A program made the position numbers and the translations under genes. Below the pieces are notes generated by a model, which was not told the origin of the DNA, did no database searches, and saw only the letters and a list, made by a program, of their open reading frames with translations. This document shows, piece after piece, positions 1 through 64,000 of a stretch of 64,000 nucleotides of DNA (its first letter is position 1; each line of letters opens with the position of its first letter). Location: the NCBI GenBank assembly GCA_963713705.1, contig CAVQMY010000054.1:52314-116313 (forward strand). Direction: 5' to 3'. The DNA is from an uncultured Verrucomicrobiae bacterium (GTDB lineage Bacteria; Verrucomicrobiota; Verrucomicrobiia; Palsa-1439).

Positions 1-2500
1 GTAAAATTGTTGGGTGGCACTGGGCGGCACCGAATTGGTGACGGACACCATCCCGCCCGTCCCCAGTATGTTGCTGGCCACGGTTGACCAAGCTCCGGTT
101 ACGAGATCGCTCGTGCTCTCCACGGCGTAAGAGGCCCCGTTTGTCGTAACAAAACTGATAACCACATTACTCCCGTTGAGCACCTGGAAGGAACTGATAT
201 TGAAGGGACCTGCGGGAACTGACGATACGCATCCCGTGATGCTCATGCTGTTAAAATAGAAATCGTAATTTGCGCCTTGTCCGGCAAACTGGTTGTACAG
301 CGCGACGCTATTGATGGCGGAGCCGGGCGTGCCCCCCAGCGTGCCCGTGACCGTGGTGGAAACGGCCGGGTTGTTCCCCACGATCGCCAGCGAAAACGTA
401 TCCGGGCTGGTCAAGGTGAAGCTCAACGTCAATCCATTGTCCGTATACCCCAGGCTGGTATTGATCGGCGGCGCGGCCGGATTGGTGAAGATTTGATACG
501 CACCGATCCCGCCACCGAGATACGAAAACTCAAAGCGCTCGCCATCGTTCTTGTTGGCGGTGTCGTTGCCGGTACGCAGGATCCAGCCCACGGCACCGCC
601 CCCGGAGTTGACATACCCGTTGTCCATCGAGATGTTAAATGACTGGCCGACGCCCAACGAACCTTCCGCGAAGCTCCGACAGGCCACGGCTGTGCCCTGA
701 GACCCGTTGGTATTGGCATACAATCCCCACGATTTGCCGTTGACATCGATTCCCAAGGAGGGGATGACGCCGTTGCTGGTGGATGAGCCGATGAAGAAAC
801 CTGCATTGGACGAGTTACTCGTCGGACTCATGGTCCACGCACCAAAACCATATCCCCCGTTCAATCCGCTGGACCAGGCTAATGGGTAGGCGTTGGTATA
901 GGCCGGGTCGTTCGCAGTATCCGAAGCAAGAATCCCGCAGGTTATGGATCCGGAACCTCCCACTTGAATCGATACATCCGCGATATTCACCGAATCAGCG
1001 TACCCGTCGTAAACGCTGTAGCGGAACGTGTCGGTGCCGGTGAAGCCGACCGCTGGGGTGTAGGAGAACGAGCCGTCCGCGTTTAACGTCAGTTGACCAT
1101 TCGTCGGACCGCTCACCAACACGGCCGAAAGTTGGATCCCGGGCTGGCCCAAGTTAATGTCCAAATCGTTGGCCAGCACCCCCGCAGCGCTGCTGACTGT
1201 CAGGGTCACTCCCGACGTGGTCGTGTACGCGTCCGCGACTGCCAGCGGCCCTCCCAGGTATTGTTGGAGCATTGGATTGATCCCAAAAGCCGCCTTCGTG
1301 TTCCACGCTGACCAGTCATTGGAAATGGTGGTGGTCGAACTGGTCTGAATATTCGGAGTGGACGGCCACGTGCCGACGGGGTCGTAGAGGCCCCAACCGT
1401 CCGGGGGAGAGCCGTGAATGGCTTTATACGACCAAACGGACCAGCTCATGTTGTTCGTATCGAACTGCTGAACAAAGTACGGCCAAGCGTTGGTTGTACC
1501 ATAACAATTGAACTCGCCGATGAGGCAGGGAACATTCCATGACTGATGGTTTTGGAAGTCGCTCACCTGCTTGTCGGCTTCCGCTTCCTCACCCGACAGG
1601 CTGTTGGTGCCCGGGTAGGAGTGCATCTCATAGACGACGTTGCTCCAGTTGTACTGCGCGGGATTTGGCAGAACGTCCCACTGCCAGTTTAATGACTCGG
1701 CGTTGGTGCCCGTGCCGGTCCATGTTCCCTCCATCATAATCATGTGATTGGTGTCAACCACTCGAACCGTCTGGTACAGGCTATTGTACGCGGACCAGAT
1801 CGCGGTTTGCGTCGGCGCGCCACTCGGCTCGTTGATGAGGTCGTAACCGGCCATGGCGGGGTTCCCCACGAAGTGGGCCGCGACATTGGACCAGATGACA
1901 GTCGTTTGGTTCTGGTCACTGCTACTCGTCCAGTACTGGTTCTGGTTCTGTTGCCCGGTGGATTCGCTGCTGTTCTGTCCACCGGGCACGCCGTGCAAGT
2001 CGATGATGGTGTACAGTCCGCGTTGCCAGGCATTGCTCACGACCCAATCCATCCGATCAAAGGCGTCGGCGCGCCACGTGCCACTCAACGTTTGGACATC
2101 CCCCCACCAGAACGGCATCCGGACGTAGTTCATGCCCATCGCCCGGATGTTGTCGAGGTCGTTGGTCGTAATCCACGTATATTGGTAGGTCCTGATCAAA
2201 CTTTGCTCGGTACTGACAGTGAACCGGGTGTCGAGTTCTTGAACAACAGAGTAATTGTCGCTCACAACCCCGGAGGCGTCCATCGGGCACATCCAGCCTT
2301 CCATAATGAGCCAGGTCCCCAGATTCACGCCGCGCAACTGGACCACGTCCCCTGTTCCGTGGCCATTACGAATGTTGATGCCATTGGCGACCAGAAAGGG
2401 ATCCGGATCGGCCGCCCGTCCTGCCGAAAGGAGCAGAACGCCCCACAGGCACGCGGCGGCAACTGCCACCGGCGAGAACGTTCGTCGCGAAGCGTTCATG
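1..2500 (-). CDS. Secreted GH5-family glycoside hydrolase (cellulase/beta-glycanase type) fused to a cadherin/VCBS-like domain, one copy of an uncharacterised ~230-aa GGYGF module and a ~75-aa terminal domain. The last few C-terminal residues lie outside the window.
   Basis: Absent from the ORF track because no stop lies in the window. My own minus-strand translation from ATG 2500-2498 is open to position 2. It gives MNASRRTFSPVAVAAACLWGVLLLSAGRA (signal peptide), GYDLINEPSG (GH5 acid/base NEP), CLIGEFN (nucleophile), GVLANDLD...LNADGSFSYTP...GTDTFRYSVYDG (cadherin/VCBS-like), then LNGGYGFGAWT...GERFEFSY...TGTLGGTPGSAINSVALY, ending ...PPSATQQFY at the edge. Confidence 0.8.
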
Positions 2501-2503
2501 ATA

Positions 2504-3127
2504 TCATTGTTGTCCCAACGTGATGGAGTTGGTCGGTTCAAGAAACGCGTCGTCAAGCCGGAGGGCTCCACCGCGAGTTCCGTCCACGGGCGATGGGGTC
2601 ACAATCACCAGCACTCGCAGCGTACCACTGTTCGCGGAACCGGACACGGTCAGCTTCTGCCAGTTGTCCGCTGGAAGATCAGCCACCTTGTACAGTTTGG
2701 AGGCGACTGCTTGCTGGCTCCCGTCCACGGTCGATTCCAGACGCAACTCGATGCTCACGGCGTCCTTGCTGGGATTCTTGGCTTTGTCCACGCTGACGTA
2801 AATGCCAAACGTGTACGACGCACCTGTGACCGCGCCGGCGACGTCTTGATAGACCCCGGAATCCCTCGCACTGGGAATTTCCCAATGATGGTAGCCGAGG
2901 ATGCAATGCCCGCTGTGCACCGGCGTCCAGCTTTCCTCGCGGTTGAACCAGTCGCCCCATCGGCTCCAACCTGCGGCCCGGTCCGGCGCATCGCCCGGAT
3001 CCTCAAATGACGGATTTGCGAGTTTCGGAGCCGTTGGCTCCTCCGCAATTGACACCTTCGCCAGCACGCTTTCCGCGGAGATCAAAAGACAACCTGCGGC
3101 GGCAAACCATTTTCCGAGACGATTCAT
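2504..3127 (-). CDS. Secreted carbohydrate-binding-module-like protein (CBM4/9/22-type jelly-roll pattern)
   Basis: Track ORF 2504..3250. The internal ATG at 3127 gives signal peptide MNRLGKWFAAAGCLLISAESVLA. The mature part starts NPSFEDPGD...AAGWSRWGDW. The stop lies 3 nt upstream of the GH5 start, suggesting one operon. Confidence 0.55.
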   Translation of the reverse strand: MNRLGKWFAAAGCLLISAESVLAKVSIAEEPTAPKLANPSFEDPGDAPDRAAGWSRWGDWFNREESWTPVHSGHCILGYHHWEIPSARDSGVYQDVAGAVTGASYTFGIYVSVDKAKNPSKDAVSIELRLESTVDGSQQAVASKLYKVADLPADNWQKLTVSGSANSGTLRVLVIVTPSPVDGTRGGALRLDDAFLEPTNSITLGQQ

Positions 3128-3168
3128 TTCGTTGCGCGCTTCTTTCTCGCCATAGAGTTTCCACCAAC

Positions 3169-3891
3169 CTAATGCCACCCGACGGTCCAGAACGGTGACC
3201 ATAGATTGTCTGCGGTAATGTTTGCAAAATATGTCCCGCTCGACACCCATTCTGCATGGCCGTCAACGTACCCGCAGTTGATCCCAGCGTGCGGAAGAAA
3301 GCCCGGTTGCCAGTTCGGAAACACCATGTCAGACAGCAGGGTTGCAGTGGAGGGATTGGCCACAACGCTGAGACGGCGACCTGGCGGCGTCCCACTGGAG
3401 GGCGAATTGAACTCGTCGGGATCATGACACGACTCGTAACTGTTGTACTGATAATCGCACGCGTTCGGTTGCAGCAGAAAATTACCGCCGTATACAGCCG
3501 GCAAGATCTGCGCATTCGGGCACTTGAAAACCTGGGTGATATGATTCGGCATGTTAGCGATCTGGGGACCAATGACATCCTGAAAATAGTTGGTTACCTG
3601 CCCTCCTGAGGGCTCATGGACGTACTGGGGCGATTCGTAACTCAAGACTATCCCAATCGGCAGTTCTTCATCGTTGTCATTCGCATACATGATACAGGCC
3701 ATCGTGATCTGCTTCACATTGTTCAAGCACTCGGCGCGTTTCGCCATCTGGCGCGCTTTCGCCAGCGCGGGCAACAGCATCCCCGCTAGGATCCCGATAA
3801 TGGCGATGACCACCAGCAATTCGATCAGCGTGAACCCTTCCCGACGATGCGAACTCGCCGGCCGGAATACCAATCGTGATGTGCCGCTCAT
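3169..3891 (-). CDS. DUF1559-type protein with prepilin-type N-terminal cleavage/methylation domain (PVC pseudopilin-like family)
   Basis: N-terminus ...[47 protein letters not shown]-terminal ...[16 protein letters not shown] resembles the H-X9-DG-type tail of DUF1559 proteins. Confidence 0.85.
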
Positions 3892-3928
3892 GTTCGATCT
3901 GCTCTGTGTGCGACCTTCATTGCCACAC

Positions 3929-5440
3929 CTAGATCACGCAATTCTCCTCGATTACCTTCGCGTACCAATCGGCGCTGAGTTTCGGGATTCTCTGAAGCGT
4001 CTGGTAATCGACGTGGACCATGCCAAATCGTTTCGCGTAACCCTCCGCCCATTCGTAGTTGTCCAGCAACGACCAGAGGAAATACCCGCGAACATCAAAC
4101 CCCTCACGGATGGCGCGATGCAGCGAGATCAGGTGATTTCTCAGATACTCGCGCCGGCCCAGGTCGTGGACTTCGCCACTTGGCAATACCTGGTCGACGT
4201 ACGGCGCGCCATTCTCGGTGATGTAGACCGTCTCCACGCCGTATACTTCGCGGGCGTGACGAATCCCCCAATACATGGCCTGGGGCACGATGTTTAGCCA
4301 CGAAATGTCCGCTTTGGGATACTGCGAAGGCAGTGCGATCCGTTCCGCCTCGCCGTTGGATCCCCGTCGCACGAATTCACCGAAGTAGACGTTCAAACCA
4401 AGAAAGTCCGTCTTCTGTGAAATCAATTCGAGATCGCCCGGTTCGACCTTCGGCGCATCGGCGCCCGCACGTTTGAGGAATGCGGCTGTATAGGATCCTC
4501 CATACAGCGGCCCCATCAGTTGTTCGGTTTCCCTTAGATATTCCGCTCGCGCCGCAGTGATATCGGCTGCGGTTTCCGTCACCGGCACAGGCACCGGTGG
4601 ATTGTGAACGAGCCCAACGCGCGACCGTTTGCCGCCCAGTTCGCGAACCGCTTCCACGGCATAACCGTGAGCCAGCAACGCGTGATGATAAATTTGATTG
4701 ATCACCGCGGCGGATTCCTTTGCTCCGGGCGCATCGCAACCGTGCAGGTAGCCGCAGGGCACAAACCGCAGGATCTCGTTCATCGACATCCAGTTCTTGA
4801 CCCGATCGCCCAGCCGCTGCACAACCAGTTGCGCGTACCGCCCAAACGCCTGTGGCGTGGCGCGGACGCGCCACCCCCCACGGTCTTCGAGCGCCTGCGG
4901 CAGGTCCCAATGATACAAGGTTATCCAGGGCGTGACACCGTTTTCCAACAGCGCGTCGATCAGTCGGTCATAGAAGTCCAGACCCTTGGGGTTCGGTGCG
5001 CCATCCCCCTGGGGGAAGATTCGCGGCCACGCCACCGATAGCCGATAGTTCGGGATGCCCAGGCGCCCCAGCAATGCCACGTCTTCGCGATACCGATGAT
5101 AATGGTCGCAAGCCACGGTCGGCGTGTCGATCTTCCGCACCCTGGCAAAGCGATCCCAAATCGATTCGCCCTTGCCGTCCTCGAACGCGGCCCCTTCGAT
5201 TTGCGCCGCCGCCGTTGCCACGCCCCACGCAAACGCTCGCGGGAAACCGTAGCTCCGGCGACGAAGGGCGCGACCGAGTTTGGAGGCGCCGGGGGGCGCG
5301 TTGGATCGCCTGACGGGGGCAACGACCGGTGGCGTCGTCAACTCCGGTTGCCGCAGGGTCGTCGAGCCGGACTGCGACGAGACCACCGCGTCGGCTGGGC
5401 CGGATGCCTGGCTCATCACTTGGCCTCCAATCGCACCCAC
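3929..5440 (-). CDS. GH1 family beta-glucosidase
   Basis: [19 protein letters not shown] near the N-terminus, WMSMNEI (acid/base NE) and [10 protein letters not shown] (nucleophile ITENG). There is a ~65-aa N-terminal extension, so the true start may be internal. Confidence 0.9.
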
Positions 5441-5591
5441 GCCATCGATGCCAACCCGCAGGCCAATGGAGGCGCAGCCACGCTGCGGTTCGCCAAGTCA
5501 TGAACGAGGTTTGGTTGTTCTTTGCTTGTCTTCTCACCCATCGTGACTGCGCTCCATAATCCCTGGTGACATCGACCGGTTTCCGAACGTC

Positions 5592-5607
5592 TTGGTATCG
5601 ATATCAT
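5592..5607. promoter_or_regulatory. Candidate LacI-type operator, 14/16 match to palindrome TTGGTATCGATACCAA
   Basis: TTGGTATCGATATCAT lies ~150 nt upstream of the GH1 operon start. It is related to the sites at 6088, 16116 and 19088. Confidence 0.5.
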
Positions 5608-5622
5608 ACCCCGACCAATCTG

Positions 5623-5938
5623 TCAAGCGTAATTGGCGACCCCAGACTGGCTGTCGAAGAGGACCATGTGGTCGCCCGTCCCGGAGACGGCCTGCTGCAC
5701 GCCCTGCAACACCCGGCCAAAATAATAAGCACCCAACGACCTGCGAAATGGGGTAATCATGCCCAGCAAAGACGTGCGATTGCTCATGAACTGGCGCGCC
5801 ATCATATTGATGCGACAATCGAGCTTCTTGGGCCCCACCAAGATCACCTTGCGGCTGGGTGCCGACACAAATCCCCTGTCCGACTGCGCCCGCGAAACCG
5901 TCATTATCGACATCCCCGTCGCGCGCGATATCATCCAT
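5623..5938 (-). pseudogene. Truncated LacI-family regulator (HTH plus the first ~60 aa of the sugar-binding core only)
   Basis: ORF 5623..5934 reads MISRATGMSIMTVSRA...ARQFMSNRTSLLGMITPF...YYFGRVLQGVQQAVSGTGDHMVLFDS. This aligns with the intact LacI at 10457..11629 (MGDIARETGLSPMTVSRV...ARQLRAQHTFQLGVVAPF...LGHILQGIQQVLTGTDYHIALFDS). It stops after ~103 aa with no LacI-like continuation in any frame. An alternative MDDIAR start lies in a neighbouring frame across a GCGCGCG tract. Confidence 0.6.
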
Positions 5939-6087
5939 CGCGCCCACTGTTTTTGGGTCGCTGGCGCTCATGTGACGCTGTCGATAATACATCTTGTACC
6001 GTGTTGTCAACGACTTGCAGCATATCGTTACCCCCTCGGATGATCCGGAAAAACGCGCGGAATTCCTTTGACAAACCGGGTGATCTT

Positions 6088-6103
6088 ATGGTATCGATAA
6101 CAC
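6088..6103. promoter_or_regulatory. Candidate LacI-type operator (13/16 match) overlapping a possible sigma70 promoter
   Basis: ATGGTATCGATAACAC lies 59-74 nt upstream of ATG 6162. TTGACA at 6069-6074 is followed by TATCGA after an 18-nt spacer. Confidence 0.45.
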
Positions 6104-6161
6104 AACGACGGGGATTTATGCCGGTTGGTAACATACTTTTCAACCCACAGGAGAAGCGTAC

Positions 6162-7901
6162 ATGAAGAGAGCATGTTTAGTCATCACCGCCATCGTTATG
6201 CTAGCCACTGCGGCCAGCGCCGCCAATGTCGCCTTCGACAGCGCCGCGGATCCAGCCTACTCCGGCGGATGGTCGGGTACCAACGGTGGCTATGGGTTCA
6301 CCGCGTGGACACTCGTCCCGCTGCCCTGCGCCAGTAACGGGTATTTCTACGTCAACGATGCCGTCAATGGCTGCAACCATACCGCTCCCGGCATCGATAC
6401 CTCCGGCGTCGCGTGGGGTATGTCGTCCGACACCAACAGTCTGTTTTGCAGCACGAATGACGTGCCACAAGTTGGCGCGGTCGCTTATCGCGGCTTCACC
6501 GGCGGCCGATTGAGCGTCGGTCAGACTTTCGAAATTTATGTTCAACACGGCAGCGTCGATGGCGGGCTCGGCATCGAGTTTCGCACCAGCACCGATATGT
6601 CGTCTCATAGCGCTGGCGAACGCCTCAACCTGTACCGCAGCCCCAACACAGACTGGTTGATCTGGGACAAAGATGCGGCGGCGACCAATGGCGCCGTCGA
6701 CACCGGTATGCCGTGGGACACTGCCGGCTACAAAGTTGACTTTACCCTGACCGGTGTGGATAGCTACTCTCTCACGATTTCCAATCTGGATCCGTCGACC
6801 AGCGTGGCTTCCGTCACCACGACCGGCACGTTGAATGGCGCGTCCGGTGCGGGACTCGATAGCGTTGCGCTGTACACCGAGAGTCCTTTCAGCTACTGCT
6901 ACCAAAACGTGTACTGGAACAGCATGAGCGTGACCGGCCCCGCTCAACCGAACATCGCCAACGAAGCTTCTGATAGCGCCGCCGACGTCGCCTACACAAA
7001 CTCCTACCCCAACACCTGGGCCACTGGCCTCAACGGCGGCTATGGGTTCAGTCCGTGGACCATGTATGTGCTCGCGGGCGACGGGTACTTCTACGCGAAT
7101 GATTGCACCCAGGGCTGCTGTGGGGCCAGCAACCCCCGCACCTTGCCGGGGATCGACACCACGGGGCCAAATGGGCCCCAAGCCTGGGGAATCTCGGCGG
7201 ACACGAATACCGTCGCCGCACCTTCTCAAGCCCAAGTGTTCGCCACGCGCGGATTCAACGGCGGGTCATTGGCCGTGGGCCAACTCTTTGAGATGCGGGT
7301 CCAGAATTCATACGTCGATGGCGGCGCGGTCGGAATCGACTTCCGCACAGGCAACAGCCAGTCGGCCTACAACAGCGGGGAACGTCTGAGCCTGTACTTC
7401 AACGGCAGTCCGCACATTTACGATGGTCATGCGAACCCGTCGTTGTTGGGATACGACACCGGCGGCTTCCAGGTTGACTTCAATCTGACCGGCATCGATA
7501 CGTACTCGCTCACCTTGTCGAACCTGAGCAGCGGCGCCTCAACCAACGTCACGGGAACCCTCTCCGGCACGGCCGGCTCGGGAATCGACAGCATCGCGGT
7601 GTATAACCTTCAAAACCTGTCTGATGCATGGCACAACTTTTACGCCAACAGCCTGCGCGTGACGAGCACCGTCGCTCCCGTCATCAAGTCGGCCAGGTTG
7701 TTCCAGGGCACCAATGCGGTGATCTCCTTCCAGTCCATCTCCAATGCCGTGTATTACCTTCAGCGAGCCCCCGATATGTCCGGCACCAACTGGTCCACCG
7801 TGCTCACCAACGTGACCGGCAATGGGGGGATACTCGACCTCACTAATTCGCTGCCCGGGCCTGCCCAGAAACAGTTCTATCGCGTCGGCAAGCCCTATTG
7901 A
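6162..7901 (+). CDS. Secreted protein made of two tandem copies of the uncharacterised GGYGF module plus the same terminal ...QFYR domain as the GH5 enzyme
   Basis: Signal peptide MKRACLVITAIVMLATAASA. Repeat 1 spans aa 24-259 and repeat 2 aa 268-502 (shared anchors NGGYGF.(A/P)WT, PGIDT.G, GERL.LY, YSLT.SNL, TGTL.G..G.G.DS.A.Y). The C-terminus ...NWSTVLTNVTGNGGILDLTNSLPGPAQKQFYRVGKPY parallels the GH5 end. Confidence 0.75.
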   Translation: MKRACLVITAIVMLATAASAANVAFDSAADPAYSGGWSGTNGGYGFTAWTLVPLPCASNGYFYVNDAVNGCNHTAPGIDTSGVAWGMSSDTNSLFCSTNDVPQVGAVAYRGFTGGRLSVGQTFEIYVQHGSVDGGLGIEFRTSTDMSSHSAGERLNLYRSPNTDWLIWDKDAAATNGAVDTGMPWDTAGYKVDFTLTGVDSYSLTISNLDPSTSVASVTTTGTLNGASGAGLDSVALYTESPFSYCYQNVYWNSMSVTGPAQPNIANEASDSAADVAYTNSYPNTWATGLNGGYGFSPWTMYVLAGDGYFYANDCTQGCCGASNPRTLPGIDTTGPNGPQAWGISADTNTVAAPSQAQVFATRGFNGGSLAVGQLFEMRVQNSYVDGGAVGIDFRTGNSQSAYNSGERLSLYFNGSPHIYDGHANPSLLGYDTGGFQVDFNLTGIDTYSLTLSNLSSGASTNVTGTLSGTAGSGIDSIAVYNLQNLSDAWHNFYANSLRVTSTVAPVIKSARLFQGTNAVISFQSISNAVYYLQRAPDMSGTNWSTVLTNVTGNGGILDLTNSLPGPAQKQFYRVGKPY

Positions 7902-7949
7902 GAACTGGATAATACACTGGCATTTTCACCGCCGATAGCCGATTGGCTC

Positions 7950-9265
7950 CTAGCAGGCTACTAAAGAAGTCTGCATTACGGCAGTGGTTTGGGTGATGGC
8001 GGTTTGGGAGGGCTGTAACGATGCCCTGTCCTGAGTGTCGTGCGGGTTGAGCCAACAGTTCGACATAATCGGTCGGTTCATGAACTGGTCTCCAAACGAA
8101 CCAGTCGCACCAAGTTGTACGCGCTGACCGTCACCAGGACCTCTTGGGCAATCTTCCACCGACCTACGAAGCGGGTTCGGGCCAGCCGGCCCACCGTCTT
8201 GCACCAGCCGAAGATTTCTTCGACCCGTTTGCGGAGGCGTTGGCTGACCCGGTAGCGCGCCGTGCGCATCCGCTGCCGTGCTCGGTGGCGGGCCCGCCCG
8301 GCCGCATCCCGGGCCACGAGGCGCCCCGGCGAATCGGCACGTGCGGTTCGATCCCGGTGCGCTCCAACTGCGCCAGAAACTTGCCGTCCTGGTAACCGCC
8401 ATCCAGGCCCAGCGTTCGCGGATGCAGTCGCTGTCGACGTTTGGCGCGTCGCACCAACGCCCGCGCTTGCCGCCGCTCGGCGTGTCCGTCCGCGGCATCC
8501 ACGGCGACGCCGACGCACAGACCGTGACGGTTCTCCATTAACACGTGCGCGCTGTGGCACAACTGCGCCTCCTTGCCCAGGCCCTTGCGCGCCAAGCGGG
8601 CTTGGGGATCGGTGGCACTCTGGTGGGTGTCGTTGGTGCGACGCTGCCCATGAAAGTTCACCGTCGGATTGCCCGGATCGTCGGGCGGTTCGCTGGACGC
8701 GGCGCCGTCCTTGGGCTGCACGCTCTTCAGGCTGGCCCACGAGCGTAGCAACGTGCCGTCCACCGTAAAGTGTTCGTCACTGACGTAGCCTTCCAGCATC
8801 GCTTGGCGCACCAGCGCATCGAAGAACGCCTGCACCAATCCATGCTCGGCAAAACGCTCACGGTTGACGCTGAACACTTCCGGCGTCCACGCGCGTTGCT
8901 CCAACGGCAAGTCCACGAACCACCGATACAGTTGGTTGAACTCGATATGCTCCATCAGGGCGATCTCACTACGGATCGAGTACAGCGCTTGCAGCAGCAG
9001 GGCTTTGAGCAATTGCTCCGGCGGAATGGAGGGCCGCCCCAGCGAACTATAGGCGCGGGTAAACTGCCGATTCATCTGGGCCAACAGTTCGTCACAGCGG
9101 CGCTTGATGGGCCGCAATGGATGGTTCGGGGGCACCCGCTGCTCCAACGAAACGACCACAAACAACGACTCTTGCCGATCAATCTGTCCACGCATGCGAA
9201 ACCCTCCCTGTTCGCCACGTCAGTATAACCGGCCCGTCAACCCGACTTCTTTAGTGCCCTGCTAG
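7950..9265 (-). mobile_element. IS5-family insertion sequence, copy 1 (1316 bp)
   Basis: Terminal inverted repeats CTAGCAGGCTACTAAAGAAGT (7950-7970) and ACTTCTTTAGTGCCCTGCTAG (9245-9265). CTAG is present at both ends. It is nearly identical to the copy at 46927..48243. Confidence 0.85.
8078..9195 (-). pseudogene. IS5-family DDE transposase (DUF772 N-terminus) split across two frames
   Basis: ORF 8164..9195 carries MRGQIDRQESLFVV...HFTVDGTLLRSW...LGLDGGYQDGKF (the two D residues). ORF 8078..8740 carries the C-terminal ...YRVSQRLRKRVEEIFGWCKTVGRLARTRFVGRWKIAQEVLVTVSAYNLVRL (E motif) in the -1 frame. The junction is at GCCGGGGCGC (G4 here, G5 in copy 2). Confidence 0.8.
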
Positions 9266-10457
9266 TGCTCCGTCAAAGTTGATTTGCGGTACGGAGGAAG
9301 GCATTCTGGGGCACGTCAAGGAGGTCGTATGCCACAGAAGCCTGTTGTGCAGTTGGGCGATGGGGATCGCCGACAACTGCGTTCGTTGATTCAGGCGGGC
9401 CGCGCCCCGGCCCGCACACTCACTCACGCCCGCATTCTGCTGAAGGCCGATCAAGAACTGTCCGATGAGGAGATTGCCGACGGACTGGAGATCAGCACGG
9501 ACACCGTATCGCGCGTGCGCCAACGGTTCGTCCAGCAGGGACTGGCGGTGGCCCTGCATCGGCGGCCCCAGCCCCCGCGCCCTGACAAGCGCAAGCTCGA
9601 TGGTGATGGGCAAGCGCACTTGATCGCGCTGGCCTGTTCCGCTCCGCCAGCCGGGCACGCCCGCTGGACATTACGTCTGTTGGCGGAGCGGTTCGTGGAG
9701 TTGGAATACGCGGGGAGTCTCTCCCACGAGACGGTGCGCACGGCACTCAAAAAAACGACCTGAAGCCGTGGCGCCAACAGCGCTGGTGTATCCCGCCCGA
9801 GGCCAACGGGGAGTTTGTCTGGCGGATGGAGGATGTACTGGCTGTGTACAAACGGCCCTACGATCCACGGCGGCCCGTGGTCTGTCTGGATGAGAGCAGT
9901 CGGCAGTTGCTGGCGGACACCCGCGCGCCGCAGGCGGTCGCGCCCGGACGTGCGACGCGGCAGGATTATGAGTATGAGCGCTGCGGCACGCGCAACCTGT
10001 TTATGGTGTTTGAGCCGTTGGCCGGCTGGCGGACGGTGCCGGTCACCGAGCGGCGCACCAAGCAAGACTGGGCGCATTTGATCAAAGATCTGCTGGAGGG
10101 TCGCTACGCGCAGGTCGAGAAGGTCGTGCTGGTGCAGGACAACCTGAACACGCACACGCCCGCGTCCTTGTACGAGACGTTTGGCCCGGCCGAGGCGCGC
10201 CGGTTAACGGAGAAGTTAGAGTGGCATTATACGCCCAAGCACGGCTCGTGGCTGAATGTGGCGGAGTGCGAGTTCAGCGCCCTGACGCGGGCGTTGCCCG
10301 ATCGGTTGGCGGGCGAACAAGCCTTGAGACGCGCCGTGGGGGCGTGGGAGAACGAGCGTAACAACGCCACCGTGCGGGTCAATTGGCGGTTCAGCACTGT
10401 CGACGCACGCATTAAGCTCAAACACCTCTACCCAGCAATTGAACTTTGACGGAGCAC
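9265..10457 (+). mobile_element. IS630-family insertion sequence (1193 bp) flanked by a TA duplication
   Basis: IRs GTGCTCCGTCAAAGTT (9265-9280) and AACTTTGACGGAGCAC (10442-10457) are 16/16 identical and extend to 22/25. TA lies on both sides (9263-9264 and 10458-10459). Confidence 0.85.
9329..10449 (+). CDS. IS630-family transposase, apparently made by a -1 programmed frameshift (orfA 9329..9763, orfB frame to 10449)
   Basis: GGAGG precedes ATG 9329. The orfA HTH region ends ...TVRTALKKTT*. An A7 run at 9749-9755 lets a -1 slip read ...KKNDLKPWRQQRWCIPPEANGEFVWRMEDVLAVY... into the DDE part (VCLDESS...VLVQDNLNTH...WLNVAECEF). Confidence 0.75.
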
Positions 10458-11629
10458 TAGTTCAACCGCGAAGGCTTTGGCTGCTTGGACATGGCCGCGA
10501 TCGATGGGTGTTCCCGACCCGGCGGAGCCGTTGACGAACGCGTCACCAATCGGGCCGGCAACCGCTTGTGCAAAACTCCGGGAGGCTCGGCCGCGTTGAG
10601 AACCTCCAGCAGATAGCGGGCGGCGACCCGTCCGAGATCCATCATCGGTTGCGCGACGGTTGTCAGAGCCGGCACAAACTCCGCCGAGGCTTCGAGATCA
10701 TCGAAGCCCCCGACCGAAAGATCCTCAGGAACTTTGAGTCCCAGAACCCGAGCGGCGTCAATGACCCCGTAAGCCATTTGATCGTTCGCGGCGAAGATTG
10801 CCGTCGGACGTTGGCTCTTGGCCAGCAAACTCATGGACAGTTGGAAAGCCTTCCTGGTTTCGTATTCGCCCTGGACGATCCATTCATCCACGACCTTGAG
10901 ACGATGCTTGGCCAGGGTATTCCGGAAGCCCAATTCGCGTTGGGATGCGTCCCGCAGGTCATTCCGGCCCCCGATGAACCCAATTCTCGTGTGACCAAGC
11001 TGTATGATGTGTTGCGTCATCGCGCAAGCGCCGCCGTAGTTGTCAACATCGACATAACTAATACCATGTTGGCCGAGAGAACTGCCCACAACGATAATCG
11101 GCATCTGCAGATTGGCAAACGTCTCGGGAAATCGATCGCTCAACTCAGGGGCCACGACGATCAGCCCACCGACGCGTCGCTCATGGCAAAGGTTGACACA
11201 TTTTCTGACGTCGTTAAAGTCCTCCGAAAGGCTGTCAAACAGAGCAATATGGTAGTCCGTCCCCGTCAACACTTGCTGGATCCCCTGCAAAATGTGTCCG
11301 AGATAAACCGTGCCGATTAATCCTTGAAATGGGGCCACAACGCCCAACTGGAATGTGTGCTGGGCGCGGAGCTGGCGCGCAATGATGTCCACATGGTAAT
11401 TCAACCGCTTGGCCGTCGCCAGCACCCGCTTCCGCTTTGCCTCTGAGACGGCGCCGCGGTTGCTGAGCACCCGGGAAACAGTCATCGGCGAAAGACCGGT
11501 CTCGCGCGCAATGTCGCCCATTGTCACCTTGCCCGAGTCTCTCATCAGGGAGTCAGTAGCACTCGACCTATCCCATGTCAACGCTTCTTCAGCACCGGAG
11601 CGGTTTGTGGTCGTAAGGCTCATCATCAT
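10457..11629 (-). CDS. LacI-family transcriptional regulator
   Basis: MGDIARETGLSPMTVSRVLSN... HTH followed by a periplasmic-binding-protein-like core. The likely true start is the ATG at 11521. The stop TAG overlaps the CTAG insertion site of the IS elements. Confidence 0.85.
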   Translation of the reverse strand: MMMSLTTTNRSGAEEALTWDRSSATDSLMRDSGKVTMGDIARETGLSPMTVSRVLSNRGAVSEAKRKRVLATAKRLNYHVDIIARQLRAQHTFQLGVVAPFQGLIGTVYLGHILQGIQQVLTGTDYHIALFDSLSEDFNDVRKCVNLCHERRVGGLIVVAPELSDRFPETFANLQMPIIVVGSSLGQHGISYVDVDNYGGACAMTQHIIQLGHTRIGFIGGRNDLRDASQRELGFRNTLAKHRLKVVDEWIVQGEYETRKAFQLSMSLLAKSQRPTAIFAANDQMAYGVIDAARVLGLKVPEDLSVGGFDDLEASAEFVPALTTVAQPMMDLGRVAARYLLEVLNAAEPPGVLHKRLPARLVTRSSTAPPGREHPSIAAMSKQPKPSRLN

Positions 11630-11837
11630 TGCGATTGCCGCACCGCCCCACCCGTCGCCGGCCTGATAAGGTCCGTTGCTCGAATCGCCCGTTCAGATCG
11701 GTGGAACAACTCCAATTACATTGCCGGCGAGTAAAGCCGGAGAGGAGGCCGATGGCGGCAGCAAGGATGGCTTCACCCGCCGAGCCGGCGAGCTTGGCAG
11801 CAGAGGCCGGCAGCTTCAGACCGTCTTGAGTCCATCC

Positions 11838-12755
11838 TCACCCCTTAATGCCCGTCATCGATATGCCTTCAATGAAGGTCTTTTGGGTGAGGAAGAACAG
11901 GATGATGATGGGCAGGGCGACGAGGGTGCTGGCGGCCATCAGGTAGTGCCATTCGGTGCCGCCGTGTTGACTCTGGAACAGTTGCAGGCCGAGCGCGAGC
12001 GTGTAGTCGTCCTGTTTGGTCAGGTAGATCAACGGGCCGAGGAAATCGTTCCACGTGTACATGAACTGAAATAGCGCGACCACCATCAGCGCGGGCCGGC
12101 ACAGCGGCAGGATGATTTGCCAGAAAATGCGGAATTCGCTGCAGCCGTCGATGCGGGCGGCCTCGGAGAGGTCTTTCGGGATCGTCATGAAGAACTGCCG
12201 CAACAGGAACACATTGAACGCGCCGGCAAAGAACGAGCCGACCCAGAGCGGCTTGAGCGTGCCGATCCAGCCCAGCCAGCGGAACAGGCAATAGATGGGC
12301 ACCATCACCACCGGGAACGGGACCATCATCGTCGCCAGGCACAGCAGGAACAATTTGTCGCGTCCGCGCCAATCGATTCGTGAGAAGCCGTACGCCGCGA
12401 GGGAACTCGATGCCACGGTGCCGATGACCGTGAGCACGCACAAGATCAATGTGTTCTTGAGATACGTCCAAAATATCTTCATCGCGTGGATGGCGTTTGC
12501 GAAATTCTCCCAGCGTGGCGCGAACTTCCTCACAATCTTGTCGGCCGGGTACTTGTCCATATCCGCCTGCTGGATTTCCGTGAGCGCGCCGTCCTTCTCT
12601 ACGTATAACCGGTACGGAAGCCACGTCGGCGGCGAGGACATGGTTTGTTCGATTGGCTTCAGGCCCGTGGAGATCATCCATGCCAGAGGAATCAGGCAGG
12701 TGACGGCCCCGAGCGCGAGCAGGATATAGAGGAGCAGGCGGTGCAGGAGCCGCAT
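11838..12755 (-). CDS. Carbohydrate ABC transporter permease (MalG/UgpE-like)
   Basis: EAA loop LSEAARIDGCSEFRIFWQIILPLCRPAL with six predicted TM stretches. Confidence 0.85.
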   Translation of the reverse strand: MRLLHRLLLYILLALGAVTCLIPLAWMISTGLKPIEQTMSSPPTWLPYRLYVEKDGALTEIQQADMDKYPADKIVRKFAPRWENFANAIHAMKIFWTYLKNTLILCVLTVIGTVASSSLAAYGFSRIDWRGRDKLFLLCLATMMVPFPVVMVPIYCLFRWLGWIGTLKPLWVGSFFAGAFNVFLLRQFFMTIPKDLSEAARIDGCSEFRIFWQIILPLCRPALMVVALFQFMYTWNDFLGPLIYLTKQDDYTLALGLQLFQSQHGGTEWHYLMAASTLVALPIIILFFLTQKTFIEGISMTGIKG

Positions 12756-12758
12756 GAG

Positions 12759-13643
12759 TTACTCTCCCCCGTAATAGATGAGCCGGCGCGTCGAGCGCGT
12801 GGCCAGCCATGTCAGCGCCAGAATAATCAGAAACAGGATCCAGGCCATCGCGCACGCGTAGCCCATCTGCTGGTAGTCGAAAGCGTTCTGGTAGAGATAC
12901 ACCGTGTAGAACAGCGCCGACCGGTTCGGCCCGCCACCGCCGAGCATGATGTACGCCTGCGCAAACACCTGCAGCGAACCGATGATGCCCATGATGAGGT
13001 TGAAATAGATGACCGGCGAGATCATCGGCACCGTGATATGGCGGAATTTCACCCACGGATTCGCCCCGTCGATTTCGGCGGACTCGTACAACGAGCGGGG
13101 CACGTCCTGTAGCGCGGCGAGGTAGATGACCATCGTGTTCCCGCAACCCCAGATCGCCATGAGGATCAACGATGGCTTGGTCCACTTTTCATCGGCCAAC
13201 CATTGCGGGCCTTTGAGGCCCAGCACGTGCAACCCGTGATTGAGCAGACCGAAGTTGCCATTGAGGATCCAGAGCCAGACCATCGAACTGGCGACGACCG
13301 GAACGAGCGACGGCAGGAAATAGATCGTGCGGAAAACGGAACGCCCTTTCACGTCCTGATTGAGCATCACGGCGATCAATAGCGCGATCACCAGGCAGAA
13401 CGGCAGCGACAGGAATGCGTAGTACAACGTGTTGTACAGTGATTTCCAGAACACGGTGTCGGTGACCATGTCCCGGTAGTTCAGCGAGCCGACCCAGACC
13501 GGTTTCGTCAGCACGTCGTAATCGCAGAAGGAGTAATAAATGGACGCGCACACGGGAAACACGGTGAACACCAGAAAGCCGATGATCCACGGGCTGATAA
13601 ACGCCAGCCCAATCCGCAAATTGCGTTTCTCACCGCGCGTCAT
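12759..13643 (-). CDS. Carbohydrate ABC transporter permease (MalF/UgpA-like)
   Basis: LYESAEIDGANPWVKFRHITVPMISPVIYFNL. The gene lies 4 nt from the downstream permease. Confidence 0.85.
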   Translation of the reverse strand: MTRGEKRNLRIGLAFISPWIIGFLVFTVFPVCASIYYSFCDYDVLTKPVWVGSLNYRDMVTDTVFWKSLYNTLYYAFLSLPFCLVIALLIAVMLNQDVKGRSVFRTIYFLPSLVPVVASSMVWLWILNGNFGLLNHGLHVLGLKGPQWLADEKWTKPSLILMAIWGCGNTMVIYLAALQDVPRSLYESAEIDGANPWVKFRHITVPMISPVIYFNLIMGIIGSLQVFAQAYIMLGGGGPNRSALFYTVYLYQNAFDYQQMGYACAMAWILFLIILALTWLATRSTRRLIYYGGE

Positions 13644-14907
13644 AGTTGCTCCACTCTTTGAGACGCCCGTCCTTGACCATGTCCCAGCGGGTCAGCATCC
13701 GATCCAGTTTCCACTGCACCCGCGACTGCACCGTATCGAGCGCTTGTTCCGGAGTAGCCTCCAGCGCCATGATGCGGTCGATCGCCACGTTCATCTCGTC
13801 GTTGTACGCGCCCCAGACCGACAACCGCGGCGCATACTGCGCATCCGGGCTCTTCGCCAGTTCCATAAACGTCCTGATGTACGGGTTCGGATGTTGCTTG
13901 TAAAACTCATCACTCACTTTGATCAGCGGACTGAACTTGCGCTGGCCGAGGCACAGCTTTTCCATCGGGCCCTGCTGGTTGACGTAGCGGATGAACTCGA
14001 ACGCCTCCCGCGGATGGCGCGCGCCTTTCGGGATCGCCAGCACGTCGGCATCCACCAGCGTGACCAGCGGGCAGTTCGCGGGATCCTTCGCGGGAAACGG
14101 CGCCGCGCCCCACTCCATCTGCGGCGCGTACTTGTTGATGAAGTTGTACATCCACACGCCCTGCAACGTCATGGCAATCTGGTCGGAGAAGAACGGGTTC
14201 TGCGGTGATTGGAAATTCCCAAACGACGCGCCGAAACTGCGCCGGTTGTCGACACCGTACTTCTCCGACTGCGATTGGAGCCAGTGGAAGGCCTGGATCA
14301 TCTCGGGGCTGTTGGCGGTGATATGCCGCTGGCCGTCCCACAGTTTCCCGCCGAACCAAAACACCCACATCGGCATCCACCACCCCGGCTGTTGCGGGTC
14401 ATGACCGACCTGCACCAGCTTGAAGTCCTTGGCCTTCTTCTCCGTGTCCGTCAGGTCCGGGTAGCGCACCCGCACCACCTTGCCATCCCGCTTGATTTCG
14501 ACAATGGTCAGCCGCTCAGACATGCTTTCGAGTTCGTCCAAGCTGCGCGGCGGCCGGTCGGGATCGAGTCCCGCCTCGCGAAACAGTTTCTTGTTCCAGT
14601 GCAATGCCAGCGAGGTCGGCGTGCTCGGCAACGCCCAGATGAACCCGTGATGGCGGCACAAATCCCAGTACACGGGAATGTAATCCTCGCGCTTGATGCC
14701 CGCTTCCTGGATCATCCTGTCGAGCGGCGTCAGCGCTCCCTTCTCGGAAAAGCCAGTAACGGTGGCCGGCCAGATCCCGGCAACATCGGGTGGGTCCCCG
14801 CCGGCCGTGGCCAGCATCAGCTTGCGCTCGATTTCCCCAATCCCCGTGAGTTTCCGGACGAAAATACGGTTCTGGGAATTGTTGAAGTCATCGACGACGG
14901 CCTGCAT
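13630..14907 (-). CDS. ABC transporter extracellular solute-binding protein (family 1). The lipoprotein signal appears displaced into another frame upstream (to ATG 15061).
   Basis: SBP-like sequence runs throughout. The frame is open upstream (..CGTPTPTNGRVEISYWEKWTGFEDDAMQ) but has no start. The adjacent frame encodes MGFWNRSGATSAGMAIVCTVLAFTGL. Deleting one nt near 14985 would give ...VLAFTGCGTPTP, a good lipobox. Confidence 0.75.
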   Translation of the reverse strand: MQAVVDDFNNSQNRIFVRKLTGIGEIERKLMLATAGGDPPDVAGIWPATVTGFSEKGALTPLDRMIQEAGIKREDYIPVYWDLCRHHGFIWALPSTPTSLALHWNKKLFREAGLDPDRPPRSLDELESMSERLTIVEIKRDGKVVRVRYPDLTDTEKKAKDFKLVQVGHDPQQPGWWMPMWVFWFGGKLWDGQRHITANSPEMIQAFHWLQSQSEKYGVDNRRSFGASFGNFQSPQNPFFSDQIAMTLQGVWMYNFINKYAPQMEWGAAPFPAKDPANCPLVTLVDADVLAIPKGARHPREAFEFIRYVNQQGPMEKLCLGQRKFSPLIKVSDEFYKQHPNPYIRTFMELAKSPDAQYAPRLSVWGAYNDEMNVAIDRIMALEATPEQALDTVQSRVQWKLDRMLTRWDMVKDGRLKEWSNYDAR

Positions 14908-15127
14908 CGCGTCGTCTTCAAATCCGGTCCACTTCTCCCAGTAGGAGATTTCGACGCGACCATTCGTGGGAGTGGGTGTCCCACAGACCGGTGAAAGCCA
15001 GCACCGTGCAAACGATTGCCATCCCGGCGCTGGTGGCGCCTGATCGGTTCCAGAATCCCATGAGGTCTCGGTCTGTGCGCAGGTAAGTGCCCCCGGTAAG
15101 GTTCAAAGAATTGGCCGCCAAAGTCAA

Positions 15128-15144
15128 CCGGTTATTGTTACCGG
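15128..15144. promoter_or_regulatory. Weaker operator-like inverted repeat CCGGT-N7-ACCGG upstream of the ABC operon
   Basis: CCGGTTATTGTTACCGG lies 67-83 nt upstream of ATG 15061. Its arms resemble the GGT...ACC arms of the 16-bp palindrome. Confidence 0.25.
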
Positions 15145-15410
15145 ACATTTCCCCCGTGCCCCGCGCCTCGCAAACTGGGAATCGGGATGCTGGCAGAAGA
15201 AACCGTCTTCAAATGCCAGCGCATACGGACATCCCTGCGGCGAACCCACCAAACACTCCACCAAGCCAACGGGTACCAGAAAGCCGAGCAACACAAGCGT
15301 TCGGGGCAGGTAGCAACTCCGACTGCACCTTTCGGGCGTCAGCCATCGTTCTGGCCCCTATCTACAATTCATGTTGCCGCCAATCAACGTCCCCGCCAAT
15401 GGCCGCCGCA

Positions 15411-16052
15411 TTATTTGCCGCGTCGAAACCGATAACCCAACAAAGTCATCAAGCTGCCGGCGACAAGGGCCAGCGTGCTGGGCTCTGGAACCACCTCCAA
15501 GTTGGCGTTGTCAAACCACACGGTTCCGGTTCCGTTTGGTTCAGCCAATTCAACCTTTACCAGGGCTGTATCGATGGGAGCAACCGCGGTCACTGTAAAA
15601 TTAGACCACGGATGCGGTATGTCATAATTCTGCCCATACACCGCTGGGTCAACGGTCGCCAGAAAGCTCTCCGACAATTGATTGCTGCTGGCATCGAGGA
15701 AGAACAGCCTCATTTCACCATAGGGCAAGTACCAGGCCTGGGCGCCGCTGTCGACGGTAAGCGTGTACGTGTCTCCCGCTATCCCGGGAACTATCTGATA
15801 CTCTCCAGCACCAGCGCTGGAACCGCCACCGTCGGCCATGTAGTACGAGCCGTCCACCCCATCGAGAGGTCCGCTGGTGTTGTTTTGGTGGTTGGCCCAG
15901 CCGCCACCATACGTCCACAACGTCCAAGCGGTCGGCGGCGCCACAGAGCTGGGATCGTTAAAGTCTCCGTTGATTAGAAGGTTGGATTGGCCATGGGCGA
16001 GGCTGGCCGTCAGGCCGATCGTCGCCAAAAACACCGCAAATGCTTTTTTCAC
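15411..16052 (-). CDS. PEP-CTERM-anchored secreted protein with a CBM-like jelly-roll domain
   Basis: GTG 16052 is preceded by AGGAGA. Signal peptide VKKAFAVFLATIGLTASLAHG. The mature part starts NLLINGDFNDPSS...W. The C-terminus VVPEPSTLALVAGSLMTLLGYRFRRGK is a PEP-CTERM sorting signal. Confidence 0.8.
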   Translation of the reverse strand: MKKAFAVFLATIGLTASLAHGQSNLLINGDFNDPSSVAPPTAWTLWTYGGGWANHQNNTSGPLDGVDGSYYMADGGGSSAGAGEYQIVPGIAGDTYTLTVDSGAQAWYLPYGEMRLFFLDASSNQLSESFLATVDPAVYGQNYDIPHPWSNFTVTAVAPIDTALVKVELAEPNGTGTVWFDNANLEVVPEPSTLALVAGSLMTLLGYRFRRGK

Positions 16053-16115
16053 GTGCGCTTCTCCTGTTAAGACCGGTTTCGTTACCCGTGCGTGCTGCAT
16101 TGCTACCATTCGCAA

Positions 16116-16131
16116 TTGGTATCGATACCAA
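16116..16131. promoter_or_regulatory. Perfect 16-bp palindrome TTGGTATCGATACCAA, candidate LacI-type operator
   Basis: Perfectly self-complementary with a central CG. It lies 64-79 nt upstream of the PEP-CTERM gene start at 16052. Confidence 0.55.
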
Positions 16132-16402
16132 AACGCCCCATTCCTGTCAACCACAATCTTCGCCGGTTGTCACAATTGTGTCGCGCGTCTCGGTCGCGCC
16201 ACATCTTCAGGGCACAAGCTGAATCCGGCAATAGCGGGGCCGGCCCGTTGGTGGCGCCGCCGACGTCCGTGTAGTTGGTCGTGTACCCACCGCTGGAGTC
16301 ACCCGAGGTGGCCTGCATCGGGTTGGGATTGCCGGCCGGAAGCGCGTTGGAAACCGCTGATGAAGTAACGCTGGCCCGGGTACTTGAGGGTCGGCGGAAA
16401 GT

Positions 16403-19007
16403 TTAGCCGCGATTCTTCACATTCTTCGCGCGGCGGCTGGCGCCATAGGCCGTGCCAAGACCGCACAGCCACAGGAGCACGACGCTGGGTTCAGGCACCG
16501 AGGAGACTTGCTGCAATTCCAATTGATGGATCTGGCCGTTGCCCAGCAGGGTGATGTCCGCTGATGAGAAATCGTTCGAATTGACGAAATACAGCACCGT
16601 GTTGTTGCTGATGATCAGGTCCGAGGAACCGAACAACGAAAGATCGTTCACGAACAGTGCGTTCGTGTCGCCGCTGGCGCCACCGATATCGGCGGACGCG
16701 CTGAGTTCGAGAATACTGTTGGTGCCCGCATTGCCGATTTCCAGGTTGTCCAGGGCGAAGTTGTTATCGAACCCGGTGACGGCGGCGAAGCTGGAAACGA
16801 GCTGCACGCCGGTGGCCGTCGGGCTTGGGGTGCCGACGAAGCCGCCGGTGAGTTTGAGTCCCGCGGTGAAGAATTGTTGCGTGAGCGTGGTGCCGACGGC
16901 CGAGGCGTTGTCAAAGATGAACTTGGTGCCGCTGGCGCCGCTGCCGCCGGGGGTGGTGTTCAGTGTGTTGTAGGATGTGTTCTGGGTGCTTTGGTTGACG
17001 AAATTGCTCTTGAAGAGGTACACGTCGCCAGCCGAAGCGCTGATGTAGCCGCTGGAGGTGACGGTGTAGGTGTTGTTGAACACGTTGGTTGTCGGGTCGG
17101 TAATCCACGCGCCGGAGTTGACCACCGTGCCGTTGAACGTGCCGACGCTGCCCACGGAAGCGAACGTGCCGCCGTTGGCGACGTTGAAGGCGCCGTTAAT
17201 GATGATGGTCGCGGTGTTGGCGGTGACGACGCCGCCCGAGTTGTTGTTGAGCGTGGTGGCGCCGAGCACCAGCGGCGTCCGGCTGTTGGCGAAAATCGTG
17301 CCGTCGTTGTTGAGCTGCGACCAACTACCGTCAATCGTGCCGCTGCCCTGAATGAGGCCGCCGCTGGCATTGGCCAATTTCGTCGACGGAGTCCCGCCAT
17401 CGACAGAAACGGAGCTGACAACGCCGCCGCTCATTTGCACGCTGCCAAAGTTCGTCACGGCGCCGCTATTGTTCCAAGCGTTTTGGGTGCGGGCAACCGC
17501 CAGGGTGCCGTTGTTGGCCAGCATAATCGTGCCGTCCACGGCGTTCTGCACGCCGCCCAGATTGGCCGCATCGTAGGAATTCAGCACGAGCGTGCCGTTG
17601 GTGGCGGTTATGACGCCGTGATTGATGATGGCATGGTTGACATTCCCGAAGCCAAAGCCGGTCTGCAGAGTGCCGTTGCCAGTGATGGCGCCGGCCGCGC
17701 TGTTGGTGAATTCACCGCTCGGGTCATTGCCGGTATTGTTGGCCATGAGAACCGTGCCGCCCAACAGGAGGAACGTGCCTTGATTGTCCTGATAGGCTCC
17801 GCCACCGACAACCGTTGAGGAAAGCGTCATGTTGGCGCCGGAATCAATCTTCACCGTCCCTTGAATTGCACTGCCGGGCACGTACGCAAGACCGAGGTCA
17901 ACGTCGTTGCCCGAGGAGATTTCCAACGTGCCACCGGAGTTGACGATCCACGCTCCGCCAAAGCCGACGCCGGGGGCGACGTTGCCGTTGATGCGCATCG
18001 TGCCGCCGCTAACGGTCTTAAACGTGCCAAACGATAACGTGCTGCCGCTGGACGTGAACGTTTGCTGATTGCCGGCGATGGTCTGAAAAAGGTTCAGAAC
18101 TCCGTTGCTGGCGATCACGCTGCCGGGCATCGCCCTGTCGGACGCGCATGGCGATCGTGCCGTCACCCTGAATGACGCCATAGTTGTCCATGCCGCGGTC
18201 GGTCGCCTGATTGCCGTTGAAATATACTGTGATGCCGCCGCCATTGAGCATCACCGTACCGTTGATTTGGGGATTGTTGCTATCCAAGGCGCCCCACGCT
18301 GCGTCGTTTCGGTCCAGCGCGAACGCGGCGCCGGAGTTGATCGTCAACGTGGCACCGCTGTTAAGCTGAAAGCCATTCGCGGAGGTGTTGCCACCGGTTT
18401 CCACCCATAGCAATCCTGACTGGACCTGGATTTGGCCGCCGTTGGTCATCACGAGGCCGTTGGCCTGGTTGAATATGTTCATATTCAGTGTGCCGCCATT
18501 CCTGGAGATTACCGTGCCGCCGAACAACGCGTTGCCGATGTCGGTATTCTGAATATTGATGCTGCCGTTATCCAGAACCAGTTGGCCGCCAGCATCCAGG
18601 TGGAATTGTTGGTAGGCGGTCAACGAGCCGCCTCCCGTGATGTCCAGCTTTCCGTGGTTCTGGACCCACATGTAGTCGCCATCCACGAAATAGGCATTCC
18701 CGTCCGAGCCGATGATCATCGTGTTCGTGCCCGTGTTGCTCGGATCGCTATTGTTGATGGTGAATCCGGAGCCGCTGTAGAAGGTCCACCGGCTGTTGAG
18801 ATAGTAAATGTTCTCCGTGCCGGTCGCGACCGAGATTGTACCCTGGCCGTAATTACCGTCGCCGGCCGGATTGTTGTTCCAATTGGCACTGCTGGTCCAG
18901 TCATTGGAGCCGGAACTCATGATCCACGAGGTATCGCCGAATGCTGACGTTGTGGATGCGGCACTAGCCAGCGTGACAATTATGGAAGCAAAAAAACTCG
19001 CCTTCAT
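16403..19007 (-). pseudogene. ~870-aa beta-helix surface protein (autotransporter-associated beta-strand-repeat type) with a PEP-CTERM anchor, interrupted by one frame change near 18130 (or an assembly indel)
   Basis: ORF 18018..19070 has signal peptide MKASFFASIIVTLASAASTTSAFG and G/N/T-rich repeats. It ends ...YGVIQGDGTIAM and continues in another frame (ORF 16403..18244) as ...DRAMPGSVIASNGVLNLFQ... through to ...SSVPEPSVVLLWLCGLGTAYGASRRAK. Confidence 0.7.
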
Positions 19008-19068
19008 GAAAATAGTGTTCTCCCCGCCCAATACGAAAACCAACCTTTTCATGCCATGTTCTCCCTTC

Positions 19069-19091
19069 AAAAACCCCAGCCGTTTGGCTGG
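19069..19091 (-). terminator. Rho-independent-terminator-like hairpin on the minus strand
   Basis: The minus strand reads CCAGCC-AAAC-GGCTGG-GG-TTTTT. It lies just upstream of the beta-helix gene and overlaps the operator-like site. Confidence 0.3.
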
Positions 19092-19103
19092 TATCGTTAC
19101 CAG
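19088..19103. promoter_or_regulatory. Candidate LacI-type operator (13/16 match)
   Basis: CTGGTATCGTTACCAG lies 36-96 nt upstream of the possible starts of the beta-helix PEP-CTERM gene. Confidence 0.45.
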
Positions 19104-19242
19104 AACCGGCCGTGATTGTCAATCGCAAACTTCGCAAGCTTTGGGAAGTTACGGGTACATCGTGCCCCCCCCCGTGGCGAAGCTGACTGTGATAAGCACG
19201 CAGAGGCTGCAGGAACTGCGGGGACAACGCTGGGCCCATGCA

Positions 19243-20749
19243 CCACCACTGTAAACATCTTGTTCGTTGATAACTCTCTGGCCCCTTGGGGCATCGGTCG
19301 CTAGACTGAAGCTCCAACAAGGAGGTGGCAGTCATGCAGCAGATGGATCTGCTGGCCAGACTGCCGCTGGCGGAGGGAGTGTTCGAGCTGTGGCAGGCGA
19401 GCCTGCCCGATGAACGGCTGGGCGCCATCTACGAACAGCACCGGGGACGCTGTTACGAGAAGAAGATATGTTTTCCGCTGGTGGTGCAGTTGTTGGCCGA
19501 CGCGTTGTGTCAGTATGGAGGCAGTGGCCGTGCCAGCTTCGAGCATTCGGTCGCGTCCAGGGAGTCGGCGGCCAGCATCCAAGCGTTCTACGGAAAGCTG
19601 CGCCGCCTGCCGATTGAAGTGAGTGAAGCGTTTCTGGCGGAGGGCAGCGCGTCGTTGCGGGAGTTGTATCCGGCGGCGGCGGCGCGCGAATTGCCGAGCT
19701 GCCTGCGAGAATTCGAAGTCCTGATCGTGGATGGCAAGGCCATTAAGCGGGTCGCCAAACGGCTGAAGGTGACGCGCGGGCGAGCGGGAGGAGTGTTGGG
19801 GGGTCGGGCGTTGGTATGTTTGTCGATGCGCAGTGGCTTGGTGGTGGCGATGGCCGGGCATCCCGACGGGGAGATCAATGATGTGCGCCTGGTACCGCAG
19901 TTGTTGCCGCAGGTGCGCTCGCGCCTCCGTGGACCGCGGTTGTGGGTCGAGGATCGCGCGTTTTGCGATCTGCAGCAGCCGGCGTTGTTCTGTGAAGAGG
20001 GCGATCAGTTCTTGGTGCGCCACCATCAGCGGCTGCACTTTCGAGTGGATCCAAAGCGCCCCTCAGGCTGCGGCCACGACGCGGAAGCTCGCCAATGGGT
20101 GGAGGATTGGGGCTGGGTGGGCGCTGCCAACGATCAACGCCGGCGGCGCGTGCGGCGGATTCGGCTGAAGTTATCGCCGCAAGAGTCACTGGTGCTGTTA
20201 ACGAGTTTGCTGGATGCGGAGCGCTACCCTGCGGTGGCCTTGCTGGAGGTCTACCGTCAACGCTGGGGTATCGAACGAGTGTTTCAGCAGGTCACCGAGG
20301 TCTTTGGGCTGGAGGGCTTGATCGGTAGTAGTGCGCAGGCGAGCGTTTTTCAATTGGCGTTTTGTTTGGCGCTGTACAACTCCGTGCAAGTACTGCGGGG
20401 CTATGTGGCGGCGGGAAACCGCTGCCAGACCGAGCAACTCAGCATGGAGAAACTGTTTGTGGACGTGGAACGGGAATTGATTGCGTGGAGCGTGTTGGGC
20501 CGGGCGCGGGAGACGGTCGAATGGTTGGCACCGCCGCGCCGCCTGAAGGAATGCCGACAGCGATTGCGGGAGCGGGTGGGGGTTTTGTGGGAGGATCGTT
20601 GGAAGAAATCGCCGCCGCAGAAACAACGTCGCCATCCGTCACGAGGTCACGCGCCGGGCAAGCACACCTCGGTCTATCGAATAGTCGAGGAGTATCGTCG
20701 GCAAAGTAAACTCAACCCTCGCCATGATGAATGATGTTTACAGTGGTGG
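19243..20749 (+). mobile_element. IS4-family insertion sequence (1507 bp), apparently intact
   Basis: Perfect 17-bp TIRs CCACCACTGTAAACATC (19243-19259) and GATGTTTACAGTGGTGG (20733-20749). An 8-bp direct repeat CCCATGCA flanks them at 19235-19242 and 20750-20757. Confidence 0.9.
19334..20734 (+). CDS. IS4-family DDE transposase
   Basis: AAGGAGG lies 8 nt before ATG 19334. Motifs ...LIVDGKAIK..., ...LWVEDRAFCD..., ...LEVYRQRWGIERVFQQVTEVFGL... (Y-2-R-3-E). The frame is uninterrupted. Confidence 0.85.
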   Translation: MQQMDLLARLPLAEGVFELWQASLPDERLGAIYEQHRGRCYEKKICFPLVVQLLADALCQYGGSGRASFEHSVASRESAASIQAFYGKLRRLPIEVSEAFLAEGSASLRELYPAAAARELPSCLREFEVLIVDGKAIKRVAKRLKVTRGRAGGVLGGRALVCLSMRSGLVVAMAGHPDGEINDVRLVPQLLPQVRSRLRGPRLWVEDRAFCDLQQPALFCEEGDQFLVRHHQRLHFRVDPKRPSGCGHDAEARQWVEDWGWVGAANDQRRRRVRRIRLKLSPQESLVLLTSLLDAERYPAVALLEVYRQRWGIERVFQQVTEVFGLEGLIGSSAQASVFQLAFCLALYNSVQVLRGYVAAGNRCQTEQLSMEKLFVDVERELIAWSVLGRARETVEWLAPPRRLKECRQRLRERVGVLWEDRWKKSPPQKQRRHPSRGHAPGKHTSVYRIVEEYRRQSKLNPRHDE

Positions 20750-21043
20750 CCCATGCACTCCCCCGGTTTCGAACTGTCTCGCATGAAGGCGGGCCGACAC
20801 TGGTTGCATCAGAAGCCCGCCCGGGCGCGTTTGATTGTCGGCGAGGGTTCCCCCACTTGGCACCACCGGCGCACAACTCCTTGCAAACACGCCTTGGACA
20901 AAAAGCACGTTGCAATGTCGTGACTGAATTTGAGTGGCTTCAGGCAAACGCGAGCAAATCTCCAACATGCAGAAAGCCCCTGCGGCCATTGGTTTTGTTC
21001 CCTCCAGCAAACCAGGGTAAACAAGGGCTAAAAACCTCGGCGG

Positions 21044-21085
21044 GGATTGGAAATCCGAGGCTCTATCCAGCTGGGCTACAGGCGC
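21044..21085 (-). other. tRNA-like 5' fragment (acceptor, D-arm and anticodon loop resembling tRNA-Gly UCC), not a complete tRNA
   Basis: The minus strand reads GCGCCTG-TA-GCCC-AGCTGGATA-GAGC-C-TCGGA-TTTCCAA-TCC, then diverges. No T-arm or matching 3' acceptor is found downstream. Confidence 0.3.
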
Positions 21086-21176
21086 ATCAATGTTTTTTCA
21101 ACTCTAGGGCACTCGCTCTGCAGGCATGCGCCCTGTATCCCGCCCGGGACCCTCCACGCGTGGAACAATCCCGGCG

Positions 21177-22118
21177 CTACTGCAGGTAGTTGAGGATCGA
21201 CAGGGTAAGATCGTTAAAACCGGCGGTAGCCTGGGCGGCGGCTTGAAAGGCGGTCTGGGTTTGGGACAGTTGTTCCATCACCTGCGCCGTGTCGGCGTCG
21301 GCCTGGGTCGAGGTCAACTGGCCAAGTGCCGCCGAGCGGCTTTGCTCGATCGTGGACTCCGCCGTCATACGCTGTTGCACCGCGCCGCTGGTGGCGATTT
21401 GCTGGGTGATGTCGTCCGAGTCCTTCTGCAAATTGTTCAGGTCGGTGGTACTGATGGCGCTCGTATTGCCCGACAGCAGATCGTTTTGCAACGAAATCAG
21501 GTGATTGAAGAAGTCCGCGCCCGTGCGGCTATCAGTGATGAGACCGTCAGTACCAGTCCCCGTGGTATTGGCGCCCACTGGCAGCACCGACAGCGTGACC
21601 CCTTCGGCAATTTCCACCGACGGGACCGTCGTATTCCCTTGATAGTCGACGCTGGTCACCTGTCCCGATGAGTTCAGGTTGACCACGTAAGGTGGCTGGC
21701 TGTTAAGCGTCCCCCCGAACAGGTAATTGCCCCCAGACTGGGTATTCACGGCCTGTGCCGCTTCCTGAATGAGCTGCGTGACCTGCGTCGCGTAGTTGTT
21801 CAGGTCCTGTTGCGTGGCCGTGCCGTCGGCTTCCGTGGCGATTTCACCGGCGCTCCGGGCAATGGTCTGCAGCGACTCCATCGCGCTCGACGCGGTGCTG
21901 GCCTGCTGCTGAAGCTGTGTGATGTTCGATTGGTACTGGGTGACCGACGAAGATTCGGCCTCGAGATTCAGGATACTGGCCATCGCCGACGGGTCGTCCG
22001 AAGGATTTTGCACGGCCAGTCCCGTCGTGGCTTCGTTCTCCAACTGTGCCTGGTTCTCCTCGATCAGGTTCATCTCGTACAGCATCGAACTGGTCATGGT
22101 GTTACCGGTTACGCGCAT
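21177..22118 (-). CDS. flgL: Flagellar hook-associated protein 3 (FlgL)
   Basis: MRVTGNTMTSSMLYEMN...GLAVQNPSDDPSAMASILNLEAE... (flagellin-N-type). The C-terminus ...AFQAAAQATAGFNDLTLSILNYLQ is flagellin-C-type. Confidence 0.8.
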   Translation of the reverse strand: MRVTGNTMTSSMLYEMNLIEENQAQLENEATTGLAVQNPSDDPSAMASILNLEAESSSVTQYQSNITQLQQQASTASSAMESLQTIARSAGEIATEADGTATQQDLNNYATQVTQLIQEAAQAVNTQSGGNYLFGGTLNSQPPYVVNLNSSGQVTSVDYQGNTTVPSVEIAEGVTLSVLPVGANTTGTGTDGLITDSRTGADFFNHLISLQNDLLSGNTSAISTTDLNNLQKDSDDITQQIATSGAVQQRMTAESTIEQSRSAALGQLTSTQADADTAQVMEQLSQTQTAFQAAAQATAGFNDLTLSILNYLQ

Positions 22119-22135
22119 GATTGTTCAGTCCCTCC

Positions 22136-23530
22136 TCAGGATGTCTGGATACTCAGCAGTGTTTGCAACATCTCGTCCACCGTGGTCATCAAATGAGCCG
22201 AAGCTTCGTACGCGTTTTGGTACGTGCTGAGATTACCCATCTCCTCCACCAACGACACGCCGCTGATCGCGGAGCGTTGTTGTTGCAACATTTGCTGCAC
22301 GGTCTCTTGGTCGCTTACTTCGTTATTGGCGGACGACAGCGATTGGCCAAGCTCCGCCACGGTGCCGTCGTATGACTGACTGAATGTCTCGTTGTTCAGG
22401 TCCGCGTTGGGCTGGTTCGCCAACTGCGCCATCTGGAGAACGATCGTGTTGTCGCCGGTGTCGCCCTGGACACCGCTGGCCTGGAATAGAGCCGGGTTGT
22501 TCACCAGGTCTTGATCTACCCCGATGTCGCTGGCATCCGAGCCCGAGAAAAACAATGCTTTCGTAGTGCCCGTGAGGCTATAGCCGGTCTTGTAGACCCC
22601 GTTACACGGTGTTAATCAATTGCGTGGCCAGAGTGTTGAGGTTGCTGGACAACGTCGCCACGGGACCGTCGCGGGCGTCGATCTCGCGGCGATGCTGCCA
22701 CCGGTGAGCGTGAGCGGTGTTCCCGCCGTTGTCGCCCGCACCAACATCTGGCCGCCACCGGCGTCATAGACCTGCATGGTGTCGGTCACACTGTTATCTG
22801 ACACCATCTGCACGCCGCCGATGCTGATGTTGACAGCGCCGTTGGTTTGCGGGGTCACGCTGATATTGGTCAGATTGGCCAGGTTTTCGATGTCTTCCTC
22901 GCGCTGGTCGAGCAGGTCGTTGGGTGACGTGCCGGTATTGATCTGGTCCGTGACAATCTGATTGTTGAGGCCGGCGATCTCGCTCAGAAGCTGGTTCCCG
23001 TTGGTCACGTCGGTTTGCAACTGGCCGTTCAATTGTGAGGTGAGCGACCCCAGCTGCTGTGACACTTGGTTGAATTGGCTGGCCAGCGTGCTGGCATCGC
23101 CGATCACCACCTGCCGCTCTGACAACGAGTTGGGCTCCGTCGAGAGAGTTTGCAGGTCATTGAAAAAATTCGATAGGGCGCTGGCGATCCCCTGCGACGA
23201 ATCACTCGAACTGGTGCTGGAGCTGGTGACTTGCTGGCCGAGATCCGTTTGCGCGGATTCCAGGGCCTGCTGCTGGGTTTGCCAGTACGACGACGCGCTG
23301 TTTTCCGCCTGAATCTGGGTGTTCACCACCTGGCTGACAATCTGTTGAACGCCCGTCACTTGCACGCCGGTGCCCTCGTTACCGATATTCGTGGCCACGG
23401 ACGGCGAGGTGGAAATCTCCAGCACTTGGCGTGAGTAGTTGGGATTGTTGACGTTCGACAGATTCTGTCCCGTCACTTCGATCCCCGCCTGCTGCGCGTC
23501 CATCGCCCGCGACCGCCCTGAATACGTCAT
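22136..23530 (-). pseudogene. flgK: Flagellar hook-associated protein 1 (FlgK) broken by at least two frame changes
   Basis: The N-terminal ORF 22616..23530 carries ...AMDAQQAGIEVTGQNLSNVNNPNYSRQ. After ...LTGGSIA the sequence continues in a second frame (EIDARDGPVATLSSNLNTLATQLINTV*). It then moves to a third frame (NGVYKTGYSLTGTTKALFFSGSDASDIGV...) as ORF 22136..22555, ending ...VSLVEEMGNLSTYQNAYEASAHLMTTVDEML. Confidence 0.75.
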
Positions 23531-23759
23531 TTATTAAGGCACAAATGGCCACTGATGAAGACTGGCAATCTCCGAAAAACACTTCTTGCCTTAGAAATGC
23601 GATGCTCTGTCCAACCGTGCCACAGGCGCAGACCACACGCGTCACACAAGGTGTGGAATTTAGGCAAATGGGATGATTTCCCTCGACATTTGAGGTGTTG
23701 GCCGGTCTGACGCGTTAAGACTTTTGGGTTTAATTCACATGGCGCGGCGTTCAACAATT

Positions 23760-25105
23760 AGGGTTCGTTTGCTGGGCTGTCCCATAGATCTATCTCAAAC
23801 CCGGCAGATAGGCTTGTTCTGGCTGGGCCAGGTAGCGGAAGTGACCGTTGGCTGTCCCATAGCAGCGCAGTAAACTCAGCACATCCCATTTTTTCCACAG
23901 GGCGGCGCGGATCAAGGTGAAGAGGCGGCTGAAGCTGTGGCTCCAATCCGCCAGAAAGGCCAGATAGCGCAGGAGTAGATAGACCAGCAGCGCGGTCCAC
24001 ACCTGCCAGCGCACGGCGTTGGCGCTGGTGCCGAGGAAATCGGCCAATTGCAACGTCTGCTTGATCTGCTTGAAGAACACTTCGATCTGCCAACGGCAGC
24101 GATACAACTCGACAATGCTGGTGGCGCTCCATTCCAGGTTGTTGGTCAGGAATTCCATTTCCACTTCCCGACCGTCCACCTCGACGAGCGCGATAATCCG
24201 CCGCAGCTCCACCGGGTAGTCGGCCAAGGTGGTGGGCGTTTGTAGTTGGATCAAGTCATCGCGCAGGATTTTGCCCGCCGCACCGTGCTGAAAACACCGC
24301 ACCACCAGGAAACTCAAGTTCTCCTTGGCGCGGGTGACCCAAAACACCTCGCGCATGGACAGGTCGGCCAGATGCTCGAAGTCCACGTACGCCTTGTCAA
24401 ATATGACGATTTCACCCGCTTTGACGCCCGCACACAGTTCCCGTGCCCGTTTGGCGTCGTTGTGCCGGGCGGTGTCCACGATGGCAAAGAGCGGCAGGAA
24501 ACTTTGCAGGTCCAATCGCAGATGACACTTGGCGGCGGCCTTGCGTCGGCGATGCTTGGCCCAATCCAGGCACGAGGCGATCAAGGGGATGGTGGTTGAA
24601 TCCACCAGATGAATCGTGCGCTTGAACTTCCGGGCAAACCGCTGGCCCGCCCGACCGCTGACGAAGCCCGGAGACTGGTTGCCCAAATGTTCCAACACCG
24701 ACCAGAAGAGTTGCTCGGCCATTTGTGCCGGGCGCACCTTGTTGGCGTGGGAGAGAGTATTGCGGTTGGGCGGGGTGGCCCCACGCAGACTGGACAGTGG
24801 CCCCGAGTGCAAACCCAGCGCGTCGCAGACATCGTTGAGGCCGATGCTGTGAGTGAGTTGGGCATACATCAGGGCGACCAGATGACTCCAGGGGCTGAAG
24901 GTGCGGGCTTTGTCTTGGACCCCGGTAGCCCGCGCCAGCTTGGGTACCAGGAAGTCAGGAATGAAGTTGCAAATCTGCCGCAGGAGGTTCAATTTTGCGG
25001 CGGCTGGAATGTTCTTGTTGTGCTTTTTCATCCCTGCCGTGTGGCAGGGCTACACGAGACATTCCAGCTTTTTTCAAAACCCTATGGGATGGCTGTGGGC
25101 GCAGA
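23760..25105 (-). mobile_element. Second, unrelated IS4-family element; ends not resolved
   Basis: A full-length transposase gene is present. Only a short inverted core (TCCCATAG / CTATGGGA at ~23778 and ~25082) is seen near the expected ends. No convincing TIR or TSD was identified. Confidence 0.4.
23790..25031 (-). CDS. IS4-family transposase (DUF4372-type N-terminus plus DDE domain)
   Basis: ...IHLVDSTTIPL..., ...IVIFDKAYVDFEHL..., ...IVELYRCRWQIEVFFKQIKQTLQLADFLG... The frame is uninterrupted over 413 aa. Confidence 0.85.
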   Translation of the reverse strand: MKKHNKNIPAAAKLNLLRQICNFIPDFLVPKLARATGVQDKARTFSPWSHLVALMYAQLTHSIGLNDVCDALGLHSGPLSSLRGATPPNRNTLSHANKVRPAQMAEQLFWSVLEHLGNQSPGFVSGRAGQRFARKFKRTIHLVDSTTIPLIASCLDWAKHRRRKAAAKCHLRLDLQSFLPLFAIVDTARHNDAKRARELCAGVKAGEIVIFDKAYVDFEHLADLSMREVFWVTRAKENLSFLVVRCFQHGAAGKILRDDLIQLQTPTTLADYPVELRRIIALVEVDGREVEMEFLTNNLEWSATSIVELYRCRWQIEVFFKQIKQTLQLADFLGTSANAVRWQVWTALLVYLLLRYLAFLADWSHSFSRLFTLIRAALWKKWDVLSLLRCYGTANGHFRYLAQPEQAYLPGLR

Positions 25106-25349
25106 CCGTTAGTTGATACGGGTCGTTGCTCGATCTGATGCGGCGCGATACGGGGTGCTCGATTTTCAGTTTCGTCGCGACAAATGAAAGCGGCGCACTC
25201 GGCTGAATGCACCGCCAGTTCGGCCGCCTGATTCCGCTCCACCGGCGCTCTCACTACCCTTGGGAAACAGTTGAAGTGGACCCACCGCCCTGCTACCTTA
25301 CCGGCAATTGGCGAGAAGTCGTTAAACGTTCAACGCTTCGGGAGGATCC

Positions 25350-25577
25350 ATGCCGACGATCAGCAACGTGCTTCAGCAGTTGGAAACACAACGTACGCTT
25401 ACCCAGCGCGAACTCGAAAAACTCGACCTCGCGATCCAGGCGCTTACGTCATTCCATGGAAAGTCAGCAAGCGCAGGAGCCAGGCGCAAACCCAAAATTT
25501 CGGCGGCAGGCATCGCCCGGATCAGGGCGGCACAAAAGGCGCGGTGGGCAAAGGTTCGGGCGGCGCAGAACAAGTAG
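25350..25577 (+). CDS. Small basic hypothetical protein (75 aa)
   Basis: GGAGG precedes the ATG. The protein has a coiled-coil-like N-terminus and a K/R-rich tail ISAAGIARIRAAQKARWAKVRAAQNK. Confidence 0.5.
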   Translation: MPTISNVLQQLETQRTLTQRELEKLDLAIQALTSFHGKSASAGARRKPKISAAGIARIRAAQKARWAKVRAAQNK

Positions 25578-25633
25578 TGGGCCCAGAGCGCCAGAGTTGA
25601 CTTACTGCGTGTGAGGACTAGGATCCACTTGCC

Positions 25634-26095
25634 ATGACCATCATCGATGGCTTGGTGGCCGAGCACCGCGTGTTCCTGATGTTTTTCGATCAGGTTGAAC
25701 GCGCGTTGCCCGGTGTCAAGACCGTGGACGAAGTCGGGTTGATGTGCCGCCTCTTGGAGGCACCACTCCACGACCACGGCGGGGCGGAAACGGACCTGGC
25801 CTATATCGCTCTCGATCATATCCTGCATCAACAGAACCGACTGACCCGTCTGCACCACGATCATCAGGAAATTGATGGGCTCCTGAAACGAGTGGAGGAG
25901 ATCAGGGATCTTCCAAAAGCCTGCACCCAACTCAAGGCGGCCCTGAACGCCTGTCGCGCTCACTTCAGCGAGGAGGAGCAGACCGTGTTTCCCCTGATCG
26001 AGAAGGCGCTCCAACACGAAACGCTGCAGATACTGGGGAAGGTGTGGAGATCGCAATCGCATTTGTCGCCGCGGTCGTCGATAGACAAGAAATGA
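25634..26095 (+). CDS. Hemerythrin-like metal-binding domain protein
   Basis: His/Glu pattern: LVAEHRVF..., ...PLHDHGGAE..., ...LHHDHQEID..., ...CRAHFSEEEQTVFPL. Confidence 0.65.
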   Translation: MTIIDGLVAEHRVFLMFFDQVERALPGVKTVDEVGLMCRLLEAPLHDHGGAETDLAYIALDHILHQQNRLTRLHHDHQEIDGLLKRVEEIRDLPKACTQLKAALNACRAHFSEEEQTVFPLIEKALQHETLQILGKVWRSQSHLSPRSSIDKK

Positions 26096-26559
26096 TGGTC
26101 GAAAACCACGAAACCAACCAAGAGGAGGTCGTCATGGGACTCAAAGTAAGTAATGTGGATGTGTGGGCGGCAAGCATCGAGGATCAGGTGGGTGGTCTGG
26201 TGGGCAAACTGGCGCCGTTGTCCGCGGCCGGGGCCAACCTGGAATTCGTCATCGCTCGTCGGGCACCCGAGCAACCCGGCAAAGGCGTCGTGTTCGTCAC
26301 CCCGTTGAACGGCGCGAAACAGGTGGCCGCCGCCGAGGCCGCCGGTTTTCTGAGGACCGGCAGCCTGCACTCCGTGCGGATCGAGGGCGCCGACAAGCCG
26401 GGCTTGGGCGGGAAGATCGCCGGGGCGTTGGCCGAGGCCGGCATCAATCTGCGTGGCCTGTCGGCGGCAGCGATCGGGACAAAGTTCGTCTGTTATCTGG
26501 CGCTCGACACGGCCGAGGACGCCAAGAAGGCGACAGACACTTTGAAGAACGTGTCCTGA
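26092..26559 (+). CDS. ACT-domain (amino-acid-binding) protein
   Basis: Two ACT-like beta-alpha-beta-beta-alpha-beta units (VDVWAASIEDQVGGLVGKLAPLSAAGANL..; SVRIEGADKPGLGGKIAGALAEAGINL..). The start overlaps the hemerythrin stop. Confidence 0.6.
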   Translation: MMVENHETNQEEVVMGLKVSNVDVWAASIEDQVGGLVGKLAPLSAAGANLEFVIARRAPEQPGKGVVFVTPLNGAKQVAAAEAAGFLRTGSLHSVRIEGADKPGLGGKIAGALAEAGINLRGLSAAAIGTKFVCYLALDTAEDAKKATDTLKNVS

Positions 26560-26595
26560 CCTGTCGCTCCGCGACGCCATTGGTACGGACACGCC

Positions 26596-26877
26596 ATGCC
26601 CACCCGTCTGTGCGACCGCTGCGGCCAGTTGATCGAGGAGGGCGCGTTGCGGTACATCGCCAAGATCCAGGTGTTTGCCGCCTACGACCCGTTGAACGTC
26701 GATTTCGAGGACACGACCCGCGACCACACGAATGAGATCAAGGAAATCCTGAAGCGTTGCGAGGGCCTCACCGAGGAGGAGTTGATGCAGGACGTGTATG
26801 TCGATTTCCAATTCGACCTCTGCCGCGCCTGCCAGCGCTCCTATATCAAAGAGCCGCTGCCAGCGAATGGAAATTGA
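26596..26877 (+). CDS. Small zinc-ribbon-like hypothetical protein
   Basis: CDRCG near the N-terminus and CRAC near the C-terminus (CxxC...CxxC). Confidence 0.45.
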   Translation: MPTRLCDRCGQLIEEGALRYIAKIQVFAAYDPLNVDFEDTTRDHTNEIKEILKRCEGLTEEELMQDVYVDFQFDLCRACQRSYIKEPLPANGN

Positions 26878-27340
26878 GGTGCGCGAACGATTGCTGAAGT
26901 TCCTGCGCGAACATCAGGTGCTGACGCTGGCGGTTGTGGAAGCGGACGGCAACCCCTACGCGGCAGCGCTGTTCTATGCCGTCGACGATGAGTTGCGGTT
27001 TTACGTATTGACGGATCCGGCGACACGCCATGGAAAGGCGATGCTGGCAAATTCATCCGTTGCGGGCACGATCCAGCTCGACCGTCAACAATGGCACGAG
27101 ATCCGGGGCATCCAGTTTCGCGGCGCCTGCCGCCAACTCGGAAGCGCAGAGCGGGTGCGGGCATGCGAGATCTACAGCGCCCGGTTTCCCTTTCTGCAAC
27201 GGCCCAACGCAATCCTGACGCGAGAGCTGACGAGTACCGCGATGTGGCGAATCGACCCCACATGGATCCGGTTGATCGACAATCGAGTCGGTTTCGGTCA
27301 CAAGGAGGAGTGGACGCCACCCGCGGCAGACGGCCAGTAG
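26867..27340 (+). CDS. Pyridoxamine 5'-phosphate oxidase family (FMN-binding split barrel) protein
   Basis: From ATG 26867: MEIEVRERLLKFLREHQVLTLAVVEADGNPYAAALFYAVDDELRFYVLTD... Confidence 0.65.
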   Translation: MEIEVRERLLKFLREHQVLTLAVVEADGNPYAAALFYAVDDELRFYVLTDPATRHGKAMLANSSVAGTIQLDRQQWHEIRGIQFRGACRQLGSAERVRACEIYSARFPFLQRPNAILTRELTSTAMWRIDPTWIRLIDNRVGFGHKEEWTPPAADGQ

Positions 27341-27810
27341 CCGCCGGTCGTCTTGAACCTGTGCTTGTCGTCGTACCGATTCCACAAGCCGATAGTCGAA
27401 GTCCTGCGCGCGGTATGTTTACGCGACGGTGCGCAACCGCCACGAGGCGCACCAACTCCTGCTATTCCCCGAGCGAAAGATTGTTCACAGCTTTTTCGAA
27501 TCGATTCGCCGGTGTGGCTGGATCGACGCAAGTCGGCCCGCCGCGGCTAAGGCCCGACACGGTTTCTGCCGATAAGATTAAAGAGGGGAACGGAGGGAAG
27601 GCGACATTCATGCGACCTTGGGATGATTGTGTCCAGTTCCAAGGGGTGATCATCCATCTGGATGAACTGCGGAGCATGTTCGCCCGCATGGCAGCGGAGT
27701 CGGGCGATTTGAGCCGGGAGGAGCGTTACCCCCGCGACAATTCGGAGCTGGATGCGGCGATCAAAGAGGCCCCCAACTCGCGCCGAGTCAGAAGCAAGAA
27801 GTAATAATTT

Positions 27811-30800
27811 ATGAAGGGGGAAAGATTGATCAGGGCATCGGTGCTAAGCACCCTCGTCGTTGCGATAGTCGGGGTGTGCCCGGGGAGATCAGTTGCACAG
27901 GAGGCCGTCCTCACCGACAATTCTACAGTCGTGGCGGCCAAGCCCAAGACCGTTCCGAGTGCCGCATTACAACGTTCTCTTCACGTCGTGGGGCCATTGG
28001 ACGCGCGCGTGGAATGCGACGCATTGCTGAAGTTTGACCTGTCCACACTCCCGGCCGGCACCGCCAGCACGAATATACTGAAAGCCACGCTGATCCTGTG
28101 GGTAAACACCCTCACTCACAGTGGTACATTTGATGTCGTCTCGGTTGGAGGAGCCTGGAACGAACGCACGGTGACGTGGGCGACGGCGCCCGCACTGATC
28201 CAGGTGGAAGCGGCAGGCGTGGTCCCGGTGCAGGATCAATTCGTTGCGGTGGATTTGACGGAGTTGGTGAAGAACTGGGTGGATGGGACGATCACCAACA
28301 ACGGCATCGCCATCGTTCCAAACACATCCAGTATCAATGTCTTGTTTGACAGCAAAGAGAACACGGAAACGTCCCACCAACCGCAACTTCTCCTTGCGAC
28401 GAGCCAGAATGTCAGCCTGTTCCCCAACGATGTCGGCTACGTCACGGCGACCGTGACCAATGCTGTTGCCCAGACCAACGGCGCGTATTCAGCCATGTCG
28501 GCTGGCACGGCCACGTTCGCTTCCAATTCCGCCAGCCTAGGAGATCTCTCGACTTCTGGCTGGAGCAACTTTGTGAACTCAGTTACCAATGCCCTGCCGG
28601 ATGGCAACATGCTGGCCGGCAAGGCTGCCACCAACCAGAATATCAGCCTGTTCCCCAACGACGCCAACTACGTCACCATGTCTGTGACCAACGGCCTGCC
28701 GGATGTCAATACGCTGGCCGGCAAGGCTTCGACCAACATCTTCAGCGGCAGCAACACCGGCCTAGTCGCCAATGCCGGCGTACCCAATCCCTCGAAGTTC
28801 CTTCGCCAGGATGGCTCATGGACCGCTCCGGCGGGCGCGACAAATGGACTCGCCTATCTGAATGATCTGAATGCCACCAATGACACCATCCGCACCGGCT
28901 CGCAAGCCGTGACCAACGGCCTGCCGGATGCCAACACGCTGGCCGGCAAAGCCGCCACCAACCAGAACGTCAGCCTCTTCCCCAATGACGCCAACTACGT
29001 CACTATGTCTGTGACCAACGGCCTGCCCAATGCCAACACGCTCGCGGGCAAGGCTTCGACCAACATCTTCAGCGGCAGCAACACCGGCCTTGTCGCCAAT
29101 GCCGGCGCACCCGATCCCTCGAAGTTCCTCCGCCAGGATGGCTCATGGACCGCTCCGTCCGGCGCGACAAACGGACTAGCCTATCTGAATGATCTGAACG
29201 CCACCAACACCGCCATCCGCACCGGCTCGCAAGCCGTGACCAATGGCCTGCCGGATGCCAACACGCTGGCCGGCAAGGCCGCCACCAACCAGAATGTCGG
29301 CCTGTTCCCCAACAATGCCGGCTACGTCACGATGGCTGTCACCAATGCTGTCGCACAGACCAATGGCACGTATTCAAGCATGTCGGCCGGCACAGCCACC
29401 TTTGCGACAACGGCGGGTTCTCTCAATGGTTCAGGTGTAACCGGGATATATTCCGGGATGAGCGTAGGAACCGCAACATTTGCCACCACAGCCGGCTCCT
29501 TGAATGGGAGTGGGGCCACGGCAACTTATTCTGGGATGTCTGTCGGCACCGCCACGTTCACCTCCAATTCCGGCAGTCTGGGAAATCTGTCGACTTCTGG
29601 CTGGAGCAACTTTGTGAACTCAGTCACCAATACTGTCGCTCAGACCAACGGCACGTATTCAGGCATGTCGGCCGGCGCGGCCACATTCGCCTCCAATTCC
29701 GGCAGTCTGGGAGGTCTCGCGGCTTCTGGCTGGAGCAACTTCGTGGACTCAGTCACCAATGGGTTGCCCGATGCCAACACGCTGGCCAGCAAGGCTTCGA
29801 CCAACATCTTCAGCGGCAGCAACACCGGCCTGGTCGCCAATGCCGGCGCACCCGATCCCACGAAGTTCCTTCGCCAGGATGGCTCATGGACCGCTCCGTC
29901 CGGCGCGACAAACGGACTCGCCTATCTGAATGATCTGAACGCCACCAATGACGCCATCCGCACCGGCTCGCAAGCCGTGACCAATGGTCTGCCGGACGCC
30001 AACACGCTGGCCGGCAAGGCTGCCACCAACCAGAATGTCAGTCTGTTTCCCAACGACGCCGGCTATGTCACGAAAACCGTGACCAATGGGTTGCCCGATG
30101 CCAACACGCTGGCGGGCAAAGCTGCTACCAACCAGAATATCAGCTTGTTCCCCAACGACGCCGGCTACGTCACGCAAGCCGTGACCAATAGCCTGCCGGA
30201 TGCCAACACGTTGGCCGGCAAGGCTTCGACCAACATCTTCAGCGGCAGCAACACTGGCTTGGTCGCTAACGCCGGGGCGCCCGATCCCTCGAAGTTCCTC
30301 CGCCAGGATGGCTCATGGTCCGCCCCGGCGGGTGCGACAAATGGATTCGCCTATCTAAATGATCTGAATGCCACCAATGACGCTATCCGTACCGGCTCGC
30401 AAGCCGTGACCAATGGCCTGCCGGATGCCAACACGTTGGCGGGCAAAGCTGCCACCAACCAGAATGTCAGCCTGTTCCCCAACGATGCCGGCTACGTCAC
30501 GCAAGCCGTGACCAACGGCCTGGAAACGATCACCGCAGCGAATGGATTGGCCTCAACGAACACCGCCCCCAGCGCTCTGACAAATGCCACGTTCACCTTG
30601 GGCGCGAATTTCACAAACGGCAACTTCCGGTGTTTCTACGCCGTCAGTGTGAGCATGGCCAGCACTACGGTGGTCGATTTCATCAACCTAACGGATGCGA
30701 CGACAAACACCATTTCGGTCGCCGACGTTGGTGGTCTGATCCTGACAAACTCAGTATTTCAATTGGCCGGGCCAAATGAGGTTTTCATAATCAACACGAA

Positions 30801-30858
30801 TCGGTCGGGAGCAGGGCAGGCGCCTTCTCTCATCAGTGTGACGGGAAAGATACTATAG
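27811..30858 (+). CDS. 1015-aa secreted protein: N-terminal DNRLRE-like beta-sandwich followed by a mosaic of tail-fibre-like repeats
   Basis: Signal peptide MKGERLIRASVLSTLVVAIVGVCPGRSVAQE. ...ALLKFDLSTLPAGTASTNILKATLILWVN...FDVVSVGGAWNERTVTWATAP is a DNRLRE-type pattern. It is followed by at least 8 copies of NQN(V/I)SLFPNDAGYVT and 4 copies of ...DPSKFLRQDGSWTAP.GATNGLAYLNDLNATN... Confidence 0.8.
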   Translation: MKGERLIRASVLSTLVVAIVGVCPGRSVAQEAVLTDNSTVVAAKPKTVPSAALQRSLHVVGPLDARVECDALLKFDLSTLPAGTASTNILKATLILWVNTLTHSGTFDVVSVGGAWNERTVTWATAPALIQVEAAGVVPVQDQFVAVDLTELVKNWVDGTITNNGIAIVPNTSSINVLFDSKENTETSHQPQLLLATSQNVSLFPNDVGYVTATVTNAVAQTNGAYSAMSAGTATFASNSASLGDLSTSGWSNFVNSVTNALPDGNMLAGKAATNQNISLFPNDANYVTMSVTNGLPDVNTLAGKASTNIFSGSNTGLVANAGVPNPSKFLRQDGSWTAPAGATNGLAYLNDLNATNDTIRTGSQAVTNGLPDANTLAGKAATNQNVSLFPNDANYVTMSVTNGLPNANTLAGKASTNIFSGSNTGLVANAGAPDPSKFLRQDGSWTAPSGATNGLAYLNDLNATNTAIRTGSQAVTNGLPDANTLAGKAATNQNVGLFPNNAGYVTMAVTNAVAQTNGTYSSMSAGTATFATTAGSLNGSGVTGIYSGMSVGTATFATTAGSLNGSGATATYSGMSVGTATFTSNSGSLGNLSTSGWSNFVNSVTNTVAQTNGTYSGMSAGAATFASNSGSLGGLAASGWSNFVDSVTNGLPDANTLASKASTNIFSGSNTGLVANAGAPDPTKFLRQDGSWTAPSGATNGLAYLNDLNATNDAIRTGSQAVTNGLPDANTLAGKAATNQNVSLFPNDAGYVTKTVTNGLPDANTLAGKAATNQNISLFPNDAGYVTQAVTNSLPDANTLAGKASTNIFSGSNTGLVANAGAPDPSKFLRQDGSWSAPAGATNGFAYLNDLNATNDAIRTGSQAVTNGLPDANTLAGKAATNQNVSLFPNDAGYVTQAVTNGLETITAANGLASTNTAPSALTNATFTLGANFTNGNFRCFYAVSVSMASTTVVDFINLTDATTNTISVADVGGLILTNSVFQLAGPNEVFIINTNRSGAGQAPSLISVTGKIL
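28620..30510 (+). repeat. In-frame coding tandem repeats (about 102-bp and 222-bp sub-units in alternating order)
   Basis: GTGACCAA(C/T)GG(C/G/T)(C/T)TGCC(G/C)GATGCC-type anchors recur at 28684, 28912, 29014, 29236, 29752, 29974, 30079, 30181 and 30403. Confidence 0.85.
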
Positions 30859-31130
30859 CTGGAACCGCATTTCTGTCGGCACCGCGGTGTCGGCGGGTTG
30901 ACCGGTCGCGGGGCTGTTCTGGCCGCGATCCGCACGAACAACATCTCACGCCATTTGCCACATCCACAATCTCCTTCAGCGGTGCACTTTCTGCGTTGCC
31001 CGCGGCGGGGGATGTGATAGGTTGAGACAGCCATGAAACGCCGGGGGGCAATTTTAGCCGCCTACATTGTTCTTCTCGCGGCAATCCCAACCCTTCGTGG
31101 GACCGGTCAGGGACCGGGCACGCAGAGACC

Positions 31131-32330
31131 GTGTGCTTTATCAAAGTCGACGGCGTGATCGGACCGGCAACAGCCAGCTACATTTCCCGCGCCGTCGATG
31201 AAGCGGCGTCACAAGGCGCGCAATGTTTGCTCATCCAACTCGACACCCCCGGGGGACTGCTCGATTCGACCAAGGAGATCGTGCAGAAATTCCTTGCCTC
31301 GACCGTGCCAACGGTCGTCTACGTGGCGCCACAGGGGGCCCAGGCGGGCAGTGCCGGCTGTTTCATTACGCTGGCGGCCGACGTGGCCGCGATGGCGCCG
31401 GCCACCGCCATCGGCGCGGCGCATCCCGTCGAGATGGGTGGCGAAGAGATCGACAAGACGATGAAGGAGAAGCTGGAGAATTTTTACAGCAGTTACATCG
31501 AGGGTATCGCCGTCAAACGAAAGCGGAACGCGGAGTGGGCGAGGTCATCGGTGCGCGACAGCGCGGCGATCACCGCGGAAAAGGCACTGCAGATGAAAGT
31601 CATCGATTTCATCGCGAAGGATCGCGAAGACCTGTTGAAGCAACTCGACGGGCGCGAAGTGAACAGCCGTAAACTGAAGACGGCCTCGGCGACGGTGGTG
31701 GAGATTCCGCCGTCCCTGCGCGAAAAGGTTTTTCAGGCCATCGCGCATCCGCAGATGATGCTGGTACTGACATTGATCGTGATGTACGGGATCATCGGGG
31801 AGTTGACCAGCCCCGGCGCGATACTGCCCGGTGTGGCGGGCGTGATCGCGCTGGTATTGTTGCTGTATCTGGCGACGGCGCTGCCGATGAACGTGGCCGG
31901 ACTGGTGTTGTTCGGCGTGGCGATCGCGCTGTTTCTCATCGATGCGTTTGCCCCGACGCACGGGGTGTTGACGGCCGGCGGCATCGTGGCGTTTTTCCTC
32001 GGCGCGCTCATGCTGTTTGACCGTTCTGATCCGTACTTGAAGTTGTCGCTGGCGTGGGTGGTGCCGGCCACGGTGGTGACGGCGTTGTTTTTCATTTTCG
32101 TGGTCGGCAGCGGTTTGCGGGCGCAACGGATGCCCATCAAGGCCGGCGCGGAGACGATGCGCGGCCGGGTGGTGACGGCGTTGACAGACATTGACGGGCA
32201 GGGCGGCAAGGTGTTCGTCGAAGGAGAATACTGGCAGGCCGTCAGTGATGTGCGCGTGGCGCAAGGCCAGCGCGTCGAGATTGTCGGGAGGCAGGGACTG
32301 ACGTTGGAAGTGAAACCGAAACTTACCTAA
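31131..32330 (+). CDS. NfeD-family membrane-bound ClpP-class serine protease
   Basis: ...IKVDGVIGPATASYISRAVDEA...LIQLDTPGGLLDSTKEIV...GAQAGSAGCFI..., TM block and a C-terminal OB-like domain. A good signal peptide (MKRRGAILAAYIVLLAAIPTLRG, ATG 31033) lies upstream in a different frame. Confidence 0.8.
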   Translation: MCFIKVDGVIGPATASYISRAVDEAASQGAQCLLIQLDTPGGLLDSTKEIVQKFLASTVPTVVYVAPQGAQAGSAGCFITLAADVAAMAPATAIGAAHPVEMGGEEIDKTMKEKLENFYSSYIEGIAVKRKRNAEWARSSVRDSAAITAEKALQMKVIDFIAKDREDLLKQLDGREVNSRKLKTASATVVEIPPSLREKVFQAIAHPQMMLVLTLIVMYGIIGELTSPGAILPGVAGVIALVLLLYLATALPMNVAGLVLFGVAIALFLIDAFAPTHGVLTAGGIVAFFLGALMLFDRSDPYLKLSLAWVVPATVVTALFFIFVVGSGLRAQRMPIKAGAETMRGRVVTALTDIDGQGGKVFVEGEYWQAVSDVRVAQGQRVEIVGRQGLTLEVKPKLT

Positions 32331-32334
32331 AGGA

Positions 32335-33135
32335 GTGCCTATCATGGATGCCGCGGAAAAATCGTTTGGTCTGATCCCCTGGATTGTGGTGTTGTTCGTG
32401 TTGGGCGCGGTCGTACTGCCACAAACGATTCGCATCCTGCGCGAGTATGAGCGCGGGGTGATTTTTCGATTGGGCAAACTGCTCGGCGCAAAAGGGCCCG
32501 GGCTGATCCTGCTCATCCCGATTGTGGATCGCATGGTAAAGATGGACCTTCGCGTCATCACGATCGAGGTGCCCAAACAGGAAGTGATGACCCGAGACAA
32601 CGTGCCCGCCACGGTGGACGCGGTCATTTACTTTCGCGTCGTCGACCCGCAGGCGGCGGTGGTCAAGGTGGAGAATTTCCTCAAAGCCAGTTCGCTGATC
32701 GCCCAGACGACACTGCGGAGTGTGCTTGGCCAGTCGCAGCTCGACGAGTTGCTGGCCCAGCGCGACAAAATCAATCAAGAGCTTCAGGAAATCATTGACA
32801 AGCACACCGAGCCGTGGGGCGTCAAGGTCACCTCGGTCGAAGTTCGCGACGTGGTTCTGCCCGACACAATGAAGCGGGCCATGGCCAAACAGGCGGAGGC
32901 GGAGCGCGAGCGCCGCGCCAAGGTTGTCAACGCCGAGGGCGAGTTTCAGGCCGCCGAAAAACTCGTGCAGGCGGCGGGTATGATCGCCGCGCAACCCATC
33001 GCCCTACAGTTGCGTTTTCTGCAAACGATGGCGGAGATCGCCAGCGAGCACAACACGGCGACGTTCATTCCGATCCCGATGGACCTATTCACGCCGTTCC
33101 TGAAGAAGTCCGGCGACGAGACCGCGAAACACTAG
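32335..33135 (+). CDS. SPFH/band-7 (stomatin-like) protein
   Basis: ...IRILREYERGVIFRLGKLLGAKGPGLILLIPIVDRMVKMDLRV...VKVTSVEVRDVVLP...AEAERERRAKV... Confidence 0.9.
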   Translation: MPIMDAAEKSFGLIPWIVVLFVLGAVVLPQTIRILREYERGVIFRLGKLLGAKGPGLILLIPIVDRMVKMDLRVITIEVPKQEVMTRDNVPATVDAVIYFRVVDPQAAVVKVENFLKASSLIAQTTLRSVLGQSQLDELLAQRDKINQELQEIIDKHTEPWGVKVTSVEVRDVVLPDTMKRAMAKQAEAERERRAKVVNAEGEFQAAEKLVQAAGMIAAQPIALQLRFLQTMAEIASEHNTATFIPIPMDLFTPFLKKSGDETAKH

Positions 33136-33235
33136 AGGCTGGCTCCGCACGGGATGGTGCTGGCCGGGTTTGGCACCGGCCGACACGACGAATCGATGTT
33201 GAAGCTTCTCGTCACGGAAGTTACAGTCCAGCCTT

Positions 33236-34522
33236 GTGAGACTCACTTCGTGGCGCGACGGCGTCACACGCTACCAATGGCTGGTGCTGTTCGTGGCGTG
33301 GCTCGGCTGGGTGTTCGACTCGATGGACGCGACGATCTACGCGCTGGTCATGCAGCCGGCACTTCACGACCTGTTGCGCACGCCGGGAGTCGTATCCGTC
33401 AGTGCCAACGTCATCGGCTGGTACGGCGGTATCATCTTTTCGGTGTTCCTGATCGGTTGGGCCATCGGGGGTGTCCTCTTCGGCGTCGTGGCGGACAATT
33501 TCGGACGGACCAAGGTACTGGTTTTTACGATCCTGATTTATGCCGTGTTCACGGGCATGGCGGCGCTGTCGCGGACGTGGTGGGAACTGGCGCTGTTCCG
33601 GTTCCTGACGGCGCTGGGCATCGGTGGCGAGTGGGCCGCTGGCGCGTCACTCGTGGCGGAAGTATTTCCCGAAGAAAAGCGGGCCCAAGCCGCGGGTCTT
33701 TTGCAGTCGGCCTGGGCCGCGGGATTCCTGGTGGCGGCAATTATCGCCCTGCTCCTGCGTGACCATGGGTGGCGGCCGGTGTTTGTGGTCGGCATTGCAC
33801 CGGCAGTCGTGGCGCTTCTCGTGCGGCTGTGGGTCAAGGAGCCGGAGCGATGGATCAAGGCCCGCGCCGAGGAACGACAGTCTCCCGCTCGGGGCCGTCA
33901 AAGGCTGGCGGAATTGTTCGCGCCGGGGCTGGTGCGTTCCACTTTGGTCGGGTCCGGGTTGGCGTTTGTGGCCGTGTTTGGCCTGTGGGGGGCGACGAAT
34001 TGGACGCCGACGCTTATCCGCGCGTTGCCCGATCTCCGAGATTTGAGTCCCTCGGAACTCACGGGCCGGGTCAGCTACGCGACGATGGTGCTCAACGTTG
34101 GAGCGGTATTCGGTTATCTGAGTTTCGGTCCGTTGGCCGACCGCCTGGGGAGACGTCCGGTATTCGCGATGATGTGCGTGGGCAGCCTGATGATGCTGCC
34201 GATCACGTTTCTGACGCCGCGATCCTACGTCCACGTGCTGTTGTTGTTGCCGTTGCTGGGGTTTTTCAACAACGGCATCTTCAGCGGTTTTCCGATTTAC
34301 CTGCCGGAATTGTATCCGACGCGGATTCGCGCGACCGGCGCGGGCTTTTGTTTCAACGTCGGTCGGGCGCTGGCGTCGACCGCCCCATTTTTGACCGGTT
34401 GTCTCGTCACCGCGCTGGGTAGCTTTGGCCGCGCCGCCAGCGCGGTGGCGGTGGTCTATCTCGTTGGGCTTCTGATCCTGCCGTTCGCTCCCGAGACCCG
34501 GGGCAAACCTCTGCCGCCCTGA
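33236..34522 (+). CDS. MFS transporter
   Basis: About 12 TM segments. MFS loop motifs GVVADNFGRTK and GPLADRLGRRPVF. Confidence 0.8.
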   Translation: MRLTSWRDGVTRYQWLVLFVAWLGWVFDSMDATIYALVMQPALHDLLRTPGVVSVSANVIGWYGGIIFSVFLIGWAIGGVLFGVVADNFGRTKVLVFTILIYAVFTGMAALSRTWWELALFRFLTALGIGGEWAAGASLVAEVFPEEKRAQAAGLLQSAWAAGFLVAAIIALLLRDHGWRPVFVVGIAPAVVALLVRLWVKEPERWIKARAEERQSPARGRQRLAELFAPGLVRSTLVGSGLAFVAVFGLWGATNWTPTLIRALPDLRDLSPSELTGRVSYATMVLNVGAVFGYLSFGPLADRLGRRPVFAMMCVGSLMMLPITFLTPRSYVHVLLLLPLLGFFNNGIFSGFPIYLPELYPTRIRATGAGFCFNVGRALASTAPFLTGCLVTALGSFGRAASAVAVVYLVGLLILPFAPETRGKPLPP

Positions 34523-34637
34523 GGGAGGCGGATTTCCGACTTGACCAAGAGTCGGGCGCGGGGCGAAAATTCCCGCAAGTCGGTGGGCGCGTGCGGTCGG
34601 CGCAAACGCCTTCGGGTTGCGTGGGAGTTGATCGGAA

Positions 34638-36274
34638 ATGAAAATGCCGCGCGGCCATGAACAGTACACTTTGCCTGGGTCTTTCTGCCGTTTCATCCGC
34701 TTTCTGGCCTCGATCCTGACGATCGTCGCGGTCGTGTCCCCGATGGAAGCGGTCGGTCAGAGCGCCAGCCCGGTCGCGACCAACCTTCCACGTTCTGCGC
34801 AATCCGGTAGCAGCACGACCGGATCGTCTGAGAGACTCGCGCCAGCGCTGGTCGTGAGAGAACCGGCTGTCGCCGGGTTGTTCTATCCGCGGGATGCGGG
34901 ACAACTGTCGCAAACGCTCGACGCGCTTCTGGCGGGCGCGAGACCGCGGGTGATGGAAGGCGAGTTGCGCGCCATCTTGTGTCCGCACGCCGGTTACGAA
35001 TTTTCCGGCCCGGTGGCGGCCGAAGCCTACCGGCTGCTGGACGGGCACACTTACGATACCGTGGTCATCCTGGCGCCGAGTCACTATGCGTTGTTTCGGG
35101 GCGCGTCAGTGATCGCCGCGGACGCGTATCGCACACCGCTTGGGCTTGTGCCCGTGTCGCCCAAGGCCCGGCAATGGGCGAAAGCCGCGCCATTCGTGCT
35201 CGAACCGAAGTGTCTGGTGCAACGTCCTCCGTGGTCGAAGCAGGCCTCGATCCGGAGCCGGAGTTCGGTGAGGATACGCCGGAGACGTGGGAGCATTCGG
35301 CGGAAGTGGAGGTGCCATTCCTGCAGAAGACGCTGACGAATTTCTCGGTCGTCTCGATCATTACCGGCGAGGTTGACACCGAGAGACTGGCGCAGGCGTT
35401 GGCGAACCGTCTCGACAACAAGACGCTGTTGGTCGTCAGCACGGACCTGAGCCACTACTACCCGTATGACATCGCGCGCGAGAAGGATGCGCGGTGCGTG
35501 TCCGCCATCTGTGACCTTGATATTGACCGGATGAAGGCTGAGGAGGCCTGCGGCAAGACCGGCGTGCTGACGTTGCTTTCACTGGCACGGTCAAAAGGCT
35601 GGAAAGCCACATTGCTCGATGCTCGCAACAGCGGCGACACTTCGGGGCGGAAAGACAGAGTTGTCGGTTACGCCGCCATCGCCTTCTGCTCCCCATCGTT
35701 GCAGGCGTTCACCCGTGAAGACCGGCAACAGTTGCTGCTGCTGGCCCGACAGAGCCTCACGGAGGTTGTCACCAACGACAAACTGCCGGACGTGAAGACC
35801 GACGGTTTTCCGCCGAAGTTCGCGGAAGTGAAAGGGTGCTTCGTCACGCTCACCGAACATGGTCGCCTGCGCGGGTGCATCGGCCACATCCAACCCCAAG
35901 AGCCGCTCTACAAGGCGGTGATGGACAACTCCCTGAACGCCGCAAAACGCGACCCCCGGTTCCAACCCGTCCGGCCAGACGAACTCGACCAGGTGGAGAT
36001 CGAAATCAGCGTGCTCACGGTGCCCGAGCCGCTCCCGTTCAGCTCGCCCGAAGACTTGCTGGCCAAATTGCAGCCCAATCGGGACGGCGTCGTCCTGCGG
36101 ATGGGCGGCCTCAGCGCGACGTACCTGCCGCAGGTTTGGGAGCAGATACCAGACAAGACGCAGTTTCTGGACACGCTCGCGGAAAAGGCGGGCGCAGCCG
36201 CGGGCGACTGGCGCGCGCCGGGTACGCAGGTGTTCATCTACCGCGTAGAATCCTTCAAGGAAGCGGAGAAGTGA
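34638..36274 (+). pseudogene. Fused AmmeMemoRadiSam system protein B (MEMO-like) / protein A (AMMECR1), with one frame change at ~35200-35260 (or an assembly indel)
   Basis: ORF 34638..35336 has ...LFYPRDAGQLSQTLD...ILCPHAGYEFSGPVAAEAY...VVILAPSH... ORF 34979..36274 continues ...WEHSAEVEVPFLQ...VVSTDLSHYYP...NSGDTSG (MEMO). It then has ...CFVTLTEHGRLRGCIGHIQPQEPLYKAV...AAKRDPRFQPV... (AMMECR1). Confidence 0.8.
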
Positions 36275-38391
36275 ATCGCCGCGTGGGGCTTGCCGTCGGC
36301 GCGCTGGGCGTCATGGCGGCGATGACGCAACTGGCGCTCATGCGCGAGATGCTGTGCGTGTTCAGCGGCAATGAACTGGCCCTTGGCGTGATCCTCGGCA
36401 ACTGGTTGTTGTTGACGGGGCTTGGCTCCTGGCTCGGACGGACGGCCGGTCGCGTGCGCCACCCGCAACGCGCACTGGCGCTTCTGCTCCTGTTGGTTGC
36501 TCTCCTGCCGTTGGCACAGGTGTTCACGCTACGCGAACTGCGCAACGTGGTGTTTGTCCGAGGCGCGACCATTGGACTCTCCGAAACCGTGACGGCGAGT
36601 TTTCTGTGGCTGGCGCCGTTCTGCATCGTGTCCGGTTATATGCTGACGCTGGCCTGCGGCGCGCTCGCGACGCCCCAAGGACGGGGCGCCATCGGCACCG
36701 TGTATGTTACGGACAGCGTCGGCAGCGTTCTCGGCGGAGCGTTGTTTACCTATGTTTTGGTGCGGCGGCTCGACCACTTCGCGCTCCTGAGCCTGCCGGC
36801 GCTTGTCTGTCTGCTGGTTGCCGGATGGCTCGCCTGGCATGAACGGCAATACTGGGTGGTGGGAGCGGCGGGTATCATGGCCGCGGGATTGGTGGTGGCA
36901 TTGGTCGCGATGGACGTGGACGGCGCCTCTACCGCGCGGCTGTTTGCCGGCCAGCGCGTGGTGTTTCACGGCAACTCGCCCTACGGCAAACTGGTCGTGA
37001 CCGAATCGGCCGGCCAGTTGAACTTCATTGAGAACGGCGTGCCGGTGATTGCGACGCACAACATTGAGGAGGTTGAGGAAACCGTGCATTACGCGATGTC
37101 CCAACGACCCCGTGCCCAGCGTGTCCTGCTGATTGGTGGCGGCGTGTCCGGGACAGCGCGTGAGATTCTCAAGTACGGCGTCGCGGAGGTGACGTACGTT
37201 GAACTCGATCCACTGATTATCACGGTTGGCCGTCGGTTCCTGCCGGAAAGCCTCGCCGACCCGCGGATCCGGGTATTGAATACCGACGGGCGGTTGTTCG
37301 TGAAACGCACGGGGGAGACCTTTGACGTGGTGATTGTGGATGTGCCGCCGCCGTCCACATCGCAGATCAACCGGTTCTTCACGTCCGAGTTCTTTGACGA
37401 GGTGAAGCGGGTGCTCACGCCGGGGGGCGTGCTCGCCTTCCCGCTGGGGCACTACGAAAACTTCGTCAGTCCCGAACTGGCGCGCGTATTGGCCTCGGCA
37501 TCCACGACCTTACGGCGGACGTTTCGCCACCAACTCGTGATTCCCGGCGGGCGTATATTTTTCCTGGCCTCGGACGGCGAACTCTACGCAGACATCTCCG
37601 CCCGCATCGAGCAGTCGGGCGTATCAACTCACTGGGTGAACCGGCATTATCTCAGCGCGGTGTTGACGCCCGACCGGCTGGCGGACATGCAACGAGCCAC
37701 GGCGGCGACGGCGACGGCGAACGCCGATTTCAACCCGGTGTTATACTACTATCACCTGATGCATTGGATGAGCCAGTTCCGTGAGCGCTACGGCCTGTGG
37801 GCGATCGTGCTGGTCGCCGGCTTCGCGGCGTACCTTGCGCGGACACGGGCCGTGCCGTTTGCGATTTTCGCGTCCGGCTTTGCGGCTTCGGCGTTGGAAA
37901 TTGTGCTGCTGCTCGGCTTCCAAATCCTGTGCGGCTCCGTGTATCGTCAGGTTGGCGTTATCATCACGGTGTTCATGGCCGGCCTGGCGGCGGGGGCATT
38001 CGCGGCGACGCGGTATCGACCCATCGGCAACCGCGTGCCGTTGGCGGGACTGGCCCTGGGGATCGCGCTCCTCGCGGTGATACTCCCGGCGGGATTGAAA
38101 TCGCTCGAGCACGCTCCCGTGCCGATCGTCCAAGGGGCGATTGCCCTGCTCACGCTGGTGTTGGCGTCCATGGTCGGGATGGAATTTCCCCTGGCAACAC
38201 GGACGATCTTCCGCGACATGGCCGGAACGGCATCGAGGTTGTACACCGCGGACTTCACCGGCGCGTGCCTCGGCGCACTGCTGGCCAGCACACTATTGAT
38301 CCCGCTTCTGGGGGTGACGGCGACGTGCCTGTTGGCGGGCGGCGTGAATGTCGTGAGCGCGGTCTGGCTGTTGGCGGGGGATTTTCGATGA
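36271..38391 (+). CDS. Polytopic membrane protein with a central spermidine-synthase-like (aminopropyltransferase/methyltransferase fold) domain
   Basis: GTG 36271 overlaps the upstream stop (GTGA). There are N- and C-terminal TM bundles. The core reads ...RVLLIGGGVSGTAREILKYGVAEVTYVELDPLIITVGRRFL...VVIVDVPPPSTSQINRFFTSEFFDEVKRVLTPGGVLAF. Confidence 0.75.
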   Translation: MNRRVGLAVGALGVMAAMTQLALMREMLCVFSGNELALGVILGNWLLLTGLGSWLGRTAGRVRHPQRALALLLLLVALLPLAQVFTLRELRNVVFVRGATIGLSETVTASFLWLAPFCIVSGYMLTLACGALATPQGRGAIGTVYVTDSVGSVLGGALFTYVLVRRLDHFALLSLPALVCLLVAGWLAWHERQYWVVGAAGIMAAGLVVALVAMDVDGASTARLFAGQRVVFHGNSPYGKLVVTESAGQLNFIENGVPVIATHNIEEVEETVHYAMSQRPRAQRVLLIGGGVSGTAREILKYGVAEVTYVELDPLIITVGRRFLPESLADPRIRVLNTDGRLFVKRTGETFDVVIVDVPPPSTSQINRFFTSEFFDEVKRVLTPGGVLAFPLGHYENFVSPELARVLASASTTLRRTFRHQLVIPGGRIFFLASDGELYADISARIEQSGVSTHWVNRHYLSAVLTPDRLADMQRATAATATANADFNPVLYYYHLMHWMSQFRERYGLWAIVLVAGFAAYLARTRAVPFAIFASGFAASALEIVLLLGFQILCGSVYRQVGVIITVFMAGLAAGAFAATRYRPIGNRVPLAGLALGIALLAVILPAGLKSLEHAPVPIVQGAIALLTLVLASMVGMEFPLATRTIFRDMAGTASRLYTADFTGACLGALLASTLLIPLLGVTATCLLAGGVNVVSAVWLLAGDFR

Positions 38392-38657
38392 ACCAGCGCC
38401 ACAAGCGAATTCGGGTGGGCTACATTGTTATCAAGACGCTGCGCTTTACGAGCTGGTTTCTGCTGGCATTCGTGCTAACTTATCTGACGACGGGGTATAT
38501 GATGAGCGGCCGGCTCACGCTCGGCGGTTGGGCCGACCCGAAGGCGGCGCTCACGATTCACCGCCTGCTGCACGTGCCGCTGCTGGTGATGTTTGGGCTC
38601 CACGCGCTGGGCGGCATTTACCTCGCGATGCGAAGGAAGCGATGGATCCGGTGGTGA
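38388..38657 (+). CDS. Small two-TM membrane protein (89 aa)
   Basis: ATG 38388 overlaps the upstream stop (ATGA). MNQRHKRIRVGYIVIKTLRFTSWFLLAFVLTYL...HRLLHVPLLVMFGLHALGGIYLAM. Confidence 0.5.
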   Translation: MNQRHKRIRVGYIVIKTLRFTSWFLLAFVLTYLTTGYMMSGRLTLGGWADPKAALTIHRLLHVPLLVMFGLHALGGIYLAMRRKRWIRW

Positions 38658-39976
38658 AACCGACGGGACCGGAGAGAGAGGACGGACTCGACGCCGCGCT
38701 GTTGGACGCGCCGCAGCGACCCATGACGCGTCGGGAAGCGATCCGTTACGGCGCAACCGGGCTGGCGTGTGTCGCTGGTGCCAGCGGGCTGGCGTGGTAT
38801 CTGTTCCGGCAGGCTCGCGAAGAGATCGCCCTCACTGGCGTGTTCCGGGGCGGCGGACCGAGTGACGAGGTTTGGACGCTGTGGCAGCAACGCGGGTGGG
38901 TGAAGGAAGCCGCGCACTATCTCCAGCTCGGGAGCAATGTGCAGTGCAAATTGTGCCCCAACAATTGCATCCTCGCGCCCGGCGACCGGAGCCATTGCCG
39001 AAACAAGGTCAATCGGGGCGGGACGCTGTACACGATGGCCTACGCCAACCCGTGCACATTTCACGTCGATCCCGTTGAGAAAAAGCCGCTGTTCCATTTT
39101 CATCCGGGCACGACGACTTTTTCGCTGGCCGCGTCCGGCTGCGGGTTCCGCTGCCTGAACTGTCAGAACTGGGAGATCTCGCAGAAGCAGCCAGAGGAGA
39201 CCAAGGACCCGACCGGTCCCTCGCTGCGACTGCGTCCGCCGTTGCCCGCATCACTCAGCCTGAATGACCTGCAGCGGCTGACCATGTTGCCGGAAGACGT
39301 CGTGGCGGTGGCGGAAGCGTTGCAGTGTCCATCGATTGCCTACACCTATTCCGAGCCGACGGACTCCTACGAGTACGTGTCTGATACGGCTCACATGACT
39401 CACGCGCACAATCTCAAGAACATCTTCGTCACCTGCGGCTTCATCAACGAGACTCCGCTCCGCGACCTTGCGGCGCACCTCGACGCCGCGCATGTCGACC
39501 TGAAGGGGTTCGATGACGAGGTCTACAAGCGGCTCGACTCCGGCCACCTTCAGCCGATTCTGGATACGCTGGTCACGTTAAAGCAAATGGATGTGTGGTT
39601 CGAGGTCATCAACCTTGTGGTGCCGACGTACACGGACAATCTGGACACGATCAAACGGATGTGTGATTGGCTCGTCAGCAACATCGGGCCGGATCACCCG
39701 CTGCATTTCTCGCGGTTTCACCCGGCGCACAAACTCGAGCACTTGCCGCCGACGCCGGTGGACACGCTGGTGGACGCCCGCGACATCGCGCGCCGGGCGG
39801 GTCTGCGTTATGCGTATGTGGGGAACGTCCGCGGGTTGCCGGATGCCGAGACGACGTTCTGCCCGAATTGCCATCGGGCGATTGTCGAGCGCGACATTTT
39901 CGCCGTCACGCGACTGGACATCGCCGACGGGAAGTGCAAGTTCTGCCAGACCGGGATTGCCGGCGTGTGGGCGTGA
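38642..39976 (+). CDS. AmmeMemoRadiSam system radical SAM enzyme with an N-terminal Tat-like/TM leader
   Basis: ...MTRREAIRYGATGLACVAGASGLAWYLF...; ...CKLCPNNCILAPGDRSHCRNKVN...; radical SAM cluster motif CGFRCLNCQNW. The start overlaps the preceding gene by 16 nt. Confidence 0.85.
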   Translation: MDPVVKPTGPEREDGLDAALLDAPQRPMTRREAIRYGATGLACVAGASGLAWYLFRQAREEIALTGVFRGGGPSDEVWTLWQQRGWVKEAAHYLQLGSNVQCKLCPNNCILAPGDRSHCRNKVNRGGTLYTMAYANPCTFHVDPVEKKPLFHFHPGTTTFSLAASGCGFRCLNCQNWEISQKQPEETKDPTGPSLRLRPPLPASLSLNDLQRLTMLPEDVVAVAEALQCPSIAYTYSEPTDSYEYVSDTAHMTHAHNLKNIFVTCGFINETPLRDLAAHLDAAHVDLKGFDDEVYKRLDSGHLQPILDTLVTLKQMDVWFEVINLVVPTYTDNLDTIKRMCDWLVSNIGPDHPLHFSRFHPAHKLEHLPPTPVDTLVDARDIARRAGLRYAYVGNVRGLPDAETTFCPNCHRAIVERDIFAVTRLDIADGKCKFCQTGIAGVWA

Positions 39977-40234
39977 CGGCGCGCGCGGCGGCCCGCACAT
40001 CGACCATCCCGAACAGCACAACGGCACGGACAGCGTCGTGCCGGTTGACCTCTACATCCCCGGTTTTCCACCGCCAACGCCGGGGAGCGATGATTCTCTC
40101 CATCGTGACGAACCCGATCTTTGGGCGACGGCAAAGGCCCGGAATCTGCTTGTGAACATTGTCAAAGGTGATATTACGAGCGGGCGGGCGGCGGAAGGGG
40201 CGGCAATTGTCGCGGGGCGTAAATCATATGGACC

Positions 40235-42450
40235 ATGTTGGCTAACATTCCAGGAGCGCGAACGCGACGGCTCAGCGTCGTTACGCTGGCCATCGGTGTT
40301 TCCGCTGGTCTGTTGTTCCCGCGGACGGCATCCGCCCAGACAAACGATGCGAGCGCCTCGGCCATGTCGACCTCGGAGGTGGTTCGCCTGCCCGAGGTGG
40401 TGGTGATCGGGCGCGCGAGCAACCTCGTGGGCGTGGCCGAATCCGCGTCGCAAGGCACGACCGGCGCGGCGCAACTGGCCGACCGCCCGATTCTGCGCAG
40501 CGGCGAAATTCTGGAAACCGTTCCCGGCGTCATCATCACGCAGCACGCCGGCGGCGGGAAGGCGAACCAGTATTTTCTGCGCGGCTTCAATCTGGATCAC
40601 GGCACGGACTTCGCGGTGTTCCTCGACGACATGCCGCTCAACCTGCCGTCGCACGCGCATGGCGAGGGTTACTCGGACATGAACACGGTCATCCCGGAAT
40701 TTGTGCAGCGGGTGGATTACGAGAAAGGCCCTTATTACGCGGACGTGGGCAATTACGGTTCGGCGGGATCGGCGCATCTGGTTTTTTACAAGACGCTGCC
40801 GCAGGATTTCGTCACGGTCGAAGGCGGCATGTATGGCTACGAGCGCGGCGTGTTCGGCGTTTCGCAAAAACTGGGCACGGGCAATTTGCTTTACGGCGGC
40901 GAAGCGTATCACGACGACGGCCCGTGGGTGCATCCGGATGATTACTCCAAATTCAACGGCCTTTTGACCTACAGCCAGGGTGATGACGCCAACGGCTTCA
41001 GCGTCACGGCGCGCGGCTATCACGGCAAATGGAATTCGAGCGATCAAATTGCCGAAAGCGCCGTGCCTGACGGTTGGCTTCTTCGGCGCGATCAATCCGA
41101 CCGACGGCGGCAATTCGCAGCGTTACAGCCTGCAAGGCCGAATGGCATCGTGACGGACGGCAATTCCGAGACCAAAATCACGGCCTACGGATTTTATTAC
41201 GACCTCGATTTGTTTTCCGACTTCACTTACTTCCTGACGGACCCGAATCACGGCGACCAGTTCGAGCAGCAGGACCGGCGCTGGGTGGCCGGCCTGGACG
41301 CGCGCCACACGCATTTTCAGCCAGTGGTTTGGCCGCGACGTGGAAAACACATTCGGCCTGCAAGTCCGCAACGACTGGATCAACAACGGCCTTTACCAGA
41401 CGGAAGACCGCGTGCGCGTGGACAAATTGGATCCGACCACGGCGGCACCATTCTGCCCGCCGACCACGGAAGCGGATGATTTTACGGACACGCAAGTCGG
41501 TATTTATGCTGGAAAACAAAATCCAATGGGCGGAAAAATTCCGCTCCGTCGCGGCCTTGCGCGGCGACCTGGATTATTTTGATGTCACCAGCCTGACCAC
41601 CCCGGCCAATTCCGGCACCGCCTTCACGCTTCTGCCCAGCCCGAAGTTGAGTTTGATTTTCGGCCCGTGGGCCAAGACGGAATTCTATGTGCAGGGCGGA
41701 TTTGATTTTCACAGCAACGACGGGCGCGGCGCGACGCAGACCGTGGAGCCGGTCTCGGCGGACAATCCCAATCCCGGCACGCCGATCGCGAGAATTCCCG
41801 GCCTGATCCAAACCAAAGGCGCGGAAATCGGCGTGCGCACGCTGATCGTGCCGCAATCTGCAAAGCACCTTTTCGCTGTGGTATCTGCACAGCGATTCCG
41901 AACTGCAGCAGGATGGCGACACCGGCGGCACCGTGGCTTCAAAACAGCCGAGCGACCGCTACGGCGTCGAATGGGCGAATTACTACACGCTGACCAAGCA
42001 TCTGGCGTTTGACTTTGACTGCGGCGGATTCCATCGCCCGTTTCACTTCGGCTGGATGCCAGCGATGACGCCGCGCCCGGCAGTCCGGGCGGCACAGCAC
42101 GTGCCCGAAGCGGTCGGGCTGGTGATTTCATCGGGCATCACGCTGCATGATCTTGCACGGCTTTTCGGCGAGCCTGCGGCTGCGCTATTTTGGCCCGCGC
42201 GATTTGACCTCGGACGGGATGTATCAATCCAGCGAAACGATTTTGCTCAATGCGGAAGCCGGCTACCAAATCAACAAGACCTGGCGCATTTCCGCCGAAT
42301 TCTTGAACCTGCTTGACCGCCGCGACCACGACATTGATTACGCCTACACATGTCGCCTGACGCCGACAGCCCCGGCCTCGGGCGTTTACGGATGTTTTCC
42401 ATCCCGTCGAACCGTTTCAAGTGCGCGTCGGCCTGACGGCGCAATTCTGA
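40235..42450 (+). pseudogene. TonB-dependent outer-membrane receptor, fragmented by at least six frame changes
   Basis: The plug region is intact (...VVVIGRASNLVG...DRPILRSGEILETVPGVIITQH...FLRGFNLDHGTDFA...). The barrel is scattered over all three frames, e.g. GFFGAINPTDGGNSQRYSLQG / EWHRD / GNSETKITAYGFYYDLD within 41070-41170. The canonical terminus ...HPVEPFQVRVGLTAQF* ends at 42450. Confidence 0.8.
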
Positions 42451-42671
42451 TCGTTGGCGAGAGAGAGCCAAACTGCGCGGACGGCGCAACGGGTAAGGGC
42501 GAGAAGACGGGGGGCACGCGGCCTACAACACCCGGAACGGCTGGATACGACCGTCAGGCCCGGTTCCCGGCCATATATATGGATGCGACGGGGGGTGGCT
42601 AGAGGGAGGGAACCACGCCAAACACTAAAACCACCAAAAGAAGCCACTGTTTTGGGAATAATATACTTGCC

Positions 42672-43544
42672 TTACCTTGTTGAATGTGCGAACGTGTAGC
42701 CATGAAAGCGCAATCCGATTTTCCTGAGACTTTGAGAGAAGCGATTCAGTATTTCGCTGATGCTGATCGCTCGTTGCAATTCATGGCGAATGTCCATTGG
42801 CCTGACGGTAAAACGAGTTGTCCCGCTTGTCAATCGGTGAAGGTCACATTCATGCGTAGTTGCAAGCGGTGGAAATGCCGGGACTGCAAGGGGCAGTTCT
42901 CGGTGAAGGCGGGCACGATATTCGAGGAAAGTCCCCTTGGGTTCGACAAGTGGTTGCCCGCGCTGTGGATGATCGTCAACGCCAAGAATGGCATCAGTTC
43001 CTATGAGCTTGGGCGGTCGCTGGGCGTCACGCAAAAGACCGCTTGGTTCATGCTGCATCGGATTCGGTACGCGCTGCAACGCGGCTCGTTGTGCAAGTTT
43101 GCCGGTAACGTGGAAGTCGATGAGACTTTCATCGGCGGGAAGCGCCATCTTGCCCCTTGAAAGCAGCGTGTCCGTATCGTAGGCATTGACCTTTGTGACG
43201 TGGTAGATGTTCGTCTTGGCCAATTCGGTTTCAAGTTGCGTCTGGAATTGATCGAAATGGAATTTTACGACATGATGGCGCTCCGCGCCTAGAAGTTCAT
43301 CGGGCGCATAATTGCCCGTTGACACCAAAAAATGTTTCAGGTATTGCGCCGCCTCATGGCAATCGACAAGGGGAATCTCGGGGTGGTCTAACAACCAATT
43401 CAACCATACGTATGCAAAACCGCAATCAGTGCGGAAATCATTCCAGCCTTGCACGTCCCCATACTTTGTTTCGGGAGTGAAACGCGCGAAAATTCTCGTA
43501 GCGCCGCCAAGACGGTATAGCCAAATTGGGTTAATGCGCTTCAT
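42672..43544 (-). CDS. Hypothetical opposite-strand ORF inside the IS1595-like element. Only the first ~130 aa (43150-43544) look native; the rest is antisense to the transposase fragment.
   Basis: MKRINPIWLYRLGGATRIFARFTPETKYGDVQGWNDFRTDCGFAYVWLNWLLDHPEIPLVDCHEAAQYLKHF... I recognise no family. Confidence 0.3.
   Translation of the reverse strand: MKRINPIWLYRLGGATRIFARFTPETKYGDVQGWNDFRTDCGFAYVWLNWLLDHPEIPLVDCHEAAQYLKHFLVSTGNYAPDELLGAERHHVVKFHFDQFQTQLETELAKTNIYHVTKVNAYDTDTLLSRGKMALPADESLIDFHVTGKLAQRAALQRVPNPMQHEPSGLLRDAQRPPKLIGTDAILGVDDHPQRGQPLVEPKGTFLEYRARLHRELPLAVPAFPPLATTHECDLHRLTSGTTRFTVRPMDIRHELQRAISISEILNRFSQSLRKIGLRFHGYTFAHSTR
42684..43160 (+). pseudogene. IS1595/ISXO2-like transposase, N-terminal zinc-ribbon/HTH part only
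   Basis: ...HWPDGKTSCPACQSVKVTFMRSCKRWKCRDCKGQFSVKAGTIFEESPLGFDKWLPALWMIV...YELGRSLGVTQKTAWFMLHRIR...VEVDETFIGGK. It stops immediately afterwards. No DDE domain is present in any plus-strand frame downstream. Confidence 0.7.
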
Positions 43545-43861
43545 GTCCGTTCCGGGAATAGAGTACCAAAACCACGTGGGAAATGGTATGGCCACGCAAA
43601 GGACCAAAGACCAGCCATCTAAGACTGCCGAATCGCAAGACCTATCCAATCATGCAAATACACAGGCGGCTGAAACCCGCTGTCAGGTAGCGCAAGTATA
43701 TTATCCCCACTGTTTTGAGGTGCTAGCACTTTTTGATCTGGTTGACTAACAGGTGGTTGTGATGCGAAGTGTGCCATTTTGTCGCATGGCTTCGTTTGTG
43801 GGGGGGCCGGGGCTCTTCCGGTTACGAAGAGACGGTCGAAACGGCGTGTTTCTGTGACTTA

Positions 43862-45397
43862 TCAGGGGTTGCGCGGTGATCCGGTGGACGCGGCGTTGGC
43901 TGTGGCGGCGGGTCCGATTTCGAGGATGCGCCACTCGGCCCAGTCGAGCGGTTCGTCGCCGAGGTAGGTATGGACGCAGGTGAGGACGCGTTGGGGATCA
44001 CCCAGCGCTTTCAGGGGGATGCGGAGGTCCAATTCCCGTTCGTGGCGGTGGAATTGGACGGTGTTTTCGGGCAGCTTGCGCGTCTGATCGAGGACATCGT
44101 GCTTGAGTTCGCCGATGTTGACGCGGAGTTTGGGCATCTGGTCGAAGGGCCAGTTGTCGCGATAGCCGAAGGCAAAGATGGAGGCCGAGACGGCTTCCGC
44201 CAGGGGTTTGGACAGGCGGACGGTGACGACGAGATCGTCCGCTTCGCGCCAGGTGTGGACCTGTTCGATGCCGACGAAGCTGGCCCGTTCTTGCTCGGTC
44301 AATTGCTGCTCCTGGAGTTGCGGGGAGCGCTGGAGTCGGCCTGCGGAAAGCTGTTTTTCTGCGGGAACGGTGGGCACGACGACGGGCGGGAAATCGCCAA
44401 ACAATTCGTTGGCTCGGACGAAGGAAAACAGGTATTTCCCGCTCGACTCCACCTGGCTGCGATGCGCCCGTAACGCCTGTTCCTTCACCTGAATCTGCTG
44501 TTCGGACAACGGCACGATTCCCCAGTCGATCAGAGTCCCGGTCCCCAGCGACGCGGGAGGCAGGATGGGCCGCGCCGGCAGCAAGCCTCGCGGCAGGGGC
44601 CAGTGTGCGAAATGGACAAGGTACGGATAGACTTCGGGATGGATCCGGCTTTCGAGGTCCCACAACGCCACGCGGGTGAAGAGGTACATGGCCTGGTGGT
44701 CGACGTTGTGGTCGGAGGGATGCGAGACGAAGACCTTGGTTGGTTTGAACTCCTGCAGGTTCGCCTCGAGGTCGTGGAGGATGTCCTCGCCTTTGTAGGG
44801 CGCGCCGGGGCGATAGGCGTCAGCGTAGGGCACCTTGGTGACCTTGGTGAGCATGCCCTCGAAGGGCGGGCGGGCGGCCCAGTCCCGGTACCAGATGGTC
44901 AGGGTGCCGAAATCCGGGTAGCCGAGGAAGACGAGTTGATGCGAGTCCACGCCGAGGATTTTGGCGGCAGCCACGGCCTCTTGGTGACGGACTTCGCCCA
45001 TGAGTCGAACGGCTTCCGGCATGACGACGATATGCTTGCGATACAGGAAGAACGACCATTCGTTGTTATCGCCATAGGTGAGCCAGACGATGCGGACGGG
45101 GACCTTCAGGGCCAGGGCTTGCTGGATGATGCCGCCGCAGCCGATTGACTCGTCGTCCGGGTGTGGCGCGAAAATGATGATGCGATCGTCTGGGGTGAGC
45201 GTGGGACAGGATGGCAACGACATGGTGACCGACGACTGGTCCTGGGTCGTTGCGCCCGCCACGCCCGTCGTCCAGCACAGCGCGATGAGAGCTATTCGTA
45301 AGACCTTGGAACGAAATGGTAAACAGCGATAATTCAATTGATCCCAGCCTTCAGCACCACGGGGGAAACTTCGTTTCACCCCTTCCCTTTGTCGCAC
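43862..45397 (-). CDS. Secreted PIG-L/LmbE-family deacetylase with a ~250-aa uncharacterised C-terminal domain
   Basis: ...RIIIFAPHPDDESIGCGGIIQQA... (PIG-L motif) plus conserved His/Asp positions further on (...VSHPSDHNVDHQA...). An N-terminal hydrophobic leader is present. Confidence 0.75.
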   Translation of the reverse strand: MRQREGVKRSFPRGAEGWDQLNYRCLPFRSKVLRIALIALCWTTGVAGATTQDQSSVTMSLPSCPTLTPDDRIIIFAPHPDDESIGCGGIIQQALALKVPVRIVWLTYGDNNEWSFFLYRKHIVVMPEAVRLMGEVRHQEAVAAAKILGVDSHQLVFLGYPDFGTLTIWYRDWAARPPFEGMLTKVTKVPYADAYRPGAPYKGEDILHDLEANLQEFKPTKVFVSHPSDHNVDHQAMYLFTRVALWDLESRIHPEVYPYLVHFAHWPLPRGLLPARPILPPASLGTGTLIDWGIVPLSEQQIQVKEQALRAHRSQVESSGKYLFSFVRANELFGDFPPVVVPTVPAEKQLSAGRLQRSPQLQEQQLTEQERASFVGIEQVHTWREADDLVVTVRLSKPLAEAVSASIFAFGYRDNWPFDQMPKLRVNIGELKHDVLDQTRKLPENTVQFHRHERELDLRIPLKALGDPQRVLTCVHTYLGDEPLDWAEWRILEIGPAATANAASTGSPRNP

Positions 45398-45648
45398 GGC
45401 GGATGATGTGTCAATATCATTTCGACTGGTGACTGGTGAAGCGGTGAGGAAGGCGGGAAGTTTCTCACCACGAAGTCACGAAGCACACGAAGGCGGAGCG
45501 CGGCGAGGGGGAGATCAACGGCGTTGTTGAAGACCGGATGAGCCTCATGCCCAGGGGCGAGAAGACGGAGTTTCGGGTTCTGGCAGGATTGGGGTGGCCA
45601 GGCGTGCGGGGATGGGGGGGCGAAGATGTGGGAATCGACAGGGTTACG

Positions 45649-46023
45649 TCATGCGAACGATCCGGTGTGTGTTTGATGGATCATTTGCCAGATGACGTCG
45701 CGCTCGCCGCTCACAATCAACTCCCACGGCTCACGATTACCGAAGCCCGGATTGCGTGTATGCAGCCATTGCCCAAGTTCGTCGGGTGGAATGATCTCCT
45801 GTAGCGCGTGAACCAGTCGCACGGCTTCTGTCACTTGAGGCCGGATTGGCGCTGGAAGCGTCGATTGTTTTTCGTAGGTCGCCAAAGTCCGCTCGGAAAA
45901 ATTCACCAGCCGGGCGAACGTCGCGCGGTTGATTCCGAGCAAACGCCGCCATTTATAAAGGGCCGTGCCGCTTTCCCGGGCGTGCCTCCACGTCACGGTC
46001 TTCGTTTTGGCAGCGGTGCTCAT
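45649..46023 (-). CDS. Xre/MbcA/ParS-type antitoxin (HTH plus DUF2384 toxin-binding domain)
   Basis: From ATG 46023: MSTAAKTKTV...LLGINRATFARLVNFSERTLATYE... and the C-terminus ...WLHTRNPGFGNREPWELIVSGERDVIWQMIHQTHTGSFA. Confidence 0.75.
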   Translation of the reverse strand: MSTAAKTKTVTWRHARESGTALYKWRRLLGINRATFARLVNFSERTLATYEKQSTLPAPIRPQVTEAVRLVHALQEIIPPDELGQWLHTRNPGFGNREPWELIVSGERDVIWQMIHQTHTGSFA

Positions 46024-46086
46024 GCTGATAAACAATACATGCGGCGGCGGTGAATGCAAGAGAAATCCTGCAATTTTGCAGGATCG

Positions 46087-46677
46087 CTATTTGGGCCATT
46101 CCGGTGGTGTCTTCACGCGGAAGTTGCTGCCCGCTAGAAGGTTGTCAGGGTAGACCAGCACGTTCGTCCCATTTGGGTGGGCCGCACTGGGCACGATGAC
46201 CGCCTCGAAGCCCGCTTGGGCAAACGTGAGCCCCCATGCCTGGGTGATCGCCTCCGCGCTGCCCTGGTTATCACGCCGCCAGTCGCCGCGACGGATCGTG
46301 CGCTCTGACAGCTTCAGGGCTTTCTGCACCGCGCCCGTGCGCAGGTCGAGCACCCGGCTGGCTTTCAGATCCACCGCCACCAGCACCCCCGGCAGTGCTG
46401 TGCTCTCCGGCAGATTATAGTAACGAACATGCGCCAGCGCCTCTGCCAAAGCCGTCTCGATCTCCAGCGACGTGTAGCTGAGATTCGTGGCCCCGGCAAG
46501 GTTCCACCGGCCGTCGGCTTTCAATGCCCCGACTCCATTCAGAATGTCTTCGGCCTTCGAGAATTGCGGATTGATGAACCGGAAAAGCTCTGACACCAAG
46601 GTTGTGTCGAACTTGGTGCCAAGCGCTTTGAGTCGCGCTGCCAACACGGGACGGGCGGGGTGAGGCGCAGGTCTCAT
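46087..46677 (-). CDS. RES-domain toxin (NAD+-targeting family)
   Basis: R-E-S signature: ...ADGRWNLAG..., ...SLEIETALAEALAH..., ...AVIVPSAAHPNGTNVLVYP... Confidence 0.8.
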   Translation of the reverse strand: MRPAPHPARPVLAARLKALGTKFDTTLVSELFRFINPQFSKAEDILNGVGALKADGRWNLAGATNLSYTSLEIETALAEALAHVRYYNLPESTALPGVLVAVDLKASRVLDLRTGAVQKALKLSERTIRRGDWRRDNQGSAEAITQAWGLTFAQAGFEAVIVPSAAHPNGTNVLVYPDNLLAGSNFRVKTPPEWPK

Positions 46678-46883
46678 CGGGTGGACAGTTCTCCGGCAAA
46701 CGCCCGCTGCAAATTGCTCGCCACCAGCGCAGACAACTCTTCCGCCGCACTCAAGCGCCTCTCCACTTCCGCCACACTGCGCTTTTGCTCAACGCAATCG
46801 CCGCAGAACGGGCTGTGGTCGCGGAGGATATCACAGGAGCTCCAGAGCTTCTGGACAAGTCGTTGGGAGTGAGTCGCCATCAC
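46674..46883 (-). pseudogene. Possible remnant of a type I R-M specificity subunit (HsdS C-terminal conserved helix) or a small orphan ORF
   Basis: ...EQKRSVAEVERRLSAAEELSALVASNLQRAFAGEL resembles the conserved HsdS C-terminal coiled-coil (..ILxxAFxGEL). It is only 69 aa. Its stop overlaps the RES start (ATGA). Confidence 0.3.
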
Positions 46884-46926
46884 GCTACACTTGTCTGAAA
46901 TCGTCTCAATGAGACACCATACGAAC

Positions 46927-48243
46927 CTAGCAGGGTACTAAAGAAGTCGGGTTGACGGGCCGGTTATACTACGTGGCGAACAGGGAGGGTTTCGCATGCG
47001 TGGACAGATTGATCGGCAAGAGTCGTTGTTTGTGGTCGTTTCGTTGGAGCAGCGGGTGCCCCCGAACCATCCATTGCGGCCCATCAAGCGCCGCTGTGAC
47101 GAACTGTTGGCCCAGATGAATCGGCAGTTTACCCGCGCCTATAGTTCGCTGGGGCGGCCCTCCATTCCGCCGGAGCAATTGCTCAAAGCCCTGCTGCTGC
47201 AAGCGCTGTACTCGATCCGTAGTGAGATCGCCCTGATGGAGCATATCGAGTTCAACCAACTGTATCGGTGGTTCGTGGACTTGCCGTTGGAGCAACGCGC
47301 GTGGACGCCGGAAGTGTTCAGCGTCAACCGTGAGCGTTTTGCCGAGCATGGATTGGTGCAGGCGTTCTTCGATGCGCTGGTGCGCCAAGCGATGCTGGAA
47401 GGCTACGTCAGTGACGAACACTTTACGGTGGACGGCACGTTGCTACGCTCGTGGGCCAGCCTGAAGAGCGTGCAGCCCAAGGACGGCGCCGCGTCCAGCG
47501 AACCGCCCGACGATCCGGGCAATCCGACGGTGAACTTTCATGGGCAGCGTCGCACCAACGACACCCACCAGAGTGCCACCGATCCCCAAGCCCGCTTGGC
47601 GCGCAAGGGCCTGGGCAAGGAGGCGCAGTTGTGCCACAGCGCGCACGTGTTAATGGAGAACCGTCACGGTCTGTGCGTCGGCGTCGCCGTGGATGCCGCG
47701 GACGGACACGCCGAGCGGCGGCAAGCGCGGGCGTTGGTGCGACGCGCCAAACGTCGACAGCGACTGCATCCGCGAACGCTGGGCCTGGATGGCGGTTACC
47801 AGGACGGCAAGTTTCTGGCGCAGTTGGAGCGCACCGGGATCGAACCGCACGTGCCGATTCGCCGGGGGCGCCTCGTGGCCCGGGATGCGGCCAGGGCGGG
47901 CCCGCCACCGAGCACGGCAGCGGATGCGCACGGCGCGCTACCGGGTCAGCCAACGCCTCCGCAAACGGGTCGAAGAAATCTTCGGCTGGTGCAAGACGGT
48001 GGGCCGGCTGGCCCGAACCCGCTTCGTAGGTCGGTGGAAGATTGCCCAAGAGGTCCTGGTGATGGTCAGCGCGTACAACTTGGTGCGACTGGTTCGTTTG
48101 GAGACCAGTTCATGAACCGACCGATTATGTCGAACTGTTGGCTCAACCCGCACGACACTCAGGACAGGGCATCGTTACAGCCCTCCCAAACCGCCATCAC
48201 CCAAACCACTGCCGTAATGCAGACTTCTTTAGTAGCCTGCTAG
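46927..48243 (+). mobile_element. IS5-family insertion sequence, copy 2 (1317 bp), inverted relative to copy 1
   Basis: Ends CTAGCAGGGTACTAAAGAAGT (46927-46947) and ACTTCTTTAGTAGCCTGCTAG (48223-48243), with CTAG at both ends. The internal ORFs are near-identical to copy 1. Confidence 0.85.
46996..48115 (+). pseudogene. IS5-family transposase, copy 2, disrupted by a one-nucleotide insertion
   Basis: The G5 run (47862-47866) carries the frame correctly into ...PIRRGRLVARDAA. An extra A in GCGGCCAGGGCGGG (vs GCGGCCGGGCGGG in copy 1) then throws it out of frame. The E-motif C-terminus (...RKRVEEIFGWCK...SAYNLVRL) sits in ORF 47693..48115, and the 415-aa track ORF has a nonsense tail. Confidence 0.8.
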
Positions 48244-48735
48244 GAAAACACCATCGATCCACTTTTTGAATTCCGCCTCGGAAGCGTCACGCTTGAGCCA
48301 ACTGAAATCATAAACGAATGGACCGTCTTCAACAATCCATTGCCTGACCATGTCGTACAGAGCGTTCCACTGGTAGAACCTGTCGAAGGTATGCTGGATT
48401 GTTTCACGACATTCCGGTGCGAACAGCGCAGGCCGAACACCTCCCCCCAAGTCGGCCCTAAACAAAGGTTCATGACGATTAAATAATTCCCTCACCTCAT
48501 CCATGCTGATGGAGTTCGATTCGCCCACGAAGAACATTGCAGGCCAGCAAAAGAACTCGGGCTTTCTGCTCTTATCTTGCCCGCTGCAAAATTGGCCGGC
48601 GGAGGCAGTGGTTCGCTGGGGGTCAAGGATGACGTCGGTTTGCTCGCGGGGTCTTTCTCTTGGTGTCATGGTCGATCTGCCACGTCGCGCTTGGAAACGC
48701 GGCGCAATGTTACTTCCCGGCAGCGGCGCTGGCAA
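48229..48735 (-). pseudogene. Hypothetical gene whose 3' end is replaced by the IS5 copy-2 terminus
   Basis: It ends ...KKWIDGVF-LAGY*, with LAGY* encoded by the IS end. Joining the two IS flanks through a single CTAG extends it by 16 codons (LGSYGVSLRRFQTSVA*), stopping in a GTGATG context (TGA followed 1 nt later by the ATG of the 46883 ORF). Confidence 0.6.
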
Positions 48736-49318
48736 TGGGATTTATGAAGTGTGAAATTGAGGCTGGGGCACTGCTACAGCCAACGGTCGTGCAGAAGCCC
48801 GACCCTCCGAGCGGAAACGACGGCAAGCCTACAACTCGGAGGGGATTGGCGGCGGATTAGGGGTCGAGGCGTCCACCATTGAAAAAAGACTAGACAGTCT
48901 ACATATGATTGTGTATAGTCGGAGTGGTTTGGAGTTGCTCTTTGACATAGTGGACTAGAGGGCAGGGGAAACGACAGAGATCCCTCGACAAGCTCGGGAT
49001 GACACCGTTGGGAAGGGAAGCTGCGGGCCGGACGACCGGTCCGCGGTCAACGCCCGCGGCTACCCTTCGGCAAGCTCAGGGCAGGCAGGGGGAAAGGGGC
49101 GACGCGAAAGGGTGTTTTTGCGAAACGAACCCAAGCCTATCGAATGGAAAATGCGTCTGAATGAGCTTGTGGGACTGGTGGTTAGAGCTTTTCGATTTGG
49201 GATTTTTGGTTGGGTTCGTCCCCCCTCCGGTTGGGTTCGGTAGACGGGGGTCCGGCAGGGGTTTGTGACCGATTTGACCCTCAAAATGCGCCAAGATGGG
49301 TTGTGCGCCTCGGGCGCG

Positions 49319-50698
49319 TTAACCCGCCGGAGGCGGGTGAGTCTCGTAGCCCAGTTTTTGGAAGTGCTGGAGCTTGTAGAGGAGGGCGCGGCGGCTGATG
49401 CCGAGGGCTTTGGCGGTTTCGGTGCGGTTGAAGTCGTGGTTTGCGAAGCGCCTGGAGGATGGCCTGGCGCTCGACTTCTTCGAGTTGCTCGGCGTTGCCT
49501 GATGCGGCGGTGCCGGGTCGGCCGGCGGCCTCGCGAACGCGCGCGGGCAGGTGCTCGGGCAGAATCAGTTCGCTGCGGGAAAGCAGCACGGCCCGTTCCA
49601 TCGCGTTGCGCAGTTCGCGGACGTTGCCCGGCCAGGAATAGCCCTCGAGGCAGGCCGTGACCGTCTCCGAAAACCGCGCGCGGCCCTTGGCGAATTCCGC
49701 AATGAACAAGCCCGCCAGCGGCAGGATGTCCTCGCGCCGCTCGCGCAACGGCGGAACGTTCAGCTCCACCACGTTCAGCCGGTAGAACAGGTCCTCGCGG
49801 AACCGGCCGTTTTTGACCTCCTCCTCGAGGTTGCGATTGCTGGCGGCGAGGATGCGGGCGTTGGTCCGGATTTCGCGGTTGGAGCCGACGCGCTGAAACC
49901 GTCCGTCCTGGGTCACGCGCAGCAGCTTGGCCTGGAGCTGCGGGGACATCTCGGCGATTTCATCGAGAAAAATCGTGCCGTCGTTCGCTTCCTCAAAACG
50001 GCCGATGCGCTGGGCGTGCGCGCCGGTGAACGAGCCGCTTTCGTGCCCGAACAATTCGCTTTCCAGCAGCGTTTCGGGGATGGCGGCGCAATTGACCTTG
50101 ACCAGCGGGCCGGCGCGCGCGTGCTCCAGGCATGAATGACATCGGCCAGCACTTCCTTGCCGACGCCGCTTTCGCCGGTGATCAGCACGCGCGTTTCCGA
50201 CGGCGCGACCAGCGAGACGTCGCGAAACACGGCCTGCATCAGCGGGCTGTTGGCGACGACGTGCGCGGGCAATTGGCGGTCCTCGTCGTAGCGCAGCGGG
50301 GTGGACTTGGAGATGCCGGTGGCTTGCTGCACCGACGCGAGCAATTCATCCAGATCAATCGGCTTGGCGAGATAATTGACCGCGCCGTCGCGCATGGCGC
50401 CGACGGCTTCGCGAATGTCGGCATAGGCGGTGACGAGCAGGACCGGCAGGGTGGCGTTGATCTGGCGCGCGCGGCGCAGCGTTTCCAGACCGGTCAGGCC
50501 CGGCATCCGCACGTCGGAAATCATCATGGCGATGTTGCCGTCGCGCAGCATTTCCAGGGCGCGCTCGCCCGATTCCACGACCGTGGTTTGAAACCCCTGG
50601 CTCCGCAAAAATGAATCGAGCAGGCTGCGCTGGCCTGCATCATCATCCACAATCAGGATGCGCACCGTTGGTTCGGTGCCCGATGCCGGTGTTTTCAA
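49319..50698 (-). pseudogene. NtrC-family sigma54-dependent response regulator (REC-AAA+-HTH) with two frame changes
   Basis: REC: RILIVDDDAGQRS...MMISDVRMPG...AKPIDL. AAA+: [19 protein letters not shown] then a shift in an AGCACGCGCGCGCC tract (~50125) to ...[29 protein letters not shown]...[17 protein letters not shown]...[11 protein letters not shown] second shift at ~49460 leads to [27 protein letters not shown]...*, with the stop at 49319. Confidence 0.8.
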
Positions 50699-52243
50699 TT
50701 CTTTCCCGCGAGTTTTAAATGTGCCACACGGAAGATAGCACCTTTCGGCTCGTTGGGAAGGCATTCAATTTCCCAGCCGTGGGCGTGCACGATCTGCTGG
50801 ACGACCGTCAGTCCCAGCCCGGTTCCCTTGGGCTGCGTGGTGAAATACGGCTTGAAGATTTCCTTGCGGCGGTCGGCTGGCACGCCCGGCCCGTTGTCGC
50901 GAATCTCCAGCACGGCCTCCGAGGCATTCGGGCGCGCCATGACGATTTGAATGACGCCGCCGGGCGTCGACGGCTTGAATGGCGTTGAGGAGCAGATTGA
51001 ACAGCGCCTGGCGCAGCAATTGTTCGTCCGCCTCGATCGAGAGCGACTCGCCCTTGATTTCGACCTGGACACGTTTCTCCTCAATATCGTACCCCAACGC
51101 GCGAACCACTTCACTCACCGCCGACGAAAGCGCCAGTGGGGAGCGCCGCACTTCGCGGGGCCGGGAATAATTGATGAATTCATTGAGCTGCACCGTGACT
51201 TTGTCGGTTTCGTCCACGATGGCGCGCGATTTCTCACGGATTTCCGCTGGCGCGTCGGCTTGTTTGGAAATCATCTGCGCCAGTCCGCGGATGATGTTGA
51301 GCGGGTTGCGCGTTTCGTGAGCGAGGCCGGCCGCCGCGAGATTCATTTCCTTGAGATGGGTGGTCAATTCACTGGCGCGCACCAGCCGGAGTTGGAGATC
51401 GGAAGACGTGGTGAGGTTGCGCCAGGCCAGTCCCGAGCCGACAGCCGAGACGGTGGCCAGCAATCCGATGATGCATCGCAACCAGAGATCTTGTCGGCTT
51501 GCGGCCAGCACGGGTTGGGTGGACATAACAATAACAAAGCTGCGCACACCCTGCTTTTGAAGCATCGCGTTGTAAACTTCCTCGCTCATCCACGGGGGGC
51601 GACCAAGCCGTGGCCGGCCCGAACCGCCGCGGAACCACGGCCAGTTCGTGGAAGAACCGGATGGCGGCGGTTCCGCAGCCTCATTCGTCGCCGTGGGGGC
51701 ACGGTTCGATTCCTCTTCGGGTGGTGGAGGCCCCGGCGGTGGCTCTGGTGGCGGACCGCCAGCGACCCGGTTGGTATCGGACGGACGGAAAAACTCGTCT
51801 CGGGTCAAAACAATCGGCGGGCGGCTACTCTCGATGTCTCTGGTTACGTTTGTCCCGAGGTCCACGAGGTTCATCAAGGTGACCGTTTGTTCGTCCCAGC
51901 GCTCGGCGGGTCCCTCGACACCTTTTGTTTGGAAATCGGCGAGCATTCCGGCTGAGGCCACGACGTCTCCGGCGGCATTGAGGAGGGCGATCCCGTTTAG
52001 TTCACCGGGCCTGACCAGATCGTGGAGCGCGGATTCCAACCGCTCCTTGGAAAGGACCCCAAAACGACGTTGCGACCGAAGCACGATGCCGAGCGTGGTG
52101 GAAATGTCCTGGGCCCGGTAGATCAACTGCGCCCGCGCGGCGCGGCGCACACGGAAATGCTCGGCCGTCTGCCAGGCCAACACCAAGACCCACGCGGCCA
52201 GCAGTAATCCATAGATCAACGTGCTGCGGCGGCCTATGTCCAT
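50695..52243 (-). pseudogene. Sensor histidine kinase with one frame change between the N and G boxes (~50970)
   Basis: Two TM segments flank a Pro-rich periplasmic region. H box AAAGLAHETRNPLN. ...LRQALFNLLLNAIQAV then shifts to ...PGGVIQIVMARPNASEAVLEIRDNGPGVP...FKPYFTTQPKGTGLGLTVV (ORF 50695..51114). Confidence 0.8.
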
Positions 52244-52266
52244 GCGCGGCGTTCCATATTGCCTGG

Positions 52267-53535
52267 TTATTGAACCGTGGCGGAGGAGATCGACTTTCCG
52301 CCCTTCGATTGCTTTTTCGGCATCTTGTCGAGAAATCTATCCAATTCCTGCTCGGAATACGACTTGGGAATCAAAGAACGCGCCCTTTCCGTGGCGGAGA
52401 GCGCAACCAGTTGCGTCGGAGCCTGGACCACGTACGGCGTCAGGAAAATCAAGAGTTCCTGACGAGAGTTGCTGGCGACCCTCCGCTTGAAAACATTCCC
52501 GAGAAACGGAATGTCCCCCAAGATGGGAATTTTCTGCTCGGAGGAAGACTTGTCGCGCTCCATCAGGCCGCCGATGACAACGGTTTGCCCGCTGGGAGTG
52601 ATGGCCACGGTGTTGGCGGAAACCGTGTCAATGACCGGAGCGTTGACCCCCTGGGCGATGGGAACCGTTAGCGTTGGGTCAATGGATGAGTCCTGCGGCG
52701 CAACGATCATCTGGACCATGCCATCGCTGGTAATGTACGGTGTCACCGTCAGAATAATTCCCACGTCCGTGTACGTGACGGAGTTGATGGGAGCGCCGGA
52801 GATCGAGTTGTAGCTCACGCTGGTGATCAAGGGAACATATTGTCCTACCACGACACTGGCCGGCTGATTGTTCCGCGCCAGAATGGAAGGACGAGAAAGC
52901 ACCTCGGCTTTTCCCGTCGCGGCAATGGCCCGCAGTGTCGCCTGAAAATCGTTTCCGAGGATTTGGTACATCCCAGCGCCCGCACCCGCCGTAAAGGGCG
53001 CGATGGCCGAAAAACTCTGGATGGGCATCCCAAAAACATTCGACACGGGTGCGTTGGAACCCGTGCCGGAACCGAGGCTGGACAGTCCAAATGAATTAGC
53101 TACCGCCCCCGTCATCGATGCGCCGATTCCTCTCATCCAGCCACCTTCCACGCCGATGTCCGTTGCGTCGCTATGCGTAACCTGCAAAAAGACGACTTTG
53201 ATCAGGACCTGGGGTTGTGGACGGTCCAAGTTGGAAATGACGGCGCTGATATTTCGGGTGGTATCATCGTCGGCCAGGATCGTAATGTTGTGCGTATCCG
53301 GGTCGTACGAAATCGTGGCGTTGCCCACCGTGCCGTTGCCGTTGTATTGCTGGCTGCCGGTGGTTGTGCCGCTACGGTTGGCGCCCCCCCCCCCGCCCCC
53401 AAACCCGCCAAAACCACCGCCCGCACCGGCGGGGCGTTGCGCCTGCTGTTGGGCGTGGATTTCACTTGACGCGCACAAACAAAGACCAAGAATGAGCGCG
53501 AGTCGACATTTCGATTTCAAGAATTTGGTATTCAT
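52267..53535 (-). CDS. gspD: Secretin-domain outer-membrane protein (one N3-like domain plus secretin core) with its own signal peptide
   Basis: MNTKFLKSKCRLALILGLCLCASSEIHA; Gly-rich linker; ISYDPDTHNITILADDDTTRNISAVISNLD; secretin core ...LSRPSILARNNQPASVVVGQYVPL...VTYTDVGIILTVTPYITSDGMVQM...VVIGGLMERDKSSSEQKIPILGDIPFLGNVFK...ELLIFLTPYVV. Confidence 0.85.
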   Translation of the reverse strand: MNTKFLKSKCRLALILGLCLCASSEIHAQQQAQRPAGAGGGFGGFGGGGGGANRSGTTTGSQQYNGNGTVGNATISYDPDTHNITILADDDTTRNISAVISNLDRPQPQVLIKVVFLQVTHSDATDIGVEGGWMRGIGASMTGAVANSFGLSSLGSGTGSNAPVSNVFGMPIQSFSAIAPFTAGAGAGMYQILGNDFQATLRAIAATGKAEVLSRPSILARNNQPASVVVGQYVPLITSVSYNSISGAPINSVTYTDVGIILTVTPYITSDGMVQMIVAPQDSSIDPTLTVPIAQGVNAPVIDTVSANTVAITPSGQTVVIGGLMERDKSSSEQKIPILGDIPFLGNVFKRRVASNSRQELLIFLTPYVVQAPTQLVALSATERARSLIPKSYSEQELDRFLDKMPKKQSKGGKSISSATVQ

Positions 53536-53573
53536 AGGTTCCTTGCGATTACATGCTTGGTGTTACACGTTCG

Positions 53574-54989
53574 TTAGAACGAAGTTCCTCCGAGTCCGCT
53601 ACGCGACGATGATCCCAGGCTCGAGCTTCCCAGTCCCGAGCTGGAGGTCGTGCTGCCGGTATTCTGTTGAATCCGACTCTGCAGCGGACTGACCTGTGTC
53701 TGGCTGCTCTTCGTTGAGTTCTGACTCTGGAACATGTCTTGCAATACCGACTCCACTTGCTGCGGATCGGCGTTTTCCAGATGAACGACGCTCACGTGTG
53801 GCACCCTCGGCGAATCCTGATCGAGTTGCTCGACCATGCTCGCGATTTGTTCCATCATGTCTTTCGACGCGGTGACCGCCACGGAGGACGTGCGCGGATC
53901 GGCCACGGCAACGACCTCTTGCCGCTTCTTGATGCGGGCCGCCTGACCGTTGGCGGGCGTGCTGGCCGCGGCGCTGGCCGCCGCCGCACGTGCAGCAAAC
54001 CCACCGAAACCGCCTCCGCCAAAACCGCCGCCGGGGCCACCAAACCGTATCGGGGTCTGGCTGCCGCTCGTATTGCTCTGTCCGGAGAACAATCCCGTCA
54101 ACAGGCTGGCGATCTCCACCGGGTCATGGTGTTTCAAATGAAACACCCGCAATTCGGTCTCGTCCTCGGCGCTCGAATCGATCGCCTTGATGATCTCCAC
54201 CAGATGCCGAATATTGGCCTGGGTATCGGTCACGGCGATGGAATTACCGGCTTCATTGGCAACGATCGTCGCGTGCGAGGACACCATCGGCGACAGGTCC
54301 TTCACGAGTTGCTCCGCTTCCACGAAACGGATGGGAATGATTTGCGTGACGATTTCGTCGTTCTTCGGAATGGCGTCCGGGTTGTTGCCGGTTTTGACCG
54401 GGATGTCGCCGTGGATCGCCTCGTCCTTGCTCACGATGGTCAGCGTCCGCCCGTTTCGAATGGCGGCGTATCCATTCTTGTTCAGCATGGAGTTCAACAA
54501 ATCAACCGCCTCGTCCTTGGTTACGGGATGGGTGCTCCACACATCCACTTTGCCCTTTACGGGAGTATCCACTTCGATAATGAAGCCCGCTGCGTCGCTG
54601 AGATAACTCAACACCAGATCGATTGGCGCGTTGTGAAAATTCAAGTACAACCCCTTCCCAACGCCTGTGTCCTCGGGTGTGGATGCGGACGAAGACACGC
54701 CCTGCTCCCCGGCGGCATTGGGTTCCGTGGTGGCGGATGAATTCCCCGTCGCGGGCTCGGGTTGGATGGGTGCCGGGGAAGTCGCCATGCCCTGGTCCGC
54801 TTCTGCGGCCTGTGTTTCCTCTGGTTGCGGCGCGGCGGCCGAGGGCTCTGCCTGGACGGGCACGCTGTTGCTCACGGTGTCGGCTGGCTGTGGTTCGGGA
54901 GCCGGCGACTGCCCGGTTTGCGCGCGCGTCGTTAGCACAATCCCGAAAGCACAACTGGTGGCCAGAATTCGAAAAATAACGGTTCTCAT
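53574..54989 (-). CDS. Secretin N-domain protein (N0/N1/N2-like repeats) lacking a secretin core
   Basis: Signal peptide MRTVIFRILATSCAFGIVLTTRAQ. ...LNFHNAPIDLVLSYLSDAAGFIIEVD..., ...IIPIRFVEAEQLVKDLSPMVS..ATIVANEAGNSIAVTDTQANIRHLVEIIKAID..., ...RVFHLKHHDPVEIASLLTGLF... It ends in a Ser/Gly-rich tail with its own stop, 38 nt before the next gene. Confidence 0.75.
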   Translation of the reverse strand: MRTVIFRILATSCAFGIVLTTRAQTGQSPAPEPQPADTVSNSVPVQAEPSAAAPQPEETQAAEADQGMATSPAPIQPEPATGNSSATTEPNAAGEQGVSSSASTPEDTGVGKGLYLNFHNAPIDLVLSYLSDAAGFIIEVDTPVKGKVDVWSTHPVTKDEAVDLLNSMLNKNGYAAIRNGRTLTIVSKDEAIHGDIPVKTGNNPDAIPKNDEIVTQIIPIRFVEAEQLVKDLSPMVSSHATIVANEAGNSIAVTDTQANIRHLVEIIKAIDSSAEDETELRVFHLKHHDPVEIASLLTGLFSGQSNTSGSQTPIRFGGPGGGFGGGGFGGFAARAAAASAAASTPANGQAARIKKRQEVVAVADPRTSSVAVTASKDMMEQIASMVEQLDQDSPRVPHVSVVHLENADPQQVESVLQDMFQSQNSTKSSQTQVSPLQSRIQQNTGSTTSSSGLGSSSLGSSSRSGLGGTSF

Positions 54990-55576
54990 TGTAACTCCTG
55001 TTCTCTCTGTTTCATCAGCCGCTTGAGGACATCGTTGCCCCCGCTGTCGGAATCGCTGGCCGCCGTCTCGGTTGGCGCCACATCCGCGTTCTCCGTCGTC
55101 TCGACTGGCAATTCACTCGTGGCCGCCAACTGCCAGGCCCCTTTTTCTTCGCGCCGCATTTGTGTCCCGACCTTCATCACCAACTGCTTGTCGCCATTCG
55201 CCAGTTTCACGGCCGTTGGCGTGATGTTGGTCACCTTGTAACCGGCGATCGTGCCGGCGTTTTGCACGACCCTCCGGTAGTCGGAACTTGTGCCGTCAAA
55301 AAACGCGAACGTGCCCTTGGCGTAGCTCATCGTGCCGACGAGTGAAAACGCATCCGCCACCGGTTGCGGCCGATTCCCATGCTTATGTCGTGCGGTCCGG
55401 TTCGGGTTGAAAATATTCCTCTCGCTAATGACCTGGAAATTGGAGAAGTCCACCTGGCTCGTGCGGTTCGTCTGCTGGGCTCGGGCGGCGAAGTCCCCGG
55501 CCATCACCAGCGCCGCAATCGCGAGAATCTTGCACACGCGAGTCTTTCTTCCGATGGTTGTTGGCTTCCGGTTCAT
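54986..55576 (-). CDS. PilP/GspC-like periplasmic T2SS component
   Basis: From ATG 55576: MNRKPTTIGRKTRVCKILAIAALVMAG... then ...FSLVGTMSYAKGTFAFFDGTSSDYRRVVQNAGTIAGYKVTNITPTAVKLANGDKQLVMKVG (HR/PilP-like beta domain). The start overlaps the upstream stop (ATGA). Confidence 0.5.
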   Translation of the reverse strand: MNRKPTTIGRKTRVCKILAIAALVMAGDFAARAQQTNRTSQVDFSNFQVISERNIFNPNRTARHKHGNRPQPVADAFSLVGTMSYAKGTFAFFDGTSSDYRRVVQNAGTIAGYKVTNITPTAVKLANGDKQLVMKVGTQMRREEKGAWQLAATSELPVETTENADVAPTETAASDSDSGGNDVLKRLMKQREQELQ

Positions 55577-56106
55577 TGGGTTTGTGGTGTCAATACAAGG
55601 CCGCTCACTTCCAGCGCCAAGCTCAACTGCTGGCCGATGGTGTCGTGCGAGCTCAACTCTGCCGACACCACCTTCAAGGCCATCGGCCCCTTTTCGACCG
55701 CGTACAAAAATTGCGCCAGCGTCGTCATGTCGCCCGTGGCGTCCACCCGACACTCCAGCGTCATGTAGTCGTCCGCGTCGTGTTTCCATTGAGGCGTGAT
55801 TGACGTAACGCTCACCCGGCTCTGTTGTGACCACGTATCAACTGCCTTGAGCATCTGCTGCTCGGCCAGCGAGGCGTTGTTCGTCAGCGTGTTCGTCCGC
55901 ATTTCATCCCAGCGACGGCGAATAAGCTGTTCCCGCTGCAGTAACGACGACCCCTGAGCGATCTCCTGGTGGAGTTCGGCGATTCCTTTGGATCGTGCCT
56001 GCCAGAGATGCGTCAGCGGCGTGAACACAAACCAGTCGGAAATCAAGAGCCCGAGACCGGAAATGGCGAGGATCGCCAGGAGTCGTTGGCGCTGGTTAAT
56101 TCGCAC
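55573..56106 (-). CDS. gspM: GspM/PilO-like inner-membrane T2SS component
   Basis: GTG 56106 is preceded by GGAGG. It has a single TM segment (LLAILAISGLGLLISDWFVF), a coiled coil and a ferredoxin-like C-terminus. The call rests on position in the operon. Confidence 0.5.
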   Translation of the reverse strand: MRINQRQRLLAILAISGLGLLISDWFVFTPLTHLWQARSKGIAELHQEIAQGSSLLQREQLIRRRWDEMRTNTLTNNASLAEQQMLKAVDTWSQQSRVSVTSITPQWKHDADDYMTLECRVDATGDMTTLAQFLYAVEKGPMALKVVSAELSSHDTIGQQLSLALEVSGLVLTPQTQ

Positions 56107-57553
56107 TGCCGCCTCCTTGGCCCCACTGAAAATCAAACGTGAATTGCATCGGGGATTTGCCACGAATCTGGTCCACCTTTAGGGCGGTCACTCCGCTCGT
56201 GGAGCGCAACTGGGTCAGCGTCCTCAATAATACGGCATTGTCCCGCGCCGTACCCGAACAAGTCACCGTGTTGGCGTCGCGGATTTCCACGGTCTTGGCT
56301 GAGACAACCCCGTCCTCGGGAAATGCCAGCGTCAGCTCGCGCAGCACGCTCAAACTGGGGAATGACCGGTCAAACCAGGGGCGATACTGCCGGATCTGTT
56401 GTTGCAAGCCGTCGAGTTCTTCCACTTTTTGTGACATCGCCCCCCAGCGTGAGCGCAACCAGGTGAGTTGCCATTGTTGAATCAAAAACAGTCCCACCAC
56501 CAGGAGCGCCACCGCGCCCGTGGTAGCGCCCGCCATGCGAAGCCGGCTGGAAGAATAGCGTGCCGCGAGTTGCTGCCACGGCGCAATTTTAGGCGGCAGG
56601 AATTCAAATGGCGCAGCCTGACGCGTCAGATAACGCGCTCCGAAACTGAATGCCCGGGAAACCGTTGCCCCCGCAGGAAGCTCGACGCCAAATTCTCCCG
56701 GCGAATACGCGGTGACCAATTCCATGGTCAATCCCATCGCGGCCAGGGGCGCCTCGATTTCGTTGGCCAGTTCCCCGGCAAGATCCGCCGGGCCAAAGAG
56801 ACTGACGCCGCGGATGGTTTCGCGGAATTCCGACGGCAGTTGCCCGAGGGTGATGCGCACTTCGCGCGCGACAACGTCGGAATGGAGAAGCTTGCGAGTG
56901 CCTTCAATTTCCAGTGCGCCTTCCAACGCCCGCAATGCGCCCACTCCGCCGCCGCAGGTGACTTGCAAATCAATGTTGTCTTCGCCAATGGCCAGTGCCA
57001 ATGCGCCGTCGGCAGACCCGACGCGGGGTGGTCGGAGGGCGGTGATACCGAGAGAGAAACTGACCGCCTTTAATCGGGCCCCCAGAAGGACCCGCTCCAG
57101 CAGAGCGAGGTGGTTCTCGGGAATCCCAATCAGGGTTGCGTACAGCTTTCCGGACGGCGCCTGCCATCGCGAGGTGGCCAACCGCAACGTGGCGACGTCG
57201 CAGGGGAATCCGCGCTCCGCTTCGATTTGCAGGAAGCTGGCCACGTCCGCCTCGGGCAACTCGGGTAATTCGACATGCACGACCAGCGCCCACTTCAGCG
57301 GCACACAGACAACGCAGTGCCGCTCGCGCACGCCGGCGGCATCCAAATGATTCCGAATTTCTCGACCTACGAGTTCGGAATCCGCCGTCAATGGATCGAG
57401 GGATAACGCCTCGGAAAACGACTGCAGCGCCTGGAGCGACCCGTTGGTGCGCCGCAACACAACGCCGTCCAAACGATCGCCATCCAGCGACAAGGCCAAC
57501 ACGGACGAGTGGCCCTGCCGCTTCCACGACTTCCAATTACGCCAATCCATCAT
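56096..57553 (-). CDS. gspL: GspL-like (PilM-type actin-like domain + TM + PilN-like periplasmic domain)
   Basis: ATGATG at 57553 is preceded by GGAGG. ...VLALSLDGDRLDGVVL... (actin-like fold start), a TM segment (GATTGAVALLVVGLFLI) and a C-terminal periplasmic domain. Confidence 0.6.
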   Translation of the reverse strand: MMDWRNWKSWKRQGHSSVLALSLDGDRLDGVVLRRTNGSLQALQSFSEALSLDPLTADSELVGREIRNHLDAAGVRERHCVVCVPLKWALVVHVELPELPEADVASFLQIEAERGFPCDVATLRLATSRWQAPSGKLYATLIGIPENHLALLERVLLGARLKAVSFSLGITALRPPRVGSADGALALAIGEDNIDLQVTCGGGVGALRALEGALEIEGTRKLLHSDVVAREVRITLGQLPSEFRETIRGVSLFGPADLAGELANEIEAPLAAMGLTMELVTAYSPGEFGVELPAGATVSRAFSFGARYLTRQAAPFEFLPPKIAPWQQLAARYSSSRLRMAGATTGAVALLVVGLFLIQQWQLTWLRSRWGAMSQKVEELDGLQQQIRQYRPWFDRSFPSLSVLRELTLAFPEDGVVSAKTVEIRDANTVTCSGTARDNAVLLRTLTQLRSTSGVTALKVDQIRGKSPMQFTFDFQWGQGGGSAN

Positions 57554-58935
57554 GACGCCTCCTTGCCCAGCGTCGACTGGCGGACATCCTGGCCGAGCGC
57601 CCAACCGAGACGGGTAAGGTCCTGTCGATAGAGGACCCTTGCCGTGCCGTCACTGATGTCGAATATGAATTTGACCCGACGATAACCTCGTCCATACTGG
57701 CCCACCGCTGCGATATCTGCCGCAAATTGAAAACTTCGCGTGGTAATGTAATCGCCACTTTCCAGACCCTGGATTGCCGCGCTACCTCTTCCCAGTGCAT
57801 CCACAATCCAAGCGATCGTCCCAAGATTGTTGGGATTGGACTGCCGGTAGCTAACGGCTTGCTGCGCGCTACCCAGATCCATACCGGGAAGGCAGGACAA
57901 CACGGTCACGCTGGCGGTATTGATGTTCACGCGTCCCGGCGTGTAAGCAGTCGTGCCGACGGCGAGATCGGGATAAATTTCCGCAAACTCGGTTTCGCTC
58001 AACCCGCTACGCAGGTAAAATTGCAACAATCCATTCAGCGTGGCGGCGGTCCCTCTCGCGGGGGCGTTCGTCCTCGTACCCGTTCCTCCAACAGTCGGGA
58101 GCAGTCGGCTGAGAATTTGCGTGGCGCGTCCACCCCCAAAATTACTCTGCAACAGTGTTCGGAGTTGCGCCGGGTTGTTGATGTTGGTGAGTGCGGTGCC
58201 GTCGCTATGCGAGTTCGGCTCGCGGCTGTAAACCGTAAGATATTCAATAATCCCGGGGTCAACCTGTCCGTTGCCGTCTTCGTCCGGCTCGCTCGGATCC
58301 AAAACCCCGTTGCGATTCAGGTCGTCGCCGACAAGGATGTCCATCGTCGTTCCATACACCAGCCGCACTTCGTCAACGGTCTCAAACGGGGCGCCTTTGC
58401 GTTGATAGGGCGGTTGCGCCATCGCGTAGTAGAGTTCCGTCCCGCCGTTGCTGTTCGGGTTACGCCAATCGAGGATCCCGTTGACCACGTCCGATGTCAC
58501 CCGCGGCAGCATCCCGAGAGTGTTCGTCGGGGCCGTGTTAAGGTTCAGCTTCGATGACTCGTCCACCAAGCCGAAGGTCACCTGATTGGGGTGCAGCGGG
58601 GGATAGCTGTTGTCCCGTCCGATGATCCAAAAGTGCGCGCCTCCGACCGGCACGTCTTCCGCCTGATACTCGGTGAGGTCGGGCATGACCCCGTTCGTGG
58701 CATACGTGGTGAGGACGTACCCGACATATCGCGCCGCGCCTTCAATAGCTTGGTCAGCTGCGACAGCGCTCGCACGATTGTCCGATGCCCGCAACTCCAT
58801 GGCCATCGAGTGCGCGAAATACAACGCGATGCTGACCAATCCAAGCGTGACCCAGAGGACAATGACCAACACCGATCCTCCGCGGGAATCGGCGGCTTGC
58901 GTTTGACCAACGTGTTGTAGGCAGCAACGCTTCAT
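57550..58935 (-). CDS. gspK: Type II secretion minor pseudopilin GspK
   Basis: ...GSVLVIVLWVTLGLVSIALYFAHSM...ASDNRASAVAADQAIEGAARY...GLVDESSKLNLNTAP... followed by helix-hairpin-helix-like repeats. Confidence 0.75.
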   Translation of the reverse strand: MKRCCLQHVGQTQAADSRGGSVLVIVLWVTLGLVSIALYFAHSMAMELRASDNRASAVAADQAIEGAARYVGYVLTTYATNGVMPDLTEYQAEDVPVGGAHFWIIGRDNSYPPLHPNQVTFGLVDESSKLNLNTAPTNTLGMLPRVTSDVVNGILDWRNPNSNGGTELYYAMAQPPYQRKGAPFETVDEVRLVYGTTMDILVGDDLNRNGVLDPSEPDEDGNGQVDPGIIEYLTVYSREPNSHSDGTALTNINNPAQLRTLLQSNFGGGRATQILSRLLPTVGGTGTRTNAPARGTAATLNGLLQFYLRSGLSETEFAEIYPDLAVGTTAYTPGRVNINTASVTVLSCLPGMDLGSAQQAVSYRQSNPNNLGTIAWIVDALGRGSAAIQGLESGDYITTRSFQFAADIAAVGQYGRGYRRVKFIFDISDGTARVLYRQDLTRLGWALGQDVRQSTLGKEAS

Positions 58936-58940
58936 GTCAT

Positions 58941-59663
58941 TCAGCTTCCGGCAGTTGGTACCTGGTTGGTGCGCGATTGAGAATCAATCGGAACCGTCAA
59001 AACGATCGGTTGCCTGGCGCGCGGGTCGCCGGGGCCTTCTCCCGCCAATTGAATGGTGACGCGGACGGCAATTGGCAAATTGGTGTCGGACACGGTCGTA
59101 TCCCAGGAATTGCGCCATTGCGTGCCGTCGTAACAATCGAATGTCAGGCTTTGCACGCGGCCCAGCATCCATTGGTCTTCGGGCACCGGAGTGATCGTCG
59201 CGAGGAGATTCCGGGTGATGCTGCGGACCAAATCCTGGCCCTGGTTTCCGTCGCCACTGGCCGCTGGACGGAGCTCATAAGTAACACACTGGACATCCCC
59301 CCACGGCTCGTTTTCATGGAGCGCGCCGGTGGTGGTGTACAACTCAATGGACACATTCTGATTCATAGCGGCGCTGGTGATGTCCCCCACCCGAAAATCG
59401 CCCGTCATCACGCCGTTGGTTGTCGGCGACATCGCCGACTGCAAATCATTGCGCATCGTGGCGAGCGCCAGTTGCGCAGGCTCGGATTCATCCACTGCCC
59501 GAATCGTGGCTTCGCGCAGACGCAACGCGCCAAAGAACACGCCGTTGATCGCGGCCAATGCGATGGCACAAACCCCCATGGCCAACATCAACTCCACCAG
59601 GGTAAATCCCCCCTTGTGGCCGGGTAGGCGGCGATATGGTTGTGCCGGACGGTTCATTTTCAT
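58941..59663 (-). CDS. gspJ: Minor pseudopilin (GspJ-like)
   Basis: From ATG 59663: MKMNRPAQPYRRLPGHKGGFTLVELMLAMGVCAIALAAINGVFF... (prepilin-type N-terminus). The start overlaps the upstream stop (ATGA). Confidence 0.6.
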   Translation of the reverse strand: MKMNRPAQPYRRLPGHKGGFTLVELMLAMGVCAIALAAINGVFFGALRLREATIRAVDESEPAQLALATMRNDLQSAMSPTTNGVMTGDFRVGDITSAAMNQNVSIELYTTTGALHENEPWGDVQCVTYELRPAASGDGNQGQDLVRSITRNLLATITPVPEDQWMLGRVQSLTFDCYDGTQWRNSWDTTVSDTNLPIAVRVTIQLAGEGPGDPRARQPIVLTVPIDSQSRTNQVPTAGS

Positions 59664-60070
59664 TGCTGCGGCAAGTTCACCAATGTGCTCAGACGCGTCG
59701 AATACGCCCGGTCGCGCGAGGTAAAGGTCACTTCCATGGTCAGGAGTTGCATCGAATCCTGTGGCCAAAGCGCGCTATGCAACTTCCACTGGTAGTCGTG
59801 TCCACCCTCTTGAACGGTCCCGTTCTGAGCGGTGACTCCCCCCGTGGTCGTCGTCACGGCGATCTCGTTCAGTTCGCGTTCGGCCACTCGCACGGCTTCC
59901 GCCTTGTGGACGGCAAGTTCGCCCGCCGCGCTAGCGATGCGCAAGCCATCGACCGCCACCGGAACCACGATGGCCATGAACGCCAGCGCCGCCAACACCT
60001 CGGCGAGCGTGAAGCCGGCCTCCGCGCACCGTTGGGATGGCTTCCTAGCGATTGATGTTTTGAATGGCAT
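59660..60070 (-). CDS. gspI: Minor pseudopilin (GspI-like)
   Basis: ...AEAGFTLAEVLAALAFMAIVVPVAVDGL...; 136 aa; called from its position in the operon. Confidence 0.6.
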   Translation of the reverse strand: MPFKTSIARKPSQRCAEAGFTLAEVLAALAFMAIVVPVAVDGLRIASAAGELAVHKAEAVRVAERELNEIAVTTTTGGVTAQNGTVQEGGHDYQWKLHSALWPQDSMQLLTMEVTFTSRDRAYSTRLSTLVNLPQQ

Positions 60071-60584
60071 AGGTCATGTGATTGGTTTGTTCGACCAACC
60101 AAAGAAGTGTTCCGTCCGCCCCCGCGAGACGCAGCGTCGATGGACTGGAATCGTCAATCGTCCCGTCGGGCAAAAACCGGACTGCGGGCAATTTCCGTCC
60201 ACCAACCGAAATCGGCGCGGCGTTGACCGCGTCCACCTGCAGGCCGTCCGCAACAGTGAAATCTTCGGCCCGCGGATCACCCGTGCGGGACGCATTCTCC
60301 AACTCCAGTCCATACGCGTTCTGTGACGAATCGATCCACAACAGCGCGGGTGCCCCCTCGGAGACCGCCCGGCTTTGCCCCGCGCGTGTCAGGGACAACA
60401 ACCGTCGCGCCTCCGAATCCAGCGTACGCCCCCGGAAAAAGCGGGACAGCACCGGCGCCGTCACGGAAATCGCGACAACCAGCAGCGCCATGACAAGGAC
60501 CAATTCGATCAAGGTAAACCCACCGCGGCGGGTAAATGCCGGTTGAAGGTTTTGTTTGTCACGTTGTTTGGTCCGTCGACTCAT
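60045..60584 (-). CDS. gspH: Minor pseudopilin (GspH-like)
   Basis: ...RRGGFTLIELVLVMALLVVAISVTAPVLSRFFRGRTLDSEARRLLSL... Confidence 0.6.
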   Translation of the reverse strand: MSRRTKQRDKQNLQPAFTRRGGFTLIELVLVMALLVVAISVTAPVLSRFFRGRTLDSEARRLLSLTRAGQSRAVSEGAPALLWIDSSQNAYGLELENASRTGDPRAEDFTVADGLQVDAVNAAPISVGGRKLPAVRFLPDGTIDDSSPSTLRLAGADGTLLWLVEQTNHMTYAIQNINR

Positions 60585-61033
60585 CTTCGGAGCGTCCAAT
60601 TGCAGATGTCGTCGTCGGTGCCGAACCGACCGTCCGGTCCCGCCGACGATATATCGTAGAAACTGGGGTTATGCTTACCGGGGCACTCATACTGATAATC
60701 GTTGCCCCACGGATCTTTGGGAATCGAGTCGCTTTGGAGGTACGGCCCGTGCCAGTTGGCGCCGTCGCGCGGCTGCTGGATCAGGTCCACCAGACCGTTT
60801 CGGCCCTTCGGATAATACCCCATGTCCACTTCAAATGCGTCGAGGGCCGTCTTGAACGTGGAAATTTGCGTGGCCGCCGCCGTCACCCGGCCGCGCTGGG
60901 ACACGCCGGAGAATTTCGGGAGAACGATGGCCGCCAGCGTGCCGAGAATGACCAGCACGAGCAGCAATTCGACCAGGGTAAACGCGTGTTGCTCCCGGTG
61001 AACGCGAGTGAATGTGCGAGAAATGTTCTTCAT
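60581..61033 (-). CDS. gspG: Type II secretion major pseudopilin GspG
   Basis: ...QHAFTLVELLLVLVILGTLAAIVLPKF...AATQISTFKTALDAFEVDMGYYP...NWHGPYLQ...KDPWGNDYQYECPGKHNPSFYDISSAGPDGRFGTDDDICNW. Confidence 0.9.
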   Translation of the reverse strand: MKNISRTFTRVHREQHAFTLVELLLVLVILGTLAAIVLPKFSGVSQRGRVTAAATQISTFKTALDAFEVDMGYYPKGRNGLVDLIQQPRDGANWHGPYLQSDSIPKDPWGNDYQYECPGKHNPSFYDISSAGPDGRFGTDDDICNWTLRR

Positions 61034-61046
61034 AATAGTGTGGGGG

Positions 61047-62292
61047 TTATTTGATGTATTGTTGCAAGGTGAAGATCGGTAGCAGCATCCCGATGAAGAT
61101 GGTGCCGATGAATCCCGCGATGAGAAACAGCATCAGCGGTTCCGCAAAGGCAACCGCGGTTTTCAATTGCCGGTCCAGATCGCCCTCGGTCACGTTCGCG
61201 ACCCGGACCAATTCCGTGTCCAACCGTCCGCTTTCCTCGGCGACGGAAATCATTTCCAGCACGGAACTGGGAAACAACCCGCGGCACTCCGCCAGGCTTT
61301 GCCCGAGGCGCTCGCCTTCCTGTACGCGCTCGATGGACGTGGCAACTGCGTCGACAAGAATCTGGTTGCCGATGGATTTCCGCGCGACGTTCAGTCCCTG
61401 CACGAGGGGCACGCCGGCGCCGAGCAGTGTGCCCAGCATCCGGCAAAAGCGCGCCATGGCAAACTCCGCGACCAGTGGCCCCACCATCGGCAGGCGCAGG
61501 ATCGTTCCCTCCCAGACGCGGCGTCCCTTTTCCGAGGCGAACCAATTGCGGATCATGAACGCGCCCGTGGCGAGGCCGGCGAGGACGAACAATCCATACG
61601 AGCGCACGATGTGACTGGCGGCAATGATCATCTGCGTCAGCAGCGGGAGCGAACCACCAAATCCCTGGAATAGTTTCTGGAAGTTGGGGATGAAATACAC
61701 GAGCAGAAACGTCAACACCCCGAGTGCGAGCACGAGGAGGATGGTCGGATACAACATGGCGCTCGTCACCTTCGACCGCAGTTCCTTTTCGCGTGATTGA
61801 AAATCGGCGATCTGAGCCAGCACCACGTCCAGAAAGCCACCCGTCTCACCGGCTTGCACCATGGCCACGTACACACGCGGGAAAACGTCCGGCGACTTGG
61901 CCATCGCTTCCGCCAGCGGCATGCCGTCAATCACCAGGTCGTGGATCTCCTTCCATTTCGCCGCCGCGGCCGGCGTGGAGGCTTCCGAGTAGAGGATGAC
62001 GAGTGCCCGGCTCGAACGACACGCCGGCGGCCAGCAAACTGGACAGCAGCCGCGTGAAATTTTCCAATGCCTTTGCGGACACGCGCTGCGACTGAAGCTT
62101 AAACGAAAAATCTCCGAGGTTGCCGAGGCTGGGACCGGCCTTTTTCTCGGTCGTTGCACCTTCTGAAAGACTGACCGGGCGCAACCCGAGTCCCTCCATT
62201 TGGCGAAACGCGTCGGGCCGCCCTGAGGCCTCCAACTGACCTTCGGCGACAGCGCCATCGGTCTGCAATGCTTTGTATCGAAACGTGGGCAT
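61047..62292 (-). pseudogene. gspF: Type II secretion inner-membrane platform protein GspF with one frame change near 62015 (or an assembly indel)
   Basis: ORF 61927..62292 reads MPTFRYKALQTDGAVAEGQLEA...ALENFTRLLSSLLAAGV. It continues in the ORF 61047..62258 frame as ...SRALVILYSEASTP...GMPLAEAMAKSPDVFPRVYVAMVQAGETGG... with the second GspF repeat to the C-terminus. Confidence 0.8.
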
Positions 62293-62301
62293 GGTTGTGA
62301 A

Positions 62302-63999
62302 TTATCCTGCGGCCTGGCTCGCCGCCGGAGCCGGGTTCGGTGATTCTTGTTTGGTTGTGCGGGCCACTTCCTTGGCGGTGGTCACGCTCAACACTTCCTC
62401 GACGGTCGTGATCCCCCGCGCCACCAGACGCCAGCCGTCTTCGGCCAGCGTACGCATTCCGGCGCGGCGGGCGGTGTCGCGTATCTGGTCCGTGGATGCG
62501 CTCTTGAGGATCAATTGCCGGATGTTTTCGTCGGTGTCCATCCATTCAAAAATCCCGTGGCGACCGAAAAAGCCCGTGTTACGGCATTCGCGGCAACCAA
62601 CCGAGCGATAAATCGCCACGTTGGCGGGTATCCCCAAGCTTGCCTTGAAAGCCTGAGCGGTCGGCGAACGGTCTTCCTGTTTGCAGTGGGCACACAGGAC
62701 GCGTACGAGACGCTGCGCGAGCACCGCTTCCAGCGACGAGGCGACGAGATACGGCTCGACCCCCATGTCCACGAGACGGGTCAATGCCCCGGGGGCATCA
62801 TTGGTGTGCAGTGTGGAAAACACCAAGTGGCCGGTCAAGGATGCTTGCACGGCGATTTGAGCCGTCTCCTGATCGCGGATTTCGCCTATGAGAATGACAT
62901 CGGGATCGTGACGCAGAATCGAACGTAGACCGCGGGCAAAGGTCAGCCCGGCCTTCTCCGAAACCTGGATCTGGTTGACGCCTTTGAGCTGATATTCGAT
63001 CGGGTCTTCGATGGTGATGATTTTACGGAGGGCGTCGTTGATTTCATTCAGCGCGGTGTACAGCGTCGAGGTCTTGCCGCTACCCGTCGGGCCCGTGACC
63101 AGAATGATTCCATGCGGCAACTGGAGGATTCGTCGAAAGCTCTTGAGTTCACGTTCTTCCATGTCCAGTTCGCCCATTCCGCGCAGGGTCGCGTTCTGAC
63201 GGAGCAATCGCATGACGACCGCTTCGCCATGCAGCATCGGGATGACGGAGACACGGATGTCGACTTCGCTTTCATCGATGCGGATTTTGATGCGACCGTC
63301 CTGAGGCAGGCGTTTTTCCGCGATGTTGAGATGACTCAGGATTTTGACGCGCGAGACGATGGCGGGCTGGAAACGTTTGAGCTGCGCGGGGACGGGGATT
63401 TCCTGCAACACGCCGTCGATGCGGTACCGAATGCGGAATTCGTCTTCGAACGGTTCGAGATGGATGTCCGAGGCCCGCAAATCGATGGCGTCGCGCAACA
63501 CCTGGTTGACAAAGTGAATGATGGAGGCTTCGTCTTCGGCGGCGGCATCGAGGTTGGTGTCGTCAATGTTGTCATCGACGACCTGAAACGATTTCTCCTC
63601 GTGCAACGTATCGATGGTGTCGGCGCCGACGCCGAGATGTTTCTTGATTTCGCGCTGGATCGCTTCCATCGATGCGAGAACGGGTTTGAGACTCAGCCCG
63701 GTGAGCGTCTTCAGCGAGTCGAGTCCCTGGGTGGCGAACAGGCGGCTGGTGGCAACCTCGGCGGAACCGTTCAACCGCCGCAACGGGAGCAGTTGCTCCT
63801 TGAGAAGGATACGGGCGGGAAAGAGTGAGAGAAGCTGGCGATCCGGTTCGATGTTTTCCAGGGTGGTATACGAGAGGCCGTATTCTTTGGCCAACCACTG
63901 CAAAACGTCTTCCTCGCTTTGCACAGTGTGCTTTGCGCGAACCAGAGCGTCCGCGTCAACAGCGGACAGTTGCTTTTCGGATACCATCCGCTCCAGCAA
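62302..63999 (-). CDS. gspE: Type II secretion ATPase GspE; the start may be ATG 63987 or lie beyond the window edge
   Basis: MshEN-like N-terminus; Walker A VTGPTGSGKTST; ...ITIEDPIEY..., ...DPDVILIGEIRD..., His box LVFSTLHTNDA; tetracysteine CAHC...CRECRNTG. Confidence 0.9.
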   Translation of the reverse strand: MLERMVSEKQLSAVDADALVRAKHTVQSEEDVLQWLAKEYGLSYTTLENIEPDRQLLSLFPARILLKEQLLPLRRLNGSAEVATSRLFATQGLDSLKTLTGLSLKPVLASMEAIQREIKKHLGVGADTIDTLHEEKSFQVVDDNIDDTNLDAAAEDEASIIHFVNQVLRDAIDLRASDIHLEPFEDEFRIRYRIDGVLQEIPVPAQLKRFQPAIVSRVKILSHLNIAEKRLPQDGRIKIRIDESEVDIRVSVIPMLHGEAVVMRLLRQNATLRGMGELDMEERELKSFRRILQLPHGIILVTGPTGSGKTSTLYTALNEINDALRKIITIEDPIEYQLKGVNQIQVSEKAGLTFARGLRSILRHDPDVILIGEIRDQETAQIAVQASLTGHLVFSTLHTNDAPGALTRLVDMGVEPYLVASSLEAVLAQRLVRVLCAHCKQEDRSPTAQAFKASLGIPANVAIYRSVGCRECRNTGFFGRHGIFEWMDTDENIRQLILKSASTDQIRDTARRAGMRTLAEDGWRLVARGITTVEEVLSVTTAKEVARTTKQESPNPAPAASQAAG

Positions 64000-64000
64000 C

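What the first reader, a model, noticed from the sequence alone, without database searches (positions are those of the whole stretch)
52267..54989. T2SS secretin split into two separately exported proteins
Canonical GspD/PilQ secretins are single polypeptides (N0-N1-N2-N3-secretin core). Here a 471-aa protein with its own signal peptide carries several N-domain repeats and ends in a Ser/Gly tail with a stop at 53574. After 38 nt containing an SD-like AAGGAAC, a 422-aa protein follows with a second bona fide signal peptide, one N3-like domain and the secretin core.

Both contain a similar Gly/Phe-rich linker (GGPGGGFGGGGFGGF vs GAGGGFGGFGGGGGG) directly before an N-domain. This suggests duplication of an N-domain-linker unit followed by fission. 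It is not a frameshift artefact, because the second gene has its own leader.
Basis: partly seen in the sequence, partly recalled or inferred. Interest (0 to 1): 0.65.

Follow-up and report, generated by a model that had tools for sequence, protein, structure and literature searches.

The report
T2SS secretin split inside N3
In this peat-soil Verrucomicrobiota bacterium and many relatives, the outer-membrane channel protein of the type II secretion system (GspD) is encoded as two adjacent genes, each with its own export signal, and the break falls in the middle of one small domain (N3), which probably has to be rebuilt from the two proteins in the periplasm.

Summary
On the minus strand, D1 (54989..53574, 471 aa) and D2 (53535..52267, 422 aa) close a complete T2SS operon. 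A TAA stop and a 38-nt gap with an SD-like site separate them.

Together they equal one canonical GspD. D1 covers positions 1-292 of NCBIfam TIGR02517 and D2 covers 280-599.

The split is not an artefact. In 77 of 77 species-level genome loci with an intact junction, D1 and D2 are separate adjacent ORFs. All three stop codons occur, gaps are 3-101 nt, and all three frame relations occur. Every D2 has an ATG and a signal peptide. Illumina contigs span the junction, and peat RNA maps to both genes.

The interpretation needs correction. There is no sign of a duplicated N-domain-linker unit, and D2 does not carry a whole N3. The break lies inside N3. D1 ends with beta1-alpha1 and D2 starts with beta2-beta3-alpha2. 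Each half scores below the Pfam cut-off, and the spliced pair scores 43 bits over the full profile. Both halves are conserved like whole domains. I infer that N3 is rebuilt in trans, which docks the N0-N2 protein under the pore.

Precedents are the split secretin of Rhc-type T3SS and mitochondrial GspD/GspDN. I found no description for a bacterial T2SS.

The parts
53574..54989 (-). D1: periplasmic N-terminal part of GspD (471 aa). Signal peptide, disordered P/A/E-rich linker, N0, N1, N2, first half of N3, S/G-rich tail ending in Phe.
   Evidence: ORF. Pfam N0 and Secretin_N. TIGR02517 positions 1-292, 183 bits. PDB GspD N0-N2. AF2 model.
54921..54989 (-). D1 signal peptide (aa 1-23, MRTVIFRILATSCAFGIVLTTRA|Q)
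   Evidence: Sequence. A23 and Q24 are invariant or nearly so in 46 homologs. Helix 2-22 in the model. No signal-peptide predictor was run.
54420..54644 (-). N0 domain (aa 116-190)
   Evidence: Pfam PF21305, E 3.6e-13. Aligns to N0 of 5wq7 and 5wln.
54165..54359 (-). N1 domain (aa 211-275)
   Evidence: Pfam Secretin_N positions 1-65 of 69, 46.2 bits, on the isolated fragment. beta-alpha-beta-beta-alpha in the model.
53817..54155 (-). N2 domain (aa 279-391), with a 54-aa G/F/A-rich insertion (aa 303-356, nt 53922-54083) in its alpha1-beta2 loop
   Evidence: Pfam Secretin_N positions 2-66 of 69, 51.6 bits, spanning 112 residues. The loop has pLDDT below 50. Related strains have a 24-nt in-frame length variant at 54024.
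53724..53801 (-). First half of N3 (beta1-alpha1; aa 397-422, PHVSVVHLENADPQQVESVLQDMFQS)
   Evidence: Alone it matches Secretin_N positions 1-38 of 69 at 20.2 bits, below the cut-off. D1 residues 361-427 align to V. cholerae GspD 204-270, which by my reading is the end of N2 plus the start of N3. Conservation 0.77, like whole domains.
53577..53723 (-). D1 tail (aa 423-471): low-complexity S/T/G-rich stretch with the conserved motif SPLQxRIQQN (aa 434-443, within nt 53661-53696) and a C-terminal Phe
   Evidence: Motif conservation 0.73 against 0.48 for its flanks. 94 of 120 homologs end in Phe. Role unknown.
53536..53573 (-). 38-nt intergenic gap after TAA (53576-53574), with the SD-like AAGGAAC at 53544-53538
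   Evidence: No terminator-like or promoter-like site in the gap. No unusual RNA structure, z 0.63. Gaps in relatives are 3-101 nt, median 28.
52267..53535 (-). D2: outer-membrane part of GspD (422 aa). Signal peptide, G/F-rich head, second half of N3, secretin core, C-terminal helices.
   Evidence: ORF. Pfam Secretin, E 2.3e-45. TIGR02517 positions 280-599, 216 bits. PDB XcpQ 274-582, E 1e-35. AF2 model.
53452..53535 (-). D2 signal peptide (aa 1-28, MNTKFLKSKCRLALILGLCLCASSEIHA|QQ)
   Evidence: Sequence. A28 and Q29 are invariant in 44 homologs. The same layout is present in 77 of 77 loci.
53323..53451 (-). Head of mature D2. G/F-rich low-complexity stretch (aa 29-62), which is the rest of the N3 alpha1-beta2 loop, then the conserved QYNxNGxVG (aa 63-71).
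   Evidence: pLDDT below 50 for residues 22-70. Conservation 0.52 for the G/F part and 0.81 for the motif. Related strains have a 9-nt in-frame length variant at 53413.
53218..53322 (-). Second half of N3 (beta2-beta3-alpha2; aa 72-106, NATISYDPDTHNITILADDDTTRNISAVISNLDRP)
   Evidence: Alone it matches Secretin_N positions 25-69 of 69 at 21.7 bits, below the cut-off. Spliced to the D1 half it matches 1-69 of 69 at 43.3 bits, E 4.3e-11. The model has E74-78, E83-87 and H90-104 only.
52423..53217 (-). Secretin core (aa 107-371), with a variable insert at aa 131-188
   Evidence: Pfam PF00263. Beta-barrel strands in the model.
52321..52422 (-). Conserved C-terminal helices (aa 372-405). Calling them S-domain-like is my inference from their position.
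   Evidence: H373-377, H381-388 and H393-404 in the model. Conservation 0.69.
54986..55576 (-). GspC-like gene directly upstream of D1. The likely true start is ATG 55576, giving 196 aa.
   Evidence: NCBIfam GspC_delta, weak: E 4.9e-5, 23 bits against a cut-off of 150. The same-size gene is at this position in L001. Start position.
55573..63999 (-). Rest of the T2SS operon upstream: gspM-like, gspL-like, gspK, J, I, H, G, F, E
   Evidence: Pfam and NCBIfam GspM. The listed gspE ORF starts at 63999, one base from the window end, so its true start is uncertain.

Best explanation
This is a functional two-gene GspD. An ancestral single gspD was cut within the long, disordered alpha1-beta2 loop of the N3 domain. 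The downstream piece acquired a ribosome-binding site, an ATG and a Sec signal peptide.

Shown here. The two genes lie at the end of one T2SS operon with no terminator-like site between them. Peat RNA maps to both. Together they contain exactly one set of GspD domains. D1 ends with only beta1-alpha1 of N3 and D2 begins with only beta2-beta3-alpha2 of N3. This layout is conserved across a large Verrucomicrobiota clade.

Inferred. Both proteins are exported separately by Sec and cleaved by signal peptidase I at A|Q. D2 oligomerises into the outer-membrane secretin pore. The C-terminal beta1-alpha1 of D1 inserts next to the beta2-beta3-alpha2 of D2, rebuilding a complete N3 ring-building domain in trans (fragment complementation). 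That hangs the N0-N1-N2 rings of D1 under the pore, where N0 can contact the GspC-like protein of the inner-membrane platform.
For: The operon is gspE-F-G-H-I-J-K-L-M-C-like-D1-D2. TIGR02517 is covered colinearly, at 1-292 (183 bits) plus 280-599 (216 bits); neither half alone reaches the 351-bit cut-off, and the summed score of 399 bits does. The D1 tail matches Secretin_N 1-38 (20.2 bits) and the D2 head matches 25-69 (21.7 bits). The spliced pair matches 1-69 at 43.3 bits, similar to N1 (46.2) and N2 (51.6). PDB alignments place the break in the same spot. The AF2 model of D2 has only strand-strand-helix before the barrel. The D1 model has an orphan helix after N2. The half-domains are conserved at 0.77 and 0.74, against 0.73-0.88 for whole domains and 0.48-0.62 for the low-complexity flanks. 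In 77 of 77 intact junctions D1 and D2 are separate. Stop codons are TAA 45, TGA 24, TAG 8. Gaps are 3-101 nt. Frame relations are 32/24/21. Every D2 has ATG plus a signal peptide. The break point is the same in relatives whose D1 is 34-38% identical (L084, L085). Independent Illumina contigs span the junction with only 3n or compensated indels, and peat metatranscriptome contigs map in both genes. No terminator-like or promoter-like site lies in the gap.
Against: Trans-complementation of N3 therefore rests on sequence logic and conservation only. The single-chain models have modest confidence (mean pLDDT 57-59), and the D1 half-domain scores about 54-65. Signal-peptide cleavage is judged by eye and by conservation. 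No protein-level evidence exists. No RNA contig spans the junction, so co-transcription is not directly shown. The conserved C-terminal Phe of D1 and the motifs SPLQxRIQQN and QYNxNGxVG are not explained by simple complementation.
Confidence: 0.72

Rival explanations
1. Artefact or pseudogene. A single gspD in this genome is broken by an assembly indel or by a recent nonsense or frameshift mutation.
For: The window does carry three 1-nt indels in the two genes just downstream, the histidine kinase and the sigma54 regulator. They lie at about 50965, 50114 and 49441 relative to related strains. Local sequence quality is therefore imperfect.
Against: The same split occurs in 77 of 77 intact junctions from different species-level genomes and in separate metagenome assemblies. 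D2 has its own conserved signal peptide, which a broken gene would not have. Illumina contigs spanning the junction show no frame-restoring indel. Homologs of each half have the half-size length: about 400-440 aa for D2 and about 410-540 aa for D1.
Confidence: 0.01
2. Recoding. Stop-codon read-through or programmed frameshifting produces a single fused GspD from the two ORFs.
For: In 32 of 77 loci D2 is in the same frame as D1.
Against: Frame relations are near-random (32/24/21). All three stop codons are used. Gap length varies from 3 to 101 nt. The window's D2 is in a different frame from D1. The junction RNA has no unusual structure (z 0.63). A fused product would carry a hydrophobic signal peptide in the middle of a periplasmic domain.
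Confidence: 0.02
3. Real split but no domain reconstitution. D1 and D2 are separate proteins, and the two N3 halves are vestigial or serve other contacts. D1 would act as an independent periplasmic adaptor ring, held by other interfaces: the N2 ring to the D2 gate region, the conserved tail motifs, or the C-terminal Phe docking elsewhere.
For: AF2 does not form the beta1 strand in D1 alone, and that segment has only moderate confidence. Conserved motifs outside the half-domains exist (SPLQxRIQQN, QYNxNGxVG, terminal Phe) and could mediate binding instead. In the Nat Commun 2021 paper, Y2H indicated that mitochondrial GspD and GspDN1 may interact, and that GspD lacks all N-domains.
Against: Both halves are conserved as strongly as complete domains, over a family that diverged to 34-38% identity. 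That is hard to reconcile with vestigial remnants. The spliced pair scores as a full-length, above-threshold Secretin_N domain. An isolated beta-alpha or beta-beta-alpha fragment would expose its hydrophobic core.
Confidence: 0.2
4. An N-domain-plus-linker unit was duplicated and the gene then split between domains, so that each product carries whole domains.
For: Similar G/F-rich stretches occur in both proteins.
Against: The domain count equals canonical GspD, and the equivalog profile is covered once and colinearly. D2 matches only profile positions 25-69 of Secretin_N, and D1 ends with positions 1-38. The G/F stretches sit at the equivalent intra-domain loops of N2 and N3. By my own hand alignment of the sequences printed, N2 and the spliced N3 are only about 25-38% identical. 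That does not suggest a recent duplication.
Confidence: 0.03

Closest known systems
Canonical T2SS secretin GspD (PulD, EpsD, XcpQ; e.g. PDB 5wq7, 5wq8, 5wln, 6hcg)
   Same: Same domain set and order (N0-N1-N2-N3-secretin core-C-terminal helices). Same operon context with gspC-M. The best sequence and fold matches of both halves are GspD proteins.
   Different: It is encoded as two genes with two signal peptides. The break lies inside N3. Long G/F-rich insertions sit in the alpha1-beta2 loops of N2 and N3. D1 has a roughly 85-aa disordered region after its signal peptide. Neither half alone reaches the GspD equivalog cut-off.
Split secretin of Rhc-type (rhizobial) T3SS: RhcC1 (NolW) and RhcC2, and HrcIIC1/HrcIIC2 of Pseudomonas syringae T3SS-2
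   Same: A secretin encoded as separate N-terminal and C-terminal genes, conserved across a family. The paper states that the functional significance is not known (PMC3574062).
   Different: It belongs to a different machine (T3SS SctC, not T2SS GspD). The two genes are separated by other genes or lie in different segments, not adjacent. Where that break falls relative to domain boundaries was not examined here.
Mitochondrial T2SS of some protists: GspD/GspDL plus GspDN1-3
   Same: A T2SS secretin distributed over several polypeptides. [quoted passage not shown]
   Different: Those proteins are eukaryotic, nuclear-encoded and highly diverged. The mitochondrial GspD lacks N0-N3 and part of the C-domain. 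No N0 and no GspC are present. Here the full N0-N3 set is kept with only one break. [quoted passage not shown]
Giant multi-N-domain secretins found among D1's relatives (e.g. P0247, 3423 aa)
   Same: They occupy the same last position in a T2SS operon of the same gene order. They have N0, Secretin_N domains and one Secretin domain.
   Different: They are single fused polypeptides with about 35 N-domains. Identity to D1 is only about 27-29% per repeat.

Membership tests
T2SS secretin GspD (NCBIfam TIGR02517 equivalog; Pfam N0 + Secretin_N x3 + Secretin) | Full-length match to the GspD equivalog profile above its cut-off (351.35 bits) in one protein | tested here: not met
   D1 scores 183.4 bits (profile 1-292) and D2 scores 216 bits (profile 280-599). 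Each is below the cut-off. Only the sum, 399 bits, exceeds it.
T2SS secretin GspD (NCBIfam TIGR02517 equivalog; Pfam N0 + Secretin_N x3 + Secretin) | Domain set N0, N1, N2, N3 and secretin core, in that order | tested here: met
   Met by the gene pair taken together. N3 is divided between the two products.
T2SS secretin GspD (NCBIfam TIGR02517 equivalog; Pfam N0 + Secretin_N x3 + Secretin) | Encoded in a T2SS gene cluster with gspE, F, G, pseudopilins, L, M and C | tested here: met
   Pfam and NCBIfam hits for gspE, F, G, H, I, J, K and M. The L-like and C-like genes match only weakly.
T2SS secretin GspD (NCBIfam TIGR02517 equivalog; Pfam N0 + Secretin_N x3 + Secretin) | Forms a multimeric (about 15-mer) outer-membrane pore that secretes folded proteins | not testable with these tools
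   This needs biochemistry or cryo-EM. No multimer prediction was available.
Split secretins (Rhc T3SS RhcC1/RhcC2 type) | Secretin N-terminal and C-terminal parts encoded by two conserved genes | tested here: met
   77 of 77 intact junctions. The precedent is described in PMC3574062.
Split secretins (Rhc T3SS RhcC1/RhcC2 type) | Homology to SctC and a T3SS gene context | tested here: not met
   The best family is GspD. The SctC model TIGR02516 scores only 33 bits (D1) and 125 bits (D2), against a cut-off of 238. The context is a T2SS.
Sec-dependent secreted proteins with a type I signal peptide (both D1 and D2) | N-terminal n-region, h-region and c-region with small residues at -1 and -3 of the cleavage site | tested here: inconclusive
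   Visible in the sequences (..TRA|Q and ..IHA|QQ) and conserved. No signal-peptide predictor or proteomics was available.

The most novel reading that the evidence does not exclude
The split may be a working design rather than a tolerated accident. The secretin's periplasmic vestibule (N0-N2) would be a separate subunit that plugs into the pore by completing the N3 domain in trans. Pore and vestibule could then be assembled, exchanged or uncoupled independently. This lineage would be the bacterial counterpart, and conceivably the ancestral state, of the half-N-domain proteins GspDN2 and GspDN3 of the mitochondrial T2SS.
Probability: 0.12. Interest if true: 0.8.

Novelty: new variant of a known kind. 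Interest (0 to 1): 0.6.

Why it matters
Secretins are treated as single-polypeptide channels. A 2023 review states this explicitly for the bacterial T2SS (PMC10128026). Here is a natural, widely conserved two-piece GspD cut through a ring-building domain.

It would give structural biologists a ready-made system for three questions: how the N3 ring nucleates pore assembly, whether a ring-building motif can be assembled from two chains, and how tightly the pore must be tied to the periplasmic rings.

It also gives a bacterial precedent for the puzzling half-N-domain proteins of the mitochondrial T2SS.

There is a practical consequence for annotation. Rules that require a full-length GspD hit will miss the secretin in these abundant soil and peat Verrucomicrobiota, so their T2SS may be scored as incomplete.

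Tried and rejected
1. **Co-folding.** I tried to co-fold the D1 C-terminal part with mature D2 as a concatenated, paired alignment.
2. **Search for a close fused ortholog.**
   - None appears among 120 D2 homologs or 120 D1 homologs.
   - None appears among the top 150 representatives at 50% clustering or the 80 genome loci.
   - The 869-894 aa relatives that looked fused are N-domain-only.
   - The only fused relatives seen are the giant 3-5.5 kaa secretins.
3. **Read-through or frameshifting.** Rejected from the frame, stop-codon and gap statistics and from the lack of RNA structure at the junction.
4. **Lipoprotein signal in D2.** The Cys residues in the h-region are not invariant and no lipobox fits. 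I judged this by eye only.
5. **Literature.** Six full-text searches found the Rhc T3SS and mitochondrial precedents. They found nothing on a split bacterial T2SS secretin. The library is incomplete, so this is not proof of absence.
6. **Taxonomy of distant N-only relatives.** The cluster look-up gave no organism names.
7. **Covariation between the two N3 halves.** I did not attempt this. The columns are too conserved and the pairs too related for a meaningful test.
Full report
**What is there.** Two ORFs lie head to tail on the minus strand. D1 is 54989..53574 (471 aa) and D2 is 53535..52267 (422 aa). D1 ends ...GLGGTSF with TAA at 53576-53574. A 38-nt gap follows, holding AAGGAAC at 53544-53538, and then the ATG of D2. 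The pair closes a complete T2SS operon: gspE, F, G, H, I, J, K, an L-like gene, gspM and a weakly GspC-like gene. A histidine kinase and a sigma54-type response regulator follow D2.

**The two genes add up to exactly one GspD.**
- Pfam finds N0 and Secretin_N in D1. In D2 it finds Secretin plus a partial Secretin_N covering profile positions 25-69 only.
- Against NCBIfam's GspD equivalog TIGR02517 (600 positions), D1 covers 1-292 at 183 bits and D2 covers 280-599 at 216 bits. Each falls below the 351-bit cut-off, and the sum clears it.
- D1 matches solved GspD/XcpQ N0-N1-N2 structures by sequence (E 8e-16) and by fold (E about 1e-13).
- D2 matches XcpQ residues 274-582 (E 1e-35).
- D1 is therefore not an unrelated periplasmic protein, and no domain is duplicated.

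**Where the break is.** The PDB alignments show that D1 residues 397-427 align to the first half (beta1-alpha1) of V. cholerae GspD N3. D2 residues about 66-106 align to the second half (beta2-beta3-alpha2) of XcpQ N3. I tested this directly with Pfam on fragments:

| Fragment | Secretin_N positions | Score |
|---|---|---|
| D1 tail alone | 1-38 of 69 | 20.2 bits, below the 28.2 cut-off |
| D2 head alone | 25-69 of 69 | 21.7 bits, below the cut-off |
| The two spliced together | 1-69 of 69 | 43.3 bits, E 4.3e-11 |
| N1, for comparison | 1-65 of 69 | 46.2 bits |
| N2, for comparison | 2-66 of 69 | 51.6 bits |

- The AF2 model of D2 shows a signal-peptide helix and a disordered stretch (22-70). 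Then come only strand 74-78, strand 83-87 and helix 90-104, followed by the barrel.
- The D1 model shows complete N0, N1 and N2. N2 has a disordered loop at 303-346. After N2 there is an orphan helix at 409-422 and a short helix at 435-444.
The gene was cut through the N3 loop.

**It is real and old.**
- D2 homologs (120 listed, 93-54% identity) are nearly all 395-445 aa.
- D1 homologs (120 listed) contain only N0 and Secretin_N. NCBI names them 'secretin N-terminal domain-containing protein'.
- A scan of one genome per species found at least 497 genomes with a D1 relative. The best 80 are almost all labelled Verrucomicrobiota (Verrucomicrobiia, Limisphaerales, 'subdivision 3'). A few bins carry other labels that look like mis-binning.
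- In all 77 loci with an intact junction, D1 and D2 are separate adjacent ORFs. Stop codons are TAA 45, TGA 24 and TAG 8. Gaps run from 3 to 101 nt (median 28). D2 is in frame 0, 1 or 2 relative to D1 in 32, 21 and 24 cases. Every D2 has ATG, a signal peptide ending ..A|Q and a G-rich head. This rules out an assembly artefact, a recent pseudogene and conserved read-through or frameshifting.
- Two much more distant loci have the same operon and the same kinase and regulator downstream. One of them is on a 6-Mb genome record. Their D1 is 34-38% identical to the window's D1. They have the same break, with beta1-alpha1 at the end of the N-only protein and beta2-beta3-alpha2 after the signal peptide of the secretin-only protein.
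- Among the 150 best representatives at 50% clustering, the non-giant hits I checked by Pfam, including the two longest (869 and 894 aa), are N-only. The others are too short (about 240-670 aa) to hold both parts.

**Read-level support.** Illumina contigs from peat and bog metagenomes span the junction. They differ from the window only by 3n indels in the low-complexity loops and by compensated +1/-1 pairs. Contigs of a peat metatranscriptome map inside both genes, though none spans the gap. No terminator-like or promoter-like site lies in the gap, and the junction RNA is not unusually structured.

**Selection on the halves.** Across 46 D1 and 44 D2 homologs, the mean top-residue frequency is 0.77 for the D1 half of N3 and 0.74 for the D2 half. 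Complete domains or their halves score 0.73-0.88, and the low-complexity flanks score 0.48-0.62. Both orphan halves are thus maintained like functional domains.

**How it most likely works.**
- Shown: one operon, two ORFs, one GspD domain set, a break inside N3, and conservation.
- Inferred: both products are exported by Sec. D2 forms the outer-membrane pore with an incomplete N3. The beta1-alpha1 of D1 completes that domain in trans, which attaches the N0-N1-N2 rings to the pore. N0 then contacts the GspC-like protein, as in canonical systems.
- The main rival is that the split is real but docking uses other surfaces. I give that about 0.2.
- Unexplained conserved features: the C-terminal Phe of D1 (94 of 120 homologs), the SPLQxRIQQN helix in the D1 tail, and QYNxNGxVG just before beta2 in D2.

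**Comparison with what is known.**
- Split secretins exist in Rhc-type T3SS (RhcC1/RhcC2), with significance 'not known' (PMC3574062).
- In the mitochondrial T2SS of some protists, GspD and GspDN1-3 are separate proteins. [quoted passage not shown]
- A 2023 review still describes the bacterial pore as 'an oligomer of a single polypeptide' (PMC10128026).
- Six literature searches found no description of a split bacterial T2SS secretin. The library is not complete.
- I therefore rate this a new variant of a known kind. It is not unique to this genome, and public annotation already calls the two proteins separately. As far as I could find, neither the intra-domain position of the break nor its breadth has been described.

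**Verdict.** Interest is 0.6.

Noticed in passing
window 49281-52243 (minus strand): The histidine kinase and the sigma54-type response regulator just downstream of D2 are each broken by frame shifts, at about 50965 (kinase) and at about 50114 and 49441 (regulator). Illumina contigs of related peat strains differ by 1-nt indels at exactly these three sites, and the orthologs in L001 are intact (520 and 440 aa). These are probably assembly indel errors in the window, or possibly strain-specific pseudogenes.
   Followed up: yes
P0243-P0387; P0247 in L086:8001-18272: Among D1's relatives are roughly 40 giant secretins of 3,000-5,500 aa, with 25-46 matched stretches each. P0247 (3,423 aa) has N0, about 35 Secretin_N domains and one Secretin domain. 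It sits as the last gene of a T2SS operon with the same gene order. What such a long periplasmic stack is for is unknown.
   Followed up: partly
window 53577-53723; D1 homologs P0121-P0240: The low-complexity D1 tail ends in a conserved aromatic residue. 94 of 120 homologs end in Phe, typically in ..TSF, ..PSF or ..SSF. The tail also holds the conserved motif SPLQxRIQQN, which the model predicts as a short helix. The role is unknown. The Phe is reminiscent of C-terminal recognition signals, but that was not tested.
   Followed up: partly
window 49281-52243; L001, L084, L085 (complete pair); L003 (variant): A histidine kinase followed directly by a sigma54-dependent response regulator sits after D2 in the window and in L001, L084 and L085. 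The last two have a D1 only 34-38% identical to the window's. In L003 the kinase also follows D2, but the regulator lies further on and is called as two genes. The conserved position suggests that this two-component system regulates the T2SS.
   Followed up: no
window 53922-54083 and 53350-53451: The G/F-rich loops of N2 and N3 vary in length between closely related strains by whole codons: +24 nt at 54024, +9 nt at 53413 and -3 nt at 53604. This is typical of repeat slippage in low-complexity coding sequence.
   Followed up: partly
L084:7001-9685: In one distant relative, on a 6-Mb genome record (OW818685.1), the N-only protein is 894 aa with five Secretin_N stretches. The number of periplasmic N-domains therefore varies within the split family.
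   Followed up: partly
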